The position numbers and the translations under genes were made by a program. The notes beneath the pieces were generated by a model that was not told where the DNA came from, did not search any database, and saw only the letters and a program-made list of their open reading frames with translations. Below, piece after piece: positions 1-64,000 of a DNA stretch of 64,000 nucleotides (the first letter of the stretch is position 1; the number at the start of each line of letters is the position of its first letter). Source of the stretch: Parcubacteria group bacterium GW2011_GWA2_48_9 (GTDB taxonomy: Bacteria; Patescibacteriota; Patescibacteriia; UBA10025); contig LCPQ01000019.1 in NCBI GenBank assembly GCA_001003705.1, positions 3,268 through 67,267 on the forward strand. The letters run 5' to 3'.

Positions 1-1538
1 CGATAGCTATTTTACCCATGCTCTCGAAGTGGATCATGCGGATGCGCATGCCAAAGCAGGGCGCGCAGGAGATGTCAGCGGAGGATCAGGGGCTGTGGCG
101 CGCGGCGCGGTGGTTCATGTCGGTGAGCCGTAATTTACTCACCAAGAAATGGAAGCAGATTGCGACCGTCGTAGGCGCTCTCGTACTCGTGTCAGCTTCA
201 GTATCCATCATGGGTACGGGCAAAGTGCAGGTCGTACAGTTTTCAAAAGCTGACGATAACCCGTATGTTTCAGTGGACGCGAGGTTCAAGCACGGGCTGA
301 CGTTTGCCGACCGTTCGGCTGTCGGAGAGCAGATCGAACAGCTGCTGATCGAGGAAAAAGGGGTCGCGAAGTTTTTCTACTATCAACAGAGTGCTGACGG
401 CCTGTTCATCTTCGCGGAGTTAAAAGACATTTTAGAGCGCGATGACACGCAAAAGAGCAAAGAGATTGTGACCCGGCTCAAAGCAGGAACGATGGACATC
501 GCCAATATTGACGATGTCATCGTTGGTGAGCTGGGCGTGGGTCCGCCTGAGGAGGACTACCAAATTCAAGTGCAGTTGAACGACAATGATCCGGTGGTAC
601 TCGAAAAAGCCGCTACTGAGGTTGGTAATCATTTACGGTCGCTCGAACATATTACTCGCGTGGATGACGGATTTACCGGCAAGGGCGAATCGGAAGTGCG
701 CGTGGTGCTCGATCGCACAAAGGTACAGCTGGCAGGACTCTCAAGCTTTGAAATCGGCCAGCAATTAAAAGCCGTGATCGGCGAAACAACTGTTACTAAG
801 TATGCGGGCGAAGGCGGCTCCGCTGATGTCATATTGAAAAACGGCGCCCTGCCGGGAAATGTAGACGCGATACGGAGTTTGCCGCTTACCAGCCGCACAG
901 GACAGACGGTTCGCGTGAGCGATGTGGCCACTGTGGAACAGACGACGGCAGTAGGCGCCATCCAGCGCTTTGACGGACTGCGGTTCGTGAGCGTACGGGC
1001 AAGGATTGACGACAGCAAAAACTTAGTTACCGTCCAACAGAAGTTCAACGAGTATCTGACCGATGACAAGCTCGCAAGCTTGGGCATTGATAGCAGGGAT
1101 TCGCGCGGTGAGTTCGATGAGATTGCAAAGTCATTTACCCAGCTCGGGATGGCGTTGGCCGCCGCTATTATCCTTGTCTACATCTTCCTCGTATTACAAT
1201 TCAAGTCATTTACCCAGCCCCTCGTGATGCTAGTCACCGTGCCACTGTCGTTGACGGGCGTATTTCCAGCACTGTTGCTGACCGGATCGGATCTCGGTTT
1301 CCTCGAATTGCTTGGCGTTACTATCCTCGTCGGTATCGTAGTCAGTGTCGGCATCTTCCTGATGGACTATGCGAACCAGCTGGTGAAGGAGCGCGGCTAT
1401 ACGGCGAAAGAAGCGATCACTCAGGCCGTAGGCGTCCGGTTCCGTCCGATTGTCCTCACAAAATTGGTAGTCATCGGCGGGCAAGATACATGGTGCAGGC
1501 AACCACACGGTGAATTAGTCAGCGAACAACACATTTGA
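1..1538 (+). CDS. RND (AcrB/HAE1-like) efflux transporter permease, fragment: enters window mid-gene and ends right after predicted TM11
   Basis: Frame is open from nt 3. Translation shows periplasmic subdomain and TM7-TM11 motifs (GMALAAAIILVYIFLVLQF..., FRPIVLTKLVVIGG aligning to AcrB LRPILMTSLAFILG). No frame continues into a TM12 or C-terminus, so the gene looks 3'-truncated. Confidence 0.6.
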   Translation, partial: IAILPMLSKWIMRMRMPKQGAQEMSAEDQGLWRAARWFMSVSRNLLTKKWKQIATVVGALVLVSASVSIMGTGKVQVVQFSKADDNPYVSVDARFKHGLTFADRSAVGEQIEQLLIEEKGVAKFFYYQQSADGLFIFAELKDILERDDTQKSKEIVTRLKAGTMDIANIDDVIVGELGVGPPEEDYQIQVQLNDNDPVVLEKAATEVGNHLRSLEHITRVDDGFTGKGESEVRVVLDRTKVQLAGLSSFEIGQQLKAVIGETTVTKYAGEGGSADVILKNGALPGNVDAIRSLPLTSRTGQTVRVSDVATVEQTTAVGAIQRFDGLRFVSVRARIDDSKNLVTVQQKFNEYLTDDKLASLGIDSRDSRGEFDEIAKSFTQLGMALAAAIILVYIFLVLQFKSFTQPLVMLVTVPLSLTGVFPALLLTGSDLGFLELLGVTILVGIVVSVGIFLMDYANQLVKERGYTAKEAITQAVGVRFRPIVLTKLVVIGGQDTWCRQPHGELVSEQHI

Positions 1539-1547
1539 GAATTCCTC

Positions 1548-1575
1548 AAAGCCCGGTGTAACAGCCGGGCTTTTT
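1548..1575 (+). terminator. rho-independent terminator (AGCCCGG-loop-CCGGGCT followed by TTTTT)
   Basis: Perfect 7-bp GC-rich stem with T-run immediately after the stop of the RND fragment. Confidence 0.6.
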
Positions 1576-1594
1576 AAAAAAAATGAATGAATAG

Positions 1595-1628
1595 AAAAAC
1601 TCCTGCCGATCGCGAGACCAGCAGGAGT
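1595..1628 (-). terminator. rho-independent terminator for the minus-strand TPM gene (CTCCTGC-loop-GCAGGAG, T-run on minus strand)
   Basis: Hairpin with A5 on the plus side (T5 on minus), just downstream of the stop at 1653. Confidence 0.55.
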
Positions 1629-1652
1629 GTCAAGTACAGAGTGCTGAACGGC

Positions 1653-2921
1653 TCAGAAATCATTGGAGCCACCACCGCCGCCGCTGAATTGGCCACCACC
1701 ACCGAAACTGTCAACCGTGTCGGATGCGGTTTGGTCACTCTGTTGATGGCCTCCATATGACGGATGGTGAGTGGTGTTCGCGTAGTCATGGTGCTCGACG
1801 GCCCGTGAACTGTCGTCCACGATCGCATCGAGGATTGCGAACACGATGATCCAGTCGAGGATTCCCATACCACCACCGCTGCAGGCTTGGGCTCGTATTG
1901 AGCGTGCGCGGGCGTACTCCTGCTGTGCGTGGGCCAGAAGCTGGCTTGCCTCCTCGGACTGTTTGCCTCCTTTCAACTTCTTCTCGAGCCGTCGCAACTT
2001 TTCGGGGAGTTTTTCCATGAGGACAGGGCCTTCCTCGCGGGCTTTTTTGGCGTACGCTTGGTCCGACTCGTACGCGGACTCGGTATTGGATACATACCAT
2101 TCAATGCTGTTCAGCTCGTCACGAGTACTGACCCATTTCACTCCGGAAGAGTCCCTGAGCAAATCCCGTATCGGTTTGAGCCTGTCCTGAAGCTTGCGGA
2201 TACTCCTGCGCGTATTGTCGCTCATCTCAGGATCGGACATCTTGAGTGCCAGCTTGTCCAAGCGCTCTACAACTCCGTCCTTTCGTTTCAGGACTTCATT
2301 GCAGGCGCGGACTCGACGTATTGCGACGATGATGACAATGAGGAGGATGACCGCGCCGATGATGATTAAGAGAATCAAGGTGTCCTGAGTTGTCCAAGGA
2401 TGAGGTGTATGAACAGGCGCTGACTGTGCGGTACGAGCTGCGTGAATGACGTCCATGATTGCGTGGGTTCCTCGGACTACTCCGTTGGTCCAGTCGTTGG
2501 CCTTCAGAAAAGGCCTGATGACGGTCAGACGAATGTACTCGTTCTTGTCGTCGGTTACCACATTCTTGACTCCCGGCGCTGTGCGGATACACATTTTCCG
2601 CTCCGCCAATGCGATGAGGAACACGATGCCATTCAAGCTGTCCTTGTTGCCGACTTTCCACTCGTCGCCGAGGCGGACTGCGAACGTGTCGATATTTGAA
2701 CCGCCAAGGTTAGGCACGGTGACCACAGCGATCTCCACGGTGGTTTCATCCCTGAACCTTACGAGTTCGGCGTTCAGCGAATCCCGCACTTCTTGCGAGA
2801 GCAGTTTGGCAAAATCGCTGACGAAGCCTTCGGGCTGGGGAAAGGTTTGCGCGTGCACGGACGTACACGCTATCAGTGCCATAAGCAGCACTGTGGTTAT
2901 CTGCAGGAATTGCTTCTTCAT
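1653..2921 (-). CDS. TPM-domain (TLP18.3/Psb32/MOLO-1 family, YgcG-like) membrane protein with Gly-rich C-terminal tail
   Basis: Signal peptide, TPM phosphatase-like domain (FVSDFAKLLS...IVFLIALAERKMCIRT), one TM helix, C-terminal GGGGQFSGGGGG tail. Confidence 0.65.
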   Translation of the reverse strand: MKKQFLQITTVLLMALIACTSVHAQTFPQPEGFVSDFAKLLSQEVRDSLNAELVRFRDETTVEIAVVTVPNLGGSNIDTFAVRLGDEWKVGNKDSLNGIVFLIALAERKMCIRTAPGVKNVVTDDKNEYIRLTVIRPFLKANDWTNGVVRGTHAIMDVIHAARTAQSAPVHTPHPWTTQDTLILLIIIGAVILLIVIIVAIRRVRACNEVLKRKDGVVERLDKLALKMSDPEMSDNTRRSIRKLQDRLKPIRDLLRDSSGVKWVSTRDELNSIEWYVSNTESAYESDQAYAKKAREEGPVLMEKLPEKLRRLEKKLKGGKQSEEASQLLAHAQQEYARARSIRAQACSGGGMGILDWIIVFAILDAIVDDSSRAVEHHDYANTTHHPSYGGHQQSDQTASDTVDSFGGGGQFSGGGGGSNDF

Positions 2922-3112
2922 GCCTTACTCCTTCTGATATGGACCATTTGTCTAGTTTCGTGGGGATATACGTTCAGCACTTAATTGTCTAAAGAACAAA
3001 AGAACGAACTACTATAGTCTAAATACAGCATTTTGTCAATCCCGGTTAGCTGATAGGCTTTGAATTCTGATATACTTACACAATACGAGTTAAATCTTAA
3101 TAAAAAAGACCC

Positions 3113-3622
3113 ATGACGTCTTCAAAGTTATCACTGATAGTGTTCGGTGGTGCATTGGCCGTGCTGCTATCCGCCTGCACCCCTGCAACCAATAGTCCGG
3201 TAAATACGACGGTGAACACCGCCAATTCTGTCATGGCGAACGGCACGAATGTTGCGTCATCAAACACGGCTAACAGCATTGATCCCTGCTCTCTCATCAC
3301 CCAGGCCGAGGCAGCGTCAGCTTTTGGGCTGCCGGCGCAGATACCGGAGCCGAAAGGTACGGTGTGCCGCTATGACACGGTTGAGCAAAGCAAATTTTTC
3401 GACCTGACTGCGAAAGCAGGCACGAGTTCGGATTTCGAGACGATGCAAAATTTATGCAGCACCACCGAGCCGGTAGACGGCCTGGGCGAGACGTCCTGCT
3501 CCGCGAACAATACCATTGTCGTGCTGAAGAACGGCATCCTCATGACAATCATCGCCGGCGGCAACTTTGACCAGGACCAGCTCAGGGGCCTGGCGGTAAT
3601 AGCGGTCGGCCGGATTCCGTAG
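3113..3622 (+). CDS. hypothetical lipoprotein
   Basis: Signal peptide with lipobox LLSAC; no recognisable domain. Confidence 0.45.
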   Translation: MTSSKLSLIVFGGALAVLLSACTPATNSPVNTTVNTANSVMANGTNVASSNTANSIDPCSLITQAEAASAFGLPAQIPEPKGTVCRYDTVEQSKFFDLTAKAGTSSDFETMQNLCSTTEPVDGLGETSCSANNTIVVLKNGILMTIIAGGNFDQDQLRGLAVIAVGRIP

Positions 3623-3635
3623 GATTACCCAATCC

Positions 3636-4133
3636 ATGCGCGTACCTATCCGAAAACCAGGGAAGTATACTCATGACCAGCCCGACCTGCATCTGACCCG
3701 GGATAAGCTTAATGAATTAACTAACGAGTTGGAACGCTTAAGAACTGAAATCCGTCCCCGGGCGATGAAGGAGGTCAGTCGCTTGGCCGAGATGGGCGAC
3801 TTTTCGGAGAACGCCGCGTATCAGATTGCGAAAGGACGATTGCGCGGGATGAACGAGCGGATTCTCGACCTGGAAGCCGCCATAGGGAAAGTAATACTGA
3901 TCGAGCCGAAAAATAACGACCGAATCCAAATAGGGCACCGAGTCACCGTCGAAGCAAACGGGAAACAGCATACGTATCTGATACTCGGTTCCACGGAATC
4001 CAACCCCGACGAGAGCGTCATTTCGCATACATCCCCGCTCGGAGCCGCATTGATTGGGAAAGGGGTTGGGGATACCATCACCGTGAAGCTGAAAGAGAGG
4101 GAAGTAGAGTATAAAATTGTTAAGGTAGGGTAG
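3636..4133 (+). CDS. greA: transcription elongation factor GreA
   Basis: Aligns along its length to GreA (GDFSENAAY..., C-terminal FKBP-like domain ...VEYKIVKV). N-terminal roughly 18 aa look like an extension, so the true start may lie downstream. Confidence 0.8.
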   Translation: MRVPIRKPGKYTHDQPDLHLTRDKLNELTNELERLRTEIRPRAMKEVSRLAEMGDFSENAAYQIAKGRLRGMNERILDLEAAIGKVILIEPKNNDRIQIGHRVTVEANGKQHTYLILGSTESNPDESVISHTSPLGAALIGKGVGDTITVKLKEREVEYKIVKVG

Positions 4134-4260
4134 AAGGCACCCCGTTGAGTGATTGAGAAGAAACGAGTTTCTCGAAACTCCACACGCAGCTTTCCCTAGA
4201 GATTTTTGTCAGAGTTGTGCGTTTCTTTCTCGAATTGACTGGTAGTAGTATGATAATGTC

Positions 4261-4701
4261 ATGGACAATATCATCGATATTGCAGTGATAGTTGGAACCA
4301 TGGGGTTGATTGTGTATTTTTCCCGCGGGTACTTATGGAGTAGCAAACCATATTGGCTAGCCAAGTTTGAAACAATTTCCGAAAAGGCACGGAAGAAGGA
4401 AATCAGGAGCTCGCTGGTCATTGGATTACTTTTTTTGCTCGTTTCTGTTGTCGGATATGTCGATTTTTTTCGTCAGGACGACTTAAGTTTTATCTGGCCG
4501 GCGTTTTTTCTGGCTGCGATAGCTTTTCTCGGAGTGACGTTACTGGTGAATGCCTATCTGTATACCCCCAAAATGATTGATCGCCAGCTTGCGAGCCCGG
4601 AAACGTATACTCGTTGGAGAAAGTACTATTATGTGGGTTTCCTCGTTCTGCTCATGGTACTCATGATTTTGTATGCAGTGCTCTCGCAAGAAAAAAACTA
4701 A
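4261..4701 (+). CDS. hypothetical membrane protein (4 TM)
   Basis: Hydrophobic segments only. Confidence 0.4.
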   Translation: MDNIIDIAVIVGTMGLIVYFSRGYLWSSKPYWLAKFETISEKARKKEIRSSLVIGLLFLLVSVVGYVDFFRQDDLSFIWPAFFLAAIAFLGVTLLVNAYLYTPKMIDRQLASPETYTRWRKYYYVGFLVLLMVLMILYAVLSQEKN

Positions 4702-4762
4702 GTGTTTGGGATATCTGTCTGGAGGGCTTTAACGGTTGGCAAGATCAACAAGATGAGTGTAG

Positions 4763-6283
4763 GTGAGGCACAAATGCCGGGCTTTTTGGTATACTGTCTT
4801 CATGCCCCATAAAAAGCTTTACATCGTCCTTGGCGCTATTGTTTGCATTTTCCTTGCTGCTTTCCTGCCTCTCCTCGTGATGCCGTCGGTGAAAGGCGGG
4901 GTGGATGTTTCCGATAGCAGCGTGGTTTACAGTGTCCTGCAGACTGCCAGGACGCACTTCGACAATCCGTTCCAGCGGGCGCTGGCGTTCCGTTACCAGA
5001 TTATTCACCACGAAGTAGTGGATCAGAAAGACTGGTACCGTGCCGTCGGAAAGACGCTTTTTGGCGTATCGATACATACAGCGGACGTTTTCTCCGACGG
5101 GAGCACTTTTACATTCCCAAGCTTTGAAAACGATATTGTCACGCCGGGTAACGAGATCCTGAATCAAGTTCAGGATGACAACCCCGATGTCGAGTTAACC
5201 GCCGCCGACCGGGCCGGCATGACTTTAAGCGCCGGAAGGTGCGAAGGCACTGACAAGCCGAAGCTGACCCATTTGCCGATGGACATGGAGGATTTTTCCA
5301 TGATTATCCCGTACGGCATGACTGCGGGTGGACACGTTACTCCCATCGACCACCAGTATTTTTCCCCGGCTGATTACAATTCTCCGCTTGACGCGTATGA
5401 AGTATATGCCATGGCTGATTCACGGATCGTTGCTATTGGCCCGCGTCCGAGGATTGACAAGGACGGCAACCCATTCGAGGAATATCGCATGATTTTTTCT
5501 ATGAGCTGTCGTTTATTATATTATTATGATTTGGTCACAAGCCTGGCGCCGGATCTGAAAGCCGCATACGAACGCGACGGCAACAATATTAATTTCCCTG
5601 TGAAAGCCGGACAGCTCATCGGCTACATCGGCGGGCAGACACTGGACTTCGCCGTGTGGGACACCGAGAAGCCGCTTACCGGATACGTCGTTCCAGAACA
5701 CTACGAGAGCGAGGGGTGGAAAATATACACAGCTGACCCGCTGGACTATTATGCCGACGAGTTAAAGGAACAGGCGCTGTCGAAGTATATTCGTACCGCA
5801 GAGCCCCGAAGCGGCAGGATTGATCATGATATTGACGGCAAGCTCATCGGCAACTGGTTCCAGCAAAATACCGACGGTACGACTTCGGGATACAGTGACA
5901 CGGGCGGTGAGTATTGGACCACGCACGTTTCATTTTCACCCGACCATATCGATCCGACGGGGTTTATCATCTCGATAGGGAACTGGCCGGGCGGCGCTAC
6001 CCAGTTCTCAGCAAAAGGGAATACGCCCGATCCGGCCACTGTCGGCGTGGAAACGGGGCTCGTGAAATACGATTTACGGGGAGTGAATTACCGTGATAGC
6101 AACGGCAACTGGGACCGGATGTCGTTGAAGCCGCCTATCACATTCGAGCCCGGCATTGAAGCGTACGGTTGCGCACTGGTCCAGCTCACTGATTCGCGCG
6201 AACTGAAAGTAGAAGTGTTCAAAGGTTCGAATTGCAGCAGTGTGTTTGGATTTACCGACGCGGCGGTGATGTATATGAGGTAG
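4763..6283 (+). CDS. hypothetical exported protein, possibly a degenerate LytM/M23-like domain
   Basis: N-terminal TM/signal anchor. HVTPIDH (HxxxD-like) is present, but the second M23 HxH motif is replaced by LDFAVWD. True start may be the internal Met at 4804. Confidence 0.4.
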   Translation: MRHKCRAFWYTVFMPHKKLYIVLGAIVCIFLAAFLPLLVMPSVKGGVDVSDSSVVYSVLQTARTHFDNPFQRALAFRYQIIHHEVVDQKDWYRAVGKTLFGVSIHTADVFSDGSTFTFPSFENDIVTPGNEILNQVQDDNPDVELTAADRAGMTLSAGRCEGTDKPKLTHLPMDMEDFSMIIPYGMTAGGHVTPIDHQYFSPADYNSPLDAYEVYAMADSRIVAIGPRPRIDKDGNPFEEYRMIFSMSCRLLYYYDLVTSLAPDLKAAYERDGNNINFPVKAGQLIGYIGGQTLDFAVWDTEKPLTGYVVPEHYESEGWKIYTADPLDYYADELKEQALSKYIRTAEPRSGRIDHDIDGKLIGNWFQQNTDGTTSGYSDTGGEYWTTHVSFSPDHIDPTGFIISIGNWPGGATQFSAKGNTPDPATVGVETGLVKYDLRGVNYRDSNGNWDRMSLKPPITFEPGIEAYGCALVQLTDSRELKVEVFKGSNCSSVFGFTDAAVMYMR

Positions 6284-6322
6284 TAAAAAAAGAAGTTATA
6301 ATTTCAAGAAACTTATAACCTT

Positions 6323-6646
6323 ATGGATAGCAGTGGAAAACAGCCCGCAGAACAGCAGTTGATTAACCTTGGAAAAGACTTGTACCAAGTTGTCCAAAAA
6401 GTATTATTTGTCGTCGGGTGTATTTTCTCAGCGCTTATTATCATTGTGGGCTTGACAATGGACAGAGAAGGTATTCCTTCTATCGAAGGAATACCTCATA
6501 GTATTGTCAGGATTTCGATGATCTTTACAATGGTATTTTTTCTCCAGTTTCCATGGGTAATAGTCGCGTTGGTAAGAAAGTATATCCGGGACAGGGAAAA
6601 GGCCAAAAAATCCGCTGGATCGAAACAGCCGGGTGACTCTCGTTAA
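6323..6646 (+). CDS. small hypothetical membrane protein
   Basis: Two predicted TM helices. Confidence 0.35.
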   Translation: MDSSGKQPAEQQLINLGKDLYQVVQKVLFVVGCIFSALIIIVGLTMDREGIPSIEGIPHSIVRISMIFTMVFFLQFPWVIVALVRKYIRDREKAKKSAGSKQPGDSR

Positions 6647-6655
6647 AAGAACGGT

Positions 6656-6904
6656 ATGTATTCGGTGTACATTGTACGATGCGCCGACGGGACTTTTTAT
6701 ACCGGAATCACGGTTGATCTTAAACGAAGAATAATAGAACACAACTCATTGAAGCTCGGGGCGCGGTATACGCGGACACGACGGCCGGTGAAGTTGGTGT
6801 ATGCGAAAAAATATCGGACGCGATCGATGGCGTCAAAAGCCGAGGCACGGATAAAAGCGCTGCCCAGGAGAGAAAAGCTGAAGGTAATACAAAGGGGAAA
6901 ATGA
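6656..6904 (+). CDS. GIY-YIG nuclease family protein (YhbQ/UPF0213-like)
   Basis: YSVYIVRCADGTFYTGIT...RRIIEHN...YTR.RRPVKLVY matches the standalone GIY-YIG domain. Confidence 0.75.
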   Translation: MYSVYIVRCADGTFYTGITVDLKRRIIEHNSLKLGARYTRTRRPVKLVYAKKYRTRSMASKAEARIKALPRREKLKVIQRGK

Positions 6905-6995
6905 AGGAGTAATTTCGCTTTCTCTACGTTCTTTGTGGAAATAGTCCATTTTATGGGCTTTATTTAGTTATCCACAGATATAATGTAAAGTACAC

Positions 6996-7024
6996 TTGAC
7001 ATTTATATATAGGTGCGCTAGGGT
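6996..7024 (+). promoter_or_regulatory. sigma70-like promoter (TTGACA-17-TAGGGT) upstream of the XRE regulator
   Basis: Consensus -35 hexamer, 17-nt spacer, TAnnnT -10, ending 7 nt before the ATG at 7031. Confidence 0.3.
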
Positions 7025-7030
7025 TGTGAT

Positions 7031-7231
7031 ATGGAGAAAACGGCAAACAGATTACGCGAATTACGAAAGGTACGCGGCCAGACCCAGGAAGAGATGGCCA
7101 AGGATCTCGGGGTAACACGTCAGACGGTTATCTCCATCGAGAAGGGCGAATACATCCCATCGACAACACTCGCGTTGAAAATAGCCCGACTGCTCAAAAA
7201 GCCCGTAGAAGATATTTTTTGGCTCGAATAA
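7031..7231 (+). CDS. XRE-family helix-turn-helix transcriptional regulator
   Basis: Cro/C1-type HTH: LRELRKVRGQTQEEMAKDLGVTRQTVISIEKGEYIPSTTLALKIARLL. Confidence 0.8.
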   Translation: MEKTANRLRELRKVRGQTQEEMAKDLGVTRQTVISIEKGEYIPSTTLALKIARLLKKPVEDIFWLE

Positions 7232-7896
7232 TTAATCATTCACTTACAACTATGAAAAAAACATTATATCCCGTACTTTCGGTCATCACGATCCTTGCAT
7301 TTGGATTTCTTGTTATGTACATGCTGTACGGCTCAGGTGAGACTCCGATATTTATAATCATGGCAATTTTTGCCATTATTCTCGGCGCGGCAATTCTCGC
7401 ATTGGTATGGCCCCGCTTTTCCGGAACAAGCACGGTTACTCCCGGACAATCTCCGTTTCTGGTGTCCCGGGGCGTATATTTCCTGATGGTCATTGTTCTC
7501 CTTGTATCTTTTCTGTTAGAGGGCTTTAATTCGTCTTCTCCGTGGTCCTTCTTGTACCCTTCTGAAAATCCTTTCGTTCCGATATTATCGATAGCTATTA
7601 TTGTAGGTTTATACCTTGTCCTGTATCTGCGAAAGTCAGTTCGAGAAAAATATTCATTTGTTGAATTATGGACCATGAAGGCCAATGATGAGAGGGAGCA
7701 GCATATTATTGATGACGCAGCGCGCAAAACATACGGCTTCATGAGGATGCTCGTCGTAATAATGGGACTCGGTTTTTTCGCATTCCAACTGCTTGGCATG
7801 TCATTCCCCGCTTTTTCCGTGGGGTATATTTTATTTCTTTTCATTTTTGTCGCGCATGCATACTTCATGTTTCTCCTGCGGAAGATTACTGACTAG
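7219..7896 (+). CDS. DUF2178-like membrane protein (partner of the small XRE regulator)
   Basis: Multi-TM protein with a DER motif, typical pairing with the preceding HTH gene. Likely start is MKKTLYP at 7252. The antisense ORF 7236-7868 is rejected. Confidence 0.5.
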   Translation: MARIINHSLTTMKKTLYPVLSVITILAFGFLVMYMLYGSGETPIFIIMAIFAIILGAAILALVWPRFSGTSTVTPGQSPFLVSRGVYFLMVIVLLVSFLLEGFNSSSPWSFLYPSENPFVPILSIAIIVGLYLVLYLRKSVREKYSFVELWTMKANDEREQHIIDDAARKTYGFMRMLVVIMGLGFFAFQLLGMSFPAFSVGYILFLFIFVAHAYFMFLLRKITD

Positions 7897-7902
7897 TGTT
7901 CG

Positions 7903-8136
7903 ATGCGAGAGTTCATGAAGCTTTTTATTACCGCAAAAGCCGGAGCAAAAGAGGAGCGGGTCGAAAAAGTCGACGACACTCATTTTCGCGTTTGGGTGAA
8001 GGACCCCCCTGAAAAAGGAAAGGCTAATGATGCCATTACTAGAGCACTCGCCGAGCATATGGGAGTTGCCAAGTCACAGGTGGCGCTCATCTCAGGGAAA
8101 AAGTCAAAAAGGAAAATTATAGAAGTGGTGAAGTAA
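7903..8136 (+). CDS. DUF167 (YggU/UPF0235) family protein
   Basis: GKANDAITRALAEHMGVAKSQVALISGKKSKRK matches the DUF167 signature. Confidence 0.7.
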   Translation: MREFMKLFITAKAGAKEERVEKVDDTHFRVWVKDPPEKGKANDAITRALAEHMGVAKSQVALISGKKSKRKIIEVVK

Positions 8137-8205
8137 AGAAAAACGCCGTCCACTAGGGTACAATGGACGGCGTGAATGAGCGTATCGCATAGGTGCGACG
8201 GATTG

Positions 8206-8490
8206 TCAGCTGTTTTTTGCTGCATCGATGGCCGCGAAGACCATGGCCAGCCGTTCTCTCGAAATACATCGTGGGTTATCTACGAAGCTTCGTGCCTCGT
8301 CTTCGGTCAGTTCCTTTACGGTACTGCCGTCAGTCTTCAGCTCGGGCAGGTCGGCCTTTTCCAGCGGCATGACGCCGAACGGTGCGCCGTCTTTGTCGTC
8401 GCCCATCATGACGAATATACGCGCACCGCCGAGATACTCGTCGATAATGGTTTGCAAATCATCGGGAATTTCCACGTGTCTCCTTGCCAA
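8206..8490 (-). CDS. hypothetical protein
   Basis: Protein-like acidic composition. Lies in tandem with the 8516-9100 minus gene. The overlapping plus ORF 8228-9160 is low-complexity. Confidence 0.4.
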   Translation of the reverse strand: MARRHVEIPDDLQTIIDEYLGGARIFVMMGDDKDGAPFGVMPLEKADLPELKTDGSTVKELTEDEARSFVDNPRCISRERLAMVFAAIDAAKNS

Positions 8491-8515
8491 GCGTTTGGCC
8501 GGGTGGTGGGAAGGT

Positions 8516-9100
8516 TTACTTCTTCATCGGGATGAGCCGGTAATGTACTTCCATCCCGTTGAGTTGGGTGATGTGTTCCAAGTCACGGCCCGCTTTGAGC
8601 GCGTCCCAGACCTCGGGGAGCATTTCGAGCTCATCGAGGTGACCCATGATAGGTCCACGTACAGAGAGTATATAGGCGAGACGCAGGTTTTCGCCCTCTT
8701 CGTTGAGCACCTCGACAGGGTCCAGCGAACGCCAGTTTGGCGGGATGGACCTGCCAAAGAGCGGAGAGTCGTGCCGATACGCGACGTCATCCATGAAGGT
8801 CGACGGATCATAAACGGTAACGGCGATTTCATACTCATAGCCGATCGCGTCGTCGTCCTGGTAGATCCATTCAGCGGGTTGCACCGCGTACAAGGTGAAT
8901 TCAAGGCGAGTCGGCATGGACTGCTTGTACATGAGGAAACGTTGCTGAGTCGTGAATTGTTCGACCAGCTCAGTTTTCGCCTGTTCAGGTTCGTTGCCGC
9001 ACCCGACGACGAAGCATGCGATGGTGACGACAACGATGATGAGTACAAGGGCAGCGATGCTTGTGAGCACGTTGGGCCCATGCGTTTCGATTGCTTTCAA
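8516..9100 (-). CDS. hypothetical lipoprotein / membrane-anchored protein
   Basis: N-terminal TM followed by VVGCGNE (lipobox-like). Confidence 0.45.
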   Translation of the reverse strand: MKAIETHGPNVLTSIAALVLIIVVVTIACFVVGCGNEPEQAKTELVEQFTTQQRFLMYKQSMPTRLEFTLYAVQPAEWIYQDDDAIGYEYEIAVTVYDPSTFMDDVAYRHDSPLFGRSIPPNWRSLDPVEVLNEEGENLRLAYILSVRGPIMGHLDELEMLPEVWDALKAGRDLEHITQLNGMEVHYRLIPMKK

Positions 9101-9254
9101 AGGGCACCTCCAATTTTTGTGATACTGCGTTTACTTTCCCTAGTTTTTGATAATGCATAATATGTATTTTCAGGTATTTTGTCAACCCTAAAGACGTCGA
9201 TGATGAGCATCGGGGCTTGCTTTGTATGTTTTTTTCTGGTATCCTCTGTGCAAT

Positions 9255-11048
9255 ATGGAGATTAGAAACATTGCCATAATCGCCCATGTGGACCATGGGA
9301 AGACGACTTTGACTGACGCTATCATGCGGCAGACGGGCATGGTAACCGAGGAAGGCGCCACGATGGATTCGAACACGCTCGAGAAGGAGCGCGGCATTAC
9401 TATTTATGCGAAAAACGCGTCTGTCTTTTATCGCGACACGAAAATAAATATCGTCGACACTCCAGGGCACGCTGATTTTGGCTCGGAAGTTGAACGTGTC
9501 CTCCGTTCAATTGATAGTGTGGTGTTAGTCGTCGATGCGCAAGAAGGCCCGATGCCCCAGACGCGGTTTGTTTTAAAAAAATCACTTGAACTGGGCTTAA
9601 AACCCATTGTAGTATTGAACAAAATTGACAAGCCGGCGGCTGATCCTGATCTCGCGCAAGAAGAAGTGTATGAACTGTTCCTTGACCTTGGCGCAAACGA
9701 TGAACAGCTCGATTTCACGACCGTGTATGCCGTAGGCAGGGAGGGTAAGGCAATGCTGAACCTCACTGACGAAGCTATCGACTTGTCGCCTCTGCTCGAT
9801 ACTATTTTACTTAAAGTGCATCCGGCGCCCGCTGATACAGCAGCGCCATTCCGTTTCCAGCCATTTAATCTGGGCTATGATAACTATCTCGGCCGGCTTG
9901 CTATCGGAAGGATCTATGAAGGAAAGATACGGGCTGGTGAACAGCTTGTGCAAAAGAAAAATGACGGATCGCATGAAAGCGCGCGCGTTACGAAACTATT
10001 TTCATTCAAAGGGCTCCTGCGCGAAGAAGTGGTAGAAGCCGTCGCTGGTGACATAGTCATGATCGCCGGATTTCCCGGTATCGATATCGGAGAAACCCTG
10101 TGCGAGCGCGAGGACCAGCAGGCGTTGCCGGCAATCACCGTTGACGAGCCAACGATTTCACTGAATTTCTTGATCAATGATTCTCCGTTCTCAGGTAAAG
10201 ACGGCAAGTATGTCACGACGACCCAGCTGCGCGACAGGCTGAAAAAAGAGCTCGAGGTCAATGTAGGTTTGAATATTGATTTTCTTCCTGACGCGAACAA
10301 AGTCTACGGCCGCGGCGAGCTTCACGTAGCCATTTTGATTGAAAACATGCGCCGTGAAGGATATGAGGTGCAGGTCTCGCAGCCGCAGGTGATCATCAAG
10401 GAACGGGACGGAGTAAAGATGGAACCGTATGAGGAAGCTACTGTCGACGTGCCTGAGGCGTATTCGGGAATCGTCATAGAGAAGATGGGCAAAAGGAAAG
10501 GTATTATGACGACGATGGAAAATACGAGGGGACAGGTACGCATGATTTTCGAAATTCCGACTCGCGGATTGCTCGGTTACCGCGGCGAGTTTATCATCGA
10601 TACAAAAGGCGAAGGCATTCTGTGTTCGCGGGTTATCGGATTCCGACCGCACGCCGGCGGAATTCGTAAGCGCGACACCGGTTCGATGATTTCCATGGCA
10701 ACGGGTAAAGCACTGGGATTTTCGTTGGCAAATCTCCAAGAGCGCGGCATGTTATTTATCGGGCCCGGCACTGAAGTTTATGAAGGCATGGTGATAGGCA
10801 ACGCGTCGAAAGGCTTCGATATGCCGGTTAACCCCGTAAAGGGCAAGCGGCTGACCAATATGCGGGAGTCGGGAACGGACGAAGGTATCCATCTAGTAAC
10901 GCCGGTCCTCTTAACGATCGAGAGCGGACTCGAAATCATGGCGGAGGATGAATATCTCGAGGTGACGCCGAAGAGTGTCCGGCTGCGAAAGAAATATCTC
11001 ACCGAGGTAGACAGAAAACGCTCAGAGAAAGCTATACCGAAGGAGTAG
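9255..11048 (+). CDS. typA: translational GTPase TypA/BipA
   Basis: G1-G4 motifs (AHVDHGKTT, DTPGH, NKID) and full-length similarity to BipA. Start moved to MEIRNIAII. Confidence 0.9.
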   Translation: MEIRNIAIIAHVDHGKTTLTDAIMRQTGMVTEEGATMDSNTLEKERGITIYAKNASVFYRDTKINIVDTPGHADFGSEVERVLRSIDSVVLVVDAQEGPMPQTRFVLKKSLELGLKPIVVLNKIDKPAADPDLAQEEVYELFLDLGANDEQLDFTTVYAVGREGKAMLNLTDEAIDLSPLLDTILLKVHPAPADTAAPFRFQPFNLGYDNYLGRLAIGRIYEGKIRAGEQLVQKKNDGSHESARVTKLFSFKGLLREEVVEAVAGDIVMIAGFPGIDIGETLCEREDQQALPAITVDEPTISLNFLINDSPFSGKDGKYVTTTQLRDRLKKELEVNVGLNIDFLPDANKVYGRGELHVAILIENMRREGYEVQVSQPQVIIKERDGVKMEPYEEATVDVPEAYSGIVIEKMGKRKGIMTTMENTRGQVRMIFEIPTRGLLGYRGEFIIDTKGEGILCSRVIGFRPHAGGIRKRDTGSMISMATGKALGFSLANLQERGMLFIGPGTEVYEGMVIGNASKGFDMPVNPVKGKRLTNMRESGTDEGIHLVTPVLLTIESGLEIMAEDEYLEVTPKSVRLRKKYLTEVDRKRSEKAIPKE

Positions 11049-11073
11049 AGCCGCAGTTCTGTCGGTTAGGGGG

Positions 11074-11274
11074 TTGTGCTATGCTGAATGTAAAGATATG
11101 GGCGGACAGTTTGTCATCTATTTGTGCCTCTTTATCGGTTCTACGATGGGTGGGTATATTCCCACGCTATGGCATGATGATATTTTTTCGTTTTGGTCAA
11201 TTATTCTTTCCGTGATAGGCGGATTAATCGGCGTGTGGGTTGGATTTAAAATTAAACAGACTATAGAGGGTTAA
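11074..11274 (+). CDS. small membrane protein, GlsB/YeaQ/YmgE (transglycosylase-associated) family-like
   Basis: Two TM helices with a GxxxG-rich second helix (IILSVIGGLIGVWVGF). Probable start at 11098. Confidence 0.4.
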   Translation: MCYAECKDMGGQFVIYLCLFIGSTMGGYIPTLWHDDIFSFWSIILSVIGGLIGVWVGFKIKQTIEG

Positions 11275-11278
11275 GCAT

Positions 11279-11698
11279 ATGTCGTGGGTTTTATACGCAA
11301 TTCTTTCGGCCGTATGCGCATCTCTTGTCGCTATCTTCGGCAAGATTGGGGTGAAAAATCTTGATACCACCCTCGCGACGACAGTTCGGTCAGTCATCAT
11401 GGCAGTGTTTCTCATTATCACTGCGCTGGTTTTTGGAAAGGCGCCGCTGCTTTCGACTATTCACAGCAGGGCACTCCTGTATATTATTCTTTCAGGTGTT
11501 GCGGGCGCGCTTTCCTGGCTGTTTTACTTTTTTGCACTGAAAAACGGTCCCGCATCCGGCGTGGCTGCTCTCGACAGGACGAGTGTGATTTTCGTGCTGC
11601 TGTTGGCCATACTCTTCCTGGGTGAACGCCTCACTCTCAAATCGGGCATTGGTGTCGGCTTCGTTGCTGTTGGGGCGGTGCTCATGGCGATGAAATAA
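11279..11698 (+). CDS. EamA-like (DMT superfamily) small transporter
   Basis: 4-TM EamA domain (ILSGVAGALSWLFYFFAL...). Confidence 0.7.
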   Translation: MSWVLYAILSAVCASLVAIFGKIGVKNLDTTLATTVRSVIMAVFLIITALVFGKAPLLSTIHSRALLYIILSGVAGALSWLFYFFALKNGPASGVAALDRTSVIFVLLLAILFLGERLTLKSGIGVGFVAVGAVLMAMK

Positions 11699-11750
11699 TG
11701 AATACGTATTTTGTATACGTGTTGACGTCTTTATCATTAACAAAACTACT

Positions 11751-12149
11751 ATGAAAGGATTTATCCAAAATATAGAACGCATGACACTCGAGAACGATAA
11801 CTTCCGCAAAGTTCTTTACACGGCAAAGTACAGTCAGTTGGTGCTGATGAGCCTCAAGCCGGGGGAGGAGATCGGGACGGAAGTGCACCTGGACAATGAC
11901 CAGTTTTTCCGCTTTGAAAAGGGGAAAGGAAAAGTGATTATCGACGGAACTGAAAGCCTGGTGAAAGACGGCGTCGCTGTCATAATTCCTGCTGGGGCTG
12001 AGCACAATGTGATTAATACTTCTTCAGCCGAATCGTTGAAAATATATACCGTTTATTCTCCAGCGCATCATCGCGACGGCGTTGTCCACGGGACAAAGGA
12101 AGCAGCAGAGTCCGATGATGAAGAGTTTGATGGGAAAACGAGTGAATGA
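11751..12149 (+). CDS. cupin-domain protein
   Basis: Cupin motifs G(X)5HXH-like (EIGTEVHLDNDQFF...AVIIPAGAEHNV). Confidence 0.65.
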   Translation: MKGFIQNIERMTLENDNFRKVLYTAKYSQLVLMSLKPGEEIGTEVHLDNDQFFRFEKGKGKVIIDGTESLVKDGVAVIIPAGAEHNVINTSSAESLKIYTVYSPAHHRDGVVHGTKEAAESDDEEFDGKTSE

Positions 12150-12351
12150 GGGGAAAGTCGTAAGGAAACGCAGAAAAAAGACGATTATATATCCGGTTCC
12201 GTAGGTCATTGTAATCGCCTGGTGAACTATTGTCGACGCGACGCATAGTGGTTTGCTTCACGATAACGCGCATTTCCGCCATACTATGTATGTCGGTTGT
12301 TACCTTTTGCCCTCCCAATCGTTGTAGTAAGTAGAAATAACCTACGTACGT

Positions 12352-12924
12352 ATGGATGCAGCTAGGGAACGAAGCGTGCTTGAAGCGTGCCAACGGGGTG
12401 ATACGGAAATGTTCGGAGAGCTTTACGACGCATATATTGAGAAAATTTATTCGTTCATTTTTTATCGAACGAGCCATCGGGAGACGGCGGAGGATTTGAC
12501 GAGTGTGACGTTCACGAAAGCGCTGGAACATATCAGCACGTTCCGTGGCGGTTCATTCTCGTCCTGGCTCTACCGCATCGCGCGGAATACGGTGACCGAT
12601 CATTATCGGACGTCGAAGAACGTTACGTCCCTCGATGACGCTATAGCTGTGATGGCCGGGAAGTCGGACGTAGAGGACAGCGAACGCCGGCTCATTATCG
12701 AACAGGTGAAGCAGTATCTGCACACGTTGAAGCAGGAACATCAGGATGTGGTGCTGATGCGGATCTGGGACGATCTGCCCTATGAACGCATAGCGGAGAT
12801 AACGGGTAAATCAGAGGCCAACTGTAAAATGATCGTTTCCCGTTCCTTGAGCTCCATCAGGAAACAGTTCGCTATAGCTGCCGCGCTTATTCTTATTGGA
12901 CTATTATTTTTTCACCTCTTATGA
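12352..12924 (+). CDS. RNA polymerase sigma-70 factor, ECF subfamily
   Basis: Sigma-2 and sigma-4 regions (FGELYDAYIEKIYSFIFYR..., DLPYERIAEITGKSEANCKMIVSRSL). Its stop overlaps the next gene's start (ATGA). Confidence 0.85.
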   Translation: MDAARERSVLEACQRGDTEMFGELYDAYIEKIYSFIFYRTSHRETAEDLTSVTFTKALEHISTFRGGSFSSWLYRIARNTVTDHYRTSKNVTSLDDAIAVMAGKSDVEDSERRLIIEQVKQYLHTLKQEHQDVVLMRIWDDLPYERIAEITGKSEANCKMIVSRSLSSIRKQFAIAAALILIGLLFFHLL

Positions 12925-14282
12925 CCATTCATGAAAAGATCGAAAGTATTATGAAAGAACTCATCGACAACGACCCAGAACTCAAAAGTCACGAAAAGGC
13001 CGTGAGGCATATTGTTGCTTCGCTTCTGCAGGCGCGTCCGGATGCTGTCGTCGATGATACGTTTCGGGCCGAACTCAAACGGCGCCTTCTCGAAATGCCC
13101 GCTCCCTCGAGAGTTTCTCGATCGATGGGGCTATCGCGGACGTTCACACAATTTTTTAGCAATAAACTTGCTCTCGCTACTTCAGCCGCTGGCGTCGTGG
13201 CAGCGTTGCTTTTTATTACTCTCTGGATGAACTCGGGCATCCAAGACTCCTCACAGCGAACCATCCCGGTCATCCAGGGCGACGTGGAATTTTCTTTGAG
13301 CGCCCTGAATCAGGACACGCTGGGCGTCGACGCGACTAGTGCGTTTGCGCTTACCTCAAGTTTGCCGGTTGACGAAACGGCCATACGAGGAAACCTCACG
13401 ATCGAACCGGCAGTTCAATACAAACTTGAATCATCGGACTCGAATGAATTTACCATCATTCCCGAACAGACGCTCGACGCCAATACAATATACAAATTCA
13501 GCATGGTCGCCCAAAAGAGCGAAGCGGAACAGAAACGCGAATACCAATGGGCATTTCAGACCAAAGATACGTTTAAAATCATGAACACGCTTCCGCGCAA
13601 TCAGGGTACCCACGTCCCTCTGGATACCGGAATCGAGGTTACCTTTTCACATGAGAATTACGGCGCTGTAGAGGACCATTTCTCCGTTTCACCGGCTGTG
13701 AATGGCCGGTTCGAACGGTATCGGAAGACGCTCGTCTTTGTACCCGATTCGCTCCAGGCAAGCACGGTGTACACAGTCCGCGTCAGTGCCGGCGTACCGC
13801 TAGATGGCACTGATCAAACACTGGCCGAAGACTACCAGTTTCAGTTCGAAACCGATGCAACCGGAGGATATGGCGGGTACTACTCATACTTCGAGTTTAC
13901 AAAGGACTTCTTTGAGTACCCGAGTACTGAAACGCCAATCGCGACGGTATACGGCTATGACAGTCCTGGGTCAGTGCATGTCGGTGTCTATGCGTTTGGA
14001 ACGTTTGGCGAATTCCGCGACGCAATTGGTAGGCTGAACAACGTTCCGTATTGGGCTGACTATGCGCAGATGAATAACACGTTTCCCGTTGACAGCCTGG
14101 CGCTCCAGACTGAGTTCGACGCTGATGTGCGCTCGGAAGACTATCAGTATTACATCGAGTTCCCGGAAGCCCTTCCGAATGGCTACTATCTCATAGACAT
14201 TCCGGTAGACAGCTATCACGCGCAGGCCTTTCTCCAGGTCGGCAATTTGGCAGCCAGCTACCAAGCGAGCCCAGAAAGATGA
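12921..14282 (+). CDS. N-terminal part of giant anti-sigma-like / alpha-2-macroglobulin-like protein (cytoplasmic helical domain, 1 TM, SbsA-type Ig-like domain); probably continuous with 14293-18261
   Basis: About 90-aa cytoplasmic domain then TM (LALATSAAGVVAALLFITLWM). Big_5/SbsA-Ig-like stretch (FKIMNTLPRNQGTHVPLDTGIEVTF...TVYTVRVSAGV). No Cys. The downstream ORF's frame stays open upstream of its GTG start, across the 14282 stop. Confidence 0.55.
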   Translation: MTIHEKIESIMKELIDNDPELKSHEKAVRHIVASLLQARPDAVVDDTFRAELKRRLLEMPAPSRVSRSMGLSRTFTQFFSNKLALATSAAGVVAALLFITLWMNSGIQDSSQRTIPVIQGDVEFSLSALNQDTLGVDATSAFALTSSLPVDETAIRGNLTIEPAVQYKLESSDSNEFTIIPEQTLDANTIYKFSMVAQKSEAEQKREYQWAFQTKDTFKIMNTLPRNQGTHVPLDTGIEVTFSHENYGAVEDHFSVSPAVNGRFERYRKTLVFVPDSLQASTVYTVRVSAGVPLDGTDQTLAEDYQFQFETDATGGYGGYYSYFEFTKDFFEYPSTETPIATVYGYDSPGSVHVGVYAFGTFGEFRDAIGRLNNVPYWADYAQMNNTFPVDSLALQTEFDADVRSEDYQYYIEFPEALPNGYYLIDIPVDSYHAQAFLQVGNLAASYQASPER

Positions 14283-14292
14283 ATACGGTGAC

Positions 14293-17200
14293 GTGGCAGG
14301 GACGTATTACTTTTCGGTTACGGCCAATGACCAGCAACTTCTCGTGCCGGTGACTCACTATTACGGTTTCGGCGGCTATTACGGATCTACTGCGCCGAGA
14401 GACTATTGGGCGTATCTCTATACGAATCGGACTCTCTATTCTCCCGATGACAGTGTGAAGTTCTGGGGCGTGATCAAGCCGCGGTCGGGTGTCGGCGACG
14501 TCGATGAAGTAGAGGTGCGTTTCGTGAAAAGCGCCAACTACTACACCTCCAGTCAAGACGAGATCATCTCGCAGCAGCGCTTGCCCGTTTCATCGTTTCA
14601 TACTTTCCAGGGATCGATTGATTACACACATCTCACGCCAGAGGGGTACACGCTGCAGGTTCTGGTGGGGGACGAGGTGGTGATGACCTCGTACGTTTCG
14701 GTGGCTACCTACACGAAGCCGGCGTACAAGATCGACGTGACGACTCCGAAGAAAGCGATCTTCCAGGGTGAGAACGCCGTCTTCAATATCCAGTCGGTGT
14801 TTTTTGACGGGACACCCGTAGGCAACCTCGAACTCGAGTATACAGGCGCGCTCGGAGGCGGACGGGTGACTACCGATGAGAACGGTCAGGCAACCGTGAC
14901 GCTCGGTACCTCATACCAGGCTGATTCCTCTTCTCCTCGGTACGAGTACTTTTCAATTCATCCGACAAACGCGGAGCTGGCCGGCATTTATACCGATGCG
15001 TACATTTACTCATTCGGTCCGCGGTATTCCATCGAAGGATCAGCCACGGCCGAAGGGGCTCTGAGTGGATCAGTACATGCAGTCGACCTGGAACGCGTCA
15101 ATGCCGCGGGGGATGAGTTTGTCTGGGATTATGACGGCGATCCTGTCGCAGGCGCGAAGGTCACCATGACTGTATACCACGAGTACTACACCAGGACGGA
15201 AATAGGCACCCGTTATGACTTTATCAGCAAAAAGACTTACAAAACATACGATTACCAGCATCACTCAGATGAGGTACAAGAACTCACGGCATTCACAGAT
15301 GCAAATGGGGCGTATGCCGGGCAGTTCACTCCGCAAGCGGACCAGAATTATTTGATTAAGATGGAGGTGACTGATCCAGAAAGCCGGACAGCAGGAACAT
15401 CCGCCTATGTTTGGGAGGGACTTCGTTCGTACTACTTCGGCGATGGGTATGAGCGGTACTACATAGAAACTCTCGGAGGTACTGAAGGGCCGTATCGCTC
15501 CGGCGACGAGGTGACGCTTGGCCTCTTTCGCAATGAGGAGCGCCTGCCGGAGCAGAGCGGCGAGAGTATCCTGTATTTCAAAGGCCAGCGCGAGCTTTTT
15601 GACATCGCCCCCTCATCACAGTCCAGCACGACGCTCACTGTTACCGATGCGTACGCACCGAACATTTACGTGTATGCAGTATACTTCGACGGCCGTGCGT
15701 ACCACTTAGCTGATTTTTCACAGATCACGTTTGATAAGAGCGTTCGAGAGCTCTCGATCGATATAGCGCAGGACAAAGACGCCTACCGCCCAGGCGAGAA
15801 TGTGACATTGGACCTGACGGTGACTGAAGCTGACGGTGATCCCGTCGAAGCCCTGCTCAACGTTTCTGCCATCGATGAGGCTTTGGCAGTCATCCAGTGG
15901 GAAAACAGCAACGCGATCCTTGATACGCTCTACCGATCACTTCCATCTGCCGTCACCTACTCATACCAAACTCATGAGCAAGCGCTTCGCCCGATGGCTG
16001 AAGGCGGCGGGTGTTTTTCCGGGGATACTGGAGTTCTCATGTCAGATGGGACCACCAAGCCAATCTCCGAAGTGCGGATCGGCGACGAGGTGTTCACCTT
16101 TACTTCGCCAGGCGACATGACGCTCGTACCTGCTCGAGTAGTAAACACGCTCGAACATAACGTCGACAAGTACCTCGTGATCAACGGTTTACTCACCGTG
16201 ACGCCGGAACATATCGTGTGGCTCAATGACCAGTGGCAGCCGATCGGAAACGCGAGGGTCGGTGACCGCATTGTCAATGCTCATGGCGAGACTGTCCGGC
16301 TCACCAGCATTGAGCGGAATCACGAGTTGCTCACAGTCTACAATCTTCATCTCGATGGACCGCATACCTTCTTCGCGAACGGCGTCTACGTGCACAATGA
16401 AAAAGGCGGCGGCCGCCAAAACTTCCAGGACATAGCAGTATTTGAGAGTGTTGGGACTGATCGAAACGGACGCGCTACCGTCACGTTTAAGCTTCCGGAC
16501 AACGTAACCTCATGGCAGACGACGGTGCACGCGGTAACTGAAGACTTGCAAGCGGGCGCGACCCAAACAGCCGTCATCTCCACGTTGCCGTTTTTCGTTG
16601 ACGTCGCTGTCGCGTCTGATTATGTGGTGGGCGACAGGCCGCAGGTATTGGTGAGAAGCTTCGGACGCGAACTTGGCGATTCACAGATCACGTACACAGT
16701 GAGCTACCCAGACTACAGCGACGAAGAGACGACACTGACTGGTGCAGCTGGTGAAGTGACGTCTGTGGCACTTCCCGAGTTCACTGAAGGAACGTACAAA
16801 ATCCGTGTGGCTGCCAAACAGAGCGGCAATGAAGACGCAGTGATCCATAGCTTTACGTTTCATGATTCGAATATCACCCAGGGTACGGCGGGTTACTATC
16901 GCCTCGAGGAGGACATGGCCGTCGCCGGCAGCCCCGATGGCCGCACTTCTCTCGCATTCACGAATCTCGAACGCGGACAGTATTACTATGACCTCCGTGG
17001 CATGACGTGGGCGTATGGGGACAGGCTTGAGCAGCAGTTGGGGCGGCGACAAGCGCAGTCGCTTCTCAACGAGTACTTCGGAGAAAGTGCCAATGTGCCG
17101 AATATTACGTTTACCGACTATCAAGTGCCCGAGGGAGGACTCGCCATCTTGCCCTATTCGTCGGCTGAGCTGCTCCTGACAGCAAAGGCGTTCCTGGTGG

Positions 17201-18261
17201 CTCCCGACCTTTTTGACCGTATTGCCGCGCGCCAATACTTCGAAAGCGTACTGAACAATACCGGCAGCAATACCGAAGAGGTCGTCTACGCGCTCCTTGG
17301 CATGGCGGCGCTTGATGAGCCGGTGCTCACTGAGATCAACATCTTTCTGGAAAGTCATGAGCTCGAGCCGGAGTTGAAACTCTATCTCATACGTGCGGTG
17401 GCGCATCTCGGGGCGACGGAGTATGCGGCGTCCATGCTTCAGGATATTTTGGACGAGCATGCGAATGTTTCCGATCCTGTGACCGAAGTCGCGCTTGGCG
17501 AGGACCACGACGACTACGTCGAGTACACGTACCAAGCGGCAATAGTCGCAGCCGCCGTGTCTTCCGATCAGGCTCCGCTTCTGTATCGGTATGTGACGAC
17601 TACGCCGGCCACCTTCCATCTGAATGCGTTGGACCAGCTAGCGTATATCCAGACGGCATTGCCACTTTTGAGTGGAGACCCGGTGAGTTTTTCCTACACG
17701 CTCGACGGCGAATCACACGATGTAACTCTCGCGCGCGAGGATACGTTCAGACTATCGGTCGTCCCTGAACAACTCGAAAATCTTACCTTCTCTGATATCA
17801 GCGGTACTGTCGGACTCGTCGCGAGCTATGAAGAACCGGTCGATCTCGCAACCGTAGAGACAGATCCGAACCTGAGAATTAGCCGGCGCTATGAAGTGAA
17901 TAGCCGCGGGACAACCACGTTCCATGCCAATGACATCGTGAAAGTCATCCTTTCACCGAGCATCAACATAAAGGCGATAGATTCCGAATATCAGATTACC
18001 GACTACCTGCCCGCAGGATTAAAGCTGCTCACCAACCTGTCTTCGAGAGACTTGTCGTACGACCGGCTTCTCGAATTCCCCTATGAGATCAATGGCCAGG
18101 TCGTGAAATTTTGGAGCGGCAAACCGCGTAGTGCAGAGTTTTTCTACTACGCGATCGTCACCGGGAAAGGGGAATTCGTCGCTGAAGCGCCGAAAGTGCA
18201 GGGTTTCGTCGCGACAGGGAGCGTGAACTACGGGACGACCGAACGGGTCATTATCGAATAG
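14293..18261 (+). CDS. alpha-2-macroglobulin-like protein (thioester-less) carrying a Hint/intein-like domain at the bait-region position
   Basis: RQNFQDIAVFESVGTDRNGRATVTFKLPDNVTSWQTTVHAV matches the A2M R.NF.ET..F....TDENG.A.V.F.LPD.ITTW motif that follows the bait region. No CxEQ motif. Hint domain lies directly N-terminal to that motif. Confidence 0.6.
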   Translation: MAGTYYFSVTANDQQLLVPVTHYYGFGGYYGSTAPRDYWAYLYTNRTLYSPDDSVKFWGVIKPRSGVGDVDEVEVRFVKSANYYTSSQDEIISQQRLPVSSFHTFQGSIDYTHLTPEGYTLQVLVGDEVVMTSYVSVATYTKPAYKIDVTTPKKAIFQGENAVFNIQSVFFDGTPVGNLELEYTGALGGGRVTTDENGQATVTLGTSYQADSSSPRYEYFSIHPTNAELAGIYTDAYIYSFGPRYSIEGSATAEGALSGSVHAVDLERVNAAGDEFVWDYDGDPVAGAKVTMTVYHEYYTRTEIGTRYDFISKKTYKTYDYQHHSDEVQELTAFTDANGAYAGQFTPQADQNYLIKMEVTDPESRTAGTSAYVWEGLRSYYFGDGYERYYIETLGGTEGPYRSGDEVTLGLFRNEERLPEQSGESILYFKGQRELFDIAPSSQSSTTLTVTDAYAPNIYVYAVYFDGRAYHLADFSQITFDKSVRELSIDIAQDKDAYRPGENVTLDLTVTEADGDPVEALLNVSAIDEALAVIQWENSNAILDTLYRSLPSAVTYSYQTHEQALRPMAEGGGCFSGDTGVLMSDGTTKPISEVRIGDEVFTFTSPGDMTLVPARVVNTLEHNVDKYLVINGLLTVTPEHIVWLNDQWQPIGNARVGDRIVNAHGETVRLTSIERNHELLTVYNLHLDGPHTFFANGVYVHNEKGGGRQNFQDIAVFESVGTDRNGRATVTFKLPDNVTSWQTTVHAVTEDLQAGATQTAVISTLPFFVDVAVASDYVVGDRPQVLVRSFGRELGDSQITYTVSYPDYSDEETTLTGAAGEVTSVALPEFTEGTYKIRVAAKQSGNEDAVIHSFTFHDSNITQGTAGYYRLEEDMAVAGSPDGRTSLAFTNLERGQYYYDLRGMTWAYGDRLEQQLGRRQAQSLLNEYFGESANVPNITFTDYQVPEGGLAILPYSSAELLLTAKAFLVAPDLFDRIAARQYFESVLNNTGSNTEEVVYALLGMAALDEPVLTEINIFLESHELEPELKLYLIRAVAHLGATEYAASMLQDILDEHANVSDPVTEVALGEDHDDYVEYTYQAAIVAAAVSSDQAPLLYRYVTTTPATFHLNALDQLAYIQTALPLLSGDPVSFSYTLDGESHDVTLAREDTFRLSVVPEQLENLTFSDISGTVGLVASYEEPVDLATVETDPNLRISRRYEVNSRGTTTFHANDIVKVILSPSINIKAIDSEYQITDYLPAGLKLLTNLSSRDLSYDRLLEFPYEINGQVVKFWSGKPRSAEFFYYAIVTGKGEFVAEAPKVQGFVATGSVNYGTTERVIIE
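16012..16398 (+). other. Hint (intein-like / bacterial intein-like) domain, 129 aa, no endonuclease, inserted in-frame in the A2M-like protein
   Basis: Block A CFSGDTGVLMSDG (Cys1), block B TVTPEH (TxxH), blocks F and G LTVYNLHLDGPHTFFANGVYVHN. The +1 residue is Glu, not Cys/Ser/Thr. Flanked by GGG on both sides. Confidence 0.7.
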
Positions 18262-18266
18262 GAACT

Positions 18267-19175
18267 ATGCTGAAGCGCTGGTATGCGGGTCTATTGGTCA
18301 TCGCTGTCTGCGCTGTCGCTGGTGCGGTCTATTATTCGGTAGAGTCAAGCGGTGCCATCGATGTGGCCGTAACGTATGGGGATGAACCACGTGTGCTTGA
18401 CTCGAAATTCTACTTTGAGAAGCAGTTTACCCGTTCGGTAGAATCGGCAGCAACGAACGATGCGGTATTCCCGCAATCGCGTATCAGGGGCGGGATTATT
18501 CCCCACGACGTGACCCAGGGCCAGATCATTGCCCACTTTTTCCGTGAGCTGGAGAAAAATCCCCCGAAACGGATCATCCTCGTTGGCCCTAACCACTACG
18601 AACGCGGTGGAAGCATGGTGCTGACGACATCAACATCCTGGAGATCTGGGGCGGGCACGATACACGCTGATCGGGATGCGGTACGTTGGCTTGTCGACAA
18701 TCACTACGCGGTTGAAGATGATGAGGTAGCAGTTGACGAACACTCTATTGCAGGAATCACCCCGTACATTTCACACTATCTGCCTGAGGCACGAGTGATA
18801 CCGCTGATGCTGAAAGCCGAAGTTCGTCTCAACGAAATTCAGTCCATCTCGCGAGCGCTCGATGAGTTAGTTGACGACGAGACAGTCGTCATCGCCGCCG
18901 TGGACTTCTCGCATTATCTTACTGCCGATGAAGCTTCACGAAACGATATCGTGACTGAACAGGCGTTGCAGACATTTGACTATAAAAATATGCTTTCATT
19001 CGGCCCTCGCTTTAATGATTATATGGACTCACCCGGCAGTATTGCCTTGCTCCTCTACTGGTTGACGTCACAGGGTATAACGAAGTATGAACTGATTGAA
19101 CATACCAATTCCGGCATCCTTACCGGCGATATGACGAGCCCGGTAACAAGTTATTTTGAAGTCGTCTATTACTAG
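18267..19175 (+). CDS. MEMO1/AmmeMemoRadiSam-system-protein-B-like protein with N-terminal TM anchor
   Basis: MEMO family motifs: GGIIPHDV, ILVGPNHY, DEHSIAGITPYISHYLPEARVIPLML, VDFSHY. N-terminal hydrophobic segment LLVIAVCAVAGAVYY. Confidence 0.55.
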   Translation: MLKRWYAGLLVIAVCAVAGAVYYSVESSGAIDVAVTYGDEPRVLDSKFYFEKQFTRSVESAATNDAVFPQSRIRGGIIPHDVTQGQIIAHFFRELEKNPPKRIILVGPNHYERGGSMVLTTSTSWRSGAGTIHADRDAVRWLVDNHYAVEDDEVAVDEHSIAGITPYISHYLPEARVIPLMLKAEVRLNEIQSISRALDELVDDETVVIAAVDFSHYLTADEASRNDIVTEQALQTFDYKNMLSFGPRFNDYMDSPGSIALLLYWLTSQGITKYELIEHTNSGILTGDMTSPVTSYFEVVYY

Positions 19176-19235
19176 ACCGACAACTAGCTCATTACTAGAT
19201 ATTAGTTACTAGTGACTAAGTTACTTTGAAAGGGG

Positions 19236-19829
19236 GTGATATATATGCGTAAATTACTTATTCTGATCATTGCTACGTTCGTCGTATTCGGCTTTTCCGC
19301 GACCGCTCAGGCCTTCGAGTACAAGTCGATGATGCGAATGAATGGCGTCGCGGCATTTGCAGATTGGTATTCTGAAGATGAAGGAACTTCTATCTACTCA
19401 TACCTGCAGGTCGTTGAGACCAAGTCAGGTACTGATGTGATGTTCTTCACATGCACCGAATGGGTGGAGGGCGATGAGAACTTCTCGTCATGCAAAGACG
19501 GTTATCTGTTTACTACGGACGACGTCTTCTCAGTTGATAAGAAGTTAAACACAGCCACCCTCTCAGTGGCTGACCTTGAACTCTGGGACTGGAATGCCGG
19601 GACGTTTGAATTCGTGACGCTCGAAGCAGTGTGGAACGGTACTGGGGATCTCATGAAGGGAAGCTTTAAAGTAGTTGACAAATTCGACAACGTCACACAG
19701 AAGTTCAGCGACCGCTCAACGATGCGTGACGCTATGGCAAATGCTGAAGTAGGCGGAATGGATCTCGGCGACAGCGTGTATGGCGGCATCGCCCAGTTCC
19801 GCGACATGGAGATATTCATGGTGAAATAG
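19236..19829 (+). CDS. hypothetical secreted protein
   Basis: Cleavable signal peptide (…FSATAQA/FE); no domain recognised. Confidence 0.5.
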   Translation: MIYMRKLLILIIATFVVFGFSATAQAFEYKSMMRMNGVAAFADWYSEDEGTSIYSYLQVVETKSGTDVMFFTCTEWVEGDENFSSCKDGYLFTTDDVFSVDKKLNTATLSVADLELWDWNAGTFEFVTLEAVWNGTGDLMKGSFKVVDKFDNVTQKFSDRSTMRDAMANAEVGGMDLGDSVYGGIAQFRDMEIFMVK

Positions 19830-19851
19830 TGAACATCAATTGCAAACAAAG

Positions 19852-19878
19852 ACGGGGATGAACACTCCCCGTTTTTGT
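19852..19878 (+). terminator. rho-independent terminator (ACGGGGA-loop-TCCCCGT + TTTTT)
   Basis: Seen directly after the 19829 stop. Confidence 0.6.
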
Positions 19879-19937
19879 TACTAAAAGACAAAGGCGTCCC
19901 GAGAGTGGGGCGCCTGTCCGAAAACTGGAAGACGATG

Positions 19938-20276
19938 TCAGGCAGTTGCCGGCTGAACGGTGATTGACCGTGCGTTGAGATGTGGCCCAGCTCCTGTGTG
20001 CCACGTCTGTTGGGTTGCTCTACGTTCAAGCACAAGCGGAGATCCCTCAATGGTGAGAAACTCCTCTTGGCCCGTCTCGAGTCGGCTGAAACCGACTGCG
20101 ACTTCAACTACTCCCGTAAACGTGCTTCCATCGACGTTCACGATGACTCTGTCTCCCTTCTGAAAAGGGCACATAGGTACTCCTTCACTTTGGGTGTTTG
20201 TCTCGGTTAGTTCAATCGTAGTAGAGCGGGTCGGGTTCGTCAACGGTGGTATCGCCACTGCCCCAGATTCACGCAA
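19938..20276 (-). CDS. hypothetical small protein (possibly starting at the internal Met, about 78 aa)
   Basis: Convergent with the upstream gene in a locally GC-rich stretch. Contains a KGDRVIVNVDGSTFTGVV beta-rich motif. No homology recognised. Confidence 0.25.
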   Translation of the reverse strand: MRESGAVAIPPLTNPTRSTTIELTETNTQSEGVPMCPFQKGDRVIVNVDGSTFTGVVEVAVGFSRLETGQEEFLTIEGSPLVLERRATQQTWHTGAGPHLNARSITVQPATA

Positions 20277-20402
20277 TGTTCAGGTGGGAACCCCTTTTCT
20301 CATTGTGAATGATAAGTTCCCAGAAAGGTGTATCTATGCTATTCTCCATCCATAACGGTCGAACATTTTGTTTATCAAATAAGTAAGATAGGTCGTACAT
20401 AT

Positions 20403-20657
20403 ATGAAAATGAACATCCTCGATTGGATTACGTTTATCCTAGTCATTATTGGCGGTTTGAACTGGGGCCTGGTCGGTGCTGCAGACTTTGACTTGGTTGC
20501 AGAAATCTTTGGCGCTGATTCAAGCATTGCCATGGTTATCTACATCCTCGTCGGCATATCAGCACTCTACATGTTGGTCATGATGGCGATGAAGAGCAAA
20601 GGCGGAATGGAAATGAAGAAAGAGGCGCCGCCACAGCAGGGATCGCAAATGAACTAG
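20403..20657 (+). CDS. DUF378 family membrane protein
   Basis: ILVIIGGLNWGLVGAADFDLVAEIFG...IYILVGISALY matches DUF378. Start moved to MKMNILD. Confidence 0.65.
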   Translation: MKMNILDWITFILVIIGGLNWGLVGAADFDLVAEIFGADSSIAMVIYILVGISALYMLVMMAMKSKGGMEMKKEAPPQQGSQMN

Positions 20658-20689
20658 TCAGGTTTTTTGAAAAGAATACATTTCAATGG

Positions 20690-20725
20690 CCCCGGCCAAA
20701 ATCAGCCGGGGTTCATTGGTTTTCA
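20690..20725 (+). terminator. terminator-like hairpin (CCCCGGC-loop-GCCGGGG) followed by T-rich tract
   Basis: 7-bp GC stem after the DUF378 gene. Confidence 0.4.
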
Positions 20726-20763
20726 TTTATTACCTCCAAGAGCAGCCCGCGCTCGGTAGTTTA

Positions 20764-21591
20764 TTAAAACTCCACCTGTGTTACTAAGCGTTTGAGCTCG
20801 TTTTCGTCAGCGTTCACAGTCATAATCCGCTTCCATTCGTCATAGTGCACATTGCCGGTTGGGCGGTTGAAGGATTCCTGTGTGTGCGGGAAGCAGCGCT
20901 TCACGATTTTCTGGAAGTCTGTAAACGAGGGTTTCTCAAAAAGTGGGTGCCGTGATTCAAACATCTTAACAATACGAGGGAAATTTTTTTCTCTTGATGA
21001 CAGGTAGAGAGCATAATATTCAGACGGCGAGATCACGGTGCCATAGACAGGATCCTCGATTGGCGTGATAAAACTCGCGTTGCCAGCGTAGATTTCATGC
21101 AAGGCTTCGCCGAACGCGTCCATTTTATCGGCGTACTTCACCACTTGCGATTCGATGGTATTTCCCTCTTGGACTTCATGAAGTAGGTCGCGGTAGTTAA
21201 ACACACCTACAGTTTCAGGGAAACGCTTAACTGTTTCAGCAATAGCGATAAGTTCGCGTTTTGCTACATCATCAAGTTGTTCGCGCGACATGGAGTACTT
21301 GTGGCCGGCCTGGATGTCGCCAAGCACGATTTCAAAATCATCATGAACACAGGCCATTAGTGAAGTTTTTTTTGGGTTGAATACTGGTCCGAAGGAGTTT
21401 TCGGCTATCGGTATCATTTCCTCTACTAGCCAATTCACATGCCGTGAATGGGCAAGTAGATCGGATCGGTAGTACATGGGTTTGTAGATGTAATATCGCG
21501 TGACTTTCCGTAACGCCCGCTCCCTGCCATCGAAATTTTCGAATGTTTTCTGATATGCTACCGTGTTCATAGTGCTTTTGCAGTGTGGCAT
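20764..21591 (-). CDS. HD-domain phosphohydrolase (YfbR-like 5'-nucleotidase family)
   Basis: HSRHVNWLV...CVHDDFEIVLGDI (H...HD...D metal-binding pattern). Confidence 0.65.
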   Translation of the reverse strand: MPHCKSTMNTVAYQKTFENFDGRERALRKVTRYYIYKPMYYRSDLLAHSRHVNWLVEEMIPIAENSFGPVFNPKKTSLMACVHDDFEIVLGDIQAGHKYSMSREQLDDVAKRELIAIAETVKRFPETVGVFNYRDLLHEVQEGNTIESQVVKYADKMDAFGEALHEIYAGNASFITPIEDPVYGTVISPSEYYALYLSSREKNFPRIVKMFESRHPLFEKPSFTDFQKIVKRCFPHTQESFNRPTGNVHYDEWKRIMTVNADENELKRLVTQVEF

Positions 21592-21639
21592 TTATGAGCA
21601 GCGTTTTCAAGGAGGCGTTTTTTCTGTATCATTAACTGT

Positions 21640-22500
21640 ATGAAGAACAAAAATATTCACGTGGCCATTATCGCCGCATTAGTTACAGTAGCTGTCGTGG
21701 TCGTATATTTCATGCAAAACAATCAGCAGGCTGCGGATGATTCGAAGAAGGACCCCTTCATCTCACAGACACTGAACAGATGGAGTGTGACGCCGAAGGG
21801 TTCTATTCTGTTGAGCGGTTTCGACGCTCATGACCCTGATGGCGGTGATATTGCATGGTATGAGTGGAGTATCGTATCAGCACCGCCGGAGCATCAAGAC
21901 CGTTTAGCTGAAACGGTATACGCCGGAAAGGAATACCCCTCCGTTGAAATCCCAGTTACCAGTGATGATGTCGGGCAGTGGACATTTGAACTCACTATCC
22001 GTGACGATGAAGGCGCTCAGGCGATGGCGGGAGCTATTGTTACCGTCAGAGAACGTATTGATGCGATAGTGTCAGCAACATTGGTGCAAAAAGAAACGGC
22101 TGGTGAGGTCCCTCGGGACGAAATGGTAGTAGGAGTGGTAGTGGACGGTGTCGCCGCGGCGTTTCCCCGTTCGGTGATGGGCCACCATGCGATCGCAAAT
22201 GCTCTGATAAGCGGCGAACCGATAGTCGTAATATTTTGTGAATTTTGCCAGACCGGAATTGCCTATAACAGGTTTGTCAGCGGACGGGTTCTCACATTCC
22301 AGACGCTCGGGGGTACGCTCCTCGAAGATGATTATGTTGCGAAGGACTTGGAAACTGACACCACGTGGCGCATCATCGAGGGGAAAGCAACCGAAGGCGA
22401 ACTGGCAGAAATGGAATTGGATTCCATTAATCTCACCTTGGCTACGTGGGAGGGGTGGCTTGCCGAGCATCCCGATACGCTGGTGCTTGTTGACGGGTAA
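21640..22500 (+). CDS. membrane-anchored DUF3179-domain protein
   Basis: N-terminal TM. C-terminal region (VVVDGVAAAFP...IVVIFCEFCQTGIAYNR...TWEGWLAEHPDTLVL) resembles DUF3179. Confidence 0.5.
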   Translation: MKNKNIHVAIIAALVTVAVVVVYFMQNNQQAADDSKKDPFISQTLNRWSVTPKGSILLSGFDAHDPDGGDIAWYEWSIVSAPPEHQDRLAETVYAGKEYPSVEIPVTSDDVGQWTFELTIRDDEGAQAMAGAIVTVRERIDAIVSATLVQKETAGEVPRDEMVVGVVVDGVAAAFPRSVMGHHAIANALISGEPIVVIFCEFCQTGIAYNRFVSGRVLTFQTLGGTLLEDDYVAKDLETDTTWRIIEGKATEGELAEMELDSINLTLATWEGWLAEHPDTLVLVDG

Positions 22501-22569
22501 GGCGGTGCTGGAGTGCAGGGTTGCTGCCACGGTTTTTTTTAGGTATACTGTTTTTTACGTGTAAAAAGT

Positions 22570-23487
22570 ATGGAAAATATCATCGAAGTAAAGGATCTCA
22601 CGAAAAAATACGGCGATTTTACCGCTGTTGACGCTATCTCATTTACTGTTCAACGCGGTGAGACGTTCGGAATTCTAGGGCCCAATGGAGCAGGTAAGAC
22701 GACGACGCTCGAAATGATTGAAGGGCTGAAGTCGATCACTTCCGGAGAAGTGCTGGTTGACGGACATGATGTTCACAAGGATCCCCGTCTAGTGAAATCT
22801 TTAATAGGCGTCCAGCTCCAGTCGTCGTCCTTTTTCGATGGCCTGAACTTAAAAGAGTTGGTGGAAACTTTCGGGGCTCTCTACAGCCGGACCGTTGATG
22901 GAATGAAACTCCTGAAGGACGTTCAGCTGGACGAAAAATGGAAAAGCCAGGTGAAGGAATTATCCGGTGGCCAAAAGCAGCGGTTATCAATCGCTGTTGC
23001 GCTCGTGAATGATCCGAAAATCATCTTTCTCGATGAGCCGACGACAGGCTTGGATCCGCAAGCACGGCGAAATTTATGGGATTTGGTAAACGCAATTAAA
23101 TTGCAAGGGAAGACGGTTGTTTTAACCACCCACTACATGGAAGAAGCAGAGATCTTGTGCGACCGTATCGCCATCATGGACCACGCGAAGATCATCACTA
23201 TGGACAGCCCGATCAATCTTCTCAAACAGAGCGGAGTGGGGTCGCAGGTCGAATTTCACGTCGACCACCATGTCGATGAAGACAGGTTTAAAAACCTTCC
23301 TGGTGTTCAGCACGTGGTCGTCGAGGATCACGGAGTCCGCCTTACCACGAATGATCCGCAGCGCGTATTGACGAGCCTCTTCCAGCTCGAACAGTCTGCA
23401 GGGTTTAAGATTTTTGATATGCAGCTTCACCAGGCCACGCTCGAAGACGTATTTTTGAAATTAACGGGCCGCACACTGCGCGAATGA
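22570..23487 (+). CDS. ABC transporter ATP-binding protein
   Basis: Walker A GPNGAGKTT, signature LSGGQKQR, Walker B IIFLDEPTTGLD. Confidence 0.85.
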   Translation: MENIIEVKDLTKKYGDFTAVDAISFTVQRGETFGILGPNGAGKTTTLEMIEGLKSITSGEVLVDGHDVHKDPRLVKSLIGVQLQSSSFFDGLNLKELVETFGALYSRTVDGMKLLKDVQLDEKWKSQVKELSGGQKQRLSIAVALVNDPKIIFLDEPTTGLDPQARRNLWDLVNAIKLQGKTVVLTTHYMEEAEILCDRIAIMDHAKIITMDSPINLLKQSGVGSQVEFHVDHHVDEDRFKNLPGVQHVVVEDHGVRLTTNDPQRVLTSLFQLEQSAGFKIFDMQLHQATLEDVFLKLTGRTLRE

Positions 23488-24584
23488 CTATGACTACCCG
23501 CGCACTTACCATTTCAGCGATAAAAATGTTTGTCCGCAACCGGCAGGCTATGTTTTTCACGTTATTCATGCCGACTATCATTATGGGCATTTTTGGCCTG
23601 ATCGGACTCGACAAGGTTCCAAAGATCGACGTAGGTGTCGTTCTTTCGAATCCCACAGCCCAAACCCAGCAGTTCGTCGATCAGATGAAAATCATCGAAG
23701 CCTTCGATGTGAAAGTAGGAGCCGAAGCAGATGAACGTGCCGCACTTCAGGAAGGTGACAGATCAATTGTCATGCTACTCCCGGATGACCTTATCCCGGG
23801 TGGGCAGGGGGTTCCGGAGACCAAAATTGTTACTGTTCTTAAAAACGCCGGGAAAGAACAGCAGGCCCAGACAGCCATTTCAGTCGTGACTCAAATTTTA
23901 GACAAGACGACAATCGCTGTTTCACGGGCCCCAGAGCTTTTTAAGCTCAATGTGGAAGATATTAGCGCTCGTAATGTCCGCTACATAGATTTCTTGCTTC
24001 CCGGGATTGTCGCGCTATCAATCATGCAGATGGCCGTCTTCTCAGTCTCATTCGTCTTCGTTGATTACAAGGAAAAAGGTATTCTCAAACGGCTTCTCGC
24101 CACGCCCATGAAGCCATACCAGTTCGTGACTGCAAACGTCATTACCCGCTTGATAGTTGCCGTGGTGCAGTCTGCCATCCTTATCGCTATTGGCATCATT
24201 GCATTCCATACCCATGTTATTGGATCGTATTGGCTTATCCTACCAGTACTGATACTGGGCAGCATCATGTTCCTCGGCCTCGGGTTTACCATTTCCGGCA
24301 TAGCGAAGACTGTCGAAGCCGTCCCTGCTATCGCTAACCTCATCGTGTTTCCGATGTTTTTTCTCGGCGGCACGTTCTTCCCGATGGAATCCATGCCCCA
24401 TTGGCTGCAAAGTGTCGTGCAGTATATGCCGTTGACCCATTTTTCAAATGCCCTTCGTGAGGTAATGGCGAATGGCGCCGGGTGGGCGGCTATCACCACG
24501 GATATTTACTGGATGCTCGGGTGGGCGGCTGTATTGATCGTGCTTGCGAACTTCACATTCGGGTTTGAGGAGAAGAGGGTGTAG
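23484..24584 (+). CDS. ABC-2 type transporter permease
   Basis: 6-TM ABC-2 permease architecture; 4-bp overlap with the ATPase gene. Confidence 0.75.
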   Translation: MTMTTRALTISAIKMFVRNRQAMFFTLFMPTIIMGIFGLIGLDKVPKIDVGVVLSNPTAQTQQFVDQMKIIEAFDVKVGAEADERAALQEGDRSIVMLLPDDLIPGGQGVPETKIVTVLKNAGKEQQAQTAISVVTQILDKTTIAVSRAPELFKLNVEDISARNVRYIDFLLPGIVALSIMQMAVFSVSFVFVDYKEKGILKRLLATPMKPYQFVTANVITRLIVAVVQSAILIAIGIIAFHTHVIGSYWLILPVLILGSIMFLGLGFTISGIAKTVEAVPAIANLIVFPMFFLGGTFFPMESMPHWLQSVVQYMPLTHFSNALREVMANGAGWAAITTDIYWMLGWAAVLIVLANFTFGFEEKRV

Positions 24585-24846
24585 TAGGTAACTAGGTAAT
24601 TAGGAGACTAGTTAGCTGATTGAGAACGGTCGAAGCAGCTTCCTCATGTCATCCTGAATTCATTTCAGGATATCGTTAGTTAGGAGTAGATAGGCATATA
24701 TTCCTAGACAAGTTCGGAATGACAGGAAAAGAAAATTGGCCACTTCCTTTTTATCCTAGCGGGTGATGACCGAATGAGAGAGGGTTGTTCAAGGTGTTGA
24801 CACCTGCTATAGTAAGTAGGAACGATTATCATTAATTAATAGCGTT

Positions 24847-25336
24847 ATGAAACAATTTACGACGCTGACTCTCCCGTACGCCTACGATGCATTGGAGCCA
24901 TACATCGACAAAGAGACAATGACGCTCCACCATGACAAGCATCATGTCACGTACACGACGAAGTTAAATGAAGCGCTGGCGAAGCATCCTGAAATGGAAG
25001 TTGAAACCGTTGAATCGTTGCTGATGGGTCTAGACTTAGTACCGGAAGATATCCGTCCTGCCGTTCGAAACCATGGCGGCGGGCATGTGAACCATGCGAT
25101 GTTCTGGGAAATTATGGGGGGCATGGCTGTCGGTTGACGGTGGTAAGTTAATTGTTGAAAAGACCCCAAACCAGGACACGCCGATTTCGATGGGCCGTAC
25201 GCCGATACTCTGTCTCGATGTCTGGGAGCACGCGTATTATTTGAAGTACCGGAACGTCCGACCTGATTACATCAAGGCATGGTGGAATGTGGTTAACTGG
25301 AAGAACGTCGAGCAGAAGTTCAAGAAAGCAATATAA
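24847..25336 (+). pseudogene. sodA: Fe/Mn superoxide dismutase pseudogene (internal deletion plus frameshift)
   Basis: ORF 24847-25137 is the SOD N-terminal domain ([25 protein letters not shown]...[13 protein letters not shown]). ORF 25094-25336 in another frame is the C-terminal domain ([18 protein letters not shown]...[25 protein letters not shown]). About 40-45 residues between FWEIMGG and GAWLSV are missing. Confidence 0.65.
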
Positions 25337-25388
25337 ACGATCGAACCCCTGGCGACAATCCGGGGGTTTTTAGTTATGATACCCCCAT

Positions 25389-25931
25389 ATGCGCGGCTCA
25401 ACTCACGCCGTTATAGGTGCGAATACGGTTTGGATTCCCATTCTGATGGGCATGGTCATTGAGCCGTGGCTTTTTCTCATCGGCGCGTTCACCGCGCTCC
25501 TTCCCGATCTCGATGCGTCAGAATCTAAGATAAAGCACTTGAAATTCGGCGGATATATTGGAAAAACAAAAGTTACCATCAAACCCTTCATGCCGATCGC
25601 TGTTATTATCTCGGCCATCTTCGGACATCGTGGCGCCCTGCATTCGCTTGTCGCAATCGCAGTTGTTGCTGCGGGGGCGAGTTTCCTGATTCCGCATACA
25701 TCAGTGGCTTTGTGGCTCGTCGCAGTGTTAGGATATACGAGCCACCTACTCGCTGACGCATTGACGAAGTCGGGTATAGAATTCTTTTGGCCGTGGAAGC
25801 AGAACTTTGGCGCTCTTCCGAGATTTTTAAGAGTAAAAACAGGCGGACTTGTTGATACCCTCTTATTGCTTATTGGCAGTGTCAGTGTTCTGTTGTTCTT
25901 GTATCAATATGTTGGTTCCTTCGCGTTATGA
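25389..25931 (+). CDS. membrane-bound metal-dependent hydrolase (DUF457/YdjM family)
   Basis: Conserved His pattern in TM helices (HAVIGA..., GHRGALHSLV, YTSHLLADALT). Confidence 0.6.
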   Translation: MRGSTHAVIGANTVWIPILMGMVIEPWLFLIGAFTALLPDLDASESKIKHLKFGGYIGKTKVTIKPFMPIAVIISAIFGHRGALHSLVAIAVVAAGASFLIPHTSVALWLVAVLGYTSHLLADALTKSGIEFFWPWKQNFGALPRFLRVKTGGLVDTLLLLIGSVSVLLFLYQYVGSFAL

Positions 25932-26116
25932 AAAAAATCTTCATTAGTATCCTTATAGCGGGTATTGCGGGTTTTTTGCTTTGGAAATTTGTTCTTTCCC
26001 TTGAAAAAAATTCTCCGCCCACTTTCGAATCAGCAACACCGTCGATCAATAAAGACAAAACAATCTACGATGATGCCCTCCTTGACTTAGAGGATGCACG
26101 CGAGACATTGAAATAA
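25928..26116 (+). CDS. small hypothetical membrane protein
   Basis: Single TM helix; overlapping start with the upstream gene. Confidence 0.3.
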   Translation: MKKIFISILIAGIAGFLLWKFVLSLEKNSPPTFESATPSINKDKTIYDDALLDLEDARETLK

Positions 26117-26258
26117 AAAATATCAAGAACCCCACTTTCAAAGCATTGTTGACCCCGTTAGGAATTTTTCGAAAAAACTCCCAGTACTATATAAGGTGGT
26201 TTGGTAAAACTAAACTATAATTAGTCAAGATGGGATATCGGTAAAATTTTTAACGGGG

Positions 26259-26287
26259 TTGACAAATGCGTCAAAATACACTATACT
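26259..26287 (+). promoter_or_regulatory. near-consensus sigma70 promoter (TTGACA-17-TATACT)
   Basis: Perfect -35 hexamer, 17-nt spacer, TATACT -10, inside a 490-bp intergenic region. Confidence 0.35.
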
Positions 26288-26605
26288 TAAGGCAGAAAAA
26301 GTAAAAACAAAAATATGAAACGTGTAGTATTGTCAGTTTTTTTTAGATTTGCGCTGCCCGTCATAGTTATCGCCGGCAGCATCTATATTTTCGCTATTCA
26401 GGTAGGCGCGACTACGCCGTAACGAGTCGAGCGTATTCAGACAATAACATACATGTATTTCAGGAACTCTTCTTTTTAAGGGAAGGAGTTTTTTTGTTAT
26501 TCCCAATGATTGTTGAAAGTGGTTACTACCAGCATATCCATCTCTACATAGCACATTTACCACTTATTCCTTTTAAGGTATACTCACTCATATAACTAAA
26601 ACTTT

Positions 26606-29035
26606 ATGGATCCTAGACACAATGAACAGTTAGACAAATTTATTCGAGAACGAAAAAAACTCGGTCATGGTGACGTGCAAATTATGAGTGAATTGCGCCA
26701 GGCAGGTTGGAAGGAAGATGACATTAGTTCTCATGTAAGTGACGTACAGTCCAGCCCACAAAAAAGTGGAGTGGCCTGGTTTCAAGATGGGACACGTTAT
26801 GGCTTTATGGCTTTTTTTGCGCTCATCGCCGTTGCGGCGGTGTACTGGGTTTTATGGGATGCGGCAAGTGTACCGTGGGGAAGGACAATTACCAACGGGA
26901 GCGACGGCGTCATATATTCCCGGTCCGGTTCACTGGCCGAACAATTAGCTGCGCAATCGAGTCTTAAAAAATTTAATAACTACCGAGAGCTCGGCGCATT
27001 TCTCGAAGCGAACGCCGCTTCAGCGGATTCGGGATACGGGTACGATGCACTAGGTGTGTCGGGGTTTCGATCAGACGTGATGATTGAAGAAGCTCCTACA
27101 TCAACCCTGGGGCCACAATTCGGCCTCGGAACCGCGGAGTTGGATTCAGCTCAAAAATCGGATGATTACTCGACAACGAATATTCAAGTGGAGGGAGTAG
27201 ACGAAGCCGATATAGTGAAAACTGACGGAAAGTACGTATACGTCGTATCAAAGCAGAACGTGTTCATTGTCGACGCATTCCCCGCAGACAGTGCGAAGAT
27301 CCTCTCCACGATTGTCTTGGAATCTACGCCACAAGACATTTTTATTAATGGCGACTCGCTGATTATCTACGGCCAGGACGATCTTATCTATGAACAGCCG
27401 GTGTATGACCTCTTGCCGCGCCCATCGTCCTCATACACGTTTCTGAAAGTATTTGACGTATCAGATCCAGTGAATCCGACACAGGAACGCGACCTGGAAT
27501 TCGAGGGGTGGGCGACCAATGCACGGATGATCGGTGACTACGTCTATTTTGTTACATCAAATAGTGCCATCTATTACGACGATGCTCCGGTACCATTGAT
27601 TCTCGAAGATGGTAAAGCATTGTCGACTGAACCCGGCGTAGCCAGATGCAATTGCCCCGATGTTTGGTACATTGACGCGCCATATCAGAGTTATGCGTTT
27701 ACCTCCGTTGCTGCTATTAATGTGAAGGACAATGCCGAGGCGGTAGCGAGTGATGTCTATTTGACGAATTCCGCCGAGAACCTCTATATGTCGCAGGAAA
27801 ATCTCTACCTTGTCTACACAAAGTATGTCAGCGAATGGCAGCTGATGTATGAATCAATGAGAGAGGTAGCGGTGCCGATGCTGAGCGCTAAAGACCAGGA
27901 TCGCATTCGCGAGATAGATGCCGCGTCATCGACGCTTCTCAACGATGAGGAGAAACAGTCAAAAGTATACGAAATTATCGGCAGATATCTGGAGTCACTT
28001 TCAGAATCAGGCCAAGAAACGATCCAAAATCAAGTTGACGAGAAGCTACGCCAGAAATACACAGATATTTCAAAAGAGCTGGAAAAGACCGTTATCCATA
28101 AAATTTCGGTAGATGGCTCGAAATTGAATTACGAAGGCAGTGGGGAAGTTACCGGCCACGTCCTGAATCAGTTTTCCATGGACGAACGCGACGGGTATTT
28201 CCGAATTGCTACCACGAGAGGCCAGACATGGATGTGGCTTGGGACCGATGAAGCTTCACAAAAATCATACAGCAATGTCTATGTTCTTGATGGAGATTTA
28301 AATGTGGTCGGAAAAGTTGAAGGACTCGCAGAGGATGAACAAATTTACTCTGCGCGGTTCATGCAGGGACGAGTTTACCTCGTAACCTTTAGGCAGGTGG
28401 ATCCGCTGTTTGTCATCGATCTGAAAGATCCACGCAATCCGCAGGTTATCGGCCAGCTCAAGGTCCCGGGTTTCTCTTCATATCTCCATCCGTACGATGA
28501 CCAATATCTCATAGGATTCGGAAAGCAGGCTGATACTGACGGACGCGTGAAGGGCTTGAAAGTATCGCTTTTTGATGTGTCAGACCCGGACTCCATGCGT
28601 GAAGTCGATACCTATGAGATGGGTGACGCCGGCAGCACTTCGTACGCGCTTGACGACCATAAGGCATTTCTCTTTTCAAAAGAGAAAAACCTTTTGGTGG
28701 TCCCAGTCGTGCTATATGAAAGCGCTGGTGACAATATCTATGGGTCCGTCACGAAGAGCAGCGCGATGGTGTTTAGCGTAACGCCCGAAGGAATCGAATT
28801 GAAAGGGCAAATAGACCATTCTGACGGGACCGCTGATGACAATAACCGCGTGTACTGGTATGGATACGATTATTACGACACGACGGTGAAACGAAGCTTA
28901 TATATCGAAAATACACTCTATACACTATCAGATAAGTATCTGAAGATGCATGGGCTTGGTGATTTAGGTGAAACGAAATCTCTCACGCTTACAGCGTCAG
29001 GAGATGATTATACAATTATTAAGCCCAGCCGGTAA
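26606..29035 (+). CDS. large exported protein with beta-propeller-like domain (PF09826-like)
   Basis: N-terminal TM after a cytoplasmic segment, long beta-rich ectodomain. Family assignment rests on overall pattern only. Confidence 0.4.
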   Translation: MDPRHNEQLDKFIRERKKLGHGDVQIMSELRQAGWKEDDISSHVSDVQSSPQKSGVAWFQDGTRYGFMAFFALIAVAAVYWVLWDAASVPWGRTITNGSDGVIYSRSGSLAEQLAAQSSLKKFNNYRELGAFLEANAASADSGYGYDALGVSGFRSDVMIEEAPTSTLGPQFGLGTAELDSAQKSDDYSTTNIQVEGVDEADIVKTDGKYVYVVSKQNVFIVDAFPADSAKILSTIVLESTPQDIFINGDSLIIYGQDDLIYEQPVYDLLPRPSSSYTFLKVFDVSDPVNPTQERDLEFEGWATNARMIGDYVYFVTSNSAIYYDDAPVPLILEDGKALSTEPGVARCNCPDVWYIDAPYQSYAFTSVAAINVKDNAEAVASDVYLTNSAENLYMSQENLYLVYTKYVSEWQLMYESMREVAVPMLSAKDQDRIREIDAASSTLLNDEEKQSKVYEIIGRYLESLSESGQETIQNQVDEKLRQKYTDISKELEKTVIHKISVDGSKLNYEGSGEVTGHVLNQFSMDERDGYFRIATTRGQTWMWLGTDEASQKSYSNVYVLDGDLNVVGKVEGLAEDEQIYSARFMQGRVYLVTFRQVDPLFVIDLKDPRNPQVIGQLKVPGFSSYLHPYDDQYLIGFGKQADTDGRVKGLKVSLFDVSDPDSMREVDTYEMGDAGSTSYALDDHKAFLFSKEKNLLVVPVVLYESAGDNIYGSVTKSSAMVFSVTPEGIELKGQIDHSDGTADDNNRVYWYGYDYYDTTVKRSLYIENTLYTLSDKYLKMHGLGDLGETKSLTLTASGDDYTIIKPSR

Positions 29036-29181
29036 GTAGTTGACGAGGTAACGAATTGCGAATTAGCGAGTTGGTTTGTTGGAAAAAAAATCTTAGCCAT
29101 CGGCCCTGAGGGGCATCAGGCCCTGAACGGGAGCGGAGAGCGGGTCACTTCTACCCGACTTTAGCCGAGGGTTGAGCAAGT

Positions 29182-29943
29182 CTACGAGTTTGGCGGGTTG
29201 AGCGAGTTAGTCGGTTCGGACGCGGTGGCGCTCTGTGCTGACATGGCAGTACGTCTTTTCACTATCGCTCTCCAGATCCGGTAAAGAGTGCCCAAACCGG
29301 CACTCACCGCGAAGAACATCCACAAGTACTGAAGTGGCGAACCCTGGATATCAGTTCCCAGATTCCATGAGTGAATAAACACGAGGATGAACACGGCGTA
29401 GTTCGCATAGTGGAGTTTTTTCCATCGCTTTTGAAGCCAGGGGAGACGCATGAGAAGCGCCGTAGTGACGGTGACGATGAGCAAGAGCAACGCAGTCACA
29501 CCCAATAAGACAAAGATTTTTTTGTTCGGGCCAACAAACTCATACTTCAAATATGTCACCGCCCCCAATGACCCGATGAGGAGAACGGGATGTATCAGGG
29601 CGAAGATGAATGCAAAAATCCCCTCCAGACGATGGAAACGCCCGATTCCCGGGAATATTTTTTTGATAAGGGGTTTGCACGTTCCAATAATGATTTGTCC
29701 CCAGACGAGGGTAAACGCGTACAGTCCGAAGAAGGGGAATATCAGGTGCAGGAGTTGCTTGACTGTAACGCCTTCAATAAATCCTATCCCTCCGCGCTCT
29801 GAAAAGAATATGTACCCGGGGGAAATGAGAATGCAGATTGTCACGGTGATGATGAGGAAACGCGAGAGAAATTTTCCAGCTGGCGCGCTTGCGGGTTGTA
29901 ATGACGTTGATTCCATAGTATTCGTAGAGAGTGCGCGGGTCAT
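29182..29943 (-). CDS. ferric-reductase-like transmembrane domain protein (putative di-heme b membrane protein, MsrQ/YedZ-like)
   Basis: Two His-x13-His pairs inside TM helices (HRLEGIFAFIFALIH, HYANYAVFILVFIH). Confidence 0.5.
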   Translation of the reverse strand: MTRALSTNTMESTSLQPASAPAGKFLSRFLIITVTICILISPGYIFFSERGGIGFIEGVTVKQLLHLIFPFFGLYAFTLVWGQIIIGTCKPLIKKIFPGIGRFHRLEGIFAFIFALIHPVLLIGSLGAVTYLKYEFVGPNKKIFVLLGVTALLLLIVTVTTALLMRLPWLQKRWKKLHYANYAVFILVFIHSWNLGTDIQGSPLQYLWMFFAVSAGLGTLYRIWRAIVKRRTAMSAQSATASEPTNSLNPPNS

Positions 29944-29952
29944 GTACGTGCC

Positions 29953-30459
29953 CTAGCCCTTAAGTACTGAATGGTAGATTCGTTCAGACTCTTCAGAAAA
30001 AACAATAAATCGTATTTCATCGAAGCAGTCATTTTGAGCGACAAACGCATTCACGGTTTGTACGGCGATTTCTGCGGCCTCCTGCTTCGGAAAACCATAT
30101 GCACCCGTAGAAATGGCCGGAAAGGCGATAGTTTTTATCTCATGCTTTTTTGCAAGCCCCAGGCAACTTCTATAACAGTCGGCGAGTAGCGCAGCTTCAT
30201 TGGATTTACCTGCCTGCCACACGGGACCGACAGCATGAATGACATATTTTGCGGGAAGATTGTGTCCCTTTGTAATTTTCGCTTCACCAGTCCTGCAACC
30301 ACCTAGCAGGCTGCATTCCTCCAGCAGCTTTGGCCCAGCGGCACGATGAATGGCGCCATCTATCCCTCCGCCGCCCAGAAGTGAGGTATTTGCAGCGTTG
30401 ACGATTGCGTCTACGTGTTCTTTTGTGATATCACCCCTAACGATAGTGAGATTGGTCAT
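29953..30459 (-). CDS. macro-domain protein (O-acetyl-ADP-ribose deacetylase, YmdB-like)
   Basis: VRGDITKEHVDAIVNAANTSLLGGGGIDGAIHRAAGP...AFPAISTGAYGFP are canonical macro-domain motifs. Confidence 0.85.
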   Translation of the reverse strand: MTNLTIVRGDITKEHVDAIVNAANTSLLGGGGIDGAIHRAAGPKLLEECSLLGGCRTGEAKITKGHNLPAKYVIHAVGPVWQAGKSNEAALLADCYRSCLGLAKKHEIKTIAFPAISTGAYGFPKQEAAEIAVQTVNAFVAQNDCFDEIRFIVFSEESERIYHSVLKG

Positions 30460-30476
30460 GTTTCTTCGAATGTATC

Positions 30477-32273
30477 TTACGCCGTTGCAGTGGTTTCTCG
30501 CAAGTTTTTTTCCGAAGAGCTACCTTGTTCATGCTTGCTGGCGATCTGTTCCCTCCAGAGTGCTGCGTAGAGTCCCGCACGATTAATAAGTTCGGTATGC
30601 GTTCCTTGCTCGGTGATTTTTCCTTTTTCCAGAACATAGATACGGTCAGCATGAGCGACGGTAGAAAGCCTGTGCGCAACAAGAATAGTCATCAACGTGG
30701 GGCGCGATTTTTCCACGCGCTGAATTGTTTCAGTAATGGCCTTTTCAGTAATGGAGTCCAAGCTACTTGTCGCCTCGTCAAAAATAATCAGGTCGGGTTT
30801 TCGGAGGATCGCTCGCGCTATTGCCAAGCGCTGACGTTCTCCTCCTGAGAGTTTGATGCCACCTTCGCCGATAACTGTGTTTAATCCTTTACCGCCCCGC
30901 TCGAGAATATTGCTCGCTGAAGCGGCTTCGAGTGCCGCGGAGCATTCCGTATCTCTCGCGCTCGGGTTAACAAAAAGCAAGTTTTCCCTAATAGTTCCTG
31001 CGAAGAGTTGGGTGTCTTGCGAGACGAGGCCGATGCGACGACGGAAAACTTCGAGATCGATATCCCGGATATCTACACCGTTAAACGTGATCATTCCCGA
31101 CGACGGTTTATATAAGCCTGCGATCAGTTTAACAATGGTTGTTTTGCCAGATCCCGATGGTCCTACAAACGCAATAGTTTCTCCCGCATTGGCCGTTAAG
31201 TCTACCTTATCGAGAGCTGCTTTATCGGATGCAGCGTATTGGAATACAACGTTTGAAAAAATAAGCGATTCGAGCACTCCGACTTCTTTTGGATGATCTG
31301 GCATTGTTTCAGGTCGTATCCGGAGTATTTCCTCCAATTGTTCACTGCTCGCCCTCGCTTCCTGATATTGGGTAGAAATCGTTGCAATTTCGGATAACGG
31401 GTTAAATATGAAAAATGAATATATGTACAGGCTGAGAAATTCGCCGATAGTTATCATTCCCTGGAATACGAGCCAGAACATCAGTAAAAGCAGCCCGGAC
31501 CGCAGTCCATTGATCATGGTTCCCTGCCAGAAGCTTAGTTTCCTCATCAGGATAATTTTCTTGAGCTCAAGGTTGAGGATACGCTCGTTGACGCTATTTA
31601 ACCTTCCTATCTCCTGCTTCTCGAGCCCGAGACTTTTTACCAGCTCTACATTTCGAAGCGTTTCCGTGGTAGATCCTGCAAGTGAAGCGGTTTCTCGTAC
31701 GATTTCGCTTTGTGATCTTTTTATGCGTCTACTAATAATCAAGATTGTTACCGCGAGGATAGGCATCATGAGGAAATATGCGATTCCCACGAGCCAGTTG
31801 ACGTATACTGCGTATACCACGACGAGTAGGATCCCGAGTAGTGAGAGAAACACGACGCTGATGAGACTCTTTATCAGTCCCTGCGCGTCATTCCTGGCTT
31901 TCTGCAGTTTCTGTAAAAGTTCACCAGACCGCTGGTCCTCGAAAATGCTGTAGGGCAGTGAGAAAGAATGTTCAACGCTACGGGCGTACATGCGCGCGCC
32001 GAGGCGCTGAACAACGACGTTAACGAAGTAATCCTGAAAATTTTTCGCGATGCGCGAGATAAGTGCCGTTACGACGTATGCAAGCAAGAGAAGTACCACC
32101 CCGCGCAAAAAAACATCACGGGAAAGCACGAGTGCTTTTGTCGCGTAGTTATCGATTAGTAGCCGGAAGATCTGGGGATCGAGCAGTGAGAAAAATTGAT
32201 TGACCGCTGCAAGGGCGAGCGCACCAACCAGCGTTTTCTTGTAGTCACGGAGATATTTCCAAATAAGACGCAT
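30477..32273 (-). CDS. ABC exporter, fused permease/ATP-binding (MsbA-like)
   Basis: 6-TM N-domain plus Walker A GPSGSGKTT, signature LSGGERQR, Walker B IIFDEATSSLD. Confidence 0.85.
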   Translation of the reverse strand: MRLIWKYLRDYKKTLVGALALAAVNQFFSLLDPQIFRLLIDNYATKALVLSRDVFLRGVVLLLLAYVVTALISRIAKNFQDYFVNVVVQRLGARMYARSVEHSFSLPYSIFEDQRSGELLQKLQKARNDAQGLIKSLISVVFLSLLGILLVVVYAVYVNWLVGIAYFLMMPILAVTILIISRRIKRSQSEIVRETASLAGSTTETLRNVELVKSLGLEKQEIGRLNSVNERILNLELKKIILMRKLSFWQGTMINGLRSGLLLLMFWLVFQGMITIGEFLSLYIYSFFIFNPLSEIATISTQYQEARASSEQLEEILRIRPETMPDHPKEVGVLESLIFSNVVFQYAASDKAALDKVDLTANAGETIAFVGPSGSGKTTIVKLIAGLYKPSSGMITFNGVDIRDIDLEVFRRRIGLVSQDTQLFAGTIRENLLFVNPSARDTECSAALEAASASNILERGGKGLNTVIGEGGIKLSGGERQRLAIARAILRKPDLIIFDEATSSLDSITEKAITETIQRVEKSRPTLMTILVAHRLSTVAHADRIYVLEKGKITEQGTHTELINRAGLYAALWREQIASKHEQGSSSEKNLRETTATA

Positions 32274-32316
32274 AGTGGAGGTAGTATGTCATTTTTACAG
32301 GCTTTTATCTAGCTGA

Positions 32317-33372
32317 TTGGTTTACGCACCATTGAATATTCACCAGTACTTCTTGTATCATGTATTCATGACACCCGAATCGTATCTTCGTGAACTTCTT
32401 GCAACATGCGGAGCGTATGCACTATCCGAGCACGATCGTGAGTTGCTTATACATGATACGGAGGGGTCTATCTACACTCAGTTGGTCCGTAAGTCATTTC
32501 GCAAATGGAGTATCGATGATGAGACGCGAGAACATGTGAAAAAGGCGATTCACGCTCATTTAGCATCTGGTACGCCACTCCATTTTACTTTTCCATTTGG
32601 TGCATACAAACGCTGGAATCTCCCTTCCGCACCGTGGGTAGACTGGGCAGAAGTGTTTTCACTTGCCTATTATGCGGCGTACATGGCCCCGATCGCCGCC
32701 GCGTACGCGCCCGGCTGTGAATTTTCATTCGTTGGCGATGATGTCATTGTGCCGCGCCTGAACAACTATCCGGTAGAAGAAGTAAAAAAATGGTCTGAGT
32801 CATTTGAACAGCTTATTGAAGTTTTTCGTCGTTATCTTCCTTCGAACATGCGTTTTAGGTTGCTCCATGTCCGCGACTTTTACTCTCCGGGGGAATTTGA
32901 ACAAGAACTGGACGCAAAGTATGCGGGAGGCAAAGCAGAGTGGGATTCTTGGGATGAGGTGACTCGCCAAGCCCATATCGCAAGTTCACGGCATAATATC
33001 AAATGGAAAGGAATCCATGACTGGACAGGTTTGTCTGACGAAGAGAAGAAGGCAAAGATTCTCGAAGCGGCAATTCTTCATAACGTCTATCGCCAACTGC
33101 CGAGACGAAAAGCATTCACACGCGGTGATGACAAAATCTGCATTTTCCCGCGAAAGATTTCAAACGCCATCCCGCTCGGAACTACAAAAAATTCGTCAGT
33201 CTTTTTCTGGGTCGGAACGGGAGTACTTGAACGCCGGGGCGAAACCTGGCAGGAGCGGATCCTGTCCTATGAGCAATGGCAGGAACGGAAGCATGAACTT
33301 CGAAATACGACAGTTTCTCTCGATGGATTCCCACTAACGTCCATTCAAGTTGATTCACGGGTCGACTCGTGA
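32317..33372 (+). CDS. hypothetical protein
   Basis: No domain recognised; likely start at the internal Met (MTPESYL, 32368). Confidence 0.4.
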   Translation: MVYAPLNIHQYFLYHVFMTPESYLRELLATCGAYALSEHDRELLIHDTEGSIYTQLVRKSFRKWSIDDETREHVKKAIHAHLASGTPLHFTFPFGAYKRWNLPSAPWVDWAEVFSLAYYAAYMAPIAAAYAPGCEFSFVGDDVIVPRLNNYPVEEVKKWSESFEQLIEVFRRYLPSNMRFRLLHVRDFYSPGEFEQELDAKYAGGKAEWDSWDEVTRQAHIASSRHNIKWKGIHDWTGLSDEEKKAKILEAAILHNVYRQLPRRKAFTRGDDKICIFPRKISNAIPLGTTKNSSVFFWVGTGVLERRGETWQERILSYEQWQERKHELRNTTVSLDGFPLTSIQVDSRVDS

Positions 33373-33658
33373 GATACTGTCCATATCTATGGATCATCAA
33401 GCCGCACTCGTTCGTTATGTAAAAAGCCGTCGGAAAGACGGTGCATCAGTCGAGTTGATTATTAGTGGCCTCGTTCTTAATGGTTGGTCGTTTGCTGATG
33501 CCCAAAACGCGGTGGCGTCCGTTTTCCGTGAGCTTGCACGCAAGAGTTCACAGACACGACCGGTCATAATCATCTTTATAGTAGTATTCGCGCTTTTGGT
33601 TACTGTCCTAGTGTATGCATTAACGACAGGCAAATCACTCGACACTCTGCTCCCATAA
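33350..33658 (+). CDS. small hypothetical membrane protein
   Basis: C-terminal TM helix; may start at MDHQAAL. Confidence 0.3.
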   Translation: MIHGSTREILSISMDHQAALVRYVKSRRKDGASVELIISGLVLNGWSFADAQNAVASVFRELARKSSQTRPVIIIFIVVFALLVTVLVYALTTGKSLDTLLP

Positions 33659-33667
33659 TTGAAATAC

Positions 33668-33700
33668 CAAAAAAGACCGACTTTCTTTCGGTCTTTTTTG
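33668..33700. terminator. bidirectional rho-independent terminator (A6-AGACCGA-loop-TCGGTCT-T6)
   Basis: Perfect hairpin flanked by an A-run and a T-run between convergent genes (33658 plus, hup minus). Confidence 0.6.
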
Positions 33701-33723
33701 TTTGTTGGTTTTGAAAACCAGGT

Positions 33724-34008
33724 TTAGAGGACGGTGTCCTTCACAACCTTGGCAACCCGGAACTTCACGACCGTCTTGGCTGGGATCTGAATCGTCTGCC
33801 CAGTCGCTGGGTTGCGGCCTTGACGCGCGGCTCGGTGCTTTTTGACAAGCTTACCGAAACCGGGGAGGCTGAACTCTCCCGAAGTCTTGACCTCGCTGTA
33901 GGCCATTTGGGCCACTGTATCAAGGAAGTTTGCGACATCCTTGCGGGACATTCCCGTCTTTTCAGCGAGGCTCCCTATAAGCTGGGACTTACTCATTCCT
34001 TTTGCCAT
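33724..34008 (-). CDS. hup: HU family DNA-binding protein
   Basis: MAKGMSKSQLIGSLAEKTGMSRKDV...RNPATGQTIQIPAKTVVKFRVAK is the canonical HU/IHF fold sequence. Confidence 0.9.
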   Translation of the reverse strand: MAKGMSKSQLIGSLAEKTGMSRKDVANFLDTVAQMAYSEVKTSGEFSLPGFGKLVKKHRAARQGRNPATGQTIQIPAKTVVKFRVAKVVKDTVL

Positions 34009-34200
34009 AGAGCCTTTTGCAGGTTACTTTATAAATCCAGCTGGAAGTATAGCAAATACGGGGGAAATGTGAAAGGAGGGGTCAAAAATCGAGATTTCCA
34101 TAGGGTACTTTGGCTGGTCAAGTATGCGATTTATTAACAAATCAGGTAAGCGTCGCCTACTTAGACCGTTTTCTGCCCGGGCCGTGATATACTGATTATT

Positions 34201-34899
34201 ATGGAAAAACAATCGATTTTCTCACAATCAGTGGTATTTCGAATGTGGCGTGGGAGCATCGTGTTGGCAATGGGATGCTTCGCGGTCTTGTCGGTATATG
34301 TTTACATCTATGATGGTGTGATGACTTTAGCCACGGTGAGCAAAGCCGTGGCGGGAACGGCAGCGCTGATGATTGGCGCTTCATTTGTCATGAGCGGATT
34401 TGCTTATTATTTTGATTTTCTTGATACAAAAATCGGCTATCGGAAATACTTCGGTCTCGTCGGATTCTGGCTCGCGCTTCTCTATAGTGTCATGCTGCTT
34501 TTTATCGATCCCGACAGGTACTTCTATGGTTTTTTTGAGAATATCGGGACCGCAGATTTCATTTTTGGATTGTCATCTATGGCAATTCTCACTGTAATGG
34601 CAATCATATCAAACGCACCGATGATGCGTTGGCTAGGAACACAGAGGTGGCGACAACTTCTCCGGCTAGGCTATCTTGCGTATACTCTATTGATTGTTCG
34701 CGCGATTGCCGTAGAATGGGATAGTTGGAGTGAATGGTGGCGTGATCCGAACGGCTTGCCACCGCCACGACTAGCGATATCAGTTATAGCAACGCTCATT
34801 ATTCTGTTTCGAGGATCTATGATAGTCGTTTCATGGAATAGGCGCCGCTCTAAACCGTCCGGCACTACCCCGGTTGTTACACCGATCAGCACTTCATAA
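34201..34899 (+). CDS. hypothetical polytopic membrane protein (ferric-reductase-TM-like topology, lacks the His ligands)
   Basis: 6 TM helices; RWLGTQRWRQLLRLGYLAYTLL resembles Ferric_reduct helix 3 but the conserved His pairs are absent. Confidence 0.4.
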   Translation: MEKQSIFSQSVVFRMWRGSIVLAMGCFAVLSVYVYIYDGVMTLATVSKAVAGTAALMIGASFVMSGFAYYFDFLDTKIGYRKYFGLVGFWLALLYSVMLLFIDPDRYFYGFFENIGTADFIFGLSSMAILTVMAIISNAPMMRWLGTQRWRQLLRLGYLAYTLLIVRAIAVEWDSWSEWWRDPNGLPPPRLAISVIATLIILFRGSMIVVSWNRRRSKPSGTTPVVTPISTS

Positions 34900-34997
34900 A
34901 CACTAAGCGCACGTATATGAATAAGAAACGAAAAGTCGCGATAAAAAAGCATCGCAAAAAAGCAAAGAAACAGATTTTTTCTCTGCGCCATCGTTAG

Positions 34998-36200
34998 ATG
35001 AGGAAGGTATTCGCAATCTGTATTCTTCTTTGGGCTACCGTGTTTGTTGCTGCTCCCGTGAGAGCGGCGGTTATCGACCATACCGCCGGCATGATTGTGT
35101 TGCAAATAGAATCGCACGGTGAAGCATGGTACGTAGATCCTGTTTTGAGACAGCGGATCTATCTAGGGCGGCCGACAGACGCCTTTGATATCATGCGGGA
35201 ACGCGGACTGGGCATCACAAATACAGACCTGGCGCAAATCCCGGTGGCTGGCAGCACGGAGCCCGGCAATGTGGGGATGCGCTTACGGCTCGCGGGGCGG
35301 ATTCTCCTACAAGTCGAAGAGAACGGTGAAGCGTGGTATGTGTATCCAAAGGATACCCATCGATACTATTTGGGCCGTCCGGATGATGCATTCCAGATAA
35401 TGAAAAGTCTCGGCCTTGGTATTTCAAACGCAAACTTAGCACTGATTTCAGCCGTCGGCGCTCCGTTGAATACTTACGAACACCGCATCATTGATACTGC
35501 ACGCGGCAGTTTTGGTATCCATATCACTACGATTGACCTTTCGAATTCCCTTCTCGAGGTCGTGACGGACACAGCCAATGAATCAAATTGTACTGATAAC
35601 TGTCCGGCTAAATCACTCGCAGACTATATTCAAACCCACCAGGGGATTGCTGGAATGCACGGTACCTATTTTTGTCCGCCTGATTATGCCGCCTGCGCGA
35701 ATGAGACAAATTCATATCTGTGGCCAGTGTATAATTCCCGAATTAATCGTTTTATTAACGAAGAGCGCCTGGCGTATACCACCGGTCCCATCATGATTTT
35801 CGATACGAACAACACGCCGTATTTCTTTTACCGCACAAATGACTTCTGGAGTGTTGAACAGTTTGAATCACGATACAGTACGAAAATCCAGGCAGCAATA
35901 TCGAATGGTCCGGCACTTATTTTAAATGGGACGAACGTTGTCAATCTCGAACCCATGGATGATAAGCAGAGAAATACGAAAGGGAACCGCGGAGGCATCG
36001 GTGTCAAAGGACTGACACTCTATATGGTTATCGCCCAGAGCACTACAGTGCCCGATTTGGCAGCCATATTCGAGGCATTAGACGTAGATCACGCCATGAA
36101 TTTAGATGGCGGGGGAACTAGCGCCATGTATTTTGACGGCGCGTACCAGGTAGGGCCGGGGAGACTACTGCCAAACGCATTTTTAGTGCACGCGAGATGA
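34998..36200 (+). CDS. phosphodiester glycosidase (DUF2233/NAGPA-like) family protein with two N-terminal about 55-aa tandem repeats
   Basis: Signal peptide. Repeats GEAWYV.P...R.YLGRP.DAF.IM...GLGI.N..LA.I occur twice. C-terminal GGIGVKGLTLYMVIAQ...DVDHAMNLDGGGTSAMYFDG matches phosphodiester glycosidase. Confidence 0.6.
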   Translation: MRKVFAICILLWATVFVAAPVRAAVIDHTAGMIVLQIESHGEAWYVDPVLRQRIYLGRPTDAFDIMRERGLGITNTDLAQIPVAGSTEPGNVGMRLRLAGRILLQVEENGEAWYVYPKDTHRYYLGRPDDAFQIMKSLGLGISNANLALISAVGAPLNTYEHRIIDTARGSFGIHITTIDLSNSLLEVVTDTANESNCTDNCPAKSLADYIQTHQGIAGMHGTYFCPPDYAACANETNSYLWPVYNSRINRFINEERLAYTTGPIMIFDTNNTPYFFYRTNDFWSVEQFESRYSTKIQAAISNGPALILNGTNVVNLEPMDDKQRNTKGNRGGIGVKGLTLYMVIAQSTTVPDLAAIFEALDVDHAMNLDGGGTSAMYFDGAYQVGPGRLLPNAFLVHAR

Positions 36201-36277
36201 CCCTCACCGTCGGCTGGATATCGTTCATCGGCCGTTTTGCGTTACGTGGTAAATTGACAAATACGGATAAGAAACAT

Positions 36278-36301
36278 CCGGCTCCTCCCCCCTGGAGCCG
36301 G
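36278..36301. terminator. GC-rich hairpin (CCGGCTCC-loop-GGAGCCGG) between convergent genes; no U-tract
   Basis: Perfect 8-bp stem. A second hairpin GTCGGATT-cccc-AATCCGAC lies at 36317-36336. Confidence 0.3.
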
Positions 36302-36339
36302 ATGTATTGCCACCACGTCGGATTCCCCAATCCGACATT

Positions 36340-36516
36340 TCACACTGCGCCGGTTTTCCCGGCAAACTCATGACGAGTTCCAAGCTTCCAATATAGGTAG
36401 AAGAACACTATCTGGATTGTCCATGGAATAGCCATGACAGTCCAGAAAACAAGTAAGCCCACCATCATGATTGGATAGCCGATCACCACCAAAAGGCAAA
36501 CAACCCAGAAACGCAT
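36340..36516 (-). CDS. unannotated small Trp-rich membrane protein (58 aa)
   Basis: ATG preceded by strong SD AAGGAGGGA (plus-strand TCCCTCCTT at 36521-36529). Translation MRFWVVCLLVVIGYPIMMVGLLVFWTVMAIPWTIQIVFFYLYWKLGTRHEFAGKTGAV has two TM helices. Below the 60-aa ORF-track cutoff. Confidence 0.4.
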   Translation of the reverse strand: MRFWVVCLLVVIGYPIMMVGLLVFWTVMAIPWTIQIVFFYLYWKLGTRHEFAGKTGAV

Positions 36517-36799
36517 TTGAGTCCCTCCTTAGGTACGGAGCAGTTTTATTACTTACATTTTACTCCCAACACAATTTTGCTAAAAGTGGATAAGTCCGTA
36601 AATGTAGGAGAGTTCGTCGACGAGAACTCGCGAACCAATTTTTGGTGCGCGCAAGGCACGAGATTCTTCAATTTCGCCCCGCGACAGCGGGGCTTCGCTC
36701 AGGATGACAAATAAGAAAGATCGACACTATACATGTCATCACAGGCAGGGACGCCCGTGCTGTACGTTTAAATCCCGTTTTGCTACACTGTTCACGCTT

Positions 36800-37804
36800 A
36801 TGAAGGTTATTCTCGCTAAACCAAGAGGTTTTTGCGCCGGCGTTGATCGGGCTATCGATGTCGTTGAATTAGCGCTGCAGGTCTATGGAAAGCCGGTCTA
36901 CGTAAAACACGCCATCGTTCATAATGACCACGTTGTTCGGGATCTCGAACAGAAGGGCACCATCTTTATTGAATCAGTCGATGAGATTCCGGAGGGCGCG
37001 CACGCCGTCTTTAGCGCGCACGGCAGTCCGCCCTCGGATTACGAAAAGGCCAAGGCGCGCAAATTAAACCTCATAGATGCAACGTGCCCGTTGGTGACAA
37101 AAGTTCATCTCGAGGCGAAACGGTTCGGGAAAGAGGGTTACATGATTATTTTGGTCGGGCACAAGGGGCATGTCGAACTCCGCGGTACGAGCGGCGAGGC
37201 CCCAGACCATACCATGATTGTCGAAACGGTTGAAGATGTTGATGCATTGAAGTTGCCTGTGCAGGAAAAAATTGCTGTCCTGACGCAGACAACGTTGTCC
37301 GTGGATGATACGAAGACAGTCCTCGACGTAATCAGGAAGAAATACCCCGGGGCGCTGTTTCCTCCTTCATCCGACATTTGTTACGCGACGACAAACCGCC
37401 AGCGCGCTGTGAAAGAACTTGCCAAACACGTACAGTTAGTTTTGGTTGTTGGTTCACACGCGAGCTCCAATACGAACCGTCTTGTTGAAGTGGCGAAGAA
37501 CCAAGGCGTGCCCGCTTACCGGATTAATTCCGCGAATGACATTGAAACATCTTGGCTGAAGGGTGTTGAGGTAGTGGGCCTGACGTCGGGCGCGTCGGCA
37601 CCCGAAGAGCTGGTCCAATCGGTAATCGAATTTCTCCGCAAGCACGGCGCTGACGAAGTCGAAGAACTTGAAGTACTCCAGGAGCGAGTCTGGTTTAACC
37701 TGCCCATGGAGATACGCGAGGCGGCAAAAGCGCGCGGTATCGATGCTTCATTAATTCAAAAACACCATATAGCACGTGGCGTGAAGATGTCTGTAAAGGA
37801 ATAG
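36800..37804 (+). CDS. ispH: 4-hydroxy-3-methylbut-2-enyl diphosphate reductase (IspH/LytB)
   Basis: MKVILAKPRGFCAGVDRAI...HNDHVV...SAHGSP...ATCPLVTKVH...TQTTLS...SSNTNRL: full-length IspH motifs including three Cys ligands. Start moved to MKVIL. Confidence 0.9.
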   Translation: MKVILAKPRGFCAGVDRAIDVVELALQVYGKPVYVKHAIVHNDHVVRDLEQKGTIFIESVDEIPEGAHAVFSAHGSPPSDYEKAKARKLNLIDATCPLVTKVHLEAKRFGKEGYMIILVGHKGHVELRGTSGEAPDHTMIVETVEDVDALKLPVQEKIAVLTQTTLSVDDTKTVLDVIRKKYPGALFPPSSDICYATTNRQRAVKELAKHVQLVLVVGSHASSNTNRLVEVAKNQGVPAYRINSANDIETSWLKGVEVVGLTSGASAPEELVQSVIEFLRKHGADEVEELEVLQERVWFNLPMEIREAAKARGIDASLIQKHHIARGVKMSVKE

Positions 37805-37878
37805 AGCAAGCCAGTATGTTCGCAAGCCGGCAAGCCCGTATTTTTATTCTACGGGCCGTGATTTCTGTCTATTCAAGG

Positions 37879-38517
37879 CTACTCGGCTGGTCCGTATGTT
37901 GCTTCCTCGTCAAGTTCAGTGACGGCTATATAGCGTTTCAGCGCCGTTCCGATTGGGTATGAAGTTTGCAACGTCAGCATGGTCCGTTCGTTGTTGTATT
38001 GATCGAGGACGGAAGTATCCTTCGGGCCCACTACTTTCGTTTCAATCACTTTATAGATAAAAAGTTCGCCTTTATCGTTGGTAATGCGTACTTCTGTTTC
38101 GAGGGGAATGTCCACGAGAGGGGCGAAAACTTTTTTGTAGTCCCCCGGCTTCCAGAAATAGTCCGACGAATGGCCAAAGATGTACGGATTGCCCGGTTCA
38201 CCCGGATTCGGCGTTTCGGGATAATGGACGACACCTCGGGACAGCGCTTCCTGGAATACAGGTTCACTGACTTCATCCACATAGATCACTGGAGCCTCTA
38301 TCTCACGGTCCTGAATGCTAATGTGGTTAGGTTCACCCGTTCCGAGAGGGATTCTGGGTGTTGGGAGTTGCCCGTTAACATTCAGTGAAAGATTCACATT
38401 TGACACTTGAAGTACTTCTGTGGATCCCCGCCATAGCACAAATATGACAGTACCCCCGATGGCGAGGAGAAAAAGGATTCCCAGTGTGATTAGTCGTACC
38501 TGTTTCGTTTTCTTCAT
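37879..38517 (-). CDS. sortase-family protein with Ser in place of the catalytic Cys (TLQTS instead of TLxTC)
   Basis: N-terminal TM anchor, sortase beta-barrel pattern (GVVHYPETPNPGEPGNPYIFGHSS...GD...ELFIYKVIETKVVGP...MLTLQTSYP...LKRYIAV). His and Arg are conserved. The Cys position reads TCA (Ser) on the plus strand (TGA at 37948-37950). Confidence 0.6.
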   Translation of the reverse strand: MKKTKQVRLITLGILFLLAIGGTVIFVLWRGSTEVLQVSNVNLSLNVNGQLPTPRIPLGTGEPNHISIQDREIEAPVIYVDEVSEPVFQEALSRGVVHYPETPNPGEPGNPYIFGHSSDYFWKPGDYKKVFAPLVDIPLETEVRITNDKGELFIYKVIETKVVGPKDTSVLDQYNNERTMLTLQTSYPIGTALKRYIAVTELDEEATYGPAE

Positions 38518-38852
38518 ATCAAAATGATTGTATCAGGAGGTCGCCCACTCATCAAGAGGTTTCATGACCGCGGACTTTAGTATATACTTTTACTAGGCGC
38601 CAATTTTCCCCGTTGACCTCTTGAGGCGTCATTTGCTCATTCGTGGCGGTTCATCCTGTCACACAGGAGGAACACATGAAAAGTCGATGTTACACAAACC
38701 AGCGCAGTCGGAGTCCCGAGATGGTGGACTATCCGAATCCGAGGGTTGTGAACACCGAGCCGTGTCGCGGTTCAACTTGGTCTATGGTGGCCAACGAATC
38801 CGCGACGAAGATGTGGGTCGGCGACGGCGGTTAGCAAGCTGCTACTACCGAG

Positions 38853-39512
38853 TTGCCGGTACGACCTGGGGGTGGATCCAATCCGCCCCCGTTTTCTTTT
38901 ATTGAAACCGCATCGCAGGCACAGAGCGTTGAGGTTGTCGCGGCAAAAGGACACGACCCGTTTTGCATTCTCATTTCGACGATGTTGAGTCTGCGCACGA
39001 AGGATGCAACGACGGCTGCGGCGTCGAAAAGGTTGTTTCGCGTTGCGGACACGCCTCGCAAGATTGTCGCCCTTTCCCATTCACGCATTGAAAAACTGAT
39101 TTACCCGGTGGGGTTTTACCATACGAAAGCGCGTAGTATGAAAAAAACCGCCCAGGTATTGCTCGAGAAGTATAGGGGAAAGGTACCAGACACCATAGAG
39201 AAGCTCGTCGAATTGCCGGGTGTTGGCCGCAAGACGGCAAACTTGGTGGTGAGCTTGGGTTTCGGCAAAGACGGCATATGCGTAGATACGCATGTTCACC
39301 GTATTTCAAACCGCTTGGGATACGTACGAACCAAAACCCCGCATGAAACTGAATTTGCCCTACGGAAGAAACTTCCTAGAAAGTATTGGCAGGACATAAA
39401 TGTGTTATTGGTCACCTGGGGCCAGAACGTTTGTGCACCGATTTCACCCCGCTGTTCTGTTTGTGCGATCAGACCGTGGTGTAAGAGGGTAGGGGTGGGG
39501 AAGTCGAGATAA
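38853..39512 (+). CDS. nth: endonuclease III (Nth), HhH-GPD with 4Fe-4S cluster; N-terminal boundary uncertain
   Basis: PFCILISTMLSLRTKD, HhH LVELPGVGRKTANLVVS, catalytic D in GICVDTHVHRISNRLG, C-x6-C-x2-C-x5-C (CAPISPRCSVCAIRPWC). The ORF-track start is a TTG that reads through a terminator-like hairpin. Confidence 0.75.
   Translation: MPVRPGGGSNPPPFSFIETASQAQSVEVVAAKGHDPFCILISTMLSLRTKDATTAAASKRLFRVADTPRKIVALSHSRIEKLIYPVGFYHTKARSMKKTAQVLLEKYRGKVPDTIEKLVELPGVGRKTANLVVSLGFGKDGICVDTHVHRISNRLGYVRTKTPHETEFALRKKLPRKYWQDINVLLVTWGQNVCAPISPRCSVCAIRPWCKRVGVGKSR
38869..38900 (+). terminator. terminator-like hairpin (GGGGGTGGAT-cca-ATCCGCCCCC) followed by TTTTCTTTT
   Basis: 10-bp stem with one G:U pair plus a T-tract. 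It lies inside the N-terminal extension of the predicted nth ORF. Confidence 0.45.
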
Positions 39513-39637
39513 AGAAAGTTAATTAGTCGATTAGTTAACCGGGTTGAGCGAGTCAGCACGTCAGCAAGCTAGCGAGCCAGCAGGATTACGACACCCTTGG
39601 AGATTGCAAAAAAACAGTTTATACTACATTCAACCCT

Positions 39638-40561
39638 ATGTCCCGAGAAGTAGTTACAATCAACAAACTGACATGGATGCACGTCGAGCAGGTCAACGAA
39701 GATGACGCGAAGTTTTTGCGCGAGCATTATAAGTTCCACCCTTTGGACATAAAGGACTGTCTCGGAGTTACCCAGCGGCCGAAACTTGATATCTATCCGC
39801 GTTACATTTTTCTCGTTTTTCATTTCCCTTATCTCGATGAAGGAAAGCGCAAAGTCCGTGTGCATGAACTGATGGTATTCGCAGGGAGACACTATCTTAT
39901 CACCGTGACGAATGAAGTGTTACCCTCCCTGAAGAAATACTGGACGAGCTTCGTATCGAAGAGTAAACGAGCCGTCGCATACGATCCTTTAAAGAATAAT
40001 TCGGGCTACCTGCTCTACAAAATCCTCGATACGATGTTTAGGGAGTCGCTCCCAATAGTTGATGCCATGGGTGAAAAGGTATCCGATCTCGAGGAGCAAG
40101 TGTACGCTGATCAGGGAAGAGACACTGTTTATAATCTCGCGTATTTGCGACGGAAGATTTTTAAGCTCCGTAGAATTCTCGAACCACAAGCGCAGATTGT
40201 CGGCAAACTGGTAGTAAACCGGCAGGAATTTTTCTCGAGGGATTTGGAAGCTTACTTCGATGACGTGCATGATTTGGTGGAGAAATCGGTCGTAGCGGTA
40301 GAATCCTTCCGAGACACACTGGAGGGGCTCCATGAGACGAACCAGTCGCTGATTTCCCAGCGGACGAATGATACTATTAAGACGCTGACGGTCATTTCTG
40401 TCGCACTGCTCCCACTCTCGGTCATCACGGGATACTACGGCATGAATGTTGTCGGTTTGCCGTTTGCGAGTCACCCGATAGGTTTGCTGATCATTACGGT
40501 CGTGCTGGTGGCAATGTTTCTGGGTGTCATAGGTATTGCACGCCAACGGCGGCTGATGTAG
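39638..40561 (+). CDS. corA: magnesium/cobalt transporter CorA
   Basis: Cytoplasmic domain plus two C-terminal TM helices with the GMN motif (YYGMNV). Confidence 0.85.
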   Translation: MSREVVTINKLTWMHVEQVNEDDAKFLREHYKFHPLDIKDCLGVTQRPKLDIYPRYIFLVFHFPYLDEGKRKVRVHELMVFAGRHYLITVTNEVLPSLKKYWTSFVSKSKRAVAYDPLKNNSGYLLYKILDTMFRESLPIVDAMGEKVSDLEEQVYADQGRDTVYNLAYLRRKIFKLRRILEPQAQIVGKLVVNRQEFFSRDLEAYFDDVHDLVEKSVVAVESFRDTLEGLHETNQSLISQRTNDTIKTLTVISVALLPLSVITGYYGMNVVGLPFASHPIGLLIITVVLVAMFLGVIGIARQRRLM

Positions 40562-40574
40562 AGAGACATTCTCT

Positions 40575-42080
40575 ATGTCACTTTTTCTTCGCGCAAAGAA
40601 ACTAGATTTCTCATCAGACAGTCATCCACCCATCGTTGTTCTTCGAGAAGAAGAGGGCGGCATTTTTGGTATCCAGCTTGGTGACCTCGTTGAGCTTGTA
40701 CTAGGCGGCGAGCGCGTCATTGCCCGCGCTTTTTTTAGCAAGAGAAAAGTCAACGCAGGCCAAATCGGTCTCTTCAGAGATTTGTGGAAGCAAAAGGGCA
40801 AGAAAGTCGCAAATGGTGATGCAGTAGAAATTCGTGAGATGTCCCGGCCTCCGTCCATCCAAGCAATAAAGAAAAAACTGCTCGGTAAAAGGTTGAGCTA
40901 TGAAGAGATACACTCGATAGTCCGTGATATTGTCGACAACCGGTTGAGCCGGATTGAATTGACCTACTTTGTGGCATCGAGCTTCATGAACCGTTATACG
41001 GATCACGAGCTGTATTTTCTTACCAAGGCGATCGCGGAAACAGGAAAGCAAATCCGTTTCCCCGCCCGCATTGTATGCGATAAGCATTCGGTTGGCGGTC
41101 TCGCCGGGAATAGGACCACGATGGTCGTCATCCCGATTGTCGCCGCCGCAGGGTTGACAATTCCAAAGACGTCTTCAAGGGCCATCACATCTCCTTCTGG
41201 AACTGCAGACACGATGGAAGTGCTCGCTCCTGTCAGCTTCCAAACTGACCAAATTAAACGAATCGTTCAAAAGACAAAAGCCTGTATGGTATGGGGAGGC
41301 GGACTTGATCTGGCGCCCGCAGACGATGAGATTATCCACGTTTCTCGTCCCATCTCCATGGAGCCATATACGAAAATGCTGGTGTCCATCATGGCCAAGA
41401 AGGTTGCGATGGGAATAACGCACGTCGTCATCGATGTGCCGTGGGGACCGACAGCCAAGATAGATACATTACACGATGCTCGTTGGGTTGCTTCAAAGTT
41501 CCGTTATCTCGGACGACGGTTTGGTATAACCATGAAGGTGGTAATTTCACACTCGAGCGAGCCGATCGGGCGCGGCATGGGCCCGGCACTTGAGGCGCGT
41601 GACGTCCTGCGCGTATTACAGCAGAAAGAGTGGCGGCCGAAGGACTTGGAAGACAAAGCAATCAGTCTTGCAGGATCAATTTTTGAGCTAACCAGACTTG
41701 CGAAGAAGGGGACGGGTTCCTCTCTCGCTCGTGACATTTTACTTTCAGGACGCGCATGGAAGAAGATGCAGGAAATCATCAAAGTGCAAGGCGGCGATGC
41801 GCATGTCGATTCCGAGGACGTCACGGTAGGCGTCAAGCGATACCGTGTACGCGCAGGTATCCCTGGCATTGTGAGTAAAATGAACAATCATGCAATAAAC
41901 GACGTCGCACGGGTATTGGGCGCTCCCTACGATAAGAAGGCGGGGTTGTTTCTCAATAAGCGTCTCGGAGAGCGATGTAGGGCGGGGGATCGTCTCTTTA
42001 CCCTCTATGCATCCAGCTCGAACCGCATCAAACTCGCATTGGAAGCGCTTCAACATACCCATATTTACTCGATTCAGTAA
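40575..42080 (+). CDS. AMP phosphorylase (archaeal-type, thymidine-phosphorylase family with about 80-aa N-terminal extension)
   Basis: Very close to characterised archaeal AMPpase over the whole length: IVRDIVD, KHSVGGLAGNRTT, VIPIVAAAGLTIPKTSSRAITSPSGTADTMEV, ACMVWGGGLDLAPADD, MGPALEARDVL. Length 501 aa. Confidence 0.75.
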   Translation: MSLFLRAKKLDFSSDSHPPIVVLREEEGGIFGIQLGDLVELVLGGERVIARAFFSKRKVNAGQIGLFRDLWKQKGKKVANGDAVEIREMSRPPSIQAIKKKLLGKRLSYEEIHSIVRDIVDNRLSRIELTYFVASSFMNRYTDHELYFLTKAIAETGKQIRFPARIVCDKHSVGGLAGNRTTMVVIPIVAAAGLTIPKTSSRAITSPSGTADTMEVLAPVSFQTDQIKRIVQKTKACMVWGGGLDLAPADDEIIHVSRPISMEPYTKMLVSIMAKKVAMGITHVVIDVPWGPTAKIDTLHDARWVASKFRYLGRRFGITMKVVISHSSEPIGRGMGPALEARDVLRVLQQKEWRPKDLEDKAISLAGSIFELTRLAKKGTGSSLARDILLSGRAWKKMQEIIKVQGGDAHVDSEDVTVGVKRYRVRAGIPGIVSKMNNHAINDVARVLGAPYDKKAGLFLNKRLGERCRAGDRLFTLYASSSNRIKLALEALQHTHIYSIQ

Positions 42081-42090
42081 GGACTTCTTG

Positions 42091-42125
42091 ACTATTAGGA
42101 GTCATTTCTGGTAAGGTGAGGTGGT
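42091..42125 (+). promoter_or_regulatory. putative promoter of the fur-family gene (TTGACT-17-TGgTAAGGT extended -10)
   Basis: Hexamer spacing read from sequence. Confidence 0.3.
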
Positions 42126-42138
42126 GAGAATCATTCTC
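42126..42138 (+). promoter_or_regulatory. Fur/PerR-box-like palindrome GAGAAT-c-ATTCTC
   Basis: Perfect 6-1-6 inverted repeat resembling half-sites of the GATAAT-N-ATTATC Fur-box family. Lies between the -10 and the start codon of the fur-family gene. Confidence 0.35.
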
Positions 42139-42152
42139 AATCTGCTTAGCAT

Positions 42153-42707
42153 ATGGTAAAGAATGAGAAAAAACCACTCAGTCAATTTCGTACCAGCAAT
42201 CAACGCCGGGTAATTTTGGAACACCTTCGGTCTGTCGATCGCCATCTCACAGCAGAGGAAATCTATCAGAGGGTGAAATCAAAACTACCTTCGGTTGGTC
42301 TCGGTACGGTATATCGTAATTTGAAGTTTTTGACACTGCACGGCTATATCGAAGAAATGGTCCCACCGGATCATGTAGCGCGTTATAGCAGCCACACGCA
42401 TTCACATCTTCATTTCAGATGTGATCGATGTGGGAGGATTGAAGATTTTGACCTGCCCGAAGAGTTTGCTCGACAGCGTGAGAGTCTTTCAACACAGGGG
42501 TATGCCGTTCGTAACACTATGGTGGAGTTTTCAGGTATCTGCCGGTCCTGTCGGAAAGAACAGGATACCACAAAAGTGCTTCCAGAAATTCTCTGTCATG
42601 CGCATCAGGAATTTTCTCTACGAGTCCCACTCTCTGTCGCGGAATGCGCACGGTGCATGTTTCGTGATACGTGCATCTACTTTGATCCATCCTTGGTCAA
42701 TAAATAA
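42153..42707 (+). CDS. Fur-family transcriptional regulator (Fur/PerR/Zur type)
   Basis: Winged-helix N-domain (LTAEEIYQRVKSKLPSVGLGTVYRNLKFL) and metal-binding HxH...CxxC motifs (HTHSHLHFRCDRCG). Confidence 0.8.
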   Translation: MVKNEKKPLSQFRTSNQRRVILEHLRSVDRHLTAEEIYQRVKSKLPSVGLGTVYRNLKFLTLHGYIEEMVPPDHVARYSSHTHSHLHFRCDRCGRIEDFDLPEEFARQRESLSTQGYAVRNTMVEFSGICRSCRKEQDTTKVLPEILCHAHQEFSLRVPLSVAECARCMFRDTCIYFDPSLVNK

Positions 42708-42719
42708 TAAAAAATATAC

Positions 42720-42944
42720 ATGACTATGAAAATACATGTCGAACGCGATCTCTGTATAGGTGCCGCCAGCTGTATAGCTGTGGCGCCTGATGTGTACGAA
42801 CTCGATGACGAAAATAAGGCCATCATCAAGAACCCGAAAGGTGCTGATGACCAGACTCTTCTCGATTCTGCAAAAGCCTGCCCCACGCAGGCAATTATCG
42901 TCCTCGACGATAACGGGAACCAGGTCTATCCGGAGAAAAAGTAA
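42720..42944 (+). CDS. ferredoxin (single-cluster 3Fe/4Fe-4S type)
   Basis: CIGAASCIAVAP...ACPTQAI is the CxxAxxC...CP single-cluster ferredoxin pattern. Confidence 0.7.
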   Translation: MTMKIHVERDLCIGAASCIAVAPDVYELDDENKAIIKNPKGADDQTLLDSAKACPTQAIIVLDDNGNQVYPEKK

Positions 42945-42954
42945 CATCGTAGGG

Positions 42955-43404
42955 ATGATGGGTGTCCACGTCGGAGATCCCGCTCCGCTTTTTTCACTCG
43001 CTGACGAACAGGGAGGTATGGTTGCTTTGAAGAACTACTATGGGGTAAAACCCGTAGTGCTTATCTTTTATCCCGGAGACGACACACCCGGATGTACGAA
43101 ACAGCTATGTGCCATCCGTGATAATTGGAAAACATTTATGAAAACCGGAGCCGCTGTGTTTGGTGTCAACCATGCGGATGCGGAAAGTCACGCTCATTTT
43201 TCTGCGAAGCACCAGTTGACGGTGCCGTTACTCATTGACACTGATAAAAAGGTGGCAAAAAGTTACGGGGCCATTAAGAAGTTTTTTTCAACAGAAGTTA
43301 TTAAACGTACCGTAGTTGTCATAGGTAGAGACGGCCTCATCGCATATTACCGGTCAGGGATGCCTTCGAATGAAGAAATCCTATCAGCTATCCACACATC
43401 ATGA
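42955..43404 (+). CDS. bcp: peroxiredoxin, Bcp-type thiol peroxidase (AhpC/TSA family)
   Basis: PAPLFSL...VVLIFYPGDDTPGCTKQLCAIRD (peroxidatic Cys in the T-P-G-C-T motif). Start moved to MMGVHVG. Confidence 0.8.
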   Translation: MMGVHVGDPAPLFSLADEQGGMVALKNYYGVKPVVLIFYPGDDTPGCTKQLCAIRDNWKTFMKTGAAVFGVNHADAESHAHFSAKHQLTVPLLIDTDKKVAKSYGAIKKFFSTEVIKRTVVVIGRDGLIAYYRSGMPSNEEILSAIHTS

Positions 43405-44138
43405 AAACACTTACGATAGACAATCTTCACGTTTCAATCGAAGAAAAAGAAATTCTCCGGGGCATATCGCTTCAGGTGAAACAGGGAGAAGTGCATGCTC
43501 TCATGGGTCCTAACGGGTCCGGTAAATCAACACTCGCCTCTACGCTGATGGGGCATCCCCGCTATGAGGTTACCGAGGGCACCATGCAGCTCGGAGACGT
43601 CAGACTGAACAAACTCGGGCCTGACAAGCGCGCGAAAGAGGGAATATTTCTCTCTTTTCAGTATCCATCAGAAATTTCAGGCGTCAGTCTTCAGAATTTT
43701 CTTCGCACCGCTTACAATAATTTGAAACGGGAAAAAGGCAAACCAGTACCGGTACTCGAATTCCGAAAAATACTTGAAGAAAAAATGAAACTCCTGGGCA
43801 TGAACCCCCTACTCGCTAAAAGGTCAGTGAACGAAGGATTCTCCGGCGGTGAGAAAAAACGTTCAGAAATTCTTCAGCTCGCGATTATTGAGCCTACTAT
43901 CGCCATATTAGATGAAACAGATTCGGGACTCGACGTTGACGCGTTAAAAGCCGTTGCCCAAGGCATCAATGCGCTCCGAGGCCCGGAGATAGGCATCGTG
44001 CTCATTACTCACTACTCACGGATTTTGAAATACATTACTCCCGATCATGTGCACATATTAGTGGGCGGAAAAATCGTAAGGTCTGGTGGAGCGGAATTGG
44101 CGCATCAGATTGAGGAAACGGGGTATGAGGGAATATAA
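43401..44138 (+). CDS. sufC: Fe-S cluster assembly ATPase SufC
   Basis: Walker [10 protein letters not shown], SufC-specific regions ([27 protein letters not shown]). Confidence 0.9.
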
Positions 44139-44161
44139 GGCCGCTACCTACATCACATAGC

Positions 44162-45571
44162 ATGTCTACCAACGTCAAACAACCTGAAATAAAGGATATC
44201 GCATCCCAACAATCCGGCGCCGACCCGATCAATTATTCGTTTATGTCCGAACCCGGCATTTCAAAGAAGGTGGTCGAGCAGATTTCACATTACAAAAATG
44301 AACCCGCGTGGATGCTTGATCAACGCTTACGCGCGTTGGATATTTTCTTTGCGAAGAAGCAGCCGACGTGGGGAGCTGATCTTTCCGACATCGACTATAG
44401 TAGTATCTATTATTACCTCCGACCCACAGATAAAGTACAGAACAAATGGGAAGACCTCCCCGAGTCGATTCGAAAAACGTATGACCGCATCGGCATTCCG
44501 CAGGCTGAACGGAAGTTCCTCGCCGGAGTCATGGCCCAGTATGAGAGCGAAGCTGTCTACCATTCATTGAAGAAACAGCTGGAAGATCTGGGTGTCGTTT
44601 TTCTCGATATGGACTCCGGGTTGCGGAAGCATCCCGACATGGTTAAACAATACTTCGGGACGGTGATTCCTGCAGGCGATAACAAGCTCGCGGCGTTGAA
44701 CTCTGCCGTGTGGTCTGGTGGCAGTTTTGTATACATACCCGCAGGCGTGAGGGTTGAAATTCCGCTGCAAGCGTATTTCCGCATCAACGCCGAGCGCGCC
44801 GGCCAATTCGAACGTACGCTCATCGTTGCCGAAGAAGGCAGCTATGTCCACTACATTGAAGGATGCACGGCGCCGATATACACGACGAATTCTCTGCACT
44901 CAGCAGTCGTTGAGATAATTGTGAAAAAAGGCGCTCGTGTCCGGTACACCACGGTACAAAACTGGTCAAAGAATGTTTACAATCTCGTTACCAAACGGAC
45001 ATTCGTCCATGAGGAAGGAATGATGGAGTGGGTGGACGGGAATTTCGGAAGCAAGGTGACAATGAAGTATCCCTCAGTGTTTTTGCTCGGCAAGGGTGCG
45101 AAGGGAGATATTCTTTCTCTCGCGTTCGCCGGTGAGGGCCAGCACCAAGACGCTGGCGGCAAAGCGTTTCATGGCGCGCCCTATACCAGTTCAAAGATTG
45201 TCTCTAAATCTATCTCCAAGCTTTCCGGCCATACCTCATATCGCGGCATGGTTACCATCCCTCATGGCATGAAGGGGTGTAAGTCTACGGTCATTTGTGA
45301 TGCGCTGCTTTTGGATGAACACTCACGATCTGATACGTATCCGACGATGGACATCCGCGAGTCGGATACGCAAATCCAACACGAGGCAACTGTCGGAAAA
45401 ATCGGCGAAGAACAGCTTTTTTACCTCATGTCGCGCGGCCTCTCCCAAGCCGAAGCGATGAGCATGGTCGTATCCGGTTTCATCGAGCCCATCGCGAAAG
45501 AAATTCCTCTCGAGTATGCCGTTGAAATGAACCGGCTTATTGAGATGGAGATGGAGGGGAGTGTTGGCTAA
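44162..45571 (+). CDS. sufB: Fe-S cluster assembly protein SufB
   Basis: Full-length SufB similarity including the C-terminal beta-helix. Confidence 0.9.
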
Positions 45572-45676
45572 AAGTTAACAGTTTGCGAGTTGCCGAGTTA
45601 CGGGTTCATTTTTCATTATACTAACTCGCGGAACACGCATAACTCGCAAACTGGGGACTGTCGAAAACACGTAACG

Positions 45677-46483
45677 ATGAATATATTCAAAACAACTTCC
45701 CGACCAAAGAAAGATCCATTGCGGCAATTTCCGGACGATCTCCTCGCGTTGAAGACGATAACGAAAACATTTTCTCAGGGGAGCAAGGAAACTGTCGAAT
45801 ACCATGCTGAAACAGGGGACCAGGATATTTTTATTACCTGCGCAGAGGGTTCACAGGTGAATGTGATGCTTATCGCAAAGGGTACAGCAGAGCAATTTTC
45901 TCGTGTCCGCATTCATGGTATTCTGGAGAAAGACGCGCATTTGCATGTTATCAGCGACGTAACAGGCGGGGCCCGAATCGAAACAGACGTGTGGATCGAG
46001 TTGAAAGGCGGCGGCGCATCAGCAATGGTATCGAGTATATTTTACGGAACCAGAGAAGCGCACCACGGGTTTCATGTCGTTATGGACCATGTGGCACCGT
46101 CTACCACAGGGGATATTTTTCTCCGCGGGGTATATCGGGACCAGTCACGCGGTGTGTTCACCGGGCTCATCCGGGTGGGCAAAGATGCCCAACAGACCAA
46201 TTCGTATTTTAAAGACGATGTACTTCTCTTCGATGGCGCGCTTGCCGAGTCGCTACCCACGCTGGAAATCCTCGCAAACGATGTAAAAGCATCGCATGGA
46301 TCGACAACAGGGAAGATAAATGATGAACAGCTTTTTTACCTCATGTCGCGGGGACTATCGAAGGAACAGGCGAGTGAGATGATTATTGGAGGATTTTTGG
46401 AGAAGGTGATGGAAAGAGTACCAGAGGTCGCGAGAGTTAGACTAACAAGACATTCCGAACTTGATTCGGAATCCCGAGGTTGA
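45677..46483 (+). CDS. sufD: Fe-S cluster assembly protein SufD
   Basis: SufB/SufD beta-helix family, shorter paralog directly after sufB ([27 protein letters not shown]). Start moved to MNIFK. Confidence 0.75.
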   Translation: MNIFKTTSRPKKDPLRQFPDDLLALKTITKTFSQGSKETVEYHAETGDQDIFITCAEGSQVNVMLIAKGTAEQFSRVRIHGILEKDAHLHVISDVTGGARIETDVWIELKGGGASAMVSSIFYGTREAHHGFHVVMDHVAPSTTGDIFLRGVYRDQSRGVFTGLIRVGKDAQQTNSYFKDDVLLFDGALAESLPTLEILANDVKASHGSTTGKINDEQLFYLMSRGLSKEQASEMIIGGFLEKVMERVPEVARVRLTRHSELDSESRG

Positions 46484-46511
46484 TAACACGAGATCCTGAA
46501 TTGAGTTCAGG

Positions 46512-47756
46512 ATGGATACAGAGAAAATTATGCTAGATGTAGAAAAAATCAGAAAAGATTTTCCGATTCTCTCCCGTATAGTCCACGGCAAACCGATGGC
46601 CTATTTAGACTCTGCGGCGACGAGCCAGAAACCGCTCGCCATGATCGAAGCCACCGACGGATATTACCGTGAGTATAATGCGAACGTCCACCGTGGCATT
46701 TATGTTATATCGGAAGAGGCAACGACGGCGTATGAAGCCGCCCGTGAGAAGGTGAGGGGGTTTATTAACGCCAGCTCGGTTGAAGAAATCATCTACACGC
46801 GCAATGCGACAGAATCTCTCAACCTCATTCGTTTCACTTGGGGCAGGCAATACGTCGGCAAGGGCGATGTGATTATCGTCAGTGAAATGGAGCATCACTC
46901 TAATATGGTGCCTTGGCAAATGCTCGCTAAAGAAGTCGGTGCCGAACTCCTCTATATTCCCATTAACACCGAAACAGGTCGTCTCGATCAGGGTGCCTAC
47001 CAGAAGTTATTGGAGCGGAAACCGAAACTTGTCGGTATTGTCCACATGTCAAACGCGATGGGCACACTGAACCCCATGAAGGAGATGACGCGATTAGCCC
47101 ACGAAGCGGGCGCGGTGGTTGTTATTGACGGCTGCCAATCGACGCCGCACATGCCTGTTGATGTCCAAGATTTGGATGCGGACTTCTTCGCCTTCTCGGG
47201 CCACAAAATGCTCGGTCCCACAGGGATTGGCATTTTGTATGGTAAGAAAAAGATTCTTGAATCAATGCAGCCCTTTATGGGAGGTGGCGATATGATAAAG
47301 GAAGTAACGAAAGAAGGAGCTACATGGAATGATTTGCCCTACAAGTTTGAAGCTGGCACGCCGAACGTCGCGGGGGCGATTGGTCTAGGGGCTGCGGTTG
47401 ATTATCTCAATAAAGTTGGCATGGCGAACATCTGGGAACATGAGCAAGAAATGGCGAAGTACGTGCTGGGGAAATTACGGGCTATTGAGGGTGTCCGGAT
47501 CGTTGGACCAAAAGAGCCGGTAGACCGCGGCGCGGCTATTTCATTCGTACTGAAAGGTGCACATCCCCACGATATGGCGTCAATTTTCGATGATGCGGGA
47601 ATAGCCATCCGCGCAGGACACTTGTGCGCACAGCCAGCACTCACCGCACATGGTGTAGATGCCGTTGCCCGGGCAAGTTTCTATCTTTACAACACGAAAG
47701 AAGAGGCTGATAGGTTTTTGGAAACAGTGTTGAAGGTGAAGGAGATATTTGGGTGA
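46512..47756 (+). CDS. sufS: cysteine desulfurase SufS (class V aminotransferase, group II)
   Basis: PLP Lys motif FSGHKMLGPTGIGILYG and active-site Cys loop RAGHLCAQP. Confidence 0.85.
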   Translation: MDTEKIMLDVEKIRKDFPILSRIVHGKPMAYLDSAATSQKPLAMIEATDGYYREYNANVHRGIYVISEEATTAYEAAREKVRGFINASSVEEIIYTRNATESLNLIRFTWGRQYVGKGDVIIVSEMEHHSNMVPWQMLAKEVGAELLYIPINTETGRLDQGAYQKLLERKPKLVGIVHMSNAMGTLNPMKEMTRLAHEAGAVVVIDGCQSTPHMPVDVQDLDADFFAFSGHKMLGPTGIGILYGKKKILESMQPFMGGGDMIKEVTKEGATWNDLPYKFEAGTPNVAGAIGLGAAVDYLNKVGMANIWEHEQEMAKYVLGKLRAIEGVRIVGPKEPVDRGAAISFVLKGAHPHDMASIFDDAGIAIRAGHLCAQPALTAHGVDAVARASFYLYNTKEEADRFLETVLKVKEIFG

Positions 47757-47779
47757 GTGCGGCGTTATGACTGGAAGCT

Positions 47780-48145
47780 ATGGAAAACAATAGTACAATA
47801 ACTCAAGGCCCAGGAAATACATCTGAGGCAAAAGACACAGCCACCCGGGTTGTTAAGTATTTAGTAGACCTGCTCATTTTCCTCGGATTTGTCTACTTGC
47901 TATTATTCACTGCGAATATTCCAGAGTGGATCAGGTGGTGCATATATGTTGTCGGAGCTTCAATCATTGTGGCCATTGCTATCGTTTCCTACCAGGTTCT
48001 TTTTCAGAAAGAGAAGCTTAGCAAAAAAGAATGGCCCATGGATGTGGGAAAAGTACTGCGATTGATCATTCGTATTCTCATAGTACTCACTATTCTGGGA
48101 ATTGCGTTTATCGTGTACAAGTACCCTGGCCAGAATTTATTTTGA
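47780..48145 (+). CDS. hypothetical membrane protein
   Basis: Three TM helices; embedded in the suf cluster. Confidence 0.4.
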   Translation: MENNSTITQGPGNTSEAKDTATRVVKYLVDLLIFLGFVYLLLFTANIPEWIRWCIYVVGASIIVAIAIVSYQVLFQKEKLSKKEWPMDVGKVLRLIIRILIVLTILGIAFIVYKYPGQNLF

Positions 48146-48155
48146 CGAACCAGTA

Positions 48156-48521
48156 ATGGACATGTACCAGGAAAATATCCTCGACCACTACAAACACCCT
48201 CGCAACAAGGGAAAGATTGAGGGCGCGGACTTTCAGCATCGTGAACCGAACCCGTTATGTGGAGATGTGGTTGAAATCTATGTTAAAATGGCCGACGGGA
48301 AGGTCGTAGATTTGAAGTGGGAGGGCTCGGGGTGCGCTATCAGTCAGGCATCAGCGTCGATTTTGTATGAAAACCTTCTTGGCAAAACCGAGGACGAGCT
48401 GAATGTATTGAATGTTGAAAAGGTGCTGGAACTTCTTCAGACGGAAGTAAATCCGGCCCGCATGAAATGCGCGACACTCGGGCTCGTCGCTTTACAAAAA
48501 GCACTGCAAGGACAAAAATAA
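48156..48521 (+). CDS. sufU: SUF system Fe-S scaffold/sulfurtransferase SufU (IscU/NifU-like)
   Basis: ILDHYKHPRNKG...NPLCGDVVEIYVK...GSGCAISQASASIL. Start moved to MDMYQEN. Confidence 0.8.
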   Translation: MDMYQENILDHYKHPRNKGKIEGADFQHREPNPLCGDVVEIYVKMADGKVVDLKWEGSGCAISQASASILYENLLGKTEDELNVLNVEKVLELLQTEVNPARMKCATLGLVALQKALQGQK

Positions 48522-48527
48522 GAACAT

Positions 48528-49259
48528 ATGCCGATAGAATTGCCACCACTCGAACACCGCGAACCGCCACTGATCCTCCATTGGTGGTTTTTAGCCATCA
48601 TTTTTTCCTTTGTTTTTATCATCGCATCGTTTGCCATACTGGTAATACGGAATTACCAAACGCTTCACAGCGGCAATGTCAATGCGATTGCACAGCTGCA
48701 GCTGACGGTCGATCCGACCGTTCAGGCACGCAATGTAGAGTCGGCGAACGTTCTCACAGCCGACGACCCGAGTCTTGGACCAGTTGACGCGCCAGTAACA
48801 ATTGTTGAATTCGGGGATTTCGAGTGCCCATTCTGCCTCGAGTCGTTTCCAGTTATTCGAGAGGTAATGACCAAGTACGGTGACCGAGTACGTTTTCAGT
48901 GGCGCGACTTTCCTGTTAGCTCGCAACACACGCATGCACTCGATGCCGCTCTTGCCGGCGAATGTGTTGCTGAACAAAGCGTCGAAAAGTTCTGGGCATT
49001 CCACGACCAAGTCTTTATCAATCAGAGCGATCTGAGCCGCGATGCCCTGGCAAGGTACGCTACACAAATTGGGGCCGATATGAACGCCTTCACCGCTTGT
49101 ATGGAGGCAGGTAGCTTGTTGGATGAAATTTCCCAAGATTATAATGCAGGAGTAGAGGCAGGAGTGACCGGTACTCCGACTTTTTTCATTAACAACAGGC
49201 GTGTTCCGGGGGTAGTGCCCTTCTCAGTTTTTGAGGACATTATCGAATTGACGCAATAA
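48528..49259 (+). CDS. DsbA-like thioredoxin-fold protein, N-terminal TM anchor
   Basis: TM helix then the thioredoxin domain with FECPFC active site. Confidence 0.75.
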   Translation: MPIELPPLEHREPPLILHWWFLAIIFSFVFIIASFAILVIRNYQTLHSGNVNAIAQLQLTVDPTVQARNVESANVLTADDPSLGPVDAPVTIVEFGDFECPFCLESFPVIREVMTKYGDRVRFQWRDFPVSSQHTHALDAALAGECVAEQSVEKFWAFHDQVFINQSDLSRDALARYATQIGADMNAFTACMEAGSLLDEISQDYNAGVEAGVTGTPTFFINNRRVPGVVPFSVFEDIIELTQ

Positions 49260-49485
49260 AGGACTCCTTGCCTCTTGACATGCTCCAGTATCCTTGTATA
49301 CTACTAAGACAAAATTAACTTAAACGAACTCATATGAAAGAAGAAGGCAGCTCATCGCCGGAGAACGGCATCTTCAACGCCTCCCCAAAGGCAACGTTTT
49401 TCATGGGACTGATGACCGGCATCGCGGTGGTCAGTATCATTGGTTTGTCTCTGACGTTCTCGATGCTCCGTGACGGGAAGTTGAA

Positions 49486-49995
49486 GTGAAAGATACCGAT
49501 CATATCCGCGGCAATACTGATGCGAAGGTCAAGTTAATAGAGTACTCGGATTTTGAGTGCCCATTTTGTGCACGCGTACAACCGACGGTAAAACAGGTCA
49601 CGGATACGTACGGTGACGACGTGGCAGTCATTTACCGCCATTATCCATTGTCATTCCACCCACAGGCACAAAAAGCTGCTGAGGCTTCAGAATGTGCGGC
49701 TGAACAGGGTAAATTCTGGGAAATGCACGATAAGTTATTTGAACTCAATGATGCTGGCCAGCTAAGTCTCGCGAGCTTCAAGAGTGCAGCGGGTGAAATC
49801 GGATTGAAGCAGAGCCAGTTCGATGATTGTCTCGACACAGGAAAATATGCAGACAAGATTGCGAGTGACACGGCTGAAGGGACACAAATTGGTGTTCAGG
49901 GAACGCCGGCGACATTCGTCAACGGTACTCTCGTATCAGGAGCGGTACCTTTCGAGCAATTTGCTTCAGTGATTGACGCTGAACTGGCCAAGTAA
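49486..49995 (+). CDS. DsbA-like thioredoxin-fold protein (catalytic domain); its TM anchor appears to be encoded in another frame upstream (49333-49491)
   Basis: FECPFC active site, paralog of 48528-49259. A 52-codon ORF encoding a TM helix ends at a TGA overlapping this ORF's GTG start. Confidence 0.65.
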   Translation: MKDTDHIRGNTDAKVKLIEYSDFECPFCARVQPTVKQVTDTYGDDVAVIYRHYPLSFHPQAQKAAEASECAAEQGKFWEMHDKLFELNDAGQLSLASFKSAAGEIGLKQSQFDDCLDTGKYADKIASDTAEGTQIGVQGTPATFVNGTLVSGAVPFEQFASVIDAELAK

Positions 49996-50004
49996 GTCGT
50001 TAAC

Positions 50005-50799
50005 ATGTTTTTTGGAAGCGCCTACCCGGATCCCATCGTACTCCAGGCAGGCGCTTTTGGTATTCACTGGTATAGTTTACTGCTTGTAGTTGCTATTGGA
50101 GCGGGGTTGTTGGTGACTTTGCATGTCGCCCGCAAGAAAAATATTCCCGAAACGGCCATATGGGATTTTTCATTTCTTGCGGTTATTCTAAGTATCGTAT
50201 TTGGGCGTTTTGTTTTTGTTGTAAGTTATCTCCATTCGTTTAGCAGTCTTGTCGAAACGGTGAAAGTCTGGGAAGGTGGGATATCAAGCCATGGAGTCCT
50301 CACCGGAGGGCTACTAGCAGCATTTCTCACCATGAGGCGACACAAGATGTCATTCTGGGCATTCACCGATGTGGTAATCCCTGGAGCGGCATTAGCGCAG
50401 GCAATCGGGCGATGGGGAAATTATTTCAATCAGGAAGTACTCGGATCTCCGAGTAATGCATGGTGGGCAGTGCCAATTGACCTGGCGCACCGCCCAGAAG
50501 CATTTATGCAAGCACTGTATTTTCACCCGATTTGGCTGTATGAGTCGCTTTGGTGTTTATTGCTATTTTTTTGTGTGTATTCTTTTCAAAAAAAGTTCAC
50601 TCCGCACCCCGGGGTCGTGACGTTGATGTATTTTTCCCTGTATTATCTTATCCGGTTCGTCCTTGATTTTTTTCGTAATGACGCCCTCTCATTCGGAGCG
50701 CTCACAGGGACGCAAACCATTGCCATCGGAGTGTGGATAGTAGCGGTAGTGTTTGTTGTACTCACGAAGCGGAGATCAGAACCGAGCACCACTCAATAG
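50005..50799 (+). CDS. lgt: prolipoprotein diacylglyceryl transferase
   Basis: Lgt signature GRWGNYFNQE and 7-TM topology. Confidence 0.85.
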   Translation: MFFGSAYPDPIVLQAGAFGIHWYSLLLVVAIGAGLLVTLHVARKKNIPETAIWDFSFLAVILSIVFGRFVFVVSYLHSFSSLVETVKVWEGGISSHGVLTGGLLAAFLTMRRHKMSFWAFTDVVIPGAALAQAIGRWGNYFNQEVLGSPSNAWWAVPIDLAHRPEAFMQALYFHPIWLYESLWCLLLFFCVYSFQKKFTPHPGVVTLMYFSLYYLIRFVLDFFRNDALSFGALTGTQTIAIGVWIVAVVFVVLTKRRSEPSTTQ

Positions 50800-50817
50800 G
50801 CCGTACAGAAATTAATA

Positions 50818-50896
50818 CATTGATTGCCTGGTAGCAGGGGTGGGGATCCGCTTCGCGCCTGGGCGCTGCACTTGCTCGCGCCCTTCGATCCCCACA
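50818..50896. repeat. tRNA-3'-end-like direct repeat copy 1 (29-31 bp identical to the 3' end of the tRNA-Met-like gene) with palindromic GC-rich insert
   Basis: TTGATTGCCTGGTAGCAGGGGTGGGGATC identical to 51118-51146. GTGGGGATC...GATCCCCAC inverted repeat encloses a 43-nt GC-rich insert. Confidence 0.55.
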
Positions 50897-50956
50897 TGTG
50901 AAAACACCCTTAACTTTTAGATATAGGGTCTTGGTAGTTATTTTCTAGCGTGCTTA

Positions 50957-51065
50957 TAGCAGGGGTGGGGATCCTCCCCGGGCAGCGCCGAATGCTGCGC
51001 ACGCTCGCATTCGTCGGCGCTCACTTTCGTTACACTCGGGTTCGCTGCTGCCCTTCGATTCCCAC
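50957..51065. repeat. tRNA-3'-end-like direct repeat copy 2 (17 bp TAGCAGGGGTGGGGATC) with longer GC-rich insert
   Basis: Same core as copy 1 and the tRNA. GTGGGGATC...GATTCCCAC inverted repeat around an 83-nt insert. Confidence 0.5.
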
Positions 51066-51126
51066 TAGAAAAATTAACCTTACTTGCCACTGGGTAGGTC
51101 TCGAGGAAATTAAAAAGTTGATTGCC

Positions 51127-51203
51127 TGGTAGCAGGGGTGGGGATCGAACCCACGACCTTGGGCTTATGAGTCCCACGCTCTAACCAGCTGAGCTACCCG
51201 AAT
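51127..51203 (-). tRNA. tRNA-Met/Ile2-like (anticodon CAT), possible pseudo- or chimeric tRNA: acceptor stem pairs at only 5 of 7 positions (3 G-C, 1 A-T, 1 G-T)
   Basis: Reverse complement gives ATTCGGG-TA-GCTCAGCTGGTTAGAGC-G-TGGGA-CTCATAA-GCCCA-AGGTC-GTGGG-TTCGATC-CCCAC-CCCTGCT-A-CCA. D, anticodon and T arms are canonical. The 5' acceptor strand ATTCGGG is not complementary to the 3' strand CCCTGCT. Confidence 0.5.
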
Positions 51204-51461
51204 CGAAGGAAAAGGTCAAGCCATCATTCTGTGGTGCAGTCTAGTGGAAGCTATTCGAACCTTTGTCATGCAGGAGCAGATGCGAACATCCAGAATGGCA
51301 ATGAACCCAGCGTAGCGTTGACCACGGAGTGCGTCAGTGGCCGGGGGCGGGTATGGCTAGCATATCGCGACGTGAACGAGCACTCACCTAAAAGAAAGCT
51401 CCCGCGCGAGACAAGCTCACGCGGGAGGTACGGAAACATAGGTATTTCTGAGTACAGGGTG

Positions 51462-51989
51462 TTACTTCTTCGGGACACCCGCGAACCAGAGTCGACCTCT
51501 CCGACTCCATCTCGAAATGGTCGCCCTGCCTTCCCTACTCGAACGAAGAAAAGTGATCCAAATAGGGTAGTCGTTCTTTACCCGCTCGTCGATGTTGTGC
51601 CAAAAGGTGCAGTTTGGGTGCTTGGACGAAAATGTCCAGTCGTCTGTATTCGCCTGAATTAGCGAATATGGATCGGCTGGCTCGAGATTACCCGTACAGT
51701 TGCGCGTGAGACCATTCTCAACCGTTGGAACATCTATTGTCAAATGGAAATAGCGCGCGGCGGAGAGCATCTCCTTAGGGGTACGACTGCGATCGACCCT
51801 TACCCGCTTTTTGATGATCGTGGTCATTCGTTTTACATCTAAAGCCACTGCGTTTGCGAACCTTCTGGCGAGCTCTTCCCCCATGTAGTCGAGAGTTGCA
51901 ACGCCAGGGCCGTCCGGCAAGTTGCGTCTGCGAAGCGCATCTTCGATCAGTGCCTGCGCCTTAAGGATTGCAGGTGTTTTTTCAGTCAC
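51462..51989 (-). CDS. hypothetical protein (Arg-rich C-terminal tail may be read-through)
   Basis: Protein-like N-terminal 140 aa with no recognisable domain. Sits between two tRNA genes next to att-like repeats. Confidence 0.3.
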   Translation of the reverse strand: MTEKTPAILKAQALIEDALRRRNLPDGPGVATLDYMGEELARRFANAVALDVKRMTTIIKKRVRVDRSRTPKEMLSAARYFHLTIDVPTVENGLTRNCTGNLEPADPYSLIQANTDDWTFSSKHPNCTFWHNIDERVKNDYPIWITFLRSSREGRATISRWSRRGRLWFAGVPKK

Positions 51990-52293
51990 GTCATCCTCCT
52001 CACATGGTGTTTTTGGTTTGGGAACATTCCTCCGGCAATCTCAACGAGAGGTAATGATCTTGACGAAAGGCTGTCCCCAAACTCTCGAGGTATGACTTTG
52101 CTAGCTTGTTTTTGATGGAAAGGTGCAAGTTAGAACAACCTAGGCTATCACGAAGTTGCCATTCTGTCAACTGCTCGGGATTTGAGATATCAAAATGCTC
52201 CAGAGGTCCGGTTCTACTGGGCTTCTTGAGGATTAAGTTTTATTTACGCTGGTTGTGCCTTCGTCCAGAAAAACATGGCCGGAGGCGACCATA

Positions 52294-52377
52294 TGCCGCG
52301 GGAGAGAATCGAACTCTCATGAGGTCGCCCTCGCAGGATTTTGAGTCCTGTGCGTCTGCCAATTCCGCCACCGCGGC
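52294..52377 (-). tRNA. tRNA-Leu (anticodon CAA), class II with long variable arm; CCA not encoded
   Basis: Reverse complement GCCGCGG-TG-GCGG-AATTGGCAGA-CGC...CAGGA-CTCAAAA-TCCTG-long arm-AGAGTTCGATTCTCT-CCGCGGC-A. All stems pair. Confidence 0.85.
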
Positions 52378-52473
52378 ACGAAAGTACATCGCATTGTACT
52401 GATTGTAGCCTCGTTTGTCAAAGCATGCTCTATTCGGTATACTATTGATATATTTTCATACTGAAGACACGAT

Positions 52474-53247
52474 ATGTCTCGCATTATTTCTGTAGCGAAT
52501 CAAAAGGGTGGAGTCGGTAAAACGACGACATCTATAAATGTTGCTGCCTCCCTAGCTTCGTTTGGTAACCGAGTATTGTTAGTGGACATCGACCCTCAGG
52601 GGAACGCTTCCTCCGGGCTCGGGATCAATATCAAAGAAATCCCGTATGGGATCTATGAAGCTCTTGCCGGGAAAGCTCGCTTGCCAGATGTCATCTATCC
52701 CCATAGCGTTGACGGGCTGCATGTTGCTCCGGCAACAGTCGATCTCGCAGGAGCGACAGTTGAACTCGTGCAGGTGGCAGAGAGGGAATTCCGGCTTCAA
52801 CACGTACTCGAGGATGTCGTCGACAGTTTTGACTATATTATTATCGATTGTCCGCCATCGCTCGGATTGCTCACGGTGAACGGCATCGTTGCTTCATCCG
52901 AAGTGCTGATTCCAGTCCAGACAGAGTACTATGCGTTGGAAGGATTAAGCCAGCTTCTCGAAACTATCGAGCTTATCAAGGAAAACTTAAAGCCGGACAT
53001 CCAAGTGCTTGGCGCAGTGATGACCATGTTTGATGAACGATATCGGCTGTCTCAGGCTGTCTTTCACGACCTGCACAAAAATTTCCCGAACAGAGTGTTC
53101 CGTGTCGTAGTACCGCGCAATGTCCGACTTGCCGAGGCGCCCAGTCACGGTAAAACGGTATTTCAGTACGATCCTGTGTCACCTGGCGCAAATGCGTACC
53201 GACGCCTCGCACAAGATATTCATATGCACCCGCCGTCCTATGTCTGA
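52474..53247 (+). CDS. parA: chromosome partitioning ATPase ParA/Soj
   Basis: Deviant Walker A KGGVGKTT and full-length ParA similarity. Confidence 0.9.
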   Translation: MSRIISVANQKGGVGKTTTSINVAASLASFGNRVLLVDIDPQGNASSGLGINIKEIPYGIYEALAGKARLPDVIYPHSVDGLHVAPATVDLAGATVELVQVAEREFRLQHVLEDVVDSFDYIIIDCPPSLGLLTVNGIVASSEVLIPVQTEYYALEGLSQLLETIELIKENLKPDIQVLGAVMTMFDERYRLSQAVFHDLHKNFPNRVFRVVVPRNVRLAEAPSHGKTVFQYDPVSPGANAYRRLAQDIHMHPPSYV

Positions 53248-54112
53248 TGCATACGCCGGCCTCGGCAAAGGTCTCGAAGCCCTGATTCCGCGGAAAATCT
53301 CCGCAGAAAAAATTGGGGTAAGCAAAAAAATTCTCGGTCCGCAGGAGAGAATTGACTATGTTGATCCTGTAACTGTCACGTCAAATCCGCATCAACCCCG
53401 CAAACATTTCGAACATGATGCAATCGAAGACCTCGTCAACTCTATCCGCGAACATGGTATTTTGCAGCCGTTAATAGTTAGTAAGACAGACAGCGATTAC
53501 CAGCTCATTTCGGGAGAACGACGTCTGCGCGCGGCCATCATCATGGGATTGAAAGAAGTTCCCGTGATTATTCGTGAAGCATCGGAGCAGGAGAAGCTTG
53601 CACTTGCCTTAATTGAAAATATTCAACGCGAGAATTTGAATCCTATCGAGCGCGCGTGGGGATATGCACGGCTCATACAGGAGTTCAATCTTACGCAGGA
53701 AGAGGCGGCGAAGAAAGTGGGGCAGCCGCGTGCCAGTCTGACGAATTCCTTGCGCTTACTCAAGCTTCCTGAAGAAATGCAGAAGGCAGTAATTGATGGG
53801 TTGATTAGCGAGGGACACGCGAAAGTGCTGCTCGGCATTACCGATCAAAAGGAGCTGATGCACCTTTTTCGCAAGATAATCCACGAGGAGCTCTCCGTGC
53901 GAACCGCTGAACACCACGCCCGACCGCACCGAAAGGCATCCTATCGAAAAGCACCGCGCGATCCCAATATTACCGAACTCGAGGATCAACTGCGCAGCGC
54001 TCTCGGAACAAAAGTTGAAATAGTCCGAAATGGTGAACAGGGGACCATTACTATCCGCTGTTACTCCGAAGAGGAGTTTCGGGCACTTATAGAAAAACTT
54101 ACTCGTAAGTAA
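53240..54112 (+). CDS. parB: chromosome partitioning protein ParB/Spo0J
   Basis: GLGKGLEALI N-terminal motif, ParB box (ISGERRLRAA), HTH (LTQEEAAKKVGQPRASLTNSLRLL). Start moved to MSDAYAG, overlapping the parA end. Confidence 0.85.
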   Translation: MSDAYAGLGKGLEALIPRKISAEKIGVSKKILGPQERIDYVDPVTVTSNPHQPRKHFEHDAIEDLVNSIREHGILQPLIVSKTDSDYQLISGERRLRAAIIMGLKEVPVIIREASEQEKLALALIENIQRENLNPIERAWGYARLIQEFNLTQEEAAKKVGQPRASLTNSLRLLKLPEEMQKAVIDGLISEGHAKVLLGITDQKELMHLFRKIIHEELSVRTAEHHARPHRKASYRKAPRDPNITELEDQLRSALGTKVEIVRNGEQGTITIRCYSEEEFRALIEKLTRK

Positions 54113-54129
54113 CACTGGAAACGAAGGCT

Positions 54130-56424
54130 ATGTCTCCATTCATCAAGTACATTTTAAAAGTGATTCCGAAAAGCGTCGATGAGGGCATGCGGGCGTTATT
54201 AGCCGCCGCAGTTTTTTTGGTTCCCGCAAGTTTTTACCCCGCGCTTCCCGATCCATATGGCCTCCCGAAAGTATTCTTCTTTTCTTCATTCGTACTGATT
54301 GCGTTCACTCTGTGGTGTTGGGGCCGCATGCGCGGGAAAACGGCGCAAACTCGCTGGACATCTTTACTCACTTCAGTTGTTGTTTTTACAACGATGGGAA
54401 TCATCAGCTCTGTATTTTCAATCGGACCGCTGAGAAGTTTTATTGGTACTGCCGGTGGGCATGCCATGGTTCTTCCCGCTATGATTTCCGGTGCATTATT
54501 TGTCTTTCTTTTTACACAGGTCGTTACCGACTTAAAACAACGTTTATGTGTCATTGACAGTTTCCTCGCAGGATCTGGCCTAGTTGCGGTTATCAGCCTG
54601 CTGCAAATCAGCGGAGTGAATCTTTTTCCTTGGGAAGGCGCTCATACCTACTGGTTTCAGCCGCTTTCATCATCTCCCCGCTCAGTCGCGCTTTTTTTTA
54701 GCGGCACGTCGCTCCTCTGTCTCTATCGATTCATGTGTTCATCAGATCGTCGAAGCCGTATCTTTTCAGCAGCTTGCCTTCTCCTCTCAATCGTCTTACT
54801 AATCGTATACGACATATCTGATGGATGGATTGTTTTGTTAGTCGGACTGACTGTTTTTATAATGTTATCTGCGTTACAATCGTCACTGTTTTATCGACAG
54901 CGGGAGATGAGAATATTTTTTGCGGTCTTTCTTATTTCACTTATTGCTCTAGTGATACCGATCACTTCCTGGACGCAACGCATACCTCCACAGGAATTGA
55001 CCATGGATACAGCCACTTCATGGCAATTTGCTTCCGAGACTCTCGCTGTCCGCCCGCTTTTTGGAACGGGTCCCGAGACATTTACTGACGTTTTCAGCAG
55101 ATTTCGACCTGGTGAGTTTAATGAAAGTGTTCTTTGGCAGGCGAGTTTTGCGCATTCTCAGAGTCTGTGGTTGGAGATGCTTATCACATTAGGGGTGACA
55201 GGATTAGCCGCATTCCTGACACTTATCGGATTCCACGCTGTAAAAATAACACGTTTCGTTCTCCAGAGTACGGATTCGAATAAAGAAAAAATTGACGTAC
55301 TTCTCTTTGCTGGCTGGATAGCGTTGACATTTACGGCTTGTATAGCCGTATGGGAGATCTCACTATGGGTGTTGTGGTGGTTACTGTTGGCACTTATGAC
55401 GCCTGAAATTTCGCACCCTCAAACATTTATGCGCAGAATACAATCGTTTTTTTCACATCATGAGCGTCCCATTATGGGTTTTATTACCGCATTTGCCGTT
55501 TTGTGCTCTCTTATTATTGTTGTTCAGGGAGTCCGTGTGTGGAATGGGAGTCGCTTGCGAGTGATTACTATAGAAAAGTCCCTCGATGGCTCGACAACAC
55601 CCGCAGAGATTCGCGCGCTCGCGGAACGAAGTGTACGTTGGGATTCGTTTACCTCCGAACCGGAGCTTATCCTTGCTGGCGCATATGCCCTCGAAGCCCT
55701 CACAGCAGCGGCTAATGGTACGAATGTGGATTTAGCAGCTGTGAAGGCATCAGGTGATGCGATCATCGAACATATTGGGCGCGCTATTGAAAAAGATCCC
55801 CATAATGCACGCGTCTACCAGTCCTCCGCTGAAGTCTATCAACTGCTCATTCCCATCATTCCGGATAGCGAACTCAAAGTAGCCAGACTCTATGAACAGT
55901 CAACGCAGTACAATACTCGCAATCCCCTCGTGTACCTTGCAATTGGACAGTCATATCTCGCGTATGCCCAGAATGCTGAAGGGACCGACGTCGGAGAAGT
56001 GCTCACCAATGCTAAGCAGGCTCTCATAAAGTCGCTTGCGCTCAAAGCTGACTTACTTGAAGCACTTATCTCTATTGCACTGGTGGATGAAGTACAGGGA
56101 AATACTGATACCGCCGTTTCGTCACTGGCGACACTCCACGAACGTTACCCAAACGTAACACAAATTACCCTGACACTCGCAGGAGTGTACGAACGTCAAG
56201 ACAAACGAGATGAGGCGGTTACGCTTCTCGCGGAGGCATCGTCGCAAGCTCAACAGAATCTGGAAGCGCATCTCGGCATTGCGAGTGTGTATGAACAGCT
56301 CCAGATGTCTGCAGAAGCACTTGCAGAATATCGGGTGGTGCTGACAATAGATCCGGCTAACACGTTCGCTCAGCAAAAAGCAGCGGAGCTTTCCGATAGT
56401 GTACCTGGCACACCCAGTGAGTAG
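54130..56424 (+). CDS. polytopic membrane protein with O-antigen-ligase/polymerase-like core and C-terminal TPR repeats
   Basis: About 12 TM helices with a Wzy_C-like periplasmic loop, then about 300 aa of TPR-like helical repeats. Confidence 0.5.
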   Translation: MSPFIKYILKVIPKSVDEGMRALLAAAVFLVPASFYPALPDPYGLPKVFFFSSFVLIAFTLWCWGRMRGKTAQTRWTSLLTSVVVFTTMGIISSVFSIGPLRSFIGTAGGHAMVLPAMISGALFVFLFTQVVTDLKQRLCVIDSFLAGSGLVAVISLLQISGVNLFPWEGAHTYWFQPLSSSPRSVALFFSGTSLLCLYRFMCSSDRRSRIFSAACLLLSIVLLIVYDISDGWIVLLVGLTVFIMLSALQSSLFYRQREMRIFFAVFLISLIALVIPITSWTQRIPPQELTMDTATSWQFASETLAVRPLFGTGPETFTDVFSRFRPGEFNESVLWQASFAHSQSLWLEMLITLGVTGLAAFLTLIGFHAVKITRFVLQSTDSNKEKIDVLLFAGWIALTFTACIAVWEISLWVLWWLLLALMTPEISHPQTFMRRIQSFFSHHERPIMGFITAFAVLCSLIIVVQGVRVWNGSRLRVITIEKSLDGSTTPAEIRALAERSVRWDSFTSEPELILAGAYALEALTAAANGTNVDLAAVKASGDAIIEHIGRAIEKDPHNARVYQSSAEVYQLLIPIIPDSELKVARLYEQSTQYNTRNPLVYLAIGQSYLAYAQNAEGTDVGEVLTNAKQALIKSLALKADLLEALISIALVDEVQGNTDTAVSSLATLHERYPNVTQITLTLAGVYERQDKRDEAVTLLAEASSQAQQNLEAHLGIASVYEQLQMSAEALAEYRVVLTIDPANTFAQQKAAELSDSVPGTPSE

Positions 56425-56443
56425 GGACTGCCTTATTCACCAC

Positions 56444-57883
56444 TTACTGTTGCTTTCGTAACCAGCCATTGATAGCACTTCGCGCTTTTTCGGTCTGTAC
56501 GAACGGCAGCCAGTCACGTGCCGGTCCTTTTCGGTGTTTATCTTCGATAATTTCTACAATATCGCCATTTTGCAGCGAAGCCGTTAGTTTAGATATTTTC
56601 TCATTGATTTTTGCCTGGCTCGCGTGATTGCCTAAATCTGTGTGAATTTCATAGGCGAAGTCCAGTGCTGTTGCGTTTTCAGGAAGATCGATGACGTCAC
56701 CGCCAGGAGTGAAAATAAAGATTCGGTTACGGAAAACATCTATCCTTAAACCTTGAATGTATTTGTCGTTGTCTTGCATGCTCTTTTGCCACTGAATCAA
56801 ATCATGTATCCACTCAAGCCGTTTTTTCACCGGTGTACCTTTTTTTGGCTTTCCCGTCTCGACATAATGCCAGTGTGCGGCAATACCGTATTCAGCTGCA
56901 TGGTGCATCTCTGAATCGCGAATCTGGATTTCCACTATCTTATTGTCGAGTCCAAAAATATCGGTATGCAGGGAACGGTATCCATTTGGTTTCGGCTGGG
57001 CGATATAGTCCTTGATTCTACCTTTAATGGGGGTGAATTCTCCATGAATTGCCCCGAGCGCCATGTAGCATGAGGCCACGTCGGGAACGACGATCCGGAC
57101 AGCCACTAGATCATGAATTCGGGAAAGGTCATGGTCGTACTTCTGAAGTTTTTTATAAAGACTGTAGAGTTTCTTTGCTCGGCCGTGGATGTCGACGACA
57201 GTGATGCCCGCATCATTAAGAAGTTTTTTAAGATAGGGGATGATTTTCTTAACATATTTTTGCTGTTGCTCGTATGTTTCCGAAACCGTTTCCTTGAGTC
57301 GCTGGTAGTCCTTTTCAAATGCAATGGGAAAAGCAAGGTCTTCCAACTGTCCACGCACTTCACCCATTCCGAGGCGATTAGCAATTGAAGCGTAAATTTC
57401 CAGAGTTTCGCGTGCAATCCGAGTGCGCTTCTCCTTGTTAAATACACTAACCGTTTTGATATTATCCAGGCGGTCGGCGAGTTTAATCATAATCACGCGG
57501 ACATCCGATGACATAGCTATAAAAAGTTTACGGAGAGACTCGGCGTACCGTTCGCGACCCTGGTATACGAGCCTGCCGAGTTTGGTCACACCCTCGACAA
57601 GGAATGTCACGTTTTTACCAAATTCTTTGCGGATATCCTCCGCTTGAAAGTCCGAATCTTCTATGACATCGTGGAGTATGCCCGCAATGATCGTTTCCGA
57701 ATCAAGTTTCCAGTCTGCTAAAATAAGCGCTATCCGCAGCGGATGCTCAACATACTCTTCCCCGGTCAAACGACGATGGCCGCTATGCGCCTTTTCAGCG
57801 AACGCGACAGCTTTCTCGATGTCCGGCATGCGGTCTCGCGGAATAGCCTGCTCGATTTGACGGAAGAATTCGATACGATCCAT
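56444..57883 (-). CDS. RelA/SpoT-family (p)ppGpp synthetase/hydrolase
   Basis: HD hydrolase domain (HSGHRRLTGEEYVEHPLRIA...LHDVIEDS) plus synthetase domain (RAKKLYSLYKK..., DLVAVRIVV, YRSLHT) and a TGS-like C-terminus. Confidence 0.85.
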   Translation of the reverse strand: MDRIEFFRQIEQAIPRDRMPDIEKAVAFAEKAHSGHRRLTGEEYVEHPLRIALILADWKLDSETIIAGILHDVIEDSDFQAEDIRKEFGKNVTFLVEGVTKLGRLVYQGRERYAESLRKLFIAMSSDVRVIMIKLADRLDNIKTVSVFNKEKRTRIARETLEIYASIANRLGMGEVRGQLEDLAFPIAFEKDYQRLKETVSETYEQQQKYVKKIIPYLKKLLNDAGITVVDIHGRAKKLYSLYKKLQKYDHDLSRIHDLVAVRIVVPDVASCYMALGAIHGEFTPIKGRIKDYIAQPKPNGYRSLHTDIFGLDNKIVEIQIRDSEMHHAAEYGIAAHWHYVETGKPKKGTPVKKRLEWIHDLIQWQKSMQDNDKYIQGLRIDVFRNRIFIFTPGGDVIDLPENATALDFAYEIHTDLGNHASQAKINEKISKLTASLQNGDIVEIIEDKHRKGPARDWLPFVQTEKARSAINGWLRKQQ

Positions 57884-57996
57884 AGTGCCCCCTATTGTAC
57901 CCCAGAATATACCAAGAGTTCAATTATTGATTTTTTCCCTTTTTTACCGTATGCTGAGAAGGAGAATGAGTTTTCGCGTATTTAGTATCATCATCT

Positions 57997-58941
57997 ATGT
58001 CGCATGAAAAACATTTCGACCTCGTCATAGTCGGGGGAGGAGCTGCGGGGTTATCAGCTGGCATGTATGCCGGTCGTTATTTACTCAAAGTCGCCGTTAT
58101 TAGAGGAAAAGAGCCGGGAGGTGAAACGGCCACCGCTTCGATTATTGAAAATTGGCCGGGTACCATCGCTATCGACGGTTTCGACCTGATCCAGAACATG
58201 GAAGCGCATGCAAAGGAATCAGGTGCTGAACTTTTTAACGGGGAAGTAGCGAAAATCGAGAAAAGAAAAGATTGTTTCTACTCTACGGTCGGAGACGACA
58301 TATTTGTGTCGAAGGCGGTCATTCTCGGAGTAGGATCGGCTCGTAAGAAGTTAGGATTGCCGAACGAGGATCATCTCCGCGGCAAAGGGATTTCATACTG
58401 TTCGACCTGTGATGCGCCTCTCTATAAGGGTAAGACCATTGCAATCGTCGGCGGCGGCGATTCGTCAGCTAAGGGAGCGAATCTTGCGGCACGATTTGCG
58501 AAAAAGGTTTACTTACTTATTCGTGGTGATAAGCTGGTCGGAGAGCCGATGAATCTCGATCAGTTAAAAAATAAGGATAACGTTGAAGTTGTTTATCATA
58601 CTGCAGTGCAGGAAATCATTGGCGATGCGAAACTTGAAAAGGTGGTTTTATCGAAACCGTTAAACGGATCCGTTGAGCTTCCATTAGAAGGCATGTTTGT
58701 CGAAATTGGCGCTACACCGCGGACGGAACTGTCAAAGATGCTGGGATTGCATCTGGATGAAAAGGGGTACATCCACGTCAATCAATTTATGCACACGAAT
58801 ATCCCAGGCGTGTATGCGGCGGGTGATATTACTGACGGGGCGGGGGATTTTCGCCAAGATATTACAGCAGCGGCGCAGGGGTCAATGGCGGCGACGTCGG
58901 CGTATAAGTATATCGGAGCGCATAAGGATATTATTTGCTAA
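57997..58941 (+). CDS. trxB: thioredoxin-disulfide reductase
   Basis: FAD motif VIVGGGAAG, redox-active CSTCD, NADPH motif IVGGGDSS. Confidence 0.85.
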   Translation: MSHEKHFDLVIVGGGAAGLSAGMYAGRYLLKVAVIRGKEPGGETATASIIENWPGTIAIDGFDLIQNMEAHAKESGAELFNGEVAKIEKRKDCFYSTVGDDIFVSKAVILGVGSARKKLGLPNEDHLRGKGISYCSTCDAPLYKGKTIAIVGGGDSSAKGANLAARFAKKVYLLIRGDKLVGEPMNLDQLKNKDNVEVVYHTAVQEIIGDAKLEKVVLSKPLNGSVELPLEGMFVEIGATPRTELSKMLGLHLDEKGYIHVNQFMHTNIPGVYAAGDITDGAGDFRQDITAAAQGSMAATSAYKYIGAHKDIIC

Positions 58942-59001
58942 TTAGCAGGTTTGTCCCTCGGCAAGCTCGGAGCGTTTTCTTGTAGACATTCAATTTTATT
59001 A

Positions 59002-59030
59002 TTGACAGTAACTGTTACGAGTGATAGATT
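59002..59030 (+). promoter_or_regulatory. sigma70-like promoter (TTGACA-17-TAGATT)
   Basis: Consensus -35 hexamer, 17-nt spacer, upstream of the secreted-protein gene at 59216. Confidence 0.3.
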
Positions 59031-59215
59031 CATAGTATTAATTTGTACATTGATTTATCACGTACGAGCCAACTTCACAATTCTGGCCGTTAGAATTCAT
59101 TGAAACGGCGAGAAAGTCACTTATGAGGTGGCAAAGGAGGGAACAAGCCCAAAGTGACCCGCAAAGAGTCGTGAATTCGTGTAGTTGAACCAATCACATT
59201 CGGAGGGTAAAACAG

Positions 59216-59782
59216 ATGAGCAAGAAGCCCATCTCCACGCTGCTGGCGATCGCAGTCTTGTTGGTCGCCACTGGTATGTACTTCGCTGTTTCCCCGGTTC
59301 TGGCAACGAACAATCCCGCGGTCACCACACAGACGACCACAGCCATCATCCCGATGCAGGCCATGAAGAACGTGGGGACTCCGGCGAGTACGACGTGCAA
59401 TGGCGAACTGTGCTGTTTGGTGATCAAGAAGGTGACCGAGAGCACAGTGGATTCCGCGATGACGACGACTACATGCTACGCAAACACGGCCAACGCGATG
59501 ACGAATGGTCCGAATTACGTGGCGACTACGATGAATACCGAGAAGATGTTTACGTCAAACGACGCGACCTATGGAACAAATACGGCCGAGAACCCCTGGA
59601 TGCGGAGCATGACGAGCGTGGCAGGTCTCGACGCCGGCAATGGATGCTGCCCGATGCCGTATAGTGGACAGAATGCGACCGTCAATTCCGGCCAGGTGTC
59701 GACATCGACGTGTTGTCCGTGGGCAGTCGTGGAGTATACCGCCTATCCCAATCCGTTCATCACGGGTTCGTACGTCACCTAG
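59216..59782 (+). CDS. secreted Thr/Asn-rich protein with paired cysteines
   Basis: GGAGGG SD 8 nt upstream, signal peptide (…VSPVLA/TN), low-complexity T/N/A-rich mature region with CC and C..C pairs. Confidence 0.55.
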   Translation: MSKKPISTLLAIAVLLVATGMYFAVSPVLATNNPAVTTQTTTAIIPMQAMKNVGTPASTTCNGELCCLVIKKVTESTVDSAMTTTTCYANTANAMTNGPNYVATTMNTEKMFTSNDATYGTNTAENPWMRSMTSVAGLDAGNGCCPMPYSGQNATVNSGQVSTSTCCPWAVVEYTAYPNPFITGSYVT

Positions 59783-59835
59783 CGCACACCCGCGCTAACC
59801 TCTCATCCCGCACTTTCATCTTGGAGCAATATTTT

Positions 59836-59868
59836 CCCCGCACGCATCCGCGCGCGGGGATTTTCCTT
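59836..59868 (+). terminator. rho-independent terminator (CCCCGCaCGC-atcc-GCGCGCGGGG + T-tract)
   Basis: 10-bp GC stem with one mismatch, followed by ATTTTCCTTT. Confidence 0.55.
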
Positions 59869-60120
59869 TATAGGGATTGACAAAAAAAGCAAGATATAAT
59901 AGCATGATTCGAGTCACGTTCTTTGAACTTACATTAGCTGCTGTCATCATTTTGACGTCACCGGTCCTGACCGTCTGATGTCCGATCCCGCTGTAGCGCA
60001 TTAATTGGCCGCAGTCACCTGCGCGTGAGGGTCACTTTCATTGGCTCAATCGCGTTCACCCTGTGGCTCTACCCGCCCGTTGTTTTTTCCAAGAAATAGG
60101 GTAGGCCACAAAAAGCCCTC

Positions 60121-60171
60121 GGTTCGCGTTTTGTTCTTTGCGGACCGAGGGTGCTTTTTTATATCCAGCGA
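60121..60171. terminator. bidirectional terminator (A5-GCCCTCGG...CCGAGGGTGC-T6) immediately downstream of topA
   Basis: Hairpin flanked by an A-run and a T-run, adjacent to the topA stop at 60173. Confidence 0.55.
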
Positions 60172-60172
60172 A

Positions 60173-62398
60173 TTAGGCATCAACGGTTTTCTCAAACTTA
60201 CATTCTTTACTGGAACACCTTACCTTGCCTTTTGCCGCATACACGAGCAGATCTCCTGATTCCGGACATTTTTCCCCTGTGGGTTTAGACCAGAGAGCGA
60301 ACTTGCACTCCGGATAACGATTACATGAGTAGAATATCCGGCCGCGGCGGCTGCGTTTTTCTACAATGTCGCCCTTATTGCACTGCGGGCAGGTAACGCC
60401 CGTTTTCTTTTCGATATTTTTTATGAATTTGCATTCCGGGTATCCAGTGCATCCGAAAAACTCTCCAAAGCGTCCGCGTTTCACCGCCAGCGGCTTGCCG
60501 CACGTTGGGCACTTTTCATCTGTTACCTTGGGCTGCTGTGGTGTACCGTCGTCACCAAGCGGTTTCGTATTCTTGCATTCCGGGTAGCCAGTGCAGGCCA
60601 AAAACTTTCCGAAACGGCCCATCTTGATTATCATTGGACGGCCGCATTTCTCACATATATGTTCAGTCGCTTCCTCAGTTAGTTCTTTTTTGGTCAGAGT
60701 TTTATCCTTGTGCATCAGATTTTCCTTAAATGGCCCGTAGAATTCTTTAATCACCGGCACCCATTCCTTTTGGCCCTGGGCAACCTCATCGAGATCGTCT
60801 TCCATGTGCGCAGTAAATTTGAAATCAACAATAGTCGGAAAATGTTCTACGAGGAGGTCATTCACTAACATGCCGATATCGGAGGGTTTCAGGCGTTTTT
60901 CATCCCTCATGACGTATCCGCGGTCCAAGATGGTGCTGATGATCGACGCATACGTAGAAGGACGGCCAATGTCGTCTTCCTCAAGTGCCTTCACGAGGCC
61001 CGCTTCAGAATATCGCGCGGGCGGCTCGGTAAAATGTTGTACTGGTTTAATTTCTTTTGCTGTCACCGAGTCGTGTTCCTTTACATCAGGTAGCTGATTT
61101 TCTTTCACACTATCGGGGTACACTTTTAAGAACCCGTCGAAAGTGACTATCGATCCCGTCGCGCGGAATGTATGCGCATCGTTGTCCGTATTGATATCGA
61201 TAGTTGTCGAATCCATTATTGCCTGTGGCATCTGTGACGCGACAGCGCGGTTCCAAATAAGCATGTAGAGTTTAAATTGGTCCGGTGCCAAGTATTGTTG
61301 CACTGCCGCCATATCATTCACCACTTCTGTGGGGCGAATAGCCTCATGGGCTTCCTGGGCCAGGCGGGATTTTGCCTTGTACATTCTGGGTTCCGGCAGG
61401 ACATAATTGTTGCCGAACGTTTTCTCTAAATATCCGCGGGCTTCCGTAAGAAATTTATTCGAAAGATTAAGCGAATCAGTACGCATGTATGTAATGAGGC
61501 CAAGTGATCCCTGGCTACCTAGCTCGACGCCCTCATAGAGCTGCTGTGCAAGCCGCATGGTCTTTTTTGCTGAGTATCCAAGCTTACGGTTCGCTTCTTG
61601 TTGGAGCGTCGACGTGGTAAACGGCGGCAGGGGGGATCGCTTGACCTCTCGCCTGGTTACGGACGCTACGCGGTATTTCGCGCCCTCGAGTGCTGAAAGA
61701 ATCTCGTGCGCCTGCTTTTCGTTCTCGATGGCAAGTTTATCGATTTTTTCACCGTTTCGTGAAAATAATTTTGTAGATATCGCTGGTGACACACCCTCTT
61801 TTTCAAATACAGCTTCGATAGTCCAGAATTCTTGCGCTTTAAATGCCTGGATTTCTCTTTCACGTTCGACGATAAGCCTGACCGCAACTGATTGAACGCG
61901 ACCAGCTGAAAGACCTCGAGCGACTTTTCTCCACAAAAAAGGTGACAACTCATATCCGACGAGCCGATCCAGAACCCTTCGGGCCTGCTGGGCGTTTACG
62001 AGATGCGGATCTATGTTGCGGGGAGTCTTTAGCGCTTCTTCGATGGCCTCTTTTGTGATCTCATGGAATACAATTCGTTTAATCTTGCTCTTCTCGGGCT
62101 GTATGATTTCTGTGAGATGCCAAGCTATAGCCTCTCCTTCGCGGTCTTCGTCAGTAGCGAAGTAGATTATTTCCGCATCCTTGGCTAATTTCTTAAGCTT
62201 TATGATGGTTTTTTGGCTGTCTTTCGGAACTACATAAGTGGGTGCGAAATCCTTCTTGATGTCGACACCCATTTTACTTTTCGGCAGGTCGCGAATGTGC
62301 CCGTAGGAAGACTCGATGTGGTAATGTTTGGAGCCCAAAAATCTGCCAATCGTTTTGGCTTTTGTAGGGGATTCGACTATGACGAGATTTTTTCCCAT
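60173..62398 (-). CDS. topA: DNA topoisomerase I with C-terminal zinc-ribbon repeats
   Basis: TOPRIM N-terminus (LVIVESPTKAKTI), active-site Tyr region, three or four C4 zinc ribbons (CEKCGRPM...CTGYPEC). Confidence 0.9.
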   Translation of the reverse strand: MGKNLVIVESPTKAKTIGRFLGSKHYHIESSYGHIRDLPKSKMGVDIKKDFAPTYVVPKDSQKTIIKLKKLAKDAEIIYFATDEDREGEAIAWHLTEIIQPEKSKIKRIVFHEITKEAIEEALKTPRNIDPHLVNAQQARRVLDRLVGYELSPFLWRKVARGLSAGRVQSVAVRLIVEREREIQAFKAQEFWTIEAVFEKEGVSPAISTKLFSRNGEKIDKLAIENEKQAHEILSALEGAKYRVASVTRREVKRSPLPPFTTSTLQQEANRKLGYSAKKTMRLAQQLYEGVELGSQGSLGLITYMRTDSLNLSNKFLTEARGYLEKTFGNNYVLPEPRMYKAKSRLAQEAHEAIRPTEVVNDMAAVQQYLAPDQFKLYMLIWNRAVASQMPQAIMDSTTIDINTDNDAHTFRATGSIVTFDGFLKVYPDSVKENQLPDVKEHDSVTAKEIKPVQHFTEPPARYSEAGLVKALEEDDIGRPSTYASIISTILDRGYVMRDEKRLKPSDIGMLVNDLLVEHFPTIVDFKFTAHMEDDLDEVAQGQKEWVPVIKEFYGPFKENLMHKDKTLTKKELTEEATEHICEKCGRPMIIKMGRFGKFLACTGYPECKNTKPLGDDGTPQQPKVTDEKCPTCGKPLAVKRGRFGEFFGCTGYPECKFIKNIEKKTGVTCPQCNKGDIVEKRSRRGRIFYSCNRYPECKFALWSKPTGEKCPESGDLLVYAAKGKVRCSSKECKFEKTVDA

Positions 62399-62404
62399 GA
62401 AAGT

Positions 62405-63664
62405 TTAGATAATACGAATATACTTCATTCCGCCAAGCTGTTTGACGAGCCCGCGCATTTCCATCATGGAAAGCGTTGAATTCACAATACTGACTTGCAG
62501 TTTACTCATCTTCACGATTTCGTCAATGTGTTTCGGTTCGCGTTCGAGTACAGAGAGCAACGCTTTTTCATTGTCAGTCAGTTGTGTATGTTGTTGATTG
62601 TTATCGAACGTCGCTGGCTTGTCAACCCCCGTATGCCTCTCTTTAAAATGTTCGAGATACAATGCATCGAGAATATCGTCAACGCATGTTATAGGTCGAG
62701 CTCCCGCTTTTAGAAGGTCATTCGTACCGGTCGAAGCTGTTCTCAGGATATCTCCCGGCACTGCCATCACTTCACGGTTATAGTCAAGTCCGAGGCGCGC
62801 AGTAATGAGCGACCCCGAGTCCTTGTTTCCTTCGACTACCACAATACCGAGTGAAAGGCCGGCAATAATGCGATTTCTGACGGGGAAATGAAACTTTTGT
62901 GCCTGGACGCCCAGCGCGAATTCAGATATGAGACAACCACCCGTTTCCACGATGCGGCGTGCAAGCTGAGCGTTAGCTACGGGATACACGTGATCAAGGC
63001 CCGATCCGAGGACAGCTGTCGTATGGCCCAATGCGTCCACAGCACTTTCATGAGCAGTAGCGTCGATTCCAAGCGCCAGACCTGAGATGATACTGATACC
63101 GCGTATTGCAAGTTCATGACTCATGCGCCTCGCTACTTCACGGCCATAGTCAGTCGCTTTTCGCGTACCAACTATGGCAACAGTAGGGCGGATACCCGGC
63201 AAGTTGCCTCGACAGTACAGAAGTTGGGGTGAGTCAGGTATTTCACGGAGAAGATGGGGGTACGCGGGATCGTCAATAGCAATAGGGTTAATGCCCGCTT
63301 GTCTCACTTTTTCTAGTTCTTCGGATGGAACCAAGTGTTTGGTCGCATCAGCGAGTAGCATCGCTGATTTTTCTGGTACTCCCGCTCTTTGATATTCCCT
63401 GGCTGGAGCGTTCCACGCTTCTTCGAACGTTTTAAAAAATGAACGAAGCCGAACGATAGTGGCCGCTCCGATAGATGGGATGGTTGAAAATGCTATCAGA
63501 TAGGGAAGATCAGTAGTTGACATAGGGGATAGTGTGACAGTATGGTAGTCTTGAGAAACAAATATTGGTACCTCAAACACAAGGGGGCGTCGATGGGATT
63601 CATACTCCCTAAAGACGAGCTTGTCCAACAAATACTTCTCACCGCTATTCGTCGTACCCCGCAC
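62405..63664 (-). CDS. dprA: DNA processing protein DprA (Smf)
   Basis: Rossmann-like DprA core (IVGTRKATDYG...ISGLALGIDATAHESAV...VLGSGLDHVYP) plus C-terminal winged-helix. True start probably MSTTDLP at 63523. Confidence 0.8.
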   Translation of the reverse strand: MRGTTNSGEKYLLDKLVFREYESHRRPLVFEVPIFVSQDYHTVTLSPMSTTDLPYLIAFSTIPSIGAATIVRLRSFFKTFEEAWNAPAREYQRAGVPEKSAMLLADATKHLVPSEELEKVRQAGINPIAIDDPAYPHLLREIPDSPQLLYCRGNLPGIRPTVAIVGTRKATDYGREVARRMSHELAIRGISIISGLALGIDATAHESAVDALGHTTAVLGSGLDHVYPVANAQLARRIVETGGCLISEFALGVQAQKFHFPVRNRIIAGLSLGIVVVEGNKDSGSLITARLGLDYNREVMAVPGDILRTASTGTNDLLKAGARPITCVDDILDALYLEHFKERHTGVDKPATFDNNQQHTQLTDNEKALLSVLEREPKHIDEIVKMSKLQVSIVNSTLSMMEMRGLVKQLGGMKYIRII

Positions 63665-63848
63665 GTCAAGCTGACGAAAACGGGTGTATCACTCGTTCCA
63701 CATGGAGTTTTATGGGGACGCTGGCTGTCGTGCCTGGCTAACACGCACGAGGGACGCGCGGATGAATTTTTGCGCTGGCTCGCAGTAGAAATACCGCGGC
63801 TTCGAGAAGAACACAAACAAGCTCGCAAACGGAAAAGTTGCTCGTAAC

Positions 63849-64000
63849 TTATGTGCGGGCAGCTTTTTTCTCATGTACAGCTGTCGTTTGGCGCTCGAGC
63901 TGCCACAGCCGTATTTCTTCTTTGAGTACTTGTAACCATGCGTCACCAAGCGTTTCGAGGTCTATCTTTATCTGATTTTGGGTAAACTGCCAGTGAGAAT
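63849..64000 (-). CDS. C-terminal fragment of a hypothetical protein; gene continues beyond the window end
   Basis: Open minus-strand frame running from the window edge to a TAA at 63849-63851 (...LGDAWLQVLKEEIRLWQLERQTTAVHEKKAART*). Confidence 0.3.
   Translation of the reverse strand, partial: SHWQFTQNQIKIDLETLGDAWLQVLKEEIRLWQLERQTTAVHEKKAART

What the first reader, a model, noticed from the sequence alone, without database searches (positions are those of the whole stretch)
50818..51150. Tandem array of tRNA-3'-end-like direct repeats with palindromic GC-rich inserts
The 29-nt segment TTGATTGCCTGGTAGCAGGGGTGGGGATC (3' acceptor strand, CCA and T-stem of the adjacent minus-strand tRNA) occurs identically at 50818-50848 and 51118-51146. 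A 17-nt core TAGCAGGGGTGGGGATC recurs at 50957-50973. In copies 1 and 2 the T-stem half GTGGGGATC pairs with GATCCCCAC or GATTCCCAC 43 and 83 nt downstream, enclosing different GC-rich inserts. Their flanks also resemble each other (gaaattaaTACAttgattgcc versus gaaattaaAAAGttgattgcc). Duplicated tRNA 3' ends are the usual scar of site-specific integration at tRNA genes, yet only about 130-170 bp separates the copies and no integrase is present. That points to nested remnants of past integrations or a small tRNA-derived repeat element.
Basis: seen in the sequence. Interest (0 to 1): 0.65.

Follow-up and report, generated by a model that had tools for sequence, protein, structure and literature searches.

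The report
tRNA-linked repeat elements after tRNA-Met
Downstream of a methionine tRNA gene in a groundwater Patescibacteria (Kerfeldbacteria) genome lie two small structured elements that each end in a copy of the tRNA's own 3' end; they are the counterpart of the poorly understood 'tRNA-linked repeats' of E. coli and belong to a conserved family not described before in this phylum.

Summary
The 17-mer TAGCAGGGGTGGGGATC occurs three times (0.06 expected by chance). A 29-mer is identical at 50820-50848 and 51118-51146.

Read on the tRNA (minus) strand, the locus is tRNA-Met, spacer, element w2 (51065-50954), spacer, element w1 (50895-50829).

Each element has four parts:
- a 5' arm that is the reverse complement of the tRNA's T-loop plus T-stem 3' strand
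- a GC- and purine-rich branched body
- a 3' arm, a copy of the last T-loop bases plus the T-stem 3' strand, which pairs with the 5' arm
- an unpaired tail, a copy of the acceptor 3' strand, with or without CCA

Homologous elements follow tRNA-Met, or the initiator tRNA-fMet, in other Patescibacteria. In each case both arms match the partner tRNA. Element bodies are 76-84% identical between genomes whose lgt DNA is 60-63% identical.

No integrase, phage copy or Rfam family was found. The E. coli tyrT tRNA-linked repeats (TLRs) share the architecture.

Best reading: these are TLR-type RNA modules co-transcribed with the tRNA operon, and the tRNA-like 3' end probably serves as a processing signal. 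The function is inferred, not shown. The integration-scar reading is weakened.

The parts
51127..51203 (-). tRNA-Met (anticodon CAT, CCA encoded). In this window its first 4 nt are missing because of a 118-bp deletion relative to all other assemblies. The junction is at 51199/51200, and acceptor pairs 2:71 and 4:69 are broken as a result.
   Evidence: ARAGORN; Rfam tRNA 50.5 bits with non-canonical acceptor pairs; comparison with L001/L003/L004
51118..51146 (-). Master copy of the repeat. It comprises the last 4 nt of the T-loop (GATC), the T-stem 3' strand (CCCAC), the acceptor 3' strand plus discriminator (CCCTGCTA), CCA, and 9 nt of 3' trailer (GGCAATCAA).
51066..51126 (-). Spacer 1 (61 nt) between tRNA-Met and element w2. 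By eye it holds a small imperfect hairpin (ACCTAC...GTAAGGT) followed by TAATTTTT. The scanner did not call it a terminator.
   Evidence: sequence; terminator scan negative
50954..51065 (-). Element w2, the long form (112 nt). 5' arm GTGGGAATC (51065-51057), junction GAA, branched body, 3' arm GATCCCCAC (50973-50965), tail CCCTGCTA (50964-50957) followed by TAA instead of CCA.
   Evidence: (CM 36 bits, not a seed); 81% identical overall to L172a and 84% in the body
50896..50953 (-). Spacer 2 between w2 and w1. By eye it has a hairpin ACCCT...AGGGT followed by GTTTT. It is 70% identical to the spacer that follows tRNA-Met in L172.
50829..50895 (-). Element w1, the short form (67 nt). 5' arm GTGGGGATC (50895-50887), GAA, P2 GGGCGC/GCGCCC capped by GAGCAAGTGCA, AGG, P3 CGC-GAA-GCG, 3' arm GATCCCCAC (50848-50840), tail CCCTGCTA-CCA (50839-50829).
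   Evidence: (77.9 bits); 84% identical to the L171 element
50789..50828 (-). Copy of the tRNA's 3' trailer after w1. The first 9 nt are exact (GGCAATCAA, 50828-50820), then about 70% similar. The duplicated unit therefore extends past the mature tRNA 3' end, which points to duplication at the DNA level.
   Evidence: (repeat D1)

Best explanation
These are tRNA-linked-repeat (TLR)-type elements: two small RNA modules in the 3' part of the tRNA-fMet/tRNA-Met transcription unit.

Each module looks like a T-arm plus acceptor 3' strand whose T-loop has been replaced by a structured body:
- The 5' arm, plus the GAA that follows it, is the reverse complement of the partner tRNA's T-loop plus T-stem 3' strand.
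- The 5' arm pairs with the element's own tRNA-derived 3' arm to form a closing helix, P1, of 6-9 of 9 pairs.
- P1 encloses a three-way or multi-way junction.
- The acceptor 3' strand, with or without CCA, is left as a single-stranded tail.

Shown here: the anatomy, its conservation across Patescibacteria, its association with two different tRNAs with matching arms, and its identity of design with the E. coli tyrT TLRs.

Inferred:
1. The modules are transcribed with the tRNAs, sometimes by read-through of a weak hairpin plus T-run in the spacer.
2. The tRNA-identical 3' segment lets the tRNA 3'-end maturation machinery cut and trim them, releasing discrete, stable, P1-closed RNAs. This is the role Stenum et al. 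proposed for the repeat in E. coli RrB.
3. The arrays grow, shrink and reshuffle by unequal recombination between the repeated tRNA 3' ends.

The downstream function of the released RNA is unknown.
For: Anatomy and statistics. P1 forms 9/9, 8/9, 8/9, 6/9, 7/9, 7/9, 9/9, 9/9 and 7/9 pairs in nine members, always directly before GAA or GAG. The chance of at least 8/9 in a random flank is 0.038.

The arms follow the partner tRNA:
- tRNA-Met-linked: GATCCCCAC paired with GTGGGGATC.
- tRNA-fMet-linked: AAATCCCAC with GTGGGATTT (L169), AAATCCTGC with GTAGGATTT (L065), AAGTCCCAC with GGGACTT (L089).
- RNAalifold counts three double compensatory changes in P1.

Conservation: elements are 81-84% identical overall and 76-84% in the body alone. 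This compares with lgt DNA at 60-63% and spacers at 49-70%.

A covariance model built from four members recovers four non-seed members and found two new ones.

Transcription: in L169 the element lies inside the tRNA-fMet/tRNA-Met operon spacer. In L171, L044 and L169, hairpin plus T-run terminators follow the unit; these were read from the sequence.

Strand: all 10 Patescibacteria elements fold more stably on the tRNA-sense strand, p = 0.002.

Known class: E. coli TLRs have 18-19 bp of the 3' end identical to the upstream tRNA or rRNA 3' end, with 1-5 per locus. The repeat has been proposed as an RNase E processing signal (PMC8144298).

The tyrT locus has six copies of AATCCTTCCCCCACCACCA. Its units have a 5' arm GGGGAAGGAT complementary to ATCCTTCCCC and fold with a 10-bp closing helix and a free tail.

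No integrase, phage copy or Rfam family was found.
Against: - There are no expression data, so transcription and processing are inferred.
- The simple terminator scanner did not call the spacer hairpins or the downstream terminators I read by eye.
- The tail has no conserved pairing partner. It is therefore not a true acceptor-stem mimic, and exonucleases might simply remove it.
- CCA is absent from w2, L044, L172b and L053.
- L172a and L172b have diverged from their tRNA's 3' end (13 and 6 nt exact), so identity is not always maintained.
- The family is small: about 12 members, in 3 closely related pairs. The covariation statistics are weak apart from P1, and P1 complementarity could be produced by a DNA-level copying mechanism rather than by selection on RNA.
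- Only about 10% of the Patescibacteria tRNA-Met loci sampled carry an element, so it is dispensable.
- Sequence homology with E. coli TLRs is not established. Only one pair, EcA-L044, gave z = 4.2; Rfam RtT did not match, and model R1 aligns only P1 and the tail in E. coli.
Confidence: 0.62

Rival explanations
1. Integration scars. A tyrosine-integrase element that targets the T-loop of tRNA-Met or tRNA-fMet integrated one or more times and was later deleted. What remains is attR-type duplicates of the tRNA 3' end plus the element's arm sequences.
For: - Direct repeats of 17-29 nt start in the T-loop and, in the window and L171, run past the CCA into the trailer.
- There is an occupied versus empty site between close relatives. 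L169 has a ~114-nt insert flanked by the 20-nt tRNA-fMet 3' end, and L167 has none.
- T-loop crossover sites are typical of some integrase subfamilies (my own knowledge: Williams 2002, Nucleic Acids Res).
Against: - No integrase or cargo lies between or near the repeats in any of about 10 loci.
- Nothing matched in 2.9 million viral contigs.
- The 'arm' DNA is 76-84% conserved between genomes whose lgt is 60-63% identical.
- The element has a 5' arm complementary to the repeat that changes with the tRNA, which an attR does not need.
- There is a strand-asymmetric fold.
- E. coli TLRs have the same design.
Confidence: 0.1
2. A non-autonomous, self-propagating DNA element that inserts at, or is copied from, tRNA T-arms. 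One possible route is template switching at the quasi-palindromic T-arm; another is mobilisation in trans. On this view the hairpin and the matching arms are products of the copying mechanism, not of RNA function.
For: - The 5' 12-mer is the exact reverse complement of T-loop plus T-stem 3' strand in w1 and L169, and matches 9-11 of 12 in the others. This includes GAA opposite the universal TTC, which has no partner inside the element.
- The same body type is found after two different tRNAs.
- There is presence/absence polymorphism.
- Modules and spacers are shuffled between the window and L172.
- The tRNA block is inverted between the window and L171/L172.
Against: - No copies lie at sites unrelated to tRNAs in the 64-kb window or in about 570 kb of related loci.
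- There are only 1-2 copies per genome sampled, and none on viral contigs.
- Orthologous copies persist at the same locus across deep divergence with high body conservation, which suggests retention rather than turnover.
- This reading does not exclude an RNA function.
Confidence: 0.18
3. Structural terminators or insulators. The GC-rich hairpins simply stop or buffer convergent transcription between lgt and the tRNA operon, and the tRNA similarity is incidental.
For: - In the window the elements occupy the convergent junction between lgt (ends 50799, + strand) and the tRNA operon (- strand).
- No other terminator-like site is predicted there.
- L107 shows the same convergent position.
Against: - No U-tract follows P1 on either strand.
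- In L171 and L172 the block is co-oriented with lgt, not convergent.
- In L169 the element sits between two tRNA genes of one operon, where termination would be harmful.
- This reading does not explain the exact tRNA 3'-end copies or the conserved junction sequences.
Confidence: 0.07

Closest known systems
E. coli tRNA-linked repeats (TLRs), e.g. the 178-bp tyrT repeats / RttR (Rfam RtT) and the rrA/rrB/rrF sRNAs (Egan & Landy 1978; Rudd 1999; Stenum et al. 2021, PMC8144298)
   Same: - They lie just downstream of a tRNA (or 5S) gene in the same orientation, with 1-5 per locus.
- Their 3' end repeats the 3' end of the upstream gene exactly: 18-19 bp in E. coli, 17-29 bp here. In tyrT, as here, the repeat starts in the last bases of the T-loop.
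- In tyrT the 5' arm GGGGAAGGAT is complementary to the repeat (ATCCTTCCCC). The unit folds into a P1-closed branched body with a free ...ACCA tail, the same design as w1 and w2.
- Weak hairpin-plus-T-run features sit before some units, which recalls rrB lying between terminators T1 and T2.
   Different: - There is no detectable sequence or covariance-model homology: Rfam RtT did not match, and only one body pair had z = 4.2.
- The phylum is different (Patescibacteria) and so are the partner tRNAs (elongator Met and initiator fMet).
- The units are shorter (67-125 nt).
- There is a conserved GAA-GGGC...GCCC-RGG three-way-junction core.
- There is no ORF equivalent to tpr. A 1-nt indel separates w2 and L172a.
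attL/attR duplications from integrase-mediated insertion into tRNA genes (T-loop sublocation)
   Same: Direct repeat of the tRNA 3' part starting in the T-loop. One occupied/empty polymorphism (L169 versus L167).
   Different: No integrase or cargo. The inserts are 58-173 bp, conserved across genera, structured, and carry an arm complementary to the repeat.
tRNA 3' external transcribed spacer RNAs (e.g. 3'ETS-leuZ) and other tRNA-operon-derived sRNAs
   Same: RNA modules that would be released from a tRNA precursor by the tRNA processing machinery.
   Different: Those lack a copy of the tRNA 3' end and the closing helix. Function and expression here are untested.

Membership tests
tRNA-linked repeats (TLR class, defined in E. 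coli) | Located in a tRNA or rRNA operon, immediately downstream of the gene and in the same orientation | tested here: met
   w2 and w1 lie 61 nt and about 230 nt downstream of tRNA-Met on the same strand. In L169 the element lies between tRNA-fMet and tRNA-Met. Definition taken from PMC8144298.
tRNA-linked repeats (TLR class, defined in E. coli) | The 3' end of the element is identical to the 3' end of the upstream tRNA/rRNA gene (18-19 bp in E. coli) | tested here: met
   29 nt for w1 and 17 nt for w2. In relatives: 25, 21, 22, 20 and 18 nt. L172a (13 nt) and L172b (6 nt) are decayed.
tRNA-linked repeats (TLR class, defined in E. coli) | One to five units per locus | tested here: met
   Two in the window and in L172, at least two in L107, and one in L171, L169, L044, L065 and L089.
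tRNA-linked repeats (TLR class, defined in E. coli) | Transcribed with the operon and processed to a discrete RNA (shown for RttR and RrA/B/F) | not testable with these tools
   Only positional inference is available: in-operon placement in L169, terminators after the unit read by eye, and sense-strand fold bias.
tRNA-linked repeats (TLR class, defined in E. coli) | Closing helix between a 5' arm and the tRNA-derived 3' repeat, with a free acceptor-strand tail. This is my own observation on the tyrT units, not a published criterion. | tested here: met
   E. coli: GGGGAAGGAT/ATCCTTCCCC, 10 bp in the MFE folds. Window: 9/9 pairs for w1 and 8/9 for w2.
tRNA-linked repeats (TLR class, defined in E. 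coli) | Sequence or covariance-model homology to the E. coli family (Rfam RtT) | tested here: not met
   No RtT match even at E up to 10. Model R1 aligns only P1 and the tail in tyrT. Body alignments were not significant except EcA-L044. The elements are therefore filed as the same kind by architecture, not as homologues.
Integrase-mediated tRNA integration scar (attL/attR) | Direct repeats of the tRNA 3' part bracketing foreign DNA | tested here: met
Integrase-mediated tRNA integration scar (attL/attR) | Integrase gene or island cargo between or next to the repeats, or a matching attP on a phage or plasmid | tested here: not met
   Neighbours are suf genes, dsbA-like genes, lgt, parA and parB. 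The same holds in relatives. Viral scans were negative.
Integrase-mediated tRNA integration scar (attL/attR) | Bracketed DNA is lineage-specific and under no structural constraint | tested here: not met
   Bodies are 76-84% identical across genomes with 60-63% lgt DNA identity. P1 shows compensatory changes. Folding is strand-biased.
Intrinsic (Rho-independent) terminator | GC-rich hairpin immediately followed by a U-tract | tested here: not met
   No T-run follows P1 on either strand, and the scanner finds none at 50800-51130.
Any curated Rfam family | Covariance-model match | tested here: not met
   Only tRNA matches in the window and in L044, L051 and L107.

The most novel reading that the evidence does not exclude
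TLR-type modules may be an ancient or repeatedly evolved class of tRNA-operon-encoded small RNAs with one fixed design, spanning E. coli and Patescibacteria. The design is an antisense T-loop/T-stem 5' arm, a P1-closed branched body, and a free acceptor-strand-CCA tail.

On this reading the tRNA-mimicking end recruits tRNA-specific enzymes (3'-end nucleases, the CCA-adding enzyme, or factors specific for tRNA-Met/fMet). In Patescibacteria the RNA would have a function tied to methionine or initiator tRNA, such as acting as a decoy or as a growth-rate reporter.

Alternatively, the modules propagate themselves by copying the T-arm of the tRNA they land next to.
Probability: 0.25. Interest if true: 0.75.

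Novelty: new variant of a known kind. Interest (0 to 1): 0.58.

Why it matters
TLRs have been known in E. coli since 1978 and remain almost entirely unexplained. Three findings give that old puzzle comparative leverage:
- The same design exists in a very distant, genome-reduced phylum.
- There it is conserved better than a neighbouring protein gene.
- It follows two different tRNAs, with both arms matched to each.

If the shared architecture reflects function, it defines a testable rule for finding such RNAs in any genome: a copy of the tRNA 3' end, with the complement of the T-loop and T-stem 60-130 nt upstream of it. It also points to tRNA 3'-end processing as the step they exploit.

In streamlined Patescibacteria genomes, keeping about 300 bp of such sequence argues against junk.

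Tried and rejected
- **Phage origin.** Three viral-contig scans, using the tRNA 3' end, the element 5' motif and the tRNA T-arm, gave only chance hits in coding regions or unrelated tRNAs.
- **Metagenome scan.** The scan with DGATCCCCACCCCTGCTA gave 24 loci. Only L107 and L113 (the same species as the window) were real; the rest were chance matches.
- **Rfam.** Nothing but tRNAs matched at gathering thresholds or at E up to 10.
- **Pseudoknot or cis partner for the 3' tail.** Only L169 has a 7-nt complement (p about 0.03). None of the other eight do, so this was rejected.
- **Group I intron relation.** The Patescibacteria tRNA introns insert at position 35/36 in the anticodon loop and are much larger, so they are not relevant.
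- **Single MAFFT alignment of all members.** It misaligned the short and long forms, so I used subtype alignments and a covariance model instead.
- **Simple terminator scanner.** It found no terminators around the elements in L171, L172, L044 or L169. The terminators I cite are read from the sequence and are labelled as such.
- **Synteny through the L107 neighbour gene.** This failed for L168, L170, L173 and L174, which have no tRNAs nearby.
- **Coding potential.** The ORFs over w2 (50938-51177 on the minus strand and 50950-51132 on the plus strand) are not supported. No gene caller called them in ten assemblies, and a 1-nt indel separates w2 from L172a.
- **Homology of E. coli and Patescibacteria bodies.** This was not demonstrated.
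- **L051 and L053.** Both have a downstream copy of the tRNA 3' end, but their bodies are different and model R1 did not match them. They are TLR-like but not in the GAA-GGGC family.

Full report
**1. Observation**

The repeats are real. TAGCAGGGGTGGGGATC occurs at 50832, 50957 and 51130 on the + strand, against 0.06 expected from shuffles. The 29-mer is identical at 50820-50848 and 51118-51146, and the similarity extends to 60 nt at 80%.

The adjacent gene is tRNA-Met(CAT) at 51127-51203 on the minus strand.

**2. Source and population**

The lgt gene next to the array (50005-50799) is found, with an identical product, on contigs of Candidatus Kerfeldbacteria MAGs from groundwater, including GCA_001818285.1 and GCA_001004025.1. 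Every assembly that covers the region has the same three copies, base for base. The array is therefore fixed in this population.

The window differs from those assemblies only by two clean deletions:
- An 118-bp deletion at 51199/51200 removes the first 4 nt of tRNA-Met, the spacer and the whole initiator tRNA-fMet. This explains the mismatched acceptor stem seen.
- A 126-bp deletion at 51690 lies where L004 has a scaffold gap.

**3. Anatomy on the tRNA strand**

Read 5' to 3' on the minus strand, the locus is tRNA-Met, a 61-nt spacer, element w2 (51065-50954), a spacer, element w1 (50895-50829), and then a copy of the tRNA's own 3' trailer.

The short form, w1, reads as follows:
- 5' arm: GTGGGGATC
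- junction: GAA
- P2: GGGCGC / GCGCCC, capped by GAGCAAGTGCA
- junction: AGG
- P3: CGC-GAA-GCG
- 3' arm: GATCCCCAC
- tail: CCCTGCTACCA

The long form, w2, has the same ends and a larger branched P2. It includes a hairpin with the same kind of loop but a different stem (CGAATGC...GCATTCG).

The 3' arm plus tail is the copy of the tRNA from the last four T-loop bases to the 3' end. The 5' arm plus GAA (GTGGGGATCGAA) is the exact reverse complement of the tRNA's T-loop plus T-stem 3' strand (repeat I2).

The covariance model built later aligns an ordinary tRNA T-arm and 3' end as 'P1 plus tail with the body deleted'. This is a compact description of the element: a T-arm and acceptor 3' strand whose loop has been replaced by a structured body.

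**4. Relatives**

The single genome-collection scan with the shared 17-mer found the same tRNA-Met in about 60 other Patescibacteria species.
- L044, L051, L053 and L055 have an extra downstream copy of the 3' end.
- The metagenome scan added L107, a tandem pair.
- Neighbour-gene look-ups gave L169 and L167.
- They also gave the lgt-syntenic genomes L171 and L172.
- A covariance model from four members recovered the non-seed members w2, L044, L172a and L172b. It also revealed L065 and L089.

Four results matter.

(a) The elements are conserved. The w1-L171, w2-L172a and L107b-L169 pairs are 79-84% identical overall and 76-84% in the bodies alone. The lgt DNA of the same genomes is 60-63% identical, and spacers are 49-70%.

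(b) In L169, L065 and L089 the element follows the initiator tRNA-fMet. Its 3' end then copies that tRNA, and its 5' arm changes to stay complementary:
- L169: AAATCCCACCCCCGCAACCA with 5' arm GTGGGATTT
- L065: AAATCCTGCCCCCGCTACCA with 5' arm GTAGGATTT
- L089: AAGTCCCACCCCCGCAACCA with 5' arm GGGACTT

RNAalifold counts three double compensatory changes in P1. Five of the nine members tabulated have at least 8/9 pairs in the fixed register before GAA or GAG, against 0.038 expected by chance.

(c) L169 and L167 are close relatives with an occupied and an empty site. In L169 the element lies inside the tRNA-fMet/tRNA-Met operon spacer, so it must be transcribed with the tRNAs.

(d) All ten Patescibacteria elements fold more stably on the tRNA-sense strand (p = 0.002, although the members are not independent). 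That strand is about 62% purine.

**5. What it is not**

- There is no integrase or island cargo within 10 kb here or in the relatives.
- There are no copies in viral contigs.
- No Rfam family matches.
- No U-tract follows P1, and no terminator is called there.
- The tail has no conserved cis partner.
- Coding potential is not credible.
- The group I introns described in Patescibacteria tRNAs insert in the anticodon loop and are unrelated.

**6. Comparison with what is known**

E. coli tRNA-linked repeats (TLRs) are defined as sequences in tRNA or rRNA operons whose last 18-19 bp are identical to the 3' end of the upstream gene. There are 1-5 per locus, 22 in all, and most have no known function. 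For RrB the repeat was proposed to direct RNase E cleavage (PMC8144298).

I examined the tyrT-tyrV-rttR locus directly.
- The 19-mer AATCCTTCCCCCACCACCA occurs six times and also starts in the T-loop.
- Each unit begins with GGGGAAGGAT, the complement of ATCCTTCCCC.
- Each unit folds into a 10-bp closing helix around a branched body, with a free ...CACCACCA tail.

The design is therefore the same. Sequence homology is not shown: Rfam RtT does not match the Patescibacteria elements, model R1 aligns only P1 and the tail in E. coli, and only one body pair (EcA-L044, sharing GAGGAGCGAA(A)GCGACG) stands out, with z = 4.2 among 14 comparisons.

**7. Mechanism**

Shown:
- the architecture
- its conservation
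- partner-specific arms
- placement within an operon
- strand bias

Inferred:
- The modules are co-transcribed with the tRNAs.
- The tRNA-identical 3' segment is used by the tRNA 3'-end maturation machinery to define their ends.
- P1 then protects the released RNA.
- The array evolves by unequal recombination between the repeated 3' ends. Two observations support this: the spacer after tRNA-Met in L172 is most similar (70%) to the window's w2-w1 spacer, and the w2 end 'CTATAAGC' equals the L172 tRNA end.

In the window and in L171 the repeat runs past the CCA into the trailer. The duplication therefore happened at the DNA level, not by retro-insertion of a mature tRNA end.

The GAA opposite the universal TTC has no partner inside the element. 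It could be a junction nucleotide, a site that pairs with the tRNA's T-loop, or a trace of a copying mechanism. I cannot tell which.

**8. Verdict**

This is a real, conserved feature. It is best filed as a new Patescibacteria family of TLR-type elements: a new variant of a known but unexplained kind. The integration-scar reading is weakened but not excluded as the historical origin. A self-propagating DNA element remains a live alternative for how the copies arise.

Noticed in passing
window 51199/51200 and 51690: Relative to all other assemblies of this species, the window lacks 118 bp (the first 4 nt of tRNA-Met, an 18-nt spacer, the whole initiator tRNA-fMet and 21 nt upstream) and 126 bp inside the upstream hypothetical ORF. 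There is no other difference in 1.7 kb. L004 has a run of N at the second site. Loss of the initiator tRNA would be hard to survive, so an assembly error is likely.
   Followed up: partly
window 51231-51989 (both strands): The stretch between the tRNA operon and tRNA-Leu gets inconsistent gene calls across assemblies: 217 aa on the minus strand, 172 aa on the plus strand together with 145 aa on the minus strand, or 143 aa on the plus strand. It has no Pfam or NCBIfam hit and contains a strong terminator-like hairpin at 51427-51399 on the minus strand. It may be partly non-coding.
   Followed up: partly
L167 5368-5610 (GCA_016217875.1, Kerfeldbacteria): The GGCAGGG-type tRNA-Met is interrupted in its anticodon loop by about 150 nt. 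The insert carries a second, different tRNA-Met(CAT) at 5447-5523 and is flanked by the inverted repeat CCCCGCCACAATT / AATTGTGGCGGGG. The displaced 3' part (...CACCACCCCTACTACCA) has diverged. It looks like a tRNA gene nested inside, or replacing, another.
   Followed up: no
L036, tRNA-sense (minus) strand, just upstream of the match at 615-631: An odd mini-tRNA-like sequence lies directly after another tRNA's 3' end: GGCAGG, a short linker, a normal T-arm and the acceptor 3' strand, with no D arm or anticodon arm.
   Followed up: no
window 50800-52400 versus L171 3850-4400 and L172 3950-5930: The tRNA-fMet/tRNA-Met/element block is inverted relative to lgt between the window (convergent with lgt) and L171/L172 (co-oriented). 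tRNA-Leu and parA keep their orientation.
   Followed up: partly
L107 1180-1200 (minus strand): The second element of the L107 tandem keeps GGATCCCCA and a terminal ACCA, but the 7-8 nt between them are TCTCTCTCT instead of the tRNA-Met acceptor strand. The contig ends before the partner tRNA, so it is unknown whether this copies another tRNA or has drifted.
   Followed up: no
L175 (E. coli K-12 NC_000913.3 1286000-1287700): The tyrT TLR units contain, inside their bodies, a degenerate copy of the tRNA-Tyr variable-arm/T-arm region: CTTCGACCAAGGTTCGAC versus ATCGACTTCGAAGGTTCGAA in the tRNA. This suggests they began as duplications of the tRNA 3' half.
   Followed up: no
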